In this document: positions 1 to 36,878 of the stretch, piece after piece
How the letters are laid out: each line of letters starts with the position of its first letter
Numbering within the stretch: position 1 is the stretch's first letter
From: Candidatus Hodarchaeota archaeon
GTDB taxonomy: Archaea; Asgardarchaeota; Heimdallarchaeia; Hodarchaeales; Hodarchaeaceae
Reading direction: 5' to 3'
Length of the DNA: 36,878 nucleotides
Assembly (NCBI GenBank): GCA_029856365.1
Contig: JAHQWW010000026.1
Coordinates: 1-36,878, forward strand
Translations under genes and position numbers: made by a program
Notes under the pieces: generated by a model
Databases searched by the model: none
What the model saw: only the letters and a program-made list of their open reading frames with translations
What the model was told of the DNA's origin: nothing

Positions 1-25
1 AAGATTATACATATTTTTTATCAAA

Positions 26-538
26 TTAAGAATAAGAAGGTTTTATTGTACTTTCTACCTCTTTAGGGAGAAAATTACGCTCAAATGAAGTCAAACAGAT
101 AATACTTCTTGTTCTAGCCACGCCTTCTAAGCGACTGAGTTTAATTAAATTTTGCTCAAATGAGGCGATATTTCGTGTTCTTATCTTAATAATCACATCT
201 TCTTGCCCCGCAATATGATGAATCTCAAGTATTTCTATTTCATCCATTCGAGATAACATTTCCTCGTCAATTATGCCGTGATAAGCTAATCCTTTAGGAA
301 TTTGATATTCAAGAAAAATAAATGCTGTAATCTCTTTCCCAAGTAAATAATCGTTAGTCAAGACTGAATAGCGGATTACGTCATTATCTTCAAGATATTT
401 AATACGTTTCTGAATGGTTTGCCTTGATACTTGCATATCTTTTGCTATTTTCTGATGTGGCCATCTAGGATGCTTTTTTAGAAGAGATATGATTTTTTTA
501 TCCTTGGCATCGATTTTTACAGAATTTAATTCATTCAA
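26..538 (-). CDS. Lrp/AsnC family transcriptional regulator
   Basis: N-terminal HTH (IDAKDKKIISLL...IAKDMQVSRQTIQKRIKYLEDNDVI) and RAM domain (HHIAGQEDVIIKI...GVARTRSII). TTG start with GGTG RBS. Confidence 0.9.
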   Translation of the reverse strand: MNELNSVKIDAKDKKIISLLKKHPRWPHQKIAKDMQVSRQTIQKRIKYLEDNDVIRYSVLTNDYLLGKEITAFIFLEYQIPKGLAYHGIIDEEMLSRMDEIEILEIHHIAGQEDVIIKIRTRNIASFEQNLIKLSRLEGVARTRSIICLTSFERNFLPKEVESTIKPSYS

Positions 539-573
539 TTTATTTACACCAAAAGTAAGCCCATCGCAATATG

Positions 574-650
574 ATTATATAAATAAAATAGCAAAATTAT
601 TATAAATTTTTCGTTAATTTAACTTATTGCTATCAATAGCTTTATATAAT
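574..650. promoter_or_regulatory. Back-to-back archaeal promoters (TTTATATAAT on both strands) with internal inverted repeats
   Basis: ATTATATAAA 574-583 is the reverse complement of TTTATATAAT 641-650. Inner ATAGCAA (588-594) / TTGCTAT (627-633). Lies between divergent genes. Confidence 0.6.
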
Positions 651-688
651 TGGCATAATGTATGATTACACAGACAGGAGTTGGTAAT

Positions 689-1474
689 ATGAAGACACAA
701 AATTATCCCTCAATATGGTTTCAACAAATAGTTGAATTTGGACGTACTCGTCCTTGGGTACCACTAATTAGTCTAATATACATTCTTATGGCTTCAATTG
801 CATTAGCACGGCCTGATGTACTTCTTGTCCCCGAATTAAATATTTCAACTATCCAGTTAGGTTTATCTCTAAGTGTATTTCTTCTGTTAGTAGTTATCGG
901 TTTGTACTTACTCTCCAATGGCTACAAAACCATTTGGGGAGTTTCCTTCCTATTGTACGCCTTTTCTTTTATGGGATTTTGTCTGAAGGTCATTAATTTC
1001 CCTTTTACAGATATAAACGATCCATTAATTTTTCATTTTTGGTTATTACCTCTGATCTTCTTTACTTCTGGTGTATGGATTGGTATTAGTCCTCTTTTCT
1101 TAGAGGATACAAAAGCCACTTATCTTCCAGCCCTCTTTATCCTTTTATTAGGTGAAGGATGGTTTCTCACTGGCTTATTCATATTAGATAATGTTACATT
1201 GACACTCTTTGGATTCCTCTATGGTTTATTCATTCCAGTGGTATTATTATTCTCATATATCTGGTTTCGCTTTGGAAAAGACTCGGTTTCCCTCTCTCCT
1301 TGGCTATTATCCCTTGGTTTTCTATTTTTGGGTGTAATTACCTTTTTCTGGAGCCCATGGCTGATTGGTGATCTTGACCAGCTGTATAGCATTCTCTTCG
1401 CTCTTTTTAATGTCTCTCTTGTAGTGATCCTTAGTGGTTTTCTCATCTTGACAAAAGATCTAACAAGGATTTAG
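689..1474 (+). CDS. Polytopic membrane protein (about 8 TM), unknown function
   Basis: About 8 hydrophobic segments. Start moved from 662 to ATG 689 because GGAGTTGGT RBS precedes it and the TATA box at 641 is too close to 662. Confidence 0.75.
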   Translation: MKTQNYPSIWFQQIVEFGRTRPWVPLISLIYILMASIALARPDVLLVPELNISTIQLGLSLSVFLLLVVIGLYLLSNGYKTIWGVSFLLYAFSFMGFCLKVINFPFTDINDPLIFHFWLLPLIFFTSGVWIGISPLFLEDTKATYLPALFILLLGEGWFLTGLFILDNVTLTLFGFLYGLFIPVVLLFSYIWFRFGKDSVSLSPWLLSLGFLFLGVITFFWSPWLIGDLDQLYSILFALFNVSLVVILSGFLILTKDLTRI

Positions 1475-1505
1475 CATCTATTTTAGGATTCAAGATTATC
1501 TCTAG

Positions 1506-1559
1506 AGATTAGAGGAATTAACCGAGGGTTGACCCCTAGTCTTATTTTTTTATTTCTTC
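1506..1559 (+). terminator. Possible hairpin plus T-tract terminator
   Basis: AGATTAGAGG...CCCTAGTCT imperfect stem followed by TATTTTTTTATTTCTTC, just downstream of the membrane protein gene. Confidence 0.35.
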
Positions 1560-1830
1560 AGGTGAGACAGCAATCTATTGAAAAATTCGGGGGAGATTGG
1601 GGTAAATAGAAAAAATTGAGGAGCTGAAGAAACGTTACTATAGTCTTTAATCACTGTTTCTAAATAATCTTTGAATTCCTGTTTAGTCATCTTTACAAAC
1701 TTAACCATTCTTATTTCACCAAATCATCTTGTTGATTATCTCTTTTTCCTAATATTAATTTCATTTATTTCTAAAAAGTAATATCAAGAGGAAATGATGG
1801 TGTTTATGCAGTGCAACAAAGGAGATCTCA

Positions 1831-2502
1831 ATGATGAATGACTTGAAAATTAACTACTATCTCTCTATTCCAGGAATTATAGCTCCAATATTGAGTATCA
1901 GTCTAGTTATAGTTTTAGGATATTTTGAGCCAGGTTATAATCATTTTACGACTACAATGAGTGTTTTAGGAGGAGTAAAAGGAATTAGAGGTGATATTTT
2001 CAACATTCGTATTGCTGTAACCGGTATATTGATAATATTTTTTGCCATCGGTCTCCATAGAAGCCTTAATGAAGGAAAAGGATCCAAAATAGGGCCTTTA
2101 ATGGTCATTCTTGGCGGATTAGGATTAATTAGCGCAGCTATATTTCATTGTAATCAAGATTGTGTTAATAATCCTGATTTATTTATACAAAGTGGAACAG
2201 GTATTTTACATGGAGTTTCTGCATTTATTATAGGAATGGATTTAGCTGTAGCACCTATAGCGGTCTATTTTAGACTTAAGAAAGACCCTAAATGAAAAAA
2301 ATACACAGAATATACATTAGCAACGTTCATAATTTCTAATCTTACAGGTCTTACATTCTGGATAATACGTCTTACTGAGTATAGAATATATGAATTAGAA
2401 GGACTGGTTCAAAGACTGGGAATATTATTTGCATTGATTTGGATTGGGGTGATTTCGGTGCAAATGCATGTGTCAAATCGATCTATATTTCAAAAAGCTT
2501 AA
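1831..2502 (+). pseudogene. DUF998 family membrane protein interrupted by in-frame TGA (2293-2295)
   Basis: PGYNHFTTTMSVLG and HGVSAF motifs. The frame stays open after TGA (KKDPK*KKYTEY...EGLVQRLGILFALIWIGVISV) to TAA 2500-2502 and contains the GLxQR motif typical of DUF998 C-termini. Confidence 0.8.
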
Positions 2503-2694
2503 ATTTAGTCAATTAAGAGAGGATCTCTCATTAAGAATTCAATATGTTTTCATTATGTTTGCATTAATCATAATTCGTATATAAATCAGTGTAAAAACGT
2601 GTAGACAAGCATTTACAGACTCTTCTGTCATTTTTGAGACTTAGAAACACATTTCAATTTATAAAGAGATATTAATTGAGAAAGAGACTGTGGT

Positions 2695-3624
2695 TTGATC
2701 ATAATGGAAAGATTAGGTTTTGCTTGTGTTTCCAATGTTTTAGATGTTAAAACTCAAATTTTAGTAGCAAGTATTCGTCAGTTTGCTGGACTCTTATCTG
2801 ATTCTCCCATATGGGTGTTTATTCCGAGATCAGAAAATAGAATCCCCCAGAAAATAAAAGAACGGTTCTTATCATTGGATGTTAAGATTATTCCGTTTTC
2901 AATCAATCCTGAATTAAGAAAGTTTCCTTTTACAACCTATGTTCATGCCACAGCTACAGCTGAGTTATTTGTAAAGGATAAAACTGAGCTTCTTGCCTGG
3001 CTTCTTCCTGATACACTGATAATTAACACACCAAAACATTTTCTACTGGAGAAAAAGAAAAACTTAGGATATCGGCCAGTTCACCACACTTTAGTTGGAT
3101 CCATTTATACAGAGTCAATTGATCCATTTTGGGATTTAATCTATCGTAAATGTAATGTAAGCGAAGAAATGATCTTTCCAATGAAAACCCATGTTGATCG
3201 TAACATTCTTCGCCCTTACTTTAATGCAGGATTTCTGATTGTGAGGCCTGAGAAAGGTTTACTTCAATCTTGGTGGGAATGTTTCAAAGAATCATATTGT
3301 GACCCATCATTTGAGCAATTTTATCAAAAAGATGAACGCTATAGTATATTCATGCATCAAGCAATTTTAGCTGGTGTTATTCTTTCGACTATGAAAAGAA
3401 AGGAACTCCAGGAACTTCCATTTAGTTATAATTATCCACTTCATTTGTACCATGAAAGTCCGAAGGAATGTCGTCCTCAAAACATTAATGAACTGATAAC
3501 AGCTCGGTATGAAGAAGTAGAATGGTTAGATAAAGTTCCAATTCAGGAACCACTGAAAAATTGGATTACAGAGCAGATTAAAGCTTTCCCTCAACAATCA
3601 ATTGACCCAAGTGACTCAAAATGA
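2695..3624 (+). CDS. GT-A fold (GT8-like) glycosyltransferase-related protein
   Basis: PYFNAGFLIV, HQAILAG and LPFSYNYPLH resemble GT8 motifs. The DxD position reads LPDT. Likely start ATG 2704. Confidence 0.6.
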   Translation: MIIMERLGFACVSNVLDVKTQILVASIRQFAGLLSDSPIWVFIPRSENRIPQKIKERFLSLDVKIIPFSINPELRKFPFTTYVHATATAELFVKDKTELLAWLLPDTLIINTPKHFLLEKKKNLGYRPVHHTLVGSIYTESIDPFWDLIYRKCNVSEEMIFPMKTHVDRNILRPYFNAGFLIVRPEKGLLQSWWECFKESYCDPSFEQFYQKDERYSIFMHQAILAGVILSTMKRKELQELPFSYNYPLHLYHESPKECRPQNINELITARYEEVEWLDKVPIQEPLKNWITEQIKAFPQQSIDPSDSK

Positions 3625-4199
3625 ACTCAATTAATAAGGTAAAATTTGGAAAAGTACCACTTGTATTCCCCATCCCCATAATCCTAGCTGGGGCACTTGT
3701 TCGTGGTAAACCGAATTTTGAAACATTGGGAGATGTTGGAATAATGGGGATAAAACCTCCTATTGTCTTCATCTCTTCTGGTCAAGATCACTATACAAAT
3801 ATAGGGATTCTTGAACATGAAACATTCAGCATTAATTTTCCCTCCACTAAACTTCTTTCAAAGACTGATTATTGTGGAATTGTTTCTGGACATGATGTCG
3901 ATAAATCTCAACTGTTCAATATTTTTTTTGGGGAATTAGAAACAGCTCCTATGATTCGGGAATGTCCAGTGAATTTGGAATGCAAAGTCATAAAAGAGTT
4001 CTCGATTCAACATAGGCATATCTTTATAGGAGATGTCACACAAGCTTATGTCAATGAAGAATTTGTCATTAAGAAGGAAGACCGTCCGAGGATTGTAGAT
4101 ATAAAAAACCTAGATCCTATAATTTACGGATTAGATAATCGATATTACAAGATTGGCGAGCGTATTGGCGTTGGATACCAAGAAGGCAAGAATTTATGA
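3621..4199 (+). CDS. Flavin reductase family (FMN-binding split barrel) protein
   Basis: HYTNIGILEHETFSINFP, DYCGIVSGHDVDK, APMIRECPVNLECKV, HIFIGDV. ATGA overlap with upstream stop. Confidence 0.9.
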   Translation: MNSINKVKFGKVPLVFPIPIILAGALVRGKPNFETLGDVGIMGIKPPIVFISSGQDHYTNIGILEHETFSINFPSTKLLSKTDYCGIVSGHDVDKSQLFNIFFGELETAPMIRECPVNLECKVIKEFSIQHRHIFIGDVTQAYVNEEFVIKKEDRPRIVDIKNLDPIIYGLDNRYYKIGERIGVGYQEGKNL

Positions 4200-4628
4200 C
4201 GATAGATACTTGTCCTCATCATTAGATTTATTTTTTGATTTTTTATTCAACTCGTACTTATTAAAAGCGGTCATAAAAGCCTCAGGACTCGTTAATTTAA
4301 TTCGATCGGTACGCATTTCGTTCAATCTACCTTGTCATTCTTAAACTAATCGGATAATCCTCGAGAGTAAAAGCAAATATAACATCCAGGGAAGAGAACA
4401 AAAAAATTTCTTATGAATCATCTTTTAACTATTTGTAAGGCACAATCATAAAAGAATAAGTCGTCATTCAATATTTCCTTATACCTTTTATTGTGTTAGA
4501 GATCTTGTTGGTCTTGTAACCTTTATGAGATCAAATTAAAATGAAATTTAACTGCCTTATTTTCATTTTTCTTGAAATAATGAACCCTACTCACAAAAAG
4601 GGTTACTAACACTACTAATTGCTTCTAG

Positions 4629-5426
4629 TTACAGAAATGTGAGTAGGAATAATGTTGTAATACCTACTGAAATGAAAATTAATCCCATGGCAATCATTAG
4701 ACTATTCTCATCTAATTTATGAGAAATAAATATGGAACCAAAACCACCACCAAGAATCGCGCCGAGACTAACTATAATCCCATATTCCAGATTTATGTGA
4801 CCCTGAATTGAATAACCAATTACTCCAGATAGAGCAATAATCGCCATAATTGCAGTAGCTGTTCCAATAGCTGTGTGAGGAGGGTACTGAAAAATAATTA
4901 ATAAAACGAAAACAATCATCATTCCTCCTCCTGCTCCAAATATACCACTCATCAAACCAATAACCAATCCAATCATTGATATAATTACCCTTTTTTGTCT
5001 TTCTGATTTAAAATTGATACATTGTGATTCTATTGCTGTTTCTTCATTCTTAATCTTTCTAATAGCTCTAAATAGTATTACAACGCCGATGGCGATAAAA
5101 ATAATACAGACCGAGGAGCTCAAGGAAGCCTCATTAGTCTTTACAGCGATGAGAACTCCTAGTTGAGAGCCCACTAGAGCACTGAGAATTAATAAAAGAC
5201 TTGCGGTTAAATCAACTGTTTTTTTACGAAAAAAAGATAGTGCAACAACTGACGCGCCAATCATATCAATAAAAAGGCTTGTGCCGATTGCAGAATAGAT
5301 AGGTGTTGAATAAAACAAGATAAGAATAGGAATAACAAAAACTGATCCACTTACTCCAATAAGACTAATAATGAGTCCTACGGCTAATCCCAATATTATC
5401 AGTCCTATGATAAGTAAAAGATCCAA
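4629..5426 (-). CDS. Sulfite exporter TauE/SafE (TSUP) family membrane protein
   Basis: Two homologous halves: GVSGSVFVIP...AIGTSL and GIFGAGGGMMIV...AIGTA. Confidence 0.9.
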   Translation of the reverse strand: MDLLLIIGLIILGLAVGLIISLIGVSGSVFVIPILILFYSTPIYSAIGTSLFIDMIGASVVALSFFRKKTVDLTASLLLILSALVGSQLGVLIAVKTNEASLSSSVCIIFIAIGVVILFRAIRKIKNEETAIESQCINFKSERQKRVIISMIGLVIGLMSGIFGAGGGMMIVFVLLIIFQYPPHTAIGTATAIMAIIALSGVIGYSIQGHINLEYGIIVSLGAILGGGFGSIFISHKLDENSLMIAMGLIFISVGITTLFLLTFL

Positions 5427-5692
5427 TTTACTTTCACCATACCTTTAAGTATTGTAGAAGCATTCTTATAATAAATACAATCGGTTTTTCCTCATTGGAA
5501 AGACCCTTCTCACTTTAAATACTTAAGAAGATCTCGAAATAAATGTCTTGAAAGGTTAAAATGTTCGATAATGCTATTATTATCATATGATTTATAAGCC
5601 TGAATGCTATTTTTATTCATAGACAATTACTGTTTGCAAAAGTGACATTATTAGCATCCCGAACACTTGAAGTATCTTAATAAGAGCAAAGA

Positions 5693-6178
5693 TTGATAGG
5701 AATAGTCCTTATGTCTAATTTCAAACAATTTGAGTATAATGGTAAGACTAAAACACCTGTAAAAGAAATTAAGGTTCAGCAACAATGGCTAAAAGATCGT
5801 TTGAAGTACATTCAAAAGGTCGAAGAATATAATCAACTCATTAAAGAAACCTTTGTATGCCACAAATGTGGAAAAAGGATAACAAAACCTTATTGGGTTT
5901 ACACTAAAGAAATTCACTCTTCAGATGAGAATACAAAAATACGTTATTATCACTCCAAACGTCAATGTAATCCCCAATATAGCAGAATTTGTCTTTATTG
6001 TGGGAAAAACTTTCGTATAAAGCGAAAGACCCAAAAGCTCTGTTCTAAGAAATGTTCGGTAAATTATATGACTAGTCCGATCCTCATTAGGCAATGTTTC
6101 GCTTGTGGGAAAGAATTCAAAATTCGTTTAATACAGAATAACCAAAATAATGAAAAATATTGCCCAAGATGTCGCTAG
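5693..6178 (+). CDS. Basic multi-zinc-finger protein
   Basis: CHKC, HSKRQC, CLYCGKNF...LCSKKC, CFACGKEF...YCPRC. Lys/Arg-rich. Likely start ATG 5711. Confidence 0.7.
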   Translation: MIGIVLMSNFKQFEYNGKTKTPVKEIKVQQQWLKDRLKYIQKVEEYNQLIKETFVCHKCGKRITKPYWVYTKEIHSSDENTKIRYYHSKRQCNPQYSRICLYCGKNFRIKRKTQKLCSKKCSVNYMTSPILIRQCFACGKEFKIRLIQNNQNNEKYCPRCR

Positions 6179-6195
6179 TTACATATACAATCGGG

Positions 6196-7710
6196 TTAGG
6201 CGGATTCCTGAACAGGAATGAATATTTCAAAGAATGTACTTTTTTTATCTGATTGAACAGTAATATACCAACCATGAGCTTCGATTATTTTTCTCACAAT
6301 TGAAAGACCAAGGCCCATACTTTCCTTTTGGGTTGTAAAACCATAATTAAAGATTCGTTTTTGAATTTCAGGTGGAATTGGGATCCCATCATTGATGATA
6401 AGAATTTTCAAGAATTTTTCACCTTCCTCCAGCTTTATCATGATTTTATGGGGCTTGCCGTGAATTAAAGCATTCTCAAACAAGTTCTTAAAGACCTGAG
6501 CTAGTCTTTCTTGATCACATAGAATTGTTGGCAATTTATCATGAGTAAAGGCGATATTCTTAGGAATAATAGATTCGGCAACACTTTCAATCAGAAAGTT
6601 TAAATCTACATTTTTATCTTTTTTAATAGCTAATCCTGCATCCGCTAAAGTGAGAGAACGTGTCAATAAACTCTTCATATACTCGATTTGTTTGCTAATG
6701 ATGTGAGTCTCATCATATTCAAGATCAAGTAATTGAGTATAGCCTTCAATACTGGTTAAGCAGTTACTTAAATCATGAGCAATAAAATGTGCAAATTCAC
6801 TTAATTCTTCCTTTTGCCTTCTGAGTTTCTTCTCAACTTGCTTTAACCTTGTAATGTCAATTACTGAAACAATGATTTTTTCCAGAGTTTCTTCGTGACC
6901 AGAAACCACAGATAATCTTACAATGCAATCTATTTTTTCTCCTGTAAGTTTATATCCTGGAAATTCATTTTGATATGTAGTTTTACCATTAAAAAGTGCG
7001 ACCAGCTCCTCCTTGAATAAAGCTGTCGCTTCTTCATCGAAAAAAGAATCCAAACCTTCAAAAAACTCCGTTATATTTTTCGCTTTGTACAATTTCAATG
7101 TAGTGTAGTTAACATTTACTATCTTGACCATTTGTGAAAGCTTTTCTACTTCATGGGGATGATTGTCAAGATATTGGTGTAAATCGCTAATACCCTGGGT
7201 TTTTAGTTGGTCGAAATAACGTTTGACATCCGAGAAATCTTCCTCCCACAGGCTAACTGGTGATTCATCAAAGATGATCCTATATCTTTCCTCGCTTTCA
7301 ATTAAGGCCTTTTCCATTCGCTTGTGTTTGACTACTTGCTTAATAACATGACGGAGCTCCCCAAATTGACTCTCAGTATCGTAACTTTTCTCAATATAAT
7401 AGTTTGCTCCGAGGTTTAATGCATTGATTGCAACTTTTTCTCGGCCTCGACCGGTAAAAATAATGACTGGAATGTCAATCTTTTGATCCCTTAATTTGCT
7501 TAATAGTTCCAAGCCGTCCATACCAGGCATTTGATAATCTGTAACTATAACATCAAAGTTTTTCTCTTCTAATTGTTTAAAAACCTCCAATGATTCAGAA
7601 AGAGGATGAACATGTAGCTCATTATCCGCTATCATACTCATATACTTTTTTGTTAAATACAGAAAGCTTGGTTCATCGTCAACATGAAGCACATTTATTA
7701 CTTTTTCCAT
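6196..7710 (-). CDS. Hybrid REC-PAS-histidine kinase
   Basis: Receiver (VLHVDDE, TDYQMPGMDG), PAS (YRIIFDESPVSLWEED), H-box AHDLSN, N-box NLFENALIHG, DGIPIP, GLGLSIV. Confidence 0.93.
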   Translation of the reverse strand: MEKVINVLHVDDEPSFLYLTKKYMSMIADNELHVHPLSESLEVFKQLEEKNFDVIVTDYQMPGMDGLELLSKLRDQKIDIPVIIFTGRGREKVAINALNLGANYYIEKSYDTESQFGELRHVIKQVVKHKRMEKALIESEERYRIIFDESPVSLWEEDFSDVKRYFDQLKTQGISDLHQYLDNHPHEVEKLSQMVKIVNVNYTTLKLYKAKNITEFFEGLDSFFDEEATALFKEELVALFNGKTTYQNEFPGYKLTGEKIDCIVRLSVVSGHEETLEKIIVSVIDITRLKQVEKKLRRQKEELSEFAHFIAHDLSNCLTSIEGYTQLLDLEYDETHIISKQIEYMKSLLTRSLTLADAGLAIKKDKNVDLNFLIESVAESIIPKNIAFTHDKLPTILCDQERLAQVFKNLFENALIHGKPHKIMIKLEEGEKFLKILIINDGIPIPPEIQKRIFNYGFTTQKESMGLGLSIVRKIIEAHGWYITVQSDKKSTFFEIFIPVQESA

Positions 7711-7904
7711 AAAATGTTCCTCTTCAACTATATTCAGAAGATTGGACTTACTAACCTTGCACCTTTATATTGAGAAGACTGAATTTATCCCTTAAAAAAT
7801 GTAGACAAAAGAAATAATTCATATTATTAGATTTTACTCAGATCTTCCCCAAAATATAGATAATTGGCTATTAGTTTCACTACTATTAGTTCTTAGCTAG
7901 GAGA

Positions 7905-7925
7905 ACATACAAATCGTTTGTATGT
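7905..7925. promoter_or_regulatory. Perfect 9-bp inverted repeat, candidate operator
   Basis: ACATACAAA-TCG-TTTGTATGT in the divergent kinase/gelsolin intergenic region. Confidence 0.5.
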
Positions 7926-8230
7926 CTTACAATGATAAGCTGATTCAATCAAAGCGTGAGATTCGATGTTAAGAACGAAAAAAAATAGTTCTATGGATAG
8001 GAGAAATATCGGAAGTAGATTTGACAGAAAAACACTGAAATTTTCTTTAATTTGTAATCCTTTTTCCCAATGGACTCTTTTTATTACCTTTTTTATATCA
8101 TATTATTTTAATGTGTTATTTCTTAATATCATCATTTGTATTTCATTGATGTTTTGATTTTATATAAATATTGGACATTCATCTTTAGAATAAGTAGTCT
8201 CTGAATTTCTAGGAAATAGAGGAAATATAC

Positions 8231-8593
8231 TTGTTTCAAAATATTCCCATCTGCAAATCAAGTGAACGTGAGAAGTTTAACCAACAGAAAGAAATTGAAA
8301 CATGTGATATTCATTTTTTTCGACTGAAACCTAATTCTGAGGAATTGCAATTATTGTCTTGTTATTCGGAATCTTTACAAGATAATGAAATCTACATCCT
8401 CATAAATGATGCTTTAAAAAAAGTATTTTTATGGATTGGATCTGCTGTCTCTGTTCGTTCCAGATTTATTGGAGCTCGTTCAGCGGGATTAATTCAAAGA
8501 AAAAGAGGGATAGATTATCGGGTGGTGAGTGTAGAACAACGCCATGAAACACCAGAGTTTCATGACACTTTATCATTGATTGAATTTAAGTAA
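8231..8593 (+). CDS. Single gelsolin/villin-homology domain protein
   Basis: LQDNEIYILIND...KVFLWIGSAVSVRSRFIGARSA...VVSVEQRHETPEF matches the gelsolin repeat pattern (L.s.d.yIl....iy.W.G...s.....a...A....v.eG.E...F). TATA TTTATATAAA at about 8158. Confidence 0.8.
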   Translation: MFQNIPICKSSEREKFNQQKEIETCDIHFFRLKPNSEELQLLSCYSESLQDNEIYILINDALKKVFLWIGSAVSVRSRFIGARSAGLIQRKRGIDYRVVSVEQRHETPEFHDTLSLIEFK

Positions 8594-8700
8594 AAAATCC
8601 AATATATCATTAATGAGGTGGAAACTTTGCTGATTTCTTGATACCACTGTAAAAAATTTCATACAATCTTTCACTAGTTATCTGTTCATAATTCTCAAAT

Positions 8701-9024
8701 TCAGCGACGTTTGGCCTCGGAGAGTTCCAATGCCTTACCTTGAGTGCAATAATATTCCCAGCGGAGAGACATAGTTTTTGTTATAGGACATTGTCCACAT
8801 AAACAGCCTTTGTGCTCCTGTATAATCGTACTTTTCCCTAAGGTACAAAACGCAAGATTAGATTCTCCTGTTCCTTGATTAGTAGGGCATTTACCACAAT
8901 AATCTTTACAGATATACAATACATTTTCAGCTGCTCTCTCTCGATCCGTATCAGACATCACCGCCAACATCTTAAATTTTTCTTCAAATGTAGCTGTAGG
9001 AAATTTTTCTTCATTATTCGTCAT
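8701..9024 (-). CDS. DUF2769 family cysteine-rich protein
   Basis: CxxxCxxCPT...FCxxGKS...GCLCxxCPI...YYCxxG pattern. Confidence 0.8.
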   Translation of the reverse strand: MTNNEEKFPTATFEEKFKMLAVMSDTDRERAAENVLYICKDYCGKCPTNQGTGESNLAFCTLGKSTIIQEHKGCLCGQCPITKTMSLRWEYYCTQGKALELSEAKRR

Positions 9025-9127
9025 TCAAAGCACCGTTTATGATAACTATTATTCCTTTTTCTGGATTTATTACTATTTTTGCGAATTTCTATTTATGTAC
9101 CTAGGTTGTAGCACCTACCTTTTTTTC

Positions 9128-9218
9128 GTGACCAATATCATACGACATTTGTCGATTTGATGCCCTCAGGTTGTTTCTTGGTGTAATCTTCTGAGGATCG
9201 TCAGTATTTAATGGTCAT
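9128..9218. ncRNA. Candidate structured RNA (three-way junction), unassigned
   Basis: GTGACCA/TGGTCAT plus ATAC/GTAT closing stem, CGACA-TT-TGTCG hairpin, TGATG-C-CCTCAGG/TCTGAGG-AT-CGTCA stem. Folded by eye only. Confidence 0.35.
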
Positions 9219-9382
9219 ACTTCTCCATTGACATTATATAAGCAGAAAATTGCTCTATATACTCGGTATTAATGGAGGCACTAGTAAATATTATTTTCGG
9301 ATAATATAAGGCGACTTAATTTAAAGAATAAGCATAATTTGATTGACAAGGATTTGAGGTGGTGGCAGATTTTAAACCCTAC

Positions 9383-9673
9383 TTAAAGTTCTTGATCCCA
9401 CTTCAAGAACTGCCATATCACCCGTCCTATGCCATGTAAAAACCTTATCCACGATATTCTAACATCTGCTTATATTCCTCTGAAAAGTTGAAAACTGAAC
9501 CATGAATGTTTATACCAAGCATCATTTCTTTTAACGTTGTAAAAGCTTCCCAGACGTTTAAGGTACCTTTTCGCATTCCTACGAGTTGGTCTTTCAATGA
9601 ACTCTTGCGCTATTAAACCTAGAGTATCAACAAGAGTGCCATCAAGATCAAAAAGAATCGCTTTCAGAGACAA
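9383..9673 (-). pseudogene. Truncated HAD-superfamily hydrolase
   Basis: Motif I AILFDLDGTLVDT. In-frame TAA at 9470-9472, then the frame continues (ADVRISWIRFLHGIGRVIWQFLKWDQEL*). Motifs II-IV absent. Confidence 0.75.
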
Positions 9674-9751
9674 TTATTCCACCCATCATTGTTAAAAGCT
9701 TAATGAGAATTTGAAAGACGCTTATGATCTACTTAAATTACTCTACGTACT

Positions 9752-10252
9752 CTATCTCTTAAAAACTCGCCATATACCTAGTAATAGATTTGATCGCGGC
9801 ACTTTATTCATATAATGCAAATATTCCTCCCCAAATTTCTCTATTGTCAACTTTTCCTCTTCTATCATATAATAATAACATAACAGTACCATTGTAAATC
9901 CCAAAAATAGGCTTAGGGGGTGTTGGGAAATTAATGCAAATCCAATAAACAAATATGCAAGACTGAGATAAATTGGATGACGAACAACTCCATATATTCC
10001 AGTGTCTACTAATTTAGTTGTTACAAATCCCTTTTCTTCTTCCATTTCACCTTCTTTCTTGAGAATATAGGACAGGAGAATTAAAATCGCTGAAATTGCC
10101 AAACATAGAAATCCAAGATACATAACTATATCAAGATTAGCCCAGTTACAAAAGAAGAATAACATGAAGAATTGAATGAGAAAGCCTATTAGTATATAAG
10201 CTGCGATAAGTTTATCCTTACCCGACATCACATACTTTTTTGTTTCAGTCAA
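9752..10252 (-). CDS. Isoprenylcysteine carboxyl methyltransferase (ICMT/PEMT) family membrane methyltransferase
   Basis: LVDTGIYGVVRHPIY and EEKLTIEKFGEEYLHYMNKVPR motifs. Start probably TTG 10252 (after AGGTGA) or ATG 10228 rather than 10288. Confidence 0.88.
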   Translation of the reverse strand: MTETKKYVMSGKDKLIAAYILIGFLIQFFMLFFFCNWANLDIVMYLGFLCLAISAILILLSYILKKEGEMEEEKGFVTTKLVDTGIYGVVRHPIYLSLAYLFIGFALISQHPLSLFLGFTMVLLCYYYMIEEEKLTIEKFGEEYLHYMNKVPRSNLLLGIWRVFKR

Positions 10253-10256
10253 TATT

Positions 10257-10589
10257 TCACCTTTCTTCGCTATTTGATTCTGATACATAAGTAAGATACT
10301 TTATGGAGATAATATGTTCTTGAGCATAAGTTTTCCCATCTACCGATTCTTCGGCTAATATGCGAAGATTCCCAGGTTTTGGAAGTTTAATCAAGGGTAC
10401 ATGTAATTCTACGCGCTTATGTTCGGTTGTTCCTAAGTACTGACCTCTCACTTTCCCCGAATCATCGATTAAACGGATTCTGTATCGTTTAGACACCTCT
10501 GCCAATTCAACGCGAATATAAAAGGGAATAGGAACAGTCAGTTCGGAAAATTCGTCTCCAGCATCATCTACAACTACAATTTTAGGCAT
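10257..10589 (-). CDS. Hypothetical soluble protein, beta-rich
   Basis: 110-aa ORF with alternating hydrophobic strands. Ends a few bases before the ICMT-family gene, suggesting co-transcription. Confidence 0.65.
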   Translation of the reverse strand: MPKIVVVDDAGDEFSELTVPIPFYIRVELAEVSKRYRIRLIDDSGKVRGQYLGTTEHKRVELHVPLIKLPKPGNLRILAEESVDGKTYAQEHIISIKYLTYVSESNSEER

Positions 10590-10869
10590 TTTTCAAACCT
10601 TTGTTTATTCTGTTAATTCTATCTGCTTCTAATTTAAAAATGAGACATTTTGATATATTAGTTTTGAATGCATAAATTGCGTTGGTTGTCTATTATAATA
10701 AAGCGAAATAACCTTAAGTTTATAAGACTCTGTTTCTGAAAAAAATGAATCTTATTGAAACCTTGGTTAATTCTTATCTGTTTCACAAACAAATAGTATT
10801 AACAGTTTTTTTTGGTTTTACTTAATTATATCAATAAAAAAAGGGTCTTGGACTATTAAAGGTGGTAAA

Positions 10870-11193
10870 ATGAGTAGTGAATCGTGGTTTGTCTTAGGTT
10901 GGAGATATACGAATAAAGAAGGACGATTTATGTTAATTTTGGGACTAATAAGTTTATTAGTTATCTTTTGTGGAGCCTTCCTTATCTTAATAGGAACACT
11001 AAGTTTATTTACAATCGTTGGGGTACCAAATCCTGATATAGAGGGAATATTCACATTGTTATTTACTGGGTTGGGTACCTGCATTGTCGGAGTGATACTC
11101 ATGGTTATATATTCTATAGGAATGAAATTTGTACCTCCTCCAGTGATTCCTGAACCTGATGATGAATTGGATGAACAACAAACTTGTTGTTAA
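10870..11193 (+). CDS. Small 2-TM membrane protein with Pro/acidic tail ending -CC
   Basis: GGTGG RBS, two hydrophobic helices, tail PPPVIPEPDDELDEQQTCC. Confidence 0.7.
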   Translation: MSSESWFVLGWRYTNKEGRFMLILGLISLLVIFCGAFLILIGTLSLFTIVGVPNPDIEGIFTLLFTGLGTCIVGVILMVIYSIGMKFVPPPVIPEPDDELDEQQTCC

Positions 11194-11295
11194 AAAATGT
11201 TTTAATCGAAATATTTAAAAAGTAACGTTTTTTGTTTAAAATGGTTTAGATGCCCACATTCAAACAAACGTTCCATGATTCTGGAGGTATAGAAA

Positions 11296-12189
11296 ATTAA
11301 AGAAAATTGGAAACATGAATACATAAATGTAGGTGATATAGAAATCCATTATGTTGAAGAGGGTTCTGGAGATTTAGTAATTTTACTTCATGGTTTTCCT
11401 GATTTTTGGTATTCGTGGAGACAACAGATCCCTGCATTATCAAGAGACTTCAGAGTGGTAGCTCCAGATTTACGGGGATATAACAAGAGTAGTAAACCCG
11501 AAGATGTGGATAATTATTCAACTTCTCTTCTTGTTGAAGATATCTACGGTCTTATCGAAACTTTAGGAGAAACAAAAGCGGTGATTATAGGTCATGATTG
11601 GGGTGGCTTTATAGCGTGGAACCTTGCAATGATGGCTCCTGAGAAAGTATCTAACCTTGTTATCATTAATTGCCCTCATCCTGTGCCTCTTTTAGAAGCC
11701 TTCTGGTCAATGCGATTTCAGCAACTCCAAAAGAGTTGGTATGTCTTTTTTTTCCAAATCCCGACGATTCCTGAAGAGATACTAAGCAGAAATAATTATG
11801 AAGTTCTTCAAAGAATGTTACTTGGTTCTATTAGCACTAAACAAGCATTTAAAGAAGATGATATGTCAAAGTACATCGAGGCTTGGTCCCAACCAGGAGC
11901 ATTAGCAGCTAGTATCAACTATTATCGTGCGAACTGGAACATAACACAAATACTTTCTATAAAGAAAGAACATCAAGATGGATTTATTCAAAGATTTCCA
12001 AAGATAAAATGCCCAACACTTGTAATTTGGGGGGAAAATGATGTTGCGTTAGATAAATCGTTAACATATGGATTGGAAGAGCATATAGAGGGTTCGTTTA
12101 AGATAGTTTATCACCCCGAATATGGGCATTGGATTCACAACGAAGCCCCTGATTTGGTTAATAATACGATTTTATCGTTCCTTAGGTAA
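11296..12189 (+). CDS. Alpha/beta hydrolase, epoxide hydrolase-like; probable ATT start
   Basis: Frame open upstream of the tracked 11455 start: IKENWKHEYINVGDIEIHYVEEGSGDLVILLHGFPDFWYSWRQQIPAL. Also DLRGYN, GHDWGG nucleophile, WGENDVAL, GHWIHNE. Confidence 0.88.
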   Translation: MKENWKHEYINVGDIEIHYVEEGSGDLVILLHGFPDFWYSWRQQIPALSRDFRVVAPDLRGYNKSSKPEDVDNYSTSLLVEDIYGLIETLGETKAVIIGHDWGGFIAWNLAMMAPEKVSNLVIINCPHPVPLLEAFWSMRFQQLQKSWYVFFFQIPTIPEEILSRNNYEVLQRMLLGSISTKQAFKEDDMSKYIEAWSQPGALAASINYYRANWNITQILSIKKEHQDGFIQRFPKIKCPTLVIWGENDVALDKSLTYGLEEHIEGSFKIVYHPEYGHWIHNEAPDLVNNTILSFLR

Positions 12190-12311
12190 AAACATGCTTT
12201 TTAACTATTATAGAGCAATTACACGTTGGTTTAACGATCTTCAGGAGAATTAAAGAAGAATTGAACAATATAATTTTATAGAACTGTGTATTTTACTAGA
12301 ATTCTCTATAC

Positions 12312-12623
12312 GCTTTAAACTCCTCAAGTTCTCAAGTAGCAGAGATTATTAAAAATGGGGAATCATTAACTTAAATTCCTATTAATAGTCCAATTGCAGT
12401 ATTAAATTATACTGATTCAAATCCAATTACTGGTGTTTCATTTGGTAAAGAAAGCTGCATAAAGATTGGTGACGATTATTTTATCAATAAATATAGTGAT
12501 AATCCAGTAGATAACCCAGAGGAGCTCACCACCAATGGAATGGATTTTTATTTAATTCGTGTTGTTGGAGAAAATGGCAGGCATTCATATATCGGACCTA
12601 TTTGGGTAAAAGTATCACAATAA
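12312..12623 (+). pseudogene. C-terminal remnant of a DUF3604/CehA-McbA-like PHP metallohydrolase
   Basis: Hand translation: AEIIKNGESLT*IPINSP...MDFYLIRVVGENGRHSYIGPIWVKVSQ*. Ending resembles the Y.RV....G....SPIWV terminus. No start codon or N-terminal domain. Confidence 0.55.
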
Positions 12624-12742
12624 GGATCTTCATCTTCTAGAAAATGATTAATATCATAAAAGTAGCGTGGGGAATTGCTTGTTAGCTATATTGCCAGATT
12701 TGGTTAAACATCTGAAGATTGCTAATAAAACTATCCAAATCC

Positions 12743-13453
12743 TTATATTTTAACGTCAAATAGAGTTATGGGACGCCCCACAGGATTTCTCTTTTTTGAA
12801 TACTGGATAACAAATCCTTTTGTAATTAATCGTGTCAAACTATCATATATTGTGCTACGGGCGACATCAGTTAATTGTACTAGTTCAGGACGGGAAAGAG
12901 GGCCATAGGCTTTCAAGATTTCGAAAAGAGTGCAATCTAACTCATGCTTTAATCTCAGCCGCTCTGAGGTTCCTATTGAATCCTCTTCACCTGACGTTGA
13001 TTTTAATAAGAGAATTCGAAAAAGGAGTGAGTCTGCTCTATTGTCTAAAGAAGCAAAAAGTTCTAGAGATTCTCTTCGAACTAAAGTAATAATTTCAGAT
13101 ATGGGTGTTATTTCAGGTAATCCAAGAAGATCACGGAGAGTAGTGATCTCAATATATAGTTGGTTCAACTGTGTGAAGTTCATTGAAAGATTCAATGCAC
13201 GACGAATCTCCTCTAACTTCCGATAGAAGTAGTAGTGCTGTTTAATTGGGGATAACGACGGAAGATCTAGTTCCCTTTGCATTTTTCTTAGAGCGCTCCA
13301 AGTGACCATTACAACCCTTTCAGAAATATCCCCATTCAAGCTTAACAGCCTTCGGAGTTCTTTTAATTCCTTTTTTTCATTCAATCTTTCTATTTCTGTT
13401 GTCATAATGCCATTATAACTCATGATTTTCCATCTGTCACAAATTGAATCCAT
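12743..13453 (-). CDS. Helical-repeat protein with C-terminal TrmB-like winged HTH
   Basis: LFEILKAYGPLSRPELVQLTDVARSTIYDSLTRLITKGFV...GRPITLF. True start may be MTTEIER. Confidence 0.75.
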   Translation of the reverse strand: MDSICDRWKIMSYNGIMTTEIERLNEKKELKELRRLLSLNGDISERVVMVTWSALRKMQRELDLPSLSPIKQHYYFYRKLEEIRRALNLSMNFTQLNQLYIEITTLRDLLGLPEITPISEIITLVRRESLELFASLDNRADSLLFRILLLKSTSGEEDSIGTSERLRLKHELDCTLFEILKAYGPLSRPELVQLTDVARSTIYDSLTRLITKGFVIQYSKKRNPVGRPITLFDVKI

Positions 13454-13771
13454 ATCTTGGTTTGAAATGATTATTCAAGCTCAAGGCTTTCATGAGAAGG
13501 GAGCCTGATAAGTCAAGAAGTTGTTCGAAACTGACACATCTCAAGAAAAATTGTCACATATCATGGTGGAACCACCACAACAAAATTGGTTAAAGAAAAA
13601 GAAAAGAGAGTCCAGGAATGGTTCAATGCTTCCGACAAAATTCATTATATGTTAACTTGACGGAACTAAAAGGAATACTTTCTCATTACTAAAATCAGGC
13701 AAATTAATATCAATGATATTACTTATGGATGTCTGGGGAAGCTGAAAAAGCAGGGTTAATCTTATTTTTCC

Positions 13772-14086
13772 TTAATTATTTGGAACTCCTTTAATAAATT
13801 CCTTTAATTGAGTTAATGTTTCATAATAAACTTCTATTCCTTTTTGAGTTGCATCTACTAGAACTCTCGGACCTTTGATGGTTATAACGTGCCTTTGCTC
13901 TATATATTTTGCTTTTTGTAATTGCTTGACATGAGCTGTTAATGCTCCCCATGTTAATTGACATTTTTTTTGGAGATCCCCTTGAGTTAAAGGGCCAATC
14001 GCAACAAGTAGACTTATAATGAGTAAACGCTTGACATTAAATAGTACAGGATCAATTTCCTTAAAATGATTAACCCAACGAGTCAC
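13772..14086 (-). CDS. Winged-helix (MarR/ArsR-like, HTH_34) transcriptional regulator
   Basis: IDPVLFNVKRLLIISLL...LTWGALTAHVKQLQKAKYI...TQKG. Last gene of the ABC-2 operon. Confidence 0.85.
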   Translation of the reverse strand: MTRWVNHFKEIDPVLFNVKRLLIISLLVAIGPLTQGDLQKKCQLTWGALTAHVKQLQKAKYIEQRHVITIKGPRVLVDATQKGIEVYYETLTQLKEFIKGVPNN

Positions 14087-14688
14087 TTACTTACGACCTT
14101 CTTCTCAGCTTGGTACATTGAATAAGAGGTGCTCAGAGAAGTTAAGATTAAAGCAAAACCTGGAGTAAGGAAGATGTTTGGTTCACCTGGTAACAAAATG
14201 AAAAATAAATATATTATGGGTGAGGAAATCAATAAAACCATGCCAAGTAATAAGATAGGTCTAGCAAATAGCATACTCTTAGAATAATGATATTGCTCCG
14301 CAGTTATTCCTACAATAAAACTACTAATTCCTAGCAGGGGAAACCAAAGAAAATATGCTGAAATTGGATTATCAAAGATGAAATTAATAATATAACCAAT
14401 AATAATTATTGCAGGATACGCGATTACCCATAGACCCAATCTAATTCTTCTAAAAACATATCTAAATACATAGATATGAACCATAATAGCAAAAATTGAA
14501 ATAATAGCCCAAAAAAATAAGAAGATCCAGAGTAAGTCAAATAATGATTGTACGATAATTAAACTGCTGCTGATGATCGTCATAATAACAAGATTACCTA
14601 AAGCATAAGCAAGAGTTTGACGATATACAGATAAATCAGCTGATATTTGCATTAATTGAGTAGCATCCCAAACATCTTTTTCATCCAA
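14083..14688 (-). CDS. Membrane protein (about 6 TM)
   Basis: Hydrophobic segments. Overlaps the regulator start by 4 nt. Confidence 0.8.
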   Translation of the reverse strand: MDEKDVWDATQLMQISADLSVYRQTLAYALGNLVIMTIISSSLIIVQSLFDLLWIFLFFWAIISIFAIMVHIYVFRYVFRRIRLGLWVIAYPAIIIIGYIINFIFDNPISAYFLWFPLLGISSFIVGITAEQYHYSKSMLFARPILLLGMVLLISSPIIYLFFILLPGEPNIFLTPGFALILTSLSTSYSMYQAEKKVVSK

Positions 14689-14768
14689 TCCTAATAACTC
14701 CTAAGTATTTTCTTTGGAAAACTTATCGATTTTAAAAATTTTCTAATAAAAAATAGAGGGGGAATAAT

Positions 14769-15590
14769 TCATTGGTTCAATGTTTTTCTCTGGAATAATT
14801 TGATTCCAATAAAAGTAGTAACAAATAGAATGATGAGAATGACAATGAAGGATCCCCAAAGAGGCAAGGTACTAAATTTAGCATTGATAATGTTTTGAGC
14901 ATTCAATCGTAAAGTATCACTCCAGATATCATCACCTAGGATTACTACTTGCTGATATAACTGATTCGCCCAGAATGGGGGGCATAAATAAACAATGGGG
15001 TTTTCAAAGGGAATCATCGATCCACTAAGAAAAAGTATAGGCATAACATACATCATGGAGAAGCCAACAGCCGCATTTGCGGATTTAGCATTAGCTGAGA
15101 TGATTATTCCTATTCCAAGGGTTGAAATACCAAAAATATAGATAATGAAAAAGCCAAGAAGGAGAAGGTAGAGATTTTTATCATACCAATGTGCCCCAAG
15201 TAAACCGTAACTAATGCAAAACATCAAAATTAGTTGGATGATTAAGAAAAAAGATTCACTTAAGAGAGTTCCAATGAAGATTTTAGCACGACCTACTGGT
15301 GTTGTATCAAGCCTGGTTAAGGTCAAGCGTTCTTTTTCAGCTGTAAGTGAAGTTGCTGCATTTATTGTGCCAAAAGAAGCAGAATAGATGAGCATACCCG
15401 AGACAGCTAAGTCAAAAACGGTTATTCCACCAGATGCCACGGTTATTGGTTTAAATATGAAATAAAATAAGACTGTGAATAGCAATGGAAATCCAAATGA
15501 ATAAAGAAATGTCTGATAATTCCTCAGTTTAATCCTGAGATTCTTTATAGCTATTGTATTAATTATGTGAATCTGTTGACTAAAACTCAT
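14769..15590 (-). CDS. ABC-2 type exporter permease
   Basis: EKERLTLTRLDTTPV and FLSGSMIP motifs, 6 TM. Confidence 0.9.
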   Translation of the reverse strand: MSFSQQIHIINTIAIKNLRIKLRNYQTFLYSFGFPLLFTVLFYFIFKPITVASGGITVFDLAVSGMLIYSASFGTINAATSLTAEKERLTLTRLDTTPVGRAKIFIGTLLSESFFLIIQLILMFCISYGLLGAHWYDKNLYLLLLGFFIIYIFGISTLGIGIIISANAKSANAAVGFSMMYVMPILFLSGSMIPFENPIVYLCPPFWANQLYQQVVILGDDIWSDTLRLNAQNIINAKFSTLPLWGSFIVILIILFVTTFIGIKLFQRKTLNQ

Positions 15591-16537
15591 GATCTTAACC
15601 TCCGTCCAGTCAAATGTAAAAATACGTCTTCTAAAGTAGTTTGTCGTAAACTCATGCTTTCGAGTTCAGTTACGTCCTTGATTGCTTTCTCTTGTAAAAT
15701 TTTGATGAAACTAATAATTCCACCGTCAAAATATACGTTCACTTTTTTGTCATCCTCTATTAATACCTGTTTTATGAAAGAATTTGGCTCTATTACACTC
15801 TTAAATTCGTTGGCTTTATCATTTTGCTTGAAAACGACTTCTAAAATGTTTCTTTGACTATATTTTTCTTTCAGTGTTTCTGGAGCGCCTTCAGCAAGAA
15901 TTTTACCATTGTTTACAATTAGCACACGATCACTGAGCATTTCCGCCTCATACATATCATGTGTAGTTAAAATAATGGTTTTACCGCCCTTTTTTAACTC
16001 TTTTATATAATCCCAGACAACATGCTTAGCCTGAGGGTCTAAACCTGCGCTAGGTTCATCAAGAAATAATATATCAGGTTTCATAATAAGAGCAATCGCA
16101 ATGTTTAGGCGACGTTTCATTCCACCTGAAAAATTTCTCGTTTTATCCTTTCGATTAGCCAAACCCAACCTTTTGAGGATTTTTTTTGCTTCTAGTTCTA
16201 ATTCTTTCTTTGGAAAACCATGCATAGATCCAAAAAATATCAGATTTTCCTCTGCACTAAGCTCCTCATAAAAAACATAATCTTGAGGAACAGTACCTAT
16301 AATAGATTTAATAGCTGAGGCTTCCTTTAGAACATCTATTCCATTGATTAAGGCTGTACCCTCATCAGGCTTGAGTACCGTAGTTAGGATCTTGATTAGT
16401 GTTGTTTTTCCAGCACCGTTTGGACCTAAAATGCTAACAAGTTCGCCTCGTTTTACATAAATCTCAATATGATCTACAACCACTATTTGATCATAGATTT
16501 TTGTTAAATTACTTGTTTCTATAGCTAGATCAATCAT
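15587..16537 (-). CDS. ABC transporter ATP-binding protein (DrrA-like)
   Basis: GPNGAGKTT, FSGGMKRR, LFLDEP, TTH, C-terminal TLEDVFLHLTG. Confidence 0.95.
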   Translation of the reverse strand: MIDLAIETSNLTKIYDQIVVVDHIEIYVKRGELVSILGPNGAGKTTLIKILTTVLKPDEGTALINGIDVLKEASAIKSIIGTVPQDYVFYEELSAEENLIFFGSMHGFPKKELELEAKKILKRLGLANRKDKTRNFSGGMKRRLNIAIALIMKPDILFLDEPSAGLDPQAKHVVWDYIKELKKGGKTIILTTHDMYEAEMLSDRVLIVNNGKILAEGAPETLKEKYSQRNILEVVFKQNDKANEFKSVIEPNSFIKQVLIEDDKKVNVYFDGGIISFIKILQEKAIKDVTELESMSLRQTTLEDVFLHLTGRRLRS

Positions 16538-16755
16538 TTATTACCCATCTTTTTTTAATTTTTTCTTTTGATAGTCAATCTTAGACCAAATTTCTATCTT
16601 AATAAATACGAAAGAGACTTTGTTCTGCAAAGTGCAAAAAAACGGATATGGACTAGATGGTACATATTATTTCCAAAGAAAAAATTACAAATTCGTACCA
16701 ATAAAAGCAATTAAGATCAATTATATTAAAAGAATCACAGTAGAGATGAGATATC

Positions 16756-17091
16756 ATGTCTTTTATCAACCTTCAGGATATTATCGAACGAGAAGTTATA
16801 CCTGGATTTAAAGGGAAATTTATTCACTCAGCAAATGTCACAATAGTTCACTGGTCGATTACTGCTGGATCAGAATTATCTGAACATAATCATCCTCACG
16901 AACAGGTAACAAATATTATCAGTGGAGAATTGGAGCTAACAATGGAACGAGTAACAAAAAGATTAAAATCAGGAGAAGTGGCGGTTATTCCTTCTAATCT
17001 CAAACATCATGGTAGAGCAATAACCGATTGTTATATTATTGATGTGTTCTATCCTATAAGAGAAGATTACAGAGTTGAGCTAAAAGAATAA
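16756..17091 (+). CDS. Cupin domain protein
   Basis: HNHPHEQ...IPSNLKH...DVFYPIREDY. Confidence 0.9.
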   Translation: MSFINLQDIIEREVIPGFKGKFIHSANVTIVHWSITAGSELSEHNHPHEQVTNIISGELELTMERVTKRLKSGEVAVIPSNLKHHGRAITDCYIIDVFYPIREDYRVELKE

Positions 17092-17106
17092 GGAACGTAG
17101 AGAGCA

Positions 17107-17901
17107 ATGATAAGTCAACGTTCAAAAAGGTTCATCCTACCAATGATATTGGGAAGTACGGGCTTTTTAACCATCTTGATTTCAGAATTAATAGTCCAGA
17201 TCCAAGGATCAAAAATTGTTGAGGTCACTTGGCTCGCTAGCTTCTTGATAATGGTGTCGACTGTCGTCATTAGGTTCTACTCTATTAATCCCACGCGTTT
17301 TAATCAAATCATTCAAATCACAAATCCAGTGGAAAACCAACGTCTAAACTCGTCACGTTTCTTGAACTGGATAGTTGTAGCTATGGTTATTGGACTGATT
17401 GCAACTGTTACGATTGCATATAACTTCATTATTGGAATGTTAGTGTATTTAATCATGCAGATATGTTTAATTATTTCATTCTCTGGTATTGTATCTTTTA
17501 GACCATCCGTATTTTTAGCTAATTCAAAACTACGTCACAGCTTCATCCTGTCTTTAGTATTCTGGGTGATAGCCATCCCATTGATCTATTTCACATTAAT
17601 CTATAACGGTACAGAATCCCTTGTGGTGGTACCGTATGTGATTGCTATCGGTACAATGGCATGCATTTCTTGGTTTGGATTAGGTTATGATCAACGTTCG
17701 AAGGCATTTCGGTGGATGATTATTGCTGCTTCACTTTTGTTTGTATTCTCCGATACTCTAATTGGTAACGCAAGGTTTGGTCAAATTCACATTAAATTGA
17801 ACCAATTGATTGATATCACTTATGTTCTCAATATTCTACTTATGTCACACGCCATTCTTTTCCTTAAGGATGGTTCTGGGAACACGCCATTTAAAACATA
17901 A
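17107..17901 (+). CDS. YhhN/lysoplasmalogenase-like membrane protein
   Basis: Polytopic, with PYVIAIGTM and LFVFSDTLIG motifs. Confidence 0.65.
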   Translation: MISQRSKRFILPMILGSTGFLTILISELIVQIQGSKIVEVTWLASFLIMVSTVVIRFYSINPTRFNQIIQITNPVENQRLNSSRFLNWIVVAMVIGLIATVTIAYNFIIGMLVYLIMQICLIISFSGIVSFRPSVFLANSKLRHSFILSLVFWVIAIPLIYFTLIYNGTESLVVVPYVIAIGTMACISWFGLGYDQRSKAFRWMIIAASLLFVFSDTLIGNARFGQIHIKLNQLIDITYVLNILLMSHAILFLKDGSGNTPFKT

Positions 17902-17959
17902 TGAATTTATCTTTCCATTAATGAGAAATTTCTCGAAATCTACTCTGGTGGAAGAATGA

Positions 17960-18388
17960 ATGATTCAAATTTCTGAAAAGAAAAAATTTGGGTTTGTTCG
18001 ATTCGCATACTGGTTAGGTGCAATTCTTGACGCAATATGGGGAGTTGTCCCATTATTCTATATGTTGTTTTCTAAAGAAAAGATTTTTGCGGACATGGGA
18101 TTTCCGAGTCCTATTAGTGACTTTGGCTACTTTACACTAGTTGGAGTATCTGGATTGATGTTGGGTTGGACTTTTCTTTTGATTTGGGCTGATCGAAAAC
18201 CAATTGCAAGACGTGATACTTTATTATTGACTGTAGGCGTAATGCTTATTATGATTGTCCTTCAATTCATTGGTTTCATCAATAGTAATCCCTATATATC
18301 TCTAGGTTCATTCCTATCAAACAGTACAATAGTTATCTATGGTTTTGCCTATTATTTTGCAAATGACGTCGCACGCGGCGGAATATAA
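17960..18388 (+). CDS. Conserved-looking 4-TM membrane protein
   Basis: YWLGAILDA...LMLGWTFLLIWADRKP, GGTGG RBS. Confidence 0.75.
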   Translation: MIQISEKKKFGFVRFAYWLGAILDAIWGVVPLFYMLFSKEKIFADMGFPSPISDFGYFTLVGVSGLMLGWTFLLIWADRKPIARRDTLLLTVGVMLIMIVLQFIGFINSNPYISLGSFLSNSTIVIYGFAYYFANDVARGGI

Positions 18389-18661
18389 CCTCTAGCTACG
18401 AATAATCAAAATTATTTTTGTCTTAGCATGTGAGATCATTTTGCTAACACCCATTGACGATGGAAAATTGCTTAAACTCGTTCTCAAGATATAAAAGAAA
18501 AGGAACTATGCAATACAACCCAGAATAAACCCTACGTACAGAACAATATGGAAATTTGTTTGATTGGCCCCTTACAAAGTCTTTTGAAAACCAAAAGGCA
18601 CCCAACTCCTAGTTCTCAAGACAATGGTCTTTGACACGATTGGATGGTGAGGCTGCATTCA

Positions 18662-19819
18662 ATGGGTTCTTTGGAAAGAAAGATAGAAATATTAGGGGAT
18701 GCCAGCAAGTTTGATGTGTGCGCCTCAATGGCTTCACCAAGAGATGTTTCTGGAACCAGAAGAGTAGGTAACCCTGATAAAATCGGTATCTGCCATGCTT
18801 TTGCCCCAGATGGCCGATGTATTAGCCTTTTTAAAGTATTAATGACTAACCATTGTATCTATGATTGTAAATATTGTGTAAATAATAGTGGTAATGCCAA
18901 GACTAAGGTTATGTTTGAACCTGTTGAATTAGCTCGGGCTTTTATGGGCCTCTATGTTAGAAACTATGTTGAAGGCCTCTTTTTATCTTCTGGAGTGTGG
19001 AGAAGCGCGACTGATACTGTTGAAAGAATGATTGAAGCACTGATGTTATTACGTAACAAATATAATTTCCAGGGATATATGCATATTAAGGTACTACCTG
19101 GGACAAATAAAGAACATATTAAGCAATTGATGGAGCTAGCTGATCGTGTGAGTCTCAATGTGGAGTTACCGAGTGCTTCCCGTCTTTCAGAAGTTTCCAG
19201 TACGAAAAATTACGAGACAGATATCATTAAATGCCAAAAATTCATTCACAATTTTATCAAAGAGGGATTAGTTCCAGCAGGTCAAACAACACAGTTTGTC
19301 ATTGGCACAACGGGAGAATCTGATTATGAAATTGTAGAAAGACTTCATTGGGAATATACCAATTTTGATTTGAAACGTGGGTATTTTTCAGCATTTACAC
19401 CAATCAAAGGAACACCATTGGAAAACACAAAAGTCTCAGAAAAGCGTTCAAGAAAAAGAGAAAATTTCCTCTACAGAGTAGATTGGTTGTATCGACGATA
19501 CAACTATAAAATTGACGGTATATTCTCTATCATGGATGATAATGGGATGATTCCTTCAAATATTGATCCTAAAGTCTCTCTTGCACTGAAAGATGATATT
19601 TTCCCTTTAGATGTGAATGAGACCTCGTATAATGAGTTATTACGAGTACCTGGTATTGGAGAAACTTCTGCAAGAAGAATTATCAATTTGAGAAAAGTAA
19701 ACAAGAAAATTCAACACTATAATGATCTCCAGAGATTAGGAGTAGTGATCAAAAGAGCTAAATCATTTCTAATTGTCAATGGTCGTAGACAATCGAGAAT
19801 AAAGGAATTTTTTGGGTAA
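18662..19819 (+). CDS. Putative DNA modification/repair radical SAM protein (TIGR03916-like) with HhH and C-terminal PIP box
   Basis: KIEILGDASKFDVCAS, GICHAFAPDGRCISLFKVLMTNHCIYDCKYC (CxxxCxxC), GLFLSSG, PAGQTTQF, HhH LLRVPGIGETSA, terminal QSRIKEFF. Start ATG 18662 after GGTGAGG. Confidence 0.92.
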   Translation: MGSLERKIEILGDASKFDVCASMASPRDVSGTRRVGNPDKIGICHAFAPDGRCISLFKVLMTNHCIYDCKYCVNNSGNAKTKVMFEPVELARAFMGLYVRNYVEGLFLSSGVWRSATDTVERMIEALMLLRNKYNFQGYMHIKVLPGTNKEHIKQLMELADRVSLNVELPSASRLSEVSSTKNYETDIIKCQKFIHNFIKEGLVPAGQTTQFVIGTTGESDYEIVERLHWEYTNFDLKRGYFSAFTPIKGTPLENTKVSEKRSRKRENFLYRVDWLYRRYNYKIDGIFSIMDDNGMIPSNIDPKVSLALKDDIFPLDVNETSYNELLRVPGIGETSARRIINLRKVNKKIQHYNDLQRLGVVIKRAKSFLIVNGRRQSRIKEFFG

Positions 19820-19838
19820 GTAATCCAAGTGAAATTAG

Positions 19839-20447
19839 ATGTTTCGAAAAATTGAGAAGAAGCAGGTTCTTGAATCTTTGTCAAGACATAAAGACGTCAC
19901 AATAGACTTTCTGAACCAAATAAAACGTATTCCAAAAGAAATACTTGAAAATAAAGGAAACGATTTGGCTGAAAAAGCTATTACAATGAGTCAAGAAGTT
20001 GATAGTGACCTTCATGCACATAAAGCTTTTTTACGCTTATCTGTCTCCCCACACGGTATACTATTTGCAAAATCAGATAAAATGAAACATTATAATGAAG
20101 AAGTATTGCTTAAATTCTTCCAGAAGCGATTCCCTCGTCTCATTATTTTATTTGAATCAAATAGAGGTGTTTTCACCATTAATCAAGATTCAACTCTTGT
20201 AGTTCCTAATATACCTTTAGAAGAAGTATTGAAGGAGTTAGAAGAACAACTTCCACTTAATCCACTGCTAACTGATTTGAATGAAAAAAACTATCACAAA
20301 TTATGGGAATGCTTTGCGCAATCCCAGATAATCCAAGGGAGAAGGACTTCAAAACAAGCAGTAAGTTTATCGAAAAAATGGAGAAGAGCTGTTGCTGAAG
20401 ATAGGTCACCAAAGAAATTAGATGAATTCTTTGAGACCCCCTCCTGA
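19839..20447 (+). CDS. DUF4130 (TIGR03915-like) partner protein, divergent
   Basis: HAHKAFLRL, FFQKRFP and LWECFAQSQIIQGR motifs. Begins 19 nt after the radical SAM gene, the usual partner position. Terminal PKKLDEFF. Confidence 0.78.
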   Translation: MFRKIEKKQVLESLSRHKDVTIDFLNQIKRIPKEILENKGNDLAEKAITMSQEVDSDLHAHKAFLRLSVSPHGILFAKSDKMKHYNEEVLLKFFQKRFPRLIILFESNRGVFTINQDSTLVVPNIPLEEVLKELEEQLPLNPLLTDLNEKNYHKLWECFAQSQIIQGRRTSKQAVSLSKKWRRAVAEDRSPKKLDEFFETPS

Positions 20448-20584
20448 GTGTCCAAATAATCGTTAAAAGCAATAAGCAATGTAAATTATACTTTTAATCC
20501 AGACAGAAGCATTAAAATCTGAGTGATCATGTGCTATTATTATAATTCTTTTTCCCACACGCGTCTATGACAAACAAAATTTAA

Positions 20585-21280
20585 GTGGAGAATAAAATCA
20601 TGAGCCGAAAACTTAGCCCAGAAATTACGTGTACTTGGGATAAAACAGCTGAATGCATGAATTGCACGATAAAGGGGGAACTGGATTGTAAATGGAGTCG
20701 TTCATTGCTTTTACGTTTTTATAAGGGGGGGTCATTAGCAATGATATCAGGAGGATTGGGTCTAATCCTAGTTGGATTGTTTGTTAGCTGGTTACCAATA
20801 ATAATCTACGGTGCCTTCTGGATTTTCTTCTTTGGATTCTTTGAAATTCGTGTTCTTTGTAGTCATTGTCCATATTATGCAGAAGAAGGAAGGATTCTAC
20901 ACTGTTTGGCGAATCATGGAACAATAAAATTATGGAACTATCATCCTGAACCTATGAATATATTTGAGAAACTAGGATTTCTTGGTGGGGCATTATTTTT
21001 TGGTTCATTTCCAGTCGTAGCTGAGCTTTGGGGACTCTATCAGTTATGGAATGACATGCTGGAGATCACTTTGATCATTCTTATCCTATGTATCTTGACT
21101 GTTCTCAGTACAGTAGGAGGTGGTTATTTCTTCGTTTTCTTAAGTAAAAAAATATGTCCCACATGTGTTAACTTCTCGTGTCCCTTAAACTCTGTACCAA
21201 AAGAGCTTGTAGATGCCTATCTTAAGAAGAATCCAATTATACGTGAAGCATGGGAAAGAACCGGATATAAAATCGACTAA
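20585..21280 (+). CDS. Cysteine-rich 4-TM membrane protein, unknown function
   Basis: CTW...CMNC...C, LCSHCPYY...LHC, CPTCVNFSCPLN flanking TM hairpins. Confidence 0.8.
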   Translation: MENKIMSRKLSPEITCTWDKTAECMNCTIKGELDCKWSRSLLLRFYKGGSLAMISGGLGLILVGLFVSWLPIIIYGAFWIFFFGFFEIRVLCSHCPYYAEEGRILHCLANHGTIKLWNYHPEPMNIFEKLGFLGGALFFGSFPVVAELWGLYQLWNDMLEITLIILILCILTVLSTVGGGYFFVFLSKKICPTCVNFSCPLNSVPKELVDAYLKKNPIIREAWERTGYKID

Positions 21281-21301
21281 AAAACTCTAGGGGAAAATTA
21301 C

Positions 21302-22333
21302 TTGTCAACTAGGCACTTAGATAGTGTTGTATTATTCACATGGGAAGTGAATGACCGTCTTAAGACTTATTTAAAACAACAGCTTGACAATATCCCTAAA
21401 CTTGAGTTACTCTTTCCTGAAGAAGTATCGGAAGAAGCTCTTCTAAAATTAGCACCGAAAGCTGACATTATGGTTGGATGGAGGGTACCTGATCAGGTAA
21501 AGCTTGCTGCTACAAAAATGCAACTTTATATCAATCCTGGAGTAGGTATTAAACATCATATTGAATTCTTTCGAAAACTTAATCAGACTCGTGAGGTTCT
21601 GTTGATAAATGGGCATGGAAATAGTTATTTTACGGCACAACATGTTGTTGCAATGCTTCTAGCATTAATGAATAAGATAATCCCACATCACAACTGGATG
21701 AAATTGGGATTATGGAGGAAAAGAGATGCTAATGCTGCATCTCTTCCCTTAAGATACCGAAGAATCGGATTATTAGGTTATGGAGCGATTAATAAAAAGG
21801 TTCATCGGTTTCTACAGGGATTCGATGTCAAATTTTCCATTCTACGGCGTCATTGGCCTGAAAAAGAAGAGAAAATGCCAACACCTGCAAAGAAATATCT
21901 ACCTGATAAGCTACAAAGCTTTTTGGAGGAGGTGGACATTCTGATTGTCGCTGTTCCTGAAACCAATCATACTATTGGCATGATTAGACAGGATGAATTA
22001 AGGAGCTTAGGAGCTAAGGGATTAGTAGTAAACGTGAGTCGAGGTTCTGTTATCGATGAGACAAGTTTATTTCACGCATTACAAGAAAAAAAGATAGCAG
22101 GGGCAGCTATTGACGTGTGGTATAACTATACTCCTAACCCTGATACTCAAGGACGTAAATTTCCCTATAACCTTCCTTTTCATGCTCTAGAAAATGTTGT
22201 TCTATCTCCACATCGTGCTGCATCCCCCTTTGACGATCTAGAAAGATGGAATGAAGTAATTGAAAACATTTTACGATTCAATCGTGGTGAAAGAGCTTTT
22301 CTTAATGTTGTTGATTTAGAGAGAGAATACTAA
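21302..22333 (+). CDS. D-isomer-specific 2-hydroxyacid dehydrogenase family protein
   Basis: GLLGYGAIN Rossmann motif, VNVSRG, AAIDVWYNY, LSPH. Confidence 0.92.
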   Translation: MSTRHLDSVVLFTWEVNDRLKTYLKQQLDNIPKLELLFPEEVSEEALLKLAPKADIMVGWRVPDQVKLAATKMQLYINPGVGIKHHIEFFRKLNQTREVLLINGHGNSYFTAQHVVAMLLALMNKIIPHHNWMKLGLWRKRDANAASLPLRYRRIGLLGYGAINKKVHRFLQGFDVKFSILRRHWPEKEEKMPTPAKKYLPDKLQSFLEEVDILIVAVPETNHTIGMIRQDELRSLGAKGLVVNVSRGSVIDETSLFHALQEKKIAGAAIDVWYNYTPNPDTQGRKFPYNLPFHALENVVLSPHRAASPFDDLERWNEVIENILRFNRGERAFLNVVDLEREY

Positions 22334-22341
22334 TGTGTCCT

Positions 22342-25300
22342 TCATACTTGAGAATCTTTGTTATTTCTATAAAGTCTTGAAAAAGATTCGATTATTTTTG
22401 AAATCATTTCGCGAAGTTCAATTATTTTTAGGAAAATTGTCTTTTTATCTTCTGGTCTAGAGTCTAAGAGTTCATGGATTATCTTAATTCGTTCAAGGAT
22501 TATATCAGTGAATTGATCGACAATAGAAAAGTATGTAGGATAAATCAAGATACTCAAGGTTATATTTTCCTGTCTTCCACGAAACCGAGGACGATCTAAC
22601 GCAAAAGTAAATGCAAGAACTTTGATTATGGTTTTTTCATAGAGAGTGAAATTAAATACAGCTTGATTTATGCTGTTTAGATTAGCAACAAATTCACAAT
22701 TACTAAAAGAACGAAAAGCAATCTTATATAATACATTTGAATCCTTTTCTAATGATTTAGGAGTAATCATTATTGGTATTGGTCCCATACTTTCATCAAA
22801 AGTTGCTGTTACAATCCCGAGAGTATGTTTATTAAGAAGGGCTAATAGTTCAACATTACTAACTTGGTTGATGTTCTCCATCACCAAATTCCTATCAAGG
22901 CCAATTAATTCAGGTTTAAGGTCACTTCTCTTTATATAAATAAGAGAAACAACAACACTAGCAATAGTTAATGAAATAATAATTAAAAAGATGAGAAATA
23001 AAACAATGGAAGAAGGCATAACCCCCTCTGGAGTATAATAAAGTATTGGATTCCGTTCTGCTTGTTGGGGGTCAATCTGAAAAGCATTCTCATTTTTATT
23101 CCCATCTTTGTCAATTGTAGAAATGCGGTAAATCACATTCCAGCTTGTACCATTCAAAGAAAATGGAACAGTAACAGAATAAATAGCAGTATTCCCAGAT
23201 TTATTAAGAAATTCCATTCCCATTTGAAACCAGTGAACTTTTTTCTCTTGAAAGAAAGAGGAACCAATTCCTCCTCTATTCTCTCCATAATATACTTCTT
23301 CAAAATAATAATAAAGTGTTATTTCATCAATACCTGAGCCATATTCTTCAACTTCAGCATAAAAAATTAGACTAAATGGCTTTAACTTATCATTAAGAAC
23401 ATAAAAAGCGTTGTTAACACGCGGAGGAACAGTATCTTCAGCAATGAAGATAAGTGTAAATGATTTTGTAATGGTTTCTTTTTGTGAATAATTCAATAAC
23501 TCAGTAACTACTTTAATTTGGACAGTAATTTCTGCATTCAGATAAGTATAATCAGTTAGGTGAAAATCAAATACCCAGATATCTTCTGTACCATCTTTAG
23601 GAGAAGTCACAACGCCCTTTATTTGTGGATTACTTTTGTTGGAGATAATCACATATTGAATATATTTGATCTCGTTTCGTGGATCGGTTGTATTGATCTC
23701 CAGAGAATAATGGCCTTCCGTATCATTTTCTGGGATAATATTATGCTTATTAATCCTTGGTCTACTCTCTATGACCATGATTGAGGAAGTTTGATCCATC
23801 CCTTGATCTAATCCATCATATGGTTTAATGAGATAATACCAGCTTTCACCTGGTTGAGTAATATTTGCAGAGATTTGTGTTTGATTGGTATATTCAGGTT
23901 GTAAATCTCCATCTTTAAACCACCAAATGACTGATTGATCACGATCACCATCATTATCAATAAACCGATAATAACTTCTTTCAAGGATTATATCTTGATC
24001 TTCAATAATAAATTCAGGATGTTGATCTTTAAGGATGGTTATCATTGGAGGAGAATTAAGTACTACCACTGGACCAATTAATTCTGAAGAATTTATCATC
24101 TTACCAAATAGAACTCCATCTTTTGGTCTAATTGTTACATACCATAGATCATTTTTTACAAGAGCTGAGGAAGGGATCATTGTTTCATTATTATAATCAT
24201 TTTGGAGAACAAATCCCGTTCCATTATTCCTATACCACTTGATTTCGGTTCCTGATTCTGGATGGCCGTCTTCATCATAATAATCGTAAAAAAGCTCAAT
24301 TATTGAGCAACTAAATAATTTTAGGGGATTAATAATGATATTCTTTACAAAGGGAGCATGATTTATTGACACATAACCTGAATGTAAAGGAGATCGATAT
24401 TCATTGCCACTTGTATCATTAATAAATATCTGAAATTCCATGGGACCATTAGGGATCTCGAGAGTATCATTCTTATAAATAAAAATTTTGTTTCTAACAA
24501 TTGCAATGGGAACCATTGTGGCAACTAAGTTATAGGATGTAACATTCACGATAACTGTGTCTATTTCTCCCCAAGGATCTGTCACATTTGCTTTGAAAGT
24601 GTGGATATCAAGATAATATTCCCATTGAAGAACATCAGGAGGTAGAGTATCTTTATTAAATATGTTATACTTCATATTACTCTTCGATACTATCCAATTT
24701 CCATGTGCATCTGAAGCATTTACTACTTGATACTCACAATAATCACCAAAGTTTACCCAGGGACATTGATAGATCCACAATCCACTTGTATTTTCCTCCA
24801 TATCATATACAGAACCATTGATTTCAATCAATACTTTTGTAATTGGAGTTAAGTCATCTGTGACATTTGCATAGAATATGGGTTTCCCGTCACCTTTGTC
24901 CTCAACTCCTAAATCATTAATTTGGGGTGGATTTTTGTCCATTTCTTGAGGTCCGATCGAATAGAAGCTATTAGGATCATATTGATTATAAAACTCGGTT
25001 TCAATCCATGCAGCAGAACGTGCAACACTTGAGACACGGACTTCATCAATAGTACCATTAAAATAATTCCCCCTAACCATACCAAACTTCAGAGTCACTT
25101 TATTACCGATATTAAGATTAATAGAACGACTAATTTGAACTTCAGCACTTTTAGTTGCAATGCTTTTGCTATAAATTTTAATTATTGGGTCTTCATAAGT
25201 TATAACAAAGTAAACCCATTGATTGAGAGATGTAATCGCAAAATCGCTACTAAAACCTCCCCAATCTGTACTCCAGCTGTTGGGTAATGAACCAGTTTGA

Positions 25301-26193
25301 AGTGCCAGATATTTCATAGACGCGTGTTGCCCGAACTCAAAGATCCCTCCTTCATCGAAATCCTTGGTGTTAATCCACATACTAATCGTTTTTGGTCTTC
25401 TCCCATCCAATCCTAGTTCAAAGGGATATTTATAAGTATCAATATAGTCATCTATAGCGTCGAATTCATCAGCACCATCTATTTGGCCAATTGTTGCTTC
25501 ATCATTATCATAATCCTGGGGGCTACCATCTATATGATTTCTGGTTGAATCGTAACGTATTCCTGAAGTTTCTGAGAAATGCCAGACACTTACAAAATTT
25601 TCATCCCAGACATCTTCAGGAGTTTCTTGGTTCTCAATGTAAGGATTTCCATAATACATTGAAATGATAGTCTTGTGAGTGCTTGAAAGATTCATTTTAA
25701 CCCACGTGATTAAGTGAGAGTGGGTTGAATTATAGTCACGATTAAAATATTCGATTTCATAGTCTAGTTTATTGCCTAAAAAATCTGTGAAAATTATGTC
25801 ATTCCCATTTGCTTGAGCTACATTCTTTAAATCGGTATCATACAAATCTATCAAGACAGGAAAGGATGTTAAATTTTCGTATCCCTTTGAAGTGTGAACA
25901 GTAATTGATTTCCGAAATTGAAACCTTACGTCAGTCCACATAGAACCTGTTTCTGTCTTTTTATAACTAATAGAAGACTTCTCATTAGTATTTAGAAAGA
26001 GTGATCTTATATTATCTAAAGCCTCGTGATTTACTCTCTTTCCCAATCTTGTTTGACTCAATCTCCCTAACGTATTTATTTTCATATCTGATATGAATAT
26101 TTCTTCAAAATCCAATAATTCCGATGTGATTACAATATTAATAGATAAAGTTGTCAAGAAGAGAATTGTTATTATTCTCAGGGACTTTTTCAC
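22342..26193 (-). CDS. Large receptor-like membrane protein: signal/TM, DUF2341, LamG, Ig-like repeats, TM, cytoplasmic uDENN/longin-like domain
   Basis: N-terminal MKKSLR plus hydrophobic stretch. FPVLIDL..DIIFTD..LDYEIE..WVK..MYYGNP (DUF2341). FNGTIDEVRVS (LamG). DxxPP-linked beta modules. TM SIVLFLIFLIIISLTIASVVVSLIYI. Tail with FDESMGPIP and DRPRFRG. Confidence 0.85.
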   Translation of the reverse strand: MKKSLRIITILFLTTLSINIVITSELLDFEEIFISDMKINTLGRLSQTRLGKRVNHEALDNIRSLFLNTNEKSSISYKKTETGSMWTDVRFQFRKSITVHTSKGYENLTSFPVLIDLYDTDLKNVAQANGNDIIFTDFLGNKLDYEIEYFNRDYNSTHSHLITWVKMNLSSTHKTIISMYYGNPYIENQETPEDVWDENFVSVWHFSETSGIRYDSTRNHIDGSPQDYDNDEATIGQIDGADEFDAIDDYIDTYKYPFELGLDGRRPKTISMWINTKDFDEGGIFEFGQHASMKYLALQTGSLPNSWSTDWGGFSSDFAITSLNQWVYFVITYEDPIIKIYSKSIATKSAEVQISRSINLNIGNKVTLKFGMVRGNYFNGTIDEVRVSSVARSAAWIETEFYNQYDPNSFYSIGPQEMDKNPPQINDLGVEDKGDGKPIFYANVTDDLTPITKVLIEINGSVYDMEENTSGLWIYQCPWVNFGDYCEYQVVNASDAHGNWIVSKSNMKYNIFNKDTLPPDVLQWEYYLDIHTFKANVTDPWGEIDTVIVNVTSYNLVATMVPIAIVRNKIFIYKNDTLEIPNGPMEFQIFINDTSGNEYRSPLHSGYVSINHAPFVKNIIINPLKLFSCSIIELFYDYYDEDGHPESGTEIKWYRNNGTGFVLQNDYNNETMIPSSALVKNDLWYVTIRPKDGVLFGKMINSSELIGPVVVLNSPPMITILKDQHPEFIIEDQDIILERSYYRFIDNDGDRDQSVIWWFKDGDLQPEYTNQTQISANITQPGESWYYLIKPYDGLDQGMDQTSSIMVIESRPRINKHNIIPENDTEGHYSLEINTTDPRNEIKYIQYVIISNKSNPQIKGVVTSPKDGTEDIWVFDFHLTDYTYLNAEITVQIKVVTELLNYSQKETITKSFTLIFIAEDTVPPRVNNAFYVLNDKLKPFSLIFYAEVEEYGSGIDEITLYYYFEEVYYGENRGGIGSSFFQEKKVHWFQMGMEFLNKSGNTAIYSVTVPFSLNGTSWNVIYRISTIDKDGNKNENAFQIDPQQAERNPILYYTPEGVMPSSIVLFLIFLIIISLTIASVVVSLIYIKRSDLKPELIGLDRNLVMENINQVSNVELLALLNKHTLGIVTATFDESMGPIPIMITPKSLEKDSNVLYKIAFRSFSNCEFVANLNSINQAVFNFTLYEKTIIKVLAFTFALDRPRFRGRQENITLSILIYPTYFSIVDQFTDIILERIKIIHELLDSRPEDKKTIFLKIIELREMISKIIESFSRLYRNNKDSQV

Positions 26194-26468
26194 TACAATA
26201 TTCCCCAGTTCATAAGATGCAATTCACACACAGGAATTTAGGCCTTTTACACACTCTAACTTGGTATAAATATCTTTTCAGGTATAAAAGGCATTCTAGG
26301 GAATTTGTCCGCATTTGGAAAAAAAATCGACTAAACATTAATTTATTGAGATTGATCGGTTTATTTCAAAGGGATCTCAAAATAAAATTTCGGTCATTTC
26401 TCATATTCGCTTTCAGTAATCATTCTCTGTTCTTCAGGGAGGAAAAAATCAATGATTTGTTTACCTAA

Positions 26469-26741
26469 TGTCTCGCTCTCATTGTAGTTCCATTAACCAC
26501 TATTGAAACAAAGATCACAATTAAAAAGCATGTAGAAGCGAATGACGAGATTATGACTTGGGAGTACTTCGAAAAAGCTTCAACTGTTGATCCTGAAGAG
26601 GGATAAACAAAAGAAATGGAATCAAAGTATGATATTTCATTAGACTATCCTCCTCCAGAATTTCTTACTTCTGGATTTGAAGTATTGACATTAATTTTCG
26701 CACAAGGACTATTCCTCTTGAGTAAAAGAAATAGAAAATAA
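26469..26741 (+). pseudogene. Remnant of a small exported protein with PGF-CTERM-like anchor
   Basis: Hand translation: CLALIVVPLTT...DPEEG*TKEMESKY...TSGFEVLTLIFAQGLFLLSKRNRK*. Internal TAA 26604-26606. No intact start. Confidence 0.55.
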
Positions 26742-26768
26742 GTTTTTCATGCTCCATTATCTTTTTCT

Positions 26769-28463
26769 TTATTCCTCTTCATACTCAGAAAGAATTTTTT
26801 TTGCCTCTTTCAAGTAGATACGAAATTCCTCAATTTTCATTAAATCCTCAATTGATTTGGAAGGAATATCACTTAATCGCTGGTAAATCATTTTGACAAC
26901 AAGATTTTCCAGTTGTGCTAATTCAATCCTTCGAGTTAATGATGTGTTCTTATCAATGTACTCTTCCCATTTTTTCAACTGAGAGAAAAAGGAATAATGT
27001 TCAAAGCTGATAGAATCTGCTAATGTTTTCAGGCCTTTTTCCTCTGTTATAGCTTGAGCCTTAAATAGTAACTTCTGTGCATGTTGAATATCAAATTTTA
27101 ATAGAGAAAGCTTTGATTGCAACCAATAAGATTGCGCTAGTAATGAGTGAGAATTTTGTTCGATAGCGATCTTAAGTAATCGAGAACAGTAATGATCCAG
27201 TTCATTAAGAATTGTTTCATTACCTGTAATTTTCAATTCATAAAGAAGTAATTCACATAAATTAATAATGGCTTCAACTGTGACCTTATAGGCAATCTGA
27301 GGCTCTTTAGCTATTTCTTGAAATAACCTTAGAGCTTCCATTTTATCTGGTAACCTTTCACTTGTTTTCAGGAGAAGTGCTTTACTTGTTCGGTATATTA
27401 AATTGTACCAAATATTATTATCTTCCTTTTTCAGCTTTTTTAATTCTTTTATGAAAGGAATTGCCTCAGTGGGAGAAAGATGATACGTATAAAGGCGAAT
27501 CAGATAGTATAAGCCATCAACTAAATAAAAAGAAGCCTTTTTTTCCTTAGCTATATTTAGGGCTTTTTTATAACATTCTAATGAGGTTTGAAACTCCCCT
27601 CGATCCTGTAATAATCTACCGAGGTCGTAAAGTCCCAGAATTATATTAACAGTAAAATCAATTGACTCAGCTAGTTTTAGAGACTTAGTAATAAAACTCT
27701 CTGCTGATTCTAACTCTCCTTGGAAATAATATATTTCACCTAAATGAAGTAAATTGTGAGAGATATCACACTTATTCTTAATACTCTCCGATAAAGCAAG
27801 AGCTCGCTTTGTATAATCTCTCGCAAGGTTAAATTCCCCTCTTAACAGATAGATATTCCCTATAGCACGATATGCCTGGGAAATAAGATATTTATTCCCA
27901 GTTTTTTCTCCAAGATCTAGACTCTCATTGAAAAATTTCAATGCAAAACTATGGTTTCCCTTATAGTAATAATAATTTCCCAATCCAAATAATGCCTCAC
28001 TCATACCCAGCTTATCGTCAACTTCTTCTCTAAGCGATAAACTTTCTTGAATTAATGGTAATTGTTTGTTTGATTCGACATTAGGATCGAATGAAGTTGC
28101 TTTCAAGAAAAGAAGAGTTGCTTTTTTGCACTTATACTCTTTTGACCCTTTATCCAATATCTGATTGAGAAAAATTTCCCCCTCATTAAGCAGTCTCTTG
28201 GTCTCATTTCTTGTTTCAGCCATTAAAGAAATCCTGAGTAAAATAAAGAGGGCATTCAATCCAAATATAACATTTTGAGATTTTTTACTTTGGTTAAATA
28301 GTTGAAGTGACATCTCCTTGGCTTTAGCTAATTCTCCAAGATTAAGATAACAAATACTCTTCAAATATAACACTTTCAATTGAGTGTTTCCATCTAATCT
28401 ATCTAGAGGTTCAACCATAATAAGATACCTTGATGCTTCATCATAATTCTCCTGATTGATCAA
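26769..28463 (-). CDS. Tetratricopeptide repeat protein
   Basis: About 40-aa repeats such as ALFGLGNYYYYKGN, AYRAIGNIYLLRGE, LLHLGEIYYFQGE, LYDLGRLLQDRGE. Frame open further upstream (CTG 28493). Confidence 0.9.
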   Translation of the reverse strand: MINQENYDEASRYLIMVEPLDRLDGNTQLKVLYLKSICYLNLGELAKAKEMSLQLFNQSKKSQNVIFGLNALFILLRISLMAETRNETKRLLNEGEIFLNQILDKGSKEYKCKKATLLFLKATSFDPNVESNKQLPLIQESLSLREEVDDKLGMSEALFGLGNYYYYKGNHSFALKFFNESLDLGEKTGNKYLISQAYRAIGNIYLLRGEFNLARDYTKRALALSESIKNKCDISHNLLHLGEIYYFQGELESAESFITKSLKLAESIDFTVNIILGLYDLGRLLQDRGEFQTSLECYKKALNIAKEKKASFYLVDGLYYLIRLYTYHLSPTEAIPFIKELKKLKKEDNNIWYNLIYRTSKALLLKTSERLPDKMEALRLFQEIAKEPQIAYKVTVEAIINLCELLLYELKITGNETILNELDHYCSRLLKIAIEQNSHSLLAQSYWLQSKLSLLKFDIQHAQKLLFKAQAITEEKGLKTLADSISFEHYSFFSQLKKWEEYIDKNTSLTRRIELAQLENLVVKMIYQRLSDIPSKSIEDLMKIEEFRIYLKEAKKILSEYEEE

Positions 28464-28763
28464 AAACTCTGCTTTATTCAGATTAAAAACCAGTTTAATC
28501 CACTCTAATTCCTGATATGGTCTTTATCAAACTTCAAAACCAATCATATCTTTTAGTTTTAGACTCTTTCCTAAGAATTTATTAAAACAGTTACGGTTTC
28601 TTTCGCTTCGGATCAACATCCGTAACATGACTTATTCCCTGAATTTTTACGCGAGATAATCCAATCCCACAGAGCTATGTAGTAATGAGGTAGTAGTGAA
28701 TGATAACAATATTAATCCTTAGAGAGATATATTTACAAGAGGGAGCAATATTGCCATTAAACA

Positions 28764-29363
28764 ATGACATTTAATGATTATTCTCATCTATTTGAGGCTT
28801 TAAGTAGTGAACGTCGAAGGGAATTATTTGACTTCATATCAAAATATTATTTTGTATCAAAAAATGATTTAGCAATTAAGTTTAATATGAAACGAGCAAC
28901 TTTGAATCATCATTTGGACAGTTTGACGAGAGCAGGATTAATTCATGAAGTATCATTAATTCTAGATGGAAGAAATCATACATTCATTATTCCAGCGGTA
29001 AAGATTTTCCCAGAAAGGTTAATAGAAGATCAAAAGGATACACAAACATTATTGAAACAATTAAGAATCTGGACGAATCAAAATTTAAATTTAAATAATT
29101 GGAACATCTTACGTGAAAGTTTAAACAATCTAGATATTCCTGAAGATATTCTCAATTCAGTAGAATTTCGCTTGTTTCCTTTAATTGGTACAAGAGTCTC
29201 TATTGAAACAAATTATTGTTTTATCTGCAGAGCTAATAAAGCCCAAATGGCTTGTTTTGCTTGTAAAAATCTAATATGCAAAGTTCATAGTTATGATATC
29301 GACCGTGAAGAGCTCGGTACTGTTAATCTATGTCCTAATTGTGTAAACAAATTTTTCGGATAA
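28764..29363 (+). CDS. ArsR-like winged HTH fused to C-terminal Cys/His zinc finger
   Basis: LFEALSSERRRELF...RATLNHHLDSLTRAGLI and CFIC...CFAC...CKVH...CPNC. Confidence 0.85.
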   Translation: MTFNDYSHLFEALSSERRRELFDFISKYYFVSKNDLAIKFNMKRATLNHHLDSLTRAGLIHEVSLILDGRNHTFIIPAVKIFPERLIEDQKDTQTLLKQLRIWTNQNLNLNNWNILRESLNNLDIPEDILNSVEFRLFPLIGTRVSIETNYCFICRANKAQMACFACKNLICKVHSYDIDREELGTVNLCPNCVNKFFG

Positions 29364-29383
29364 AAAAAAGAAAGAAAGAGGGA

Positions 29384-31783
29384 TTATCCAATGATTCGGC
29401 TCACAGTCTCTTCGGAAATAGATGTACGGAATAGAGATCGGAGTGAAAGGTAAGCTGCTAAGATTACACCTAGAAAAACATTTAGTACTGACAAACCTAT
29501 ACTAAATGGAGTGATTTGTATAACAAATACAACTCCAAATTCGGCTGCCCACTCAAAGATAAGGATTGCCAATGCACCACCGGTAATAAATCCAATGAGA
29601 ATACCACTAACGCTAGCAATAACCAACTCTAGTAGTACTGTGCCAAAGATCTCCCGATTAGAAACTCCTAATGCTCTAAAATTCACAAAATCATATTTTC
29701 TTTCCGAAATAGAAATAGAAACAACCGAGACAGCAATAGCTACTCCTACAATTAAGCCTGCAGACATTGCTGCTAGCATGAAGGCATACCCTACCATCAT
29801 TGCTTCTCGTACTGATTTCGCTAGTTCACTTTTAATGATTACATCTTGGACATTAGGATTCTCACCCAGTGCCTTTTCTATTTGATCTGAATCTTCTAGC
29901 TGTTCTGTATGAATGTAGATACCATTAGCATAGTTTGTTTCAGTTATCCCTGCTAACCATCGTGCAGTGTCAATCGAAGTATATAGTCCACCACCAGTGA
30001 ATTCGTTAAGTATGTTCTCAACCTCTAAAGCTCTGTTATTTCCCTGAAGATCAATTACTGCAAGTAAGTCACCCTTTTTTAAACTAAACTTAATAGCTAG
30101 ATCTTTCGTAATCACGACTTTCTGATATCCTGGAACTCCTCCAGTGTCGAAATTACGACTGATTGTTGATTCGTTAAGACCTGTAATAACATAATTTTGA
30201 GTCATGTCAAGTTTTAATCTGATAGGTACCAAAACAAACGGTTCATAATGTTTCCATGTGAGATTCTCAAGCATTGTTGCTATCTGTGATGAGTTTTGGT
30301 AGTTGTTGAGGGTAATCTGCATGTCCCATGCTTCATAAAATTGAAATTGCTTGTCAATTCCAGTTGTAAAACTTGTACCTGTCGTGGAACCGAAGAAAGA
30401 GATGGACATTGCCAGAATGATTCCAAAAATTATGAATAATGCTTTTCGCTTCTCTTGGAAGACCGATCGAATTGAAAATTTTGTCAATGGTGAAAGTGAT
30501 TTAATTTTTAATAACATCCGTTCTAAATATACTGGACAAGCTGGTTTGAACATTGCTTGAGGTCGCATTGCTTCGATTGGAGCCATTCGTAGAATTCTCT
30601 GAACAGCTAGGAGAGAACCTGCTGTTGTAAAGAAAAATATTAGACAAATAAATCCGACAGTAGGGAACAATAGGAGTATAGAAGAAATAGAGGTCACATT
30701 AGGTAATTTCTTTATTCCTACTAGTTCAATATAGAAATCTCCAAGACTAAGACCAGATATTAAACCTAAAGATATTCCGATAGATCCCCCTATCAGACCT
30801 ATTAACCACGCATATACTATGGTACCTGTGGCTATTTCACGATTTGAAAACCCTAATGCTTTAAAAATACCCAGTGTAGTGATTTCTTCTTCAAGGATTC
30901 GCTTTAGGACAATGAATAGCATTATTCCAACAATAATTGCAAAAACAAATGATAAAATAAGACCCATGCCTGAAAAAGTTGGTGCAATACTTAATAAGAA
31001 GGCATCCCGACCGCTATATTGAAGCACAGATTCAATTCCATACTCCTGACTCATCACAGTTAAGAATTCTTCCAAAAAATGATTACTCATGGATGGGTCA
31101 TTGAAATAAAGGGCAATCTGATTGACTTGATTTGAGCTGTTCATATGAGATTCCCAATCTTGTTGTTTCATCCAAATCACAGGGCCATCCCAAGAGCTTC
31201 CATAAAATTCAGTTACAATACCAGGTGATAACATAAATTCTGGCGAATCAACCATAGCGATGACTGTTAGATTCAATATCCCTGAAGGAGTGAGTACTTT
31301 CAATTCGTCATTGATCTCCCAACCTTGGAGTTCGGCAGTAACCTTCTCAACAACGGCAACATTAGGATCAGTTGAATTATTGAGAGTACTGATGTATGGT
31401 TCATGATAGTATAACTTATCAACAAGTAATTCTTCATTTCTAACAGCGTATAAATGTGTATTAACCTGAGACTCAATTCCAGACTCAGTAACTTGTAATT
31501 CACGGAAATCTCGAAATTCAAACTCAAAATCGATATCTAGTTCTTCTTTAACTTGATTAACTAGTAGTGTTAGGTTAGATTTATCCATTTGCTCAGTTGT
31601 TATCAACAGATGGTGATATCTTTGGCCGATCCAGGAGGCATTCTCGACTTCAAGCCAATTGAAGTATAATGCTGAGTAAAGGATAGTAATAATGCAGCCA
31701 ATGGTGATGACTATGATGATGGGGATGGATCGGAGCTTCTTACTTTTTACATCACGCCAGGCTTTACGAATGAACAGTTTCAT
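29384..31783 (-). CDS. FtsX/MacB-like ABC permease (duplicated, 8 TM)
   Basis: Two FtsX domains (EITTLGIFKALGFSNREI and ERKYDFVNFRALGVSNREI). Start likely ATG 31783 (MKLFIRKAWRD) after GGGTGA. Confidence 0.92.
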   Translation of the reverse strand: MKLFIRKAWRDVKSKKLRSIPIIIVITIGCIITILYSALYFNWLEVENASWIGQRYHHLLITTEQMDKSNLTLLVNQVKEELDIDFEFEFRDFRELQVTESGIESQVNTHLYAVRNEELLVDKLYYHEPYISTLNNSTDPNVAVVEKVTAELQGWEINDELKVLTPSGILNLTVIAMVDSPEFMLSPGIVTEFYGSSWDGPVIWMKQQDWESHMNSSNQVNQIALYFNDPSMSNHFLEEFLTVMSQEYGIESVLQYSGRDAFLLSIAPTFSGMGLILSFVFAIIVGIMLFIVLKRILEEEITTLGIFKALGFSNREIATGTIVYAWLIGLIGGSIGISLGLISGLSLGDFYIELVGIKKLPNVTSISSILLLFPTVGFICLIFFFTTAGSLLAVQRILRMAPIEAMRPQAMFKPACPVYLERMLLKIKSLSPLTKFSIRSVFQEKRKALFIIFGIILAMSISFFGSTTGTSFTTGIDKQFQFYEAWDMQITLNNYQNSSQIATMLENLTWKHYEPFVLVPIRLKLDMTQNYVITGLNESTISRNFDTGGVPGYQKVVITKDLAIKFSLKKGDLLAVIDLQGNNRALEVENILNEFTGGGLYTSIDTARWLAGITETNYANGIYIHTEQLEDSDQIEKALGENPNVQDVIIKSELAKSVREAMMVGYAFMLAAMSAGLIVGVAIAVSVVSISISERKYDFVNFRALGVSNREIFGTVLLELVIASVSGILIGFITGGALAILIFEWAAEFGVVFVIQITPFSIGLSVLNVFLGVILAAYLSLRSLFRTSISEETVSRIIG

Positions 31784-31787
31784 GTCA

Positions 31788-32543
31788 TCACCCAGTTGTA
31801 TCAATAGGAGGAACTATAGTGAGTTCCTCCCAGAACTCTTTTTCTTTAGCTGGATCATATTTTGAGGTTCCAAAGATTTTTCCATCACGAAGGTAAATAA
31901 CTCGATCAGCAAGAGTAGAGATCCCCACATTATGAGTAACGAGGATAATTGTGACTCTATGATTCTCATTAACCCGCTGAAGTAGTTTCAATATTTTTCC
32001 TGTTGTTTCGCTGTCTATATTTCCTGTTGGCTCGTCAGCTAATAGGATCCTAGGTTTTTTAGCTAATGCTCTTGCAATGGCTACCCGCTGTTGTTCACCA
32101 CCACTAAGCTGTGCAGGAAATTTGTTGATTTTATCTCCTAAACCTACTTCTTCTAGTAATTCTTTCGTAATTGTCCGTGCCTCATCCGAGGGACTAGTGA
32201 GCTTAGCTGCTAGTTCCACATTCTCAAATGCAGTAAGAGATGCAACTAGATTATAGAACTGGAAAATGAATCCCACATTGAGTCGTCGATATTTCGTTAA
32301 GTTCTTTTCATTGAGAGAAGTTAAATCAGCTTTTTCTCCATTTTTATCAAAGGATATTTTCCCTGTTGTTGAACGATCAATCCCTCCAATAATGTTAAGT
32401 AAAGTTGTCTTTCCAGAACCAGATGGCCCTAAAACAGCAATGAATTGCCCTTGTTCTATAGTAAGAGTTATCCCGCTCAATGCAGGGACGATCAATTCAC
32501 CCATCTTATAGTCCTTAGTCAAATCTTGTATCGTTAAAGTCAT
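31788..32543 (-). CDS. LolD/MacB-like ABC ATP-binding protein
   Basis: [46 protein letters not shown]. Confidence 0.95.
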
Positions 32544-32589
32544 TTTCTACACCAAATCGGATAAAACGATCAACGGATATAATAGACTC

Positions 32590-32612
32590 AGGTAAAGAAA
32601 ATTTCTTTACCT
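32590..32612. promoter_or_regulatory. Perfect 23-bp palindrome upstream of ABC operon, candidate operator
   Basis: AGGTAAAGAAA-A-TTTCTTTACCT, 46 nt upstream of the ATPase start and about 24 nt downstream of a minus-strand TTTAAA box. Confidence 0.65.
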
Positions 32613-32768
32613 TTGTTTTTGTATAGTTATATGTGTTTAAACTTTTTATTCGAAGATGATTTATACCAAAAAAAGCAAATCATCAAAGGATTTCAATTTC
32701 ATTTGACGATAAAGAAGTATTAATAGAGTATGATTCAGCTGATGCTGAAAAAACAGGGAAAAGTTCCG

Positions 32769-33692
32769 TCATTTTTTTTGGTGCGTTTCAAGGAGTTCAT
32801 CAGTAAAATCAGGATAATAACGGATACTACCTCCAACTAGATGGGATGTTGTTTGTATATCTGGCACCTTACTCAGAACATCTTCTTGTATAGATTTTAC
32901 TTCATCTACGTTTTCAGCTTGGAAAGCAAGAATAATAATTGGTCGGTCAACAACCTGCCAACTAACCCAAAAATGATCTGGTCTAGTTCTTCGGATCTCA
33001 TTATCAATGCTTACACGATTCTGTCGTGTCAATTTATTGAGTTCAACCAAAATAAGAACCATCATTCCTCTTGAAATCTTCCCAGGATTTAACTGAATGG
33101 TTAATCTTATCATGTTTCGTTCTTGTAATGATTTAAGTCTCTTTCTAATTGTTTTTACACTAATATGGGTCTTCTTGGATAACTCACTTAAAGTGATTCT
33201 CCCATTCTCTCGCAAATGCGAGAGTATAGACCAATCTAATCTCTTAATGTCGCTCAATGTTCCCATGGGAGACAACTGGTCGGCTGTCAACGGTAATAGT
33301 ACTGGAAAGATGGAGACTTCTCTTATTTTATCAACAGAATGAAAAACATCCGAGAGAAGACTTATTTCTGTATGATTTCTATAAAAGCCAATAGCGAATC
33401 CTGCCTCAACTCCAGCTCCGATACCTGTTACTAATGGATGCATTCCTAGTTGATTTATCAGGTTTTCACTAGGTTGATTGTGAAATTTAAATAAAATAAG
33501 TACTGTATTAGCGTTCATAAGGGAGGGATTGAATTCAAAAGTAAATCTTTCAATGATTCCTTTCTCTTCCAAAATACGAACTCTATTTTTTATTGTGTTT
33601 GCGCTTACATTATGTTTTTGGGCTAGATGAGAGTATGAAATACGACAATCATTACTTAACTCCATTAAGATTTGTTTATCCAAGAGATCCAT
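32769..33692 (-). CDS. Tandem (double) Lrp/AsnC family regulator
   Basis: Two HTH-RAM units: MDLLDKQILMELSNDCRISY and LDWSILSHLRENGRITL. Confidence 0.9.
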   Translation of the reverse strand: MDLLDKQILMELSNDCRISYSHLAQKHNVSANTIKNRVRILEEKGIIERFTFEFNPSLMNANTVLILFKFHNQPSENLINQLGMHPLVTGIGAGVEAGFAIGFYRNHTEISLLSDVFHSVDKIREVSIFPVLLPLTADQLSPMGTLSDIKRLDWSILSHLRENGRITLSELSKKTHISVKTIRKRLKSLQERNMIRLTIQLNPGKISRGMMVLILVELNKLTRQNRVSIDNEIRRTRPDHFWVSWQVVDRPIIILAFQAENVDEVKSIQEDVLSKVPDIQTTSHLVGGSIRYYPDFTDELLETHQKK

Positions 33693-33862
33693 CTATCTGA
33701 CCCCATTTTTGGGATCTATCTGGTTTGAAAATGAAAATTTCTTTTCAGAATCGGGAACATGGAGTAAAAATTCTTCCCTTTTTACGCAACATTGCTTTAC
33801 CAAAGTTACTTTAAATTCTATTTCCAAGTAGTACTTACTCCAAAAAGTAAGGTGAAAAAAAA

Positions 33863-34291
33863 ATGATTTTCTTATGGAATATAAAGACAATTTTCGTTGG
33901 TTTCCTCTTTGGGATAGGAATGGCTCTAGGATTATTTCTCATTGCAGAGAAATTGATAGTTGAAATGCAGCTAGATGACCCTGATGATGAGTTTATCAAT
34001 TCTGATAGTTTTAAATATTTGATGAAGTACATTATGCCACTTGTTATTATCATTGGGTCATCAATAGTGATTGGGCCTATATTTGTTTGGGGATACAATT
34101 ATTTGATGGATAGTGAGGTGGTTTTAGGACTGGATTCTCAAATTTTCTACATTTTTGCCATCTTAACGTTTTCTTTAATACTGGATATTGCAGTTTTTGC
34201 TTCTAGAACTCCTTTTCCATTATTTAAATTGGCTGCGAATACTTGGATGTTTCTAATCCTTGGTTTATTCCTTCATTTGATGATGCAATAA
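33863..34291 (+). CDS. 4-TM membrane protein
   Basis: AGGTGA RBS, four hydrophobic segments. Confidence 0.7.
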   Translation: MIFLWNIKTIFVGFLFGIGMALGLFLIAEKLIVEMQLDDPDDEFINSDSFKYLMKYIMPLVIIIGSSIVIGPIFVWGYNYLMDSEVVLGLDSQIFYIFAILTFSLILDIAVFASRTPFPLFKLAANTWMFLILGLFLHLMMQ

Positions 34292-34378
34292 ACTAAAGTT
34301 TTTTTCATTTTTTTAATAAAATTCACAAAAGCAAATATTTTAAATTCTTAGGCTAAAAGAAGTCGGTGAGGAAACTTC

Positions 34379-35305
34379 ATGCAATTCGGCGCTCTATCAG
34401 AAATAGGTAAATTGAGTATTGTTTTGATGCACAGACCAGGAAGGGAAATCTCTGTTGTTAAACCTAATAACTTATCTTATTACGGATTTAGAGCTGTTCC
34501 AGATTTGGAAAATTTGCAAAGAGAATTTGATAACCTTGTTAAATCTTTAGAAAGCGAAGGTGTGGAGGTTATTTTGCTTAATGATATCACAAATAACCTT
34601 GATGGAATACATTCTCTACCAAATCTGTATTTCACACGTGATATTCTTTCTGTCACAGATATTGGACTAATTGTGATGAATATGGGAATTGCTGGAAGAC
34701 TAAGTGAACCATTCATTGCCAAACAAGCATTGGAACAGCAAATACCTGTAGCTGCTGAAATCTCTTCTCCTGGTCAATTGGAAGGAGGTGATTTTGTGTA
34801 CTTAAATGAACGTACTCTTGCAGTGGGTTATGGCCCTAGGACAAATAAAGAAGGCCTAACCCAACTCATTCAAGGCCTAAGGAGTTCTCTGATTGAAGAA
34901 ATCATAAGTATCCCGTTACCTCCTAATTTGATCCACTTAGATCAGATATTCTCTGTTATAGCATCCAAAATGTGTATAGTACACGAACCATCATTGAAGT
35001 TTGGTCTAGCTCACATTAATCGAAGAGAGGAGGAGAAAAAAGAGCTATTCTTTTCCTACCTCAAGAAGAAAAAGTTCGAGATGATCTCAGTGAACACTGA
35101 AGAAGTCATGCAATTTGGAGCGAATGTCTGTGCTTTGGAACCAAAAAAAATAGTAATATATAAATGGAACAAGCGTATTATCACAGAGCTTGAGGAGAGA
35201 GGAATTGATGTTATTCCTATTCAGGGTACCGAACTAGTTAAAGGCGGAGGTGGGCCTCATTGTATGACTTGTCCTATACTCCGAGATTCATCATCTAATT
35301 TTTAA
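34379..35305 (+). CDS. Amidinotransferase superfamily enzyme (arginine deiminase/DDAH-like)
   Basis: HRPGRE, NLYFTRD, LEGGD, HLD and GGGPHCMTCP catalytic motifs. Confidence 0.9.
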   Translation: MQFGALSEIGKLSIVLMHRPGREISVVKPNNLSYYGFRAVPDLENLQREFDNLVKSLESEGVEVILLNDITNNLDGIHSLPNLYFTRDILSVTDIGLIVMNMGIAGRLSEPFIAKQALEQQIPVAAEISSPGQLEGGDFVYLNERTLAVGYGPRTNKEGLTQLIQGLRSSLIEEIISIPLPPNLIHLDQIFSVIASKMCIVHEPSLKFGLAHINRREEEKKELFFSYLKKKKFEMISVNTEEVMQFGANVCALEPKKIVIYKWNKRIITELEERGIDVIPIQGTELVKGGGGPHCMTCPILRDSSSNF

Positions 35306-35353
35306 TTTTTTTGACAATCCGATTACTGATTAAAATAAATTGAATATACATTC

Positions 35354-36878
35354 TTATTTAGATGAAGAAGATCGATGTCGTACTAATCTTCTTGTAATAA
35401 GTATCAAACCAATTGATCCAAAGAGAGTACCTAAAACTAATCCGATATTTAGTTCTCCCAGTGGTGTTATTCCATGAGTATCCTCTGATACATCAGTTAA
35501 CGATTCGCTTTCAACACTAGATAATTCTTGTTGGTTAGAAGTTTGTTCTGAAGAGATTTCTGTGGTTTCTTTCTCATAAGTAAAAAATACAAATTGAGTA
35601 CTAACCCAGTTCCCTGCTGTGTCGTTAGCATATACATATAATACATGTTGACCATCTCCCTCTGGTATAAGTGTTTCAAATGAAATCCATGTGACATTTT
35701 GACATCCGTCCCAATTGTAAACAACTCTATCAAGATGAGAATCGTTAAGTTCTAGAGTGATTAATGTACCTAAAGGCAATACACTCATGTTTTGGTATTC
35801 TAATAACGTAATTCTTGGTTCAATGTCGTCTGTTATGAAAATGAACACATTATTTGTCCAATGACCAAAACTATCATTAGCAAAAATATAGAGAGTATGA
35901 TGACCCTCATCATCAGGCAATATAACTGTATTAGAAGAGATTAAAGAACTATTCTGAGTTTTATCCCAGTTGTAGAGTACAGTATCAAGATTTATATCAG
36001 TTACATTTAATTTAATTTCAAAACCAGATGTTAATACACTATAATTTTCTGGAATCAAAAGAGAAATTTTTGGTGGAAAATTGTCTGTAAATGCCTCAAC
36101 TGTGAAAGTTATTGAAACGTGAACTTTATTCCCAGCTGAATCATTCCCATATGCGTGTAGTGTGTAAGTACCATTATCAAGGACATAATATATAGGACTA
36201 GTGTCAACACTCCATGTTCGGTTCTTAGTATCAATATTATTGATATAATACCAGATATAATCAGCGTTACCTGACAAAGAGATCATTATTATATCAGTTG
36301 AGTAGGTTTCATTTGTTGGAGACTCAATAGTGACTAGGGGTAGTGTGGTGTCAACTGTAAACCATTCTTGACCATAGGCTTTATTTCCCACACTATCATT
36401 GAAAAAGACTTGTACAGAATAACTGCCATCTAGCCATGTTAATCCTTCTACTACCCACCTTTATTTATCAGAATCAAATAACAGGGTATAATTATTTGAC
36501 CAGGATCCATTCATATACCTGTACCAAGCAGTATGAACAACACTTGAATTTAATGCATAAATCGATATTTCAGAATTTGAATAAGTGCTATTTGTTGGTG
36601 AATTAATAGTAACTATAGGTGGCGTTGTATCTATAAAAATAACTACCAGATCAGCTTTACTTTGATTTTTTTCGTCAAATGCGACAATTCTGTAACAATG
36701 CCATCCCTCAGGTTGATCATTTAATGTTAAGCTTGTTTCTGTTGTTGTTTCTAGATAGATTCCATCTCTAAATATTGCATACTTCTCTATTCCATAATCA
36801 TCATTCCCAGTCCATGAAAACGATGGATTCTCATTTGTTGTCGATCCATTTGTTGGATTTTTTGCAGAAGTGCTTGAA
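35354..36878 (-). pseudogene. Ig-like repeat cell-surface glycoprotein with C-terminal TM anchor, split by in-frame TAA (36461-36463); 5' end outside the window
   Basis: One frame from the window edge: ...IDTTPPIVTINSPTN...LFDSDK*RWVVEGLTWLDGSYSVQVFFNDSVGNK, continuing into the tracked 345-aa ORF. Repeated DxxxP.V/I....P.N and G.Y/H.L.vyANDsaGN modules, Ser/Thr/Glu linker, TM, basic tail. Confidence 0.8.

Follow-up and report, generated by a model that had tools for sequence, protein, structure and literature searches.

We find that a single open reading frame of a Hodarchaeales (Asgard) archaeon, at positions 22342-26193 on the minus strand, encodes a 1,283-aa surface protein with a tail that is predicted to fold as a longin domain of the folliculin/NPRL2/SMCR8 type. 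Based on the modelled structure of the tail and its conserved motifs, we consider that the tail is most likely a GAP that regulates a small GTPase, a reading that we put at about an even chance. The observations of the original prediction made on this DNA are confirmed, and its interpretation, namely a receptor that couples extracellular binding to the regulation of small GTPases, is supported. Rag and Arf GTPases on lysosomes are under the control of folliculin, GATOR1 and C9orf72-SMCR8, the origin of which is a question in eukaryogenesis. In these archaea, which are closely related to eukaryotes, the present protein may connect GTPase switches with the cell surface.

Architecture and membrane topology

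The coding sequence (22342..26193; all the features given below lie on the same minus strand) begins with a GTG start codon and ends with the stop codon at 22342-22344. By hydropathy, the signal-like N-terminal segment, aa 1-27 (26113..26193), has a KK..R n-region and, after it, a hydrophobic core, and the orthologues P0002, P0003 and P0006 have the same kind of N-terminal start. Then come a DUF2341 domain, aa 129-216 (25546..25809; Pfam PF10102, E=1.5e-5, 25.8 bits versus a cut-off of 23.4), and a LamG or concanavalin-A-like lectin-fold domain, aa 266-397 (25003..25398; Laminin_G_3, PF13385, E=1.8e-9, 38.3 bits versus a cut-off of 27.6). Since both are above the gathering thresholds, the protein belongs to the DUF2341/LamG surface proteins, as had been predicted for its ectodomain. 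An FN3/Ig-like beta-sandwich module follows at aa ~419-515 (24649..24939), where the AF2 pLDDT is 74-90 and VIA-align gives matches to CBM56, FN3, the SiiE BIg domain and PKD domains with Z 8.4-10.4 over 79-94 aligned residues. This module is the sole confident stretch in the AF2 model of aa 410-1062, which was built with four homologues only, has a mean pLDDT of 44 and is predicted, at low confidence, to be all-beta; thus, of the Ig-like modules that had been claimed in the plural, this one stands. The two Y..D.DG...W....G...WY..I.P.DG repeats claimed before were located, by a regular expression of the type Y..D.DG...W...WY..I.P.DG on the translation, at aa 636-693 (24115..24288) and at aa 742-794 (23812..23970). 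The ectodomain is indeed large, with a size of about 1,035 aa rather than the roughly 1050 aa given originally.

The single TM helix, aa 1063-1087 (22933..23007, close to the predicted nt 22935-23010), reaches a Kyte-Doolittle maximum of 3.15 and is followed by KRSDLKPE. Along the whole protein, aa 4-27 and aa 1063-1087 are the only strong hydrophobic segments, with a marginal window at aa 547-566 (maximum of 1.67 versus a threshold of 1.6). The density of N-x-S/T sequons is 2.2 per 100 aa outside versus 1.0 in the tail, and among 107 family proteins the mean number of K+R is 2.8 after the TM helix versus 1.5 before it. These three signals, hydropathy, charge and sequon density, on which the topology assignment rests, agree in pointing to a type I single-pass protein in the Nout-Cin orientation, having a signal-like N-terminus, one TM helix and a positive cytoplasmic side. 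The tail, of 196 aa where roughly 190 aa had been claimed and with the quoted tail strings present in the translation, is hence predicted to lie inside the cell, as proposed at the outset.

Fold and conserved motifs of the tail

The tail starts with a juxtamembrane segment, aa 1088-1123 (22825..22932), which contains a conserved E-L-x-G-L-D motif, with G11 and D13 (tail numbering) kept in 93-94% of the tails, and two short helices at tail residues 14-23 and 26-36 with AF2 pLDDT >90. It is followed by the longin core, aa 1124-1245 (22459..22824), with the order b1-b2-a1-b3-b4-b5-a2, and by a long C-terminal helix, aa 1250-1281 (22351..22446), with the invariant R1261. The AF2 model of the tail, built with 100 homologous tails, has a pLDDT of 91.2, a pTM of 0.86 and the overall order b-b-a-b-b-b-a-a, where the strands at tail residues 37-46, 50-57, 88-97, 101-113 and 121-130 form a five-stranded longin sheet and the longin helices lie at tail residues 59-79, 132-158 and 163-194. 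No cDENN or dDENN domain follows the longin, there being ~150 aa from b1 to the C-terminus and the protein ending with the longin helices. A co-fold of two tail copies (alignment A1) scored below the mark and has no bearing on dimerisation either way.

Against 48,161 chains, the top VIA-align match of the tail is the longin domain of the Lokiarchaeota Roadblock-Longin protein 8yqg (Z 14.0, 141 aligned, rmsd 2.9). Next are chain 6nzd_H of the folliculin complex (Z 12.0, 135 aligned, rmsd 2.6), C9orf72-SMCR8 7o2w_A (Z 11.4), the Lst4 longin 4zy8 (Z 11.2), GATOR1 8fw5_B (Z 10.7), the SEA complex 8adl_S (Z 10.0) and DENND1A (Z 9.1), where the matched chains of 8fw5 and 7o2w are taken to be NPRL2 and SMCR8 from entry titles and chain lengths only. 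The longins of TRAPP, COPI-zeta, AP-sigma and VAMP7 score lower (Z 6.8-8.3), and the Foldseek ordering agrees with that of VIA-align. As modelled, the tail is thus structurally nearer to the longins of GAP complexes than to those of SNAREs, TRAPP, adaptins or SRP. The longin (uDENN) assignment of the original prediction is borne out by the structure prediction and by both fold searches, with FLCN/SMCR8/GATOR1-entry chains among the best matches, and neither a non-longin fold nor an extracellular tail, the two outcomes named beforehand as speaking against it, was found.

It is noted that, in the 100 tails, which have a pairwise identity of 25-63% to the query, the tail residues F45, G50, P53, P58, F76, R118 and R174 are invariant and P51 is kept in 99%. 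Tail G50-P51 is the GP motif G1137-P1138 (22780..22785), read directly within FDESMGPIPI at nt 22771-22800 and located in the AF2 model at the b1/b2 junction, at the start of strand b2. Tail R118 is R1205 (22579..22581), the candidate arginine finger, which is read within LDRPRFRGRQE at nt 22567-22599, lies in the loop of tail residues 114-120 between b4 and b5 (RPRFRGRQEN) and is followed by G in 91% of the tails; tail R174 is R1261. The strand-F-x4-GP hairpin and the RG arginine that had been pointed out before are hence invariant or nearly so across the family. Moreover, R1205 falls on the ARG motif when the tail is aligned with a PF11704-positive protein encoded in the host genome or with longin-Rag fusions. 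The reference arginines in GAP longins are R164 of FLCN, R78 of NPRL2 and R147 of SMCR8. The GP motif at the loop/b2 junction has been reported to be specific to GAP-type longins, and its pair with the loop arginine to be specific to GAP longins, common to some Asgard longins and lacking in the longins of FNIP2, NPRL3, DENND, TRAPP and adaptins (PMC12290439).

Links to folliculin can also be seen at the sequence level, mostly below formal cut-offs. The tail of the 1,283-aa protein itself has no Pfam or NCBIfam match even at E<=1 and so lies outside the PF11704 gathering threshold. Among the 100 family tails, 29 match PF11704 (Folliculin) sub-threshold, with the best E of 1.9e-4, for a single 196-aa query, still under the cut-off, while the next Pfam family has 6; two paralogue tails reach 16.6-17.2 bits versus the cut-off of 23.3. 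A soluble protein of the same genome, G000:C9, with 443 aa, matches PF11704 with E 5.9e-7, and hhalign aligns the tail profile with it at a probability of 80.7% and E 1.3e-5, placing RPEARGG on DPKARGK. When the PDB was searched by sequence, the tail profile A1 gave no longin chain and the soluble PF11704-positive protein gave a BBS5-like stretch only. The mixed tail/soluble-longin profile A3 gave 8yqg on top, with E 0.0015 over the whole domain, as the sole solved longin domain in a list of otherwise mostly designed helical bundles and coiled coils; the FLCN, NPRL2 and SMCR8 chains were found with neither A1 nor A3.

It would be very improbable, in our judgement, that the tail resembles longins through convergence of the fold only, or that it is extracellular, and that it is unrelated to GTPase regulation. 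Such an explanation can draw on the identity of just 6-14% in the VIA-align matches to solved longins and on a topology judged from hydropathy and charge only, but it is at odds with the concentration of the sub-threshold Pfam matches in one family, with the match of profile A3 to the whole domain of 8yqg, and with the one TM helix that comes after a signal-like N-terminus and has the K/R on the tail side.

A possible alternative, at well under an even chance, is that the longin tail serves as a docking platform without catalytic function, which would recruit a GTPase in a GEF-like or effector-like manner, or recruit longin/roadblock proteins, so that, for instance, the surface protein is positioned, sorted or clustered, with the arginine used for binding or folding. 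Longins for the most part act as GEF platforms or as adaptors, and not as GAPs (PMC10933270), and the GEF DENND1A still reaches Z 9.1 with the tail. In 8yqg, the best structural match, the GP motif is present and the aligned arginine is lacking, and GAP activity can therefore not be read off from the fold and GP alone; the other invariant arginine, R1261 of the final helix, makes it clear that invariance need not mean catalysis; and one relative described below carries a winged-helix domain instead of a GTPase. By contrast, a docking role does not sit easily with a pair of GP and loop arginine reported as specific to GAP longins (PMC12290439), with an arginine that is 100% conserved in 100 tails as divergent as these, or with the higher structural scores of GAP-complex chains relative to GEF and adaptor longins.

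Family distribution and neighbouring GTPase genes

A search with the tail in 1.84 billion representative proteins gave 126 matches at E<=1e-3, 111 of them at E<=1e-10, and the tail is therefore not a chance feature. It is C-terminal in every full-length match, with a TM helix directly before it in 94 of 100 representatives (326-5,809 aa). The host genome has 8-10 membrane-anchored copies with the same tail on different ectodomains, and the sister genomes contain open frames of 8,800-10,431 aa in the family, so that the survey of ectodomains suggested with the original prediction indeed finds one tail joined to many different ectodomains. The spread of the family is biased to Heimdallarchaeia, and the nearest relatives outside it are soluble fusions of a longin with Rag or with Ras. 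In other Asgard classes the GP/RG longin and a Gtr1/RagA GTPase are found in one protein (E 2.4e-20 and 3.1e-24), or the same longin is fused to a Ras-family GTPase (E 1e-45). In one relative the longin is joined to a winged-helix domain and not to a GTPase. A search of the literature yielded no paper on a membrane-anchored form of the GP/RG longin.

No conserved partner gene for a second longin subunit of the FNIP, NPRL3 or C9orf72 type was identified. A soluble 184-aa copy without the arginine, G000:C49, was considered as a conserved FNIP-like partner and rejected, as a stand-alone orthologue is lacking throughout 21 genomes of the genus; elsewhere it is most similar to the tails of giant receptors (41-50% identity), the stand-alone form being unique to the host genome.

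In the window, that is, the whole 36.9-kb stretch of DNA that was analysed, and on the paralogue contigs of the host genome, there is no small GTPase or roadblock gene, and the syntenic context of the orthologue P0003 is likewise without one. In five sister genomes, a Rag-family GTPase match (from a set of 40 matches at E<=1.3e-19) lies within 10 kb of 9 of the 35 tail-bearing genes, where ~1.2 would be expected, the 9 adjacencies stemming from about 4-5 orthologous groups and thus not being 9 independent events. In two of the pairs, the tail gene and the Rag-type GTPase gene are just 84 bp apart. P0006, which matches the protein in architecture and has 57% identity to it in the tail, is followed 600 bp downstream by an Arf-family GTPase gene.

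These data also bear on the idea that the protein is mainly a structural adhesin or component of the cell envelope, in which the tail does no signalling and serves to tie the protein to a scaffold in the cytoplasm, for instance the cytoskeleton or a membrane-remodelling machine. The great length of family members, up to 5,809 aa in the database and 8,800-10,431 aa in the frames of the sister genomes, the repetitive ectodomains, as in giant adhesins, the many paralogues per genome and the lack of a signalling gene adjoining the 22342-26193 copy would all be in keeping with it. We regard it as unlikely, because it accounts neither for the GP/Arg signature and its invariance, nor for the enrichment of Rag-type GTPase genes beside the sister genes, nor for the longin-GTPase fusions of other Asgard classes.

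Proposed mechanism and comparison with known systems

What the analysis shows is the architecture, the fold, the conservation of the motifs, the topology signals that face inwards and the spread of the family. The type I protein has outside the cell its signal-like N-terminus and ~1,035 aa of DUF2341, LamG lectin-fold and beta-sandwich modules, and inside it the 196-aa longin tail, with the core ~35 residues from the membrane. In the GAP reading that we prefer, a small GTPase (Rag, Arf or Ras type) would dock on the tail at the cytoplasmic side of the membrane, and the tail would stimulate GTP hydrolysis, most likely via the loop arginine R1205 beside the GP motif, as in FLCN, NPRL2 and SMCR8. 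A ligand of the ectodomain, which may be a glycan, a surface or a partner cell, would set where or whether the GTPase is turned off, with clustering or pairing of the tails possibly involved. We infer GAP activity and signalling for the tail in this sense.

More tentatively, and with perhaps one chance in a few, the proteins may be an outside-in receptor family of Heimdallarchaeia, where ligand or cell contact on the ectodomain controls a membrane-anchored folliculin-like GAP and hence the nucleotide state of a Rag/Arf-type GTPase. If this is true, the plasma membrane of archaea would be where the Rag-longin nutrient switch of eukaryotes arose, and its move inwards onto lysosomes would have come later. 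With the tail held just beneath the membrane and joined to ectodomains that are large, variable and lectin-like, the family would indicate where the archaeal switch could act. The family members that adjoin Rag-type GTPase genes provide defined protein pairs for in vitro work. Should the activity be confirmed, the family would consist of archaeal receptors of the single-pass type, with a small GTPase as their means of signalling.

The longin of folliculin (FLCN-FNIP, yeast Lst7-Lst4; PF11704) is a GAP for RagC/D. The archaeal tail shares with it the longin fold, the GP at b1/b2 and the Arg-Gly in the b4-b5 loop, but has its own TM helix and a ~1,035-aa ectodomain and no DENN domain, whereas eukaryotic GAP longins act as heterodimers and carry DENN domains. 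With NPRL2 (GATOR1) and SMCR8 (C9orf72-SMCR8-WDR41) it has in common the fold and the logic of GP plus Arg finger; these are soluble subunits of large heteromeric lysosomal complexes, while the archaeal protein is membrane-anchored. The Lokiarchaeota Roadblock-Longin protein 8yqg is similar in fold and GP motif but is soluble, roadblock-fused and devoid of an arginine at the position aligned with R1205. Asgard longin-GTPase fusions, with longin-Rag-roadblock and longin-Rab architectures (PMC10933270), have the same GP/RG longin by profile search (E 3.4e-13 to 9e-13) and by alignment; there the GTPase is covalently joined and the protein soluble, whereas here a TM helix and an ectodomain are present and any GTPase is a separate gene. 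Finally, the soluble Asgard longins of a 2025 report (PMC12290439), which bear the GP and arginine signature too, agree with the tail family in motif pair, fold and bias to Heimdallarchaeia. The word 'transmembrane' never occurs in the main text of that report, and relative to the longins described there the added feature of the present family is the receptor-like fusion to large ectodomains.

Receptor-like architecture and inside-facing topology signals

The receptor-like protein (called the receptor below) is encoded by a single open reading frame of 1,283 aa with a GTG start on the minus strand (22342-26193) of the window, which is AT-rich throughout (GC 0.32-0.37). The original prediction of a receptor-like protein with DUF2341, LamG, repeats, a TM helix and a tail is borne out by the reading frame, Pfam and hydropathy, with the lengths slightly corrected: DUF2341 (aa 129-216) and Laminin_G_3 (aa 266-397) are both above the Pfam gathering threshold, the two repeats cited there lie at aa 636-693 and aa 742-794, and the TM helix occupies aa 1063-1087 (nt 22933-23007). 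Of the Ig-like ectodomain modules that had also been proposed, one stands by fold match, namely aa ~419-515, which is the sole confident AF2 module and resembles FN3, CBM56, BIg and PKD sandwiches (Z 8.4-10.4); for the remainder an Ig-like fold is plausible, with aa 410-1062 predicted as all-beta in a poor model (mean pLDDT 44, from four homologues only).

Concerning the membrane topology, two strong hydrophobic segments are present, a signal-like one at the N-terminus (aa 4-27) and the TM helix, besides a marginal window at aa 547-566 that barely passes the threshold. The N-terminus is basic and then hydrophobic, as it is in the orthologues or orthologue-like proteins P0002, P0003 and P0006. 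The helix is followed by KRSDLKPE, and over 107 family proteins the mean number of K+R is 2.8 in the 15 residues after the TM helix versus 1.5 before it. Per 100 aa, the ectodomain has 2.2 N-x-S/T sequons and the tail 1.0. Because of the N-terminal segment, the K/R after the helix and the sequon density, the sequence points to a type I protein (Nout-Cin) with a predicted cytoplasmic tail.

The upstream neighbour of the receptor gene, 575 bp away and also on the minus strand (26769-28463), codes for a TPR-repeat protein of 564 aa; the contig of P0003 begins ~0.8 kb upstream of the receptor-equivalent gene, and no TPR neighbour is listed at the P0006 locus. The right-hand end of the window holds another surface-type protein, with Big_13/Big_3_4 Ig-like domains (35354-36391, minus), next to an open frame (36461-36877, minus) continuing beyond the window. 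Two ordinary regulators with no evident tie to the receptor are also encoded: a hybrid response-regulator/histidine-kinase of 504 aa (6196-7710, minus) and a protein of 307 aa that contains a pair of AsnC-type HTH modules (32769-33692, minus).

A longin tail with an invariant GP/arginine signature

The AF2 model of the 196-aa tail (aa 1088-1283), computed with A1, the alignment of 100 homologous tails, has pLDDT 91.2 and pTM 0.86 and shows two short juxtamembrane helices followed by b-b-a-b-b-b-a-a, the longin order. With VIA-align against 48,161 PDB representatives, and with the subunit identity of matched chains taken solely from entry titles and chain lengths, the model matches the longin domain of a Lokiarchaeota Roadblock-Longin protein (8yqg_B, Z 14.0), the folliculin complex (6nzd_H, 12.0), C9orf72-SMCR8 (7o2w_A, 11.4), the Lst4 longin (4zy8_C, 11.2), GATOR1 (8fw5_B, 10.7), C9ORF72-SMCR8-WDR41 (6lt0_B, 10.6), the SEA complex (8adl_S, 10.0), FLCN-FNIP2-Rag-Ragulator (6ulg_N, 9.7) and DENND1A (6ekk_A, 9.1), followed by the longins of TRAPP, COPI-zeta, AP-sigma, VAMP7, Sec22 and the SRP receptor (Z 6.6-8.3). 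Foldseek returns the same set of structures (E 1e-4 to 1e-2, probability 1.00). The proposed longin/uDENN fold with matches to FLCN/SMCR8 complexes is supported by the AF2 model and both fold searches.

In the model the GP motif (G1137-P1138) opens b2, and the loop joining b4 to b5 carries R1205. This arrangement is reported to be common to FLCN, NPRL2, SMCR8 and C9orf72, to be missing from FNIP2, NPRL3, DENND, TRAPP and adaptin longins, and to be carried by some Asgard longins (PMC12290439). In tail numbering, where G50-P51 and R118 correspond to these residues, the invariant positions of A1 are F45, G50, P53, P58, F76, R118 and R174, with D46, Q47, P51, G119, G120, E122 and N123 conserved at >=90%. 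The second invariant arginine, R174 (R1261; 22411-22413, minus), present in 100% of the 100 tails, lies in the long C-terminal helix.

Neither Pfam nor NCBIfam gives a match for the tail of the receptor itself; when the 100 tails are scanned singly, PF11704 Folliculin is matched by 29 of them (best E 1.9e-4) and the second most common family by 6. A soluble 443-aa protein of the receptor's genome G000 (contig C9; L009:1998-3329, minus) is above the PF11704 threshold, with E 5.9e-7, and carries both a GP and a DPKARG motif, and hhalign aligns A1 with it at a probability of 80.7% (E 1.3e-5), placing RPEARGG over DPKARGK. Its C-terminal part (aa 247-300) is BBS5-like by sequence (PDB 6xtb_E, E 0.0025), and just upstream of its gene is a weak Roadblock/LC7-like gene (L009:3838-4332, minus; E 0.008). 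In A3, a mixed profile of receptor tails and soluble Asgard longins, G, P and R stay invariant. FLCN, NPRL2 and SMCR8 chains were not reached by sequence searches of the PDB with either the tail profile or A3. We consider it very improbable that the resemblance is convergent or that the tail is extracellular.

A3 does match the solved 8yqg longin by sequence (E 0.0015). This longin has GP, but the position aligned to the tail arginine is not arginine, so the fold and GP alone are no proof of GAP function. This bears on the main rival explanation, in which the tail, with its invariant R1205, would be a non-catalytic longin platform that serves as an adaptor, works in a GEF-like way or takes part in sorting; we regard it as possible, if somewhat doubtful.

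Family expansion on varied ectodomains

A phmmer search of 1.84 billion representative proteins with the tail as query returned 126 hits, of which 111 have E<=1e-10. All full-length hits, whose lengths run from about 300 to 5,809 aa, match at their extreme C-terminus, and a strong TM segment immediately precedes the tail in 94 of 100 representatives (each >=300 aa). Those close homologues that have a name come from Hodarchaeales, and their annotation says LamG-like only. Tail matches occur in 139 of the 399 genomes of the phylum, among them 20 of the 21 genomes of the window's own genus (E about 1e-85, mostly several copies, with tail-ending frames of up to 10,431 aa); they also occur in two further families of the same class (~1e-20, ending frames of ~1,500 aa). 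G000 (4.24 Mb, 204 contigs, 84% complete) has 8-10 membrane-anchored copies, three of them in tandem on contig C52, each directly after a TM helix and ending open frames of ~960-2,971 aa, several truncated by contig ends. The ectodomains vary: DUF2341 with one to three LamG in some, Big-like in some, and many with no Pfam match. That the tail is a purely structural anchor of an adhesin we think unlikely.

The giant open frames ending in the tail, 10,431 aa (G075:C193:39670-40227), 10,069 aa (G070:C10:124864-125424) and 8,857 aa (G074:C52:42079-42636) in sister genomes, rank among the largest archaeal genes; the homologous frame of G000, on C52, is cut short at 2,971 aa where the contig stops. 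Note also that a soluble 184-aa stand-alone copy with no TM helix (L011:2980-3534, plus; G000:C49:5479-6030), present only in G000, keeps the GP motif (HETGPIP) with the RG arginine lost. Its nearest relatives are the C52-type giant receptor tails (41-50% identity), and it may have arisen recently by duplication of a fragment, or may act as a regulatory decoy.

Small GTPases and comparison with known systems

In other Asgard classes the tail matches are weaker (1e-13 to 1e-4) and those inspected are soluble proteins. There, longins with the GP and RG motifs stand N-terminal to a Gtr1/RagA-type GTPase (469 and 476 aa; L002:1486-2895 and L004:1450-2880, both plus), to a Ras-family GTPase (355 aa; L003:877-1944, minus) and to a winged-helix domain (236 aa; L005:1159-1869, minus). 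That longins of this type work with small GTPases is argued most strongly by the longin-GTPase fusions, of a general sort already recorded (PMC10933270).

Gene neighbourhoods give partial support for the GTPase link. No small GTPase or roadblock gene is present in the window, on any paralogue contig of G000 or in the neighbourhood of the syntenic orthologue P0003. Downstream of P0006, which has the receptor architecture and a tail 57% identical to the receptor's, a convergent Arf-family GTPase gene lies at 600 bp (L013:14412-15362, minus; 316 aa, E 5.8e-33). The P0006 gene also has a V4R (TRAPPC3-related) gene directly upstream (L013:8731-9636, plus) and a YbjN-like gene downstream (L013:13968-14393, plus). 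In five well-assembled sister genomes a Rag-family match (from 40 hits with E<=1.3e-19) lies <=10 kb from 9 of 35 tail-bearing genes, with ~1.2 expected from density, these nine representing roughly four or five orthologous groups rather than independent events; two of the gene pairs, with the Rag-type GTPase gene on the downstream side, are only 84 bp apart (G069:C4 67067-67639 with 66408-66983; G070:C1 24561-25133 with 25217-25792). The receptor-like size class is not represented among the nine, and Rag adjacency is true of some sister tail genes and not of the window's receptor gene. Elsewhere in G000, a cluster (C96:26000-40000, L010) contains the genes of three clear Gtr1/RagA-type GTPases (of 300, 334 and 309 aa, with E 3e-20 to 8e-36) and of a degenerate one, a CBS-domain gene and the gene of a soluble protein of 357 aa with a weak N-terminal match to the tail profile (E 4.4e-5); its genes are candidate partners of the G000 receptor tails. 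A further pair of Rag-type GTPases of G000 is on contig C12.

We propose, with roughly even chances of being right, that the tail would bind a membrane-docked GTPase of the Rag, Arf or Ras kind, most likely acting as its GAP through R1205, and that the ectodomain would set where or when it does so. When two copies of the tail were co-folded, the score stayed below the mark and counts neither for nor against dimerisation.

The receptor is not a full member of the FLCN/SMCR8 family: a DENN domain is absent, the tail stays below the Pfam threshold, and a partner subunit is not known. The word 'transmembrane' is absent from the main texts of PMC12290439 and PMC10933270. Since searches of the literature for longins in transmembrane, membrane-anchored or receptor-like form from Asgard archaea or Heimdallarchaeia found no description of such an architecture, we rate as known the longin-GTPase fusions (PMC10933270) and the GP/Arg Asgard longins (PMC12290439), and as new the membrane-anchored, receptor-like form.
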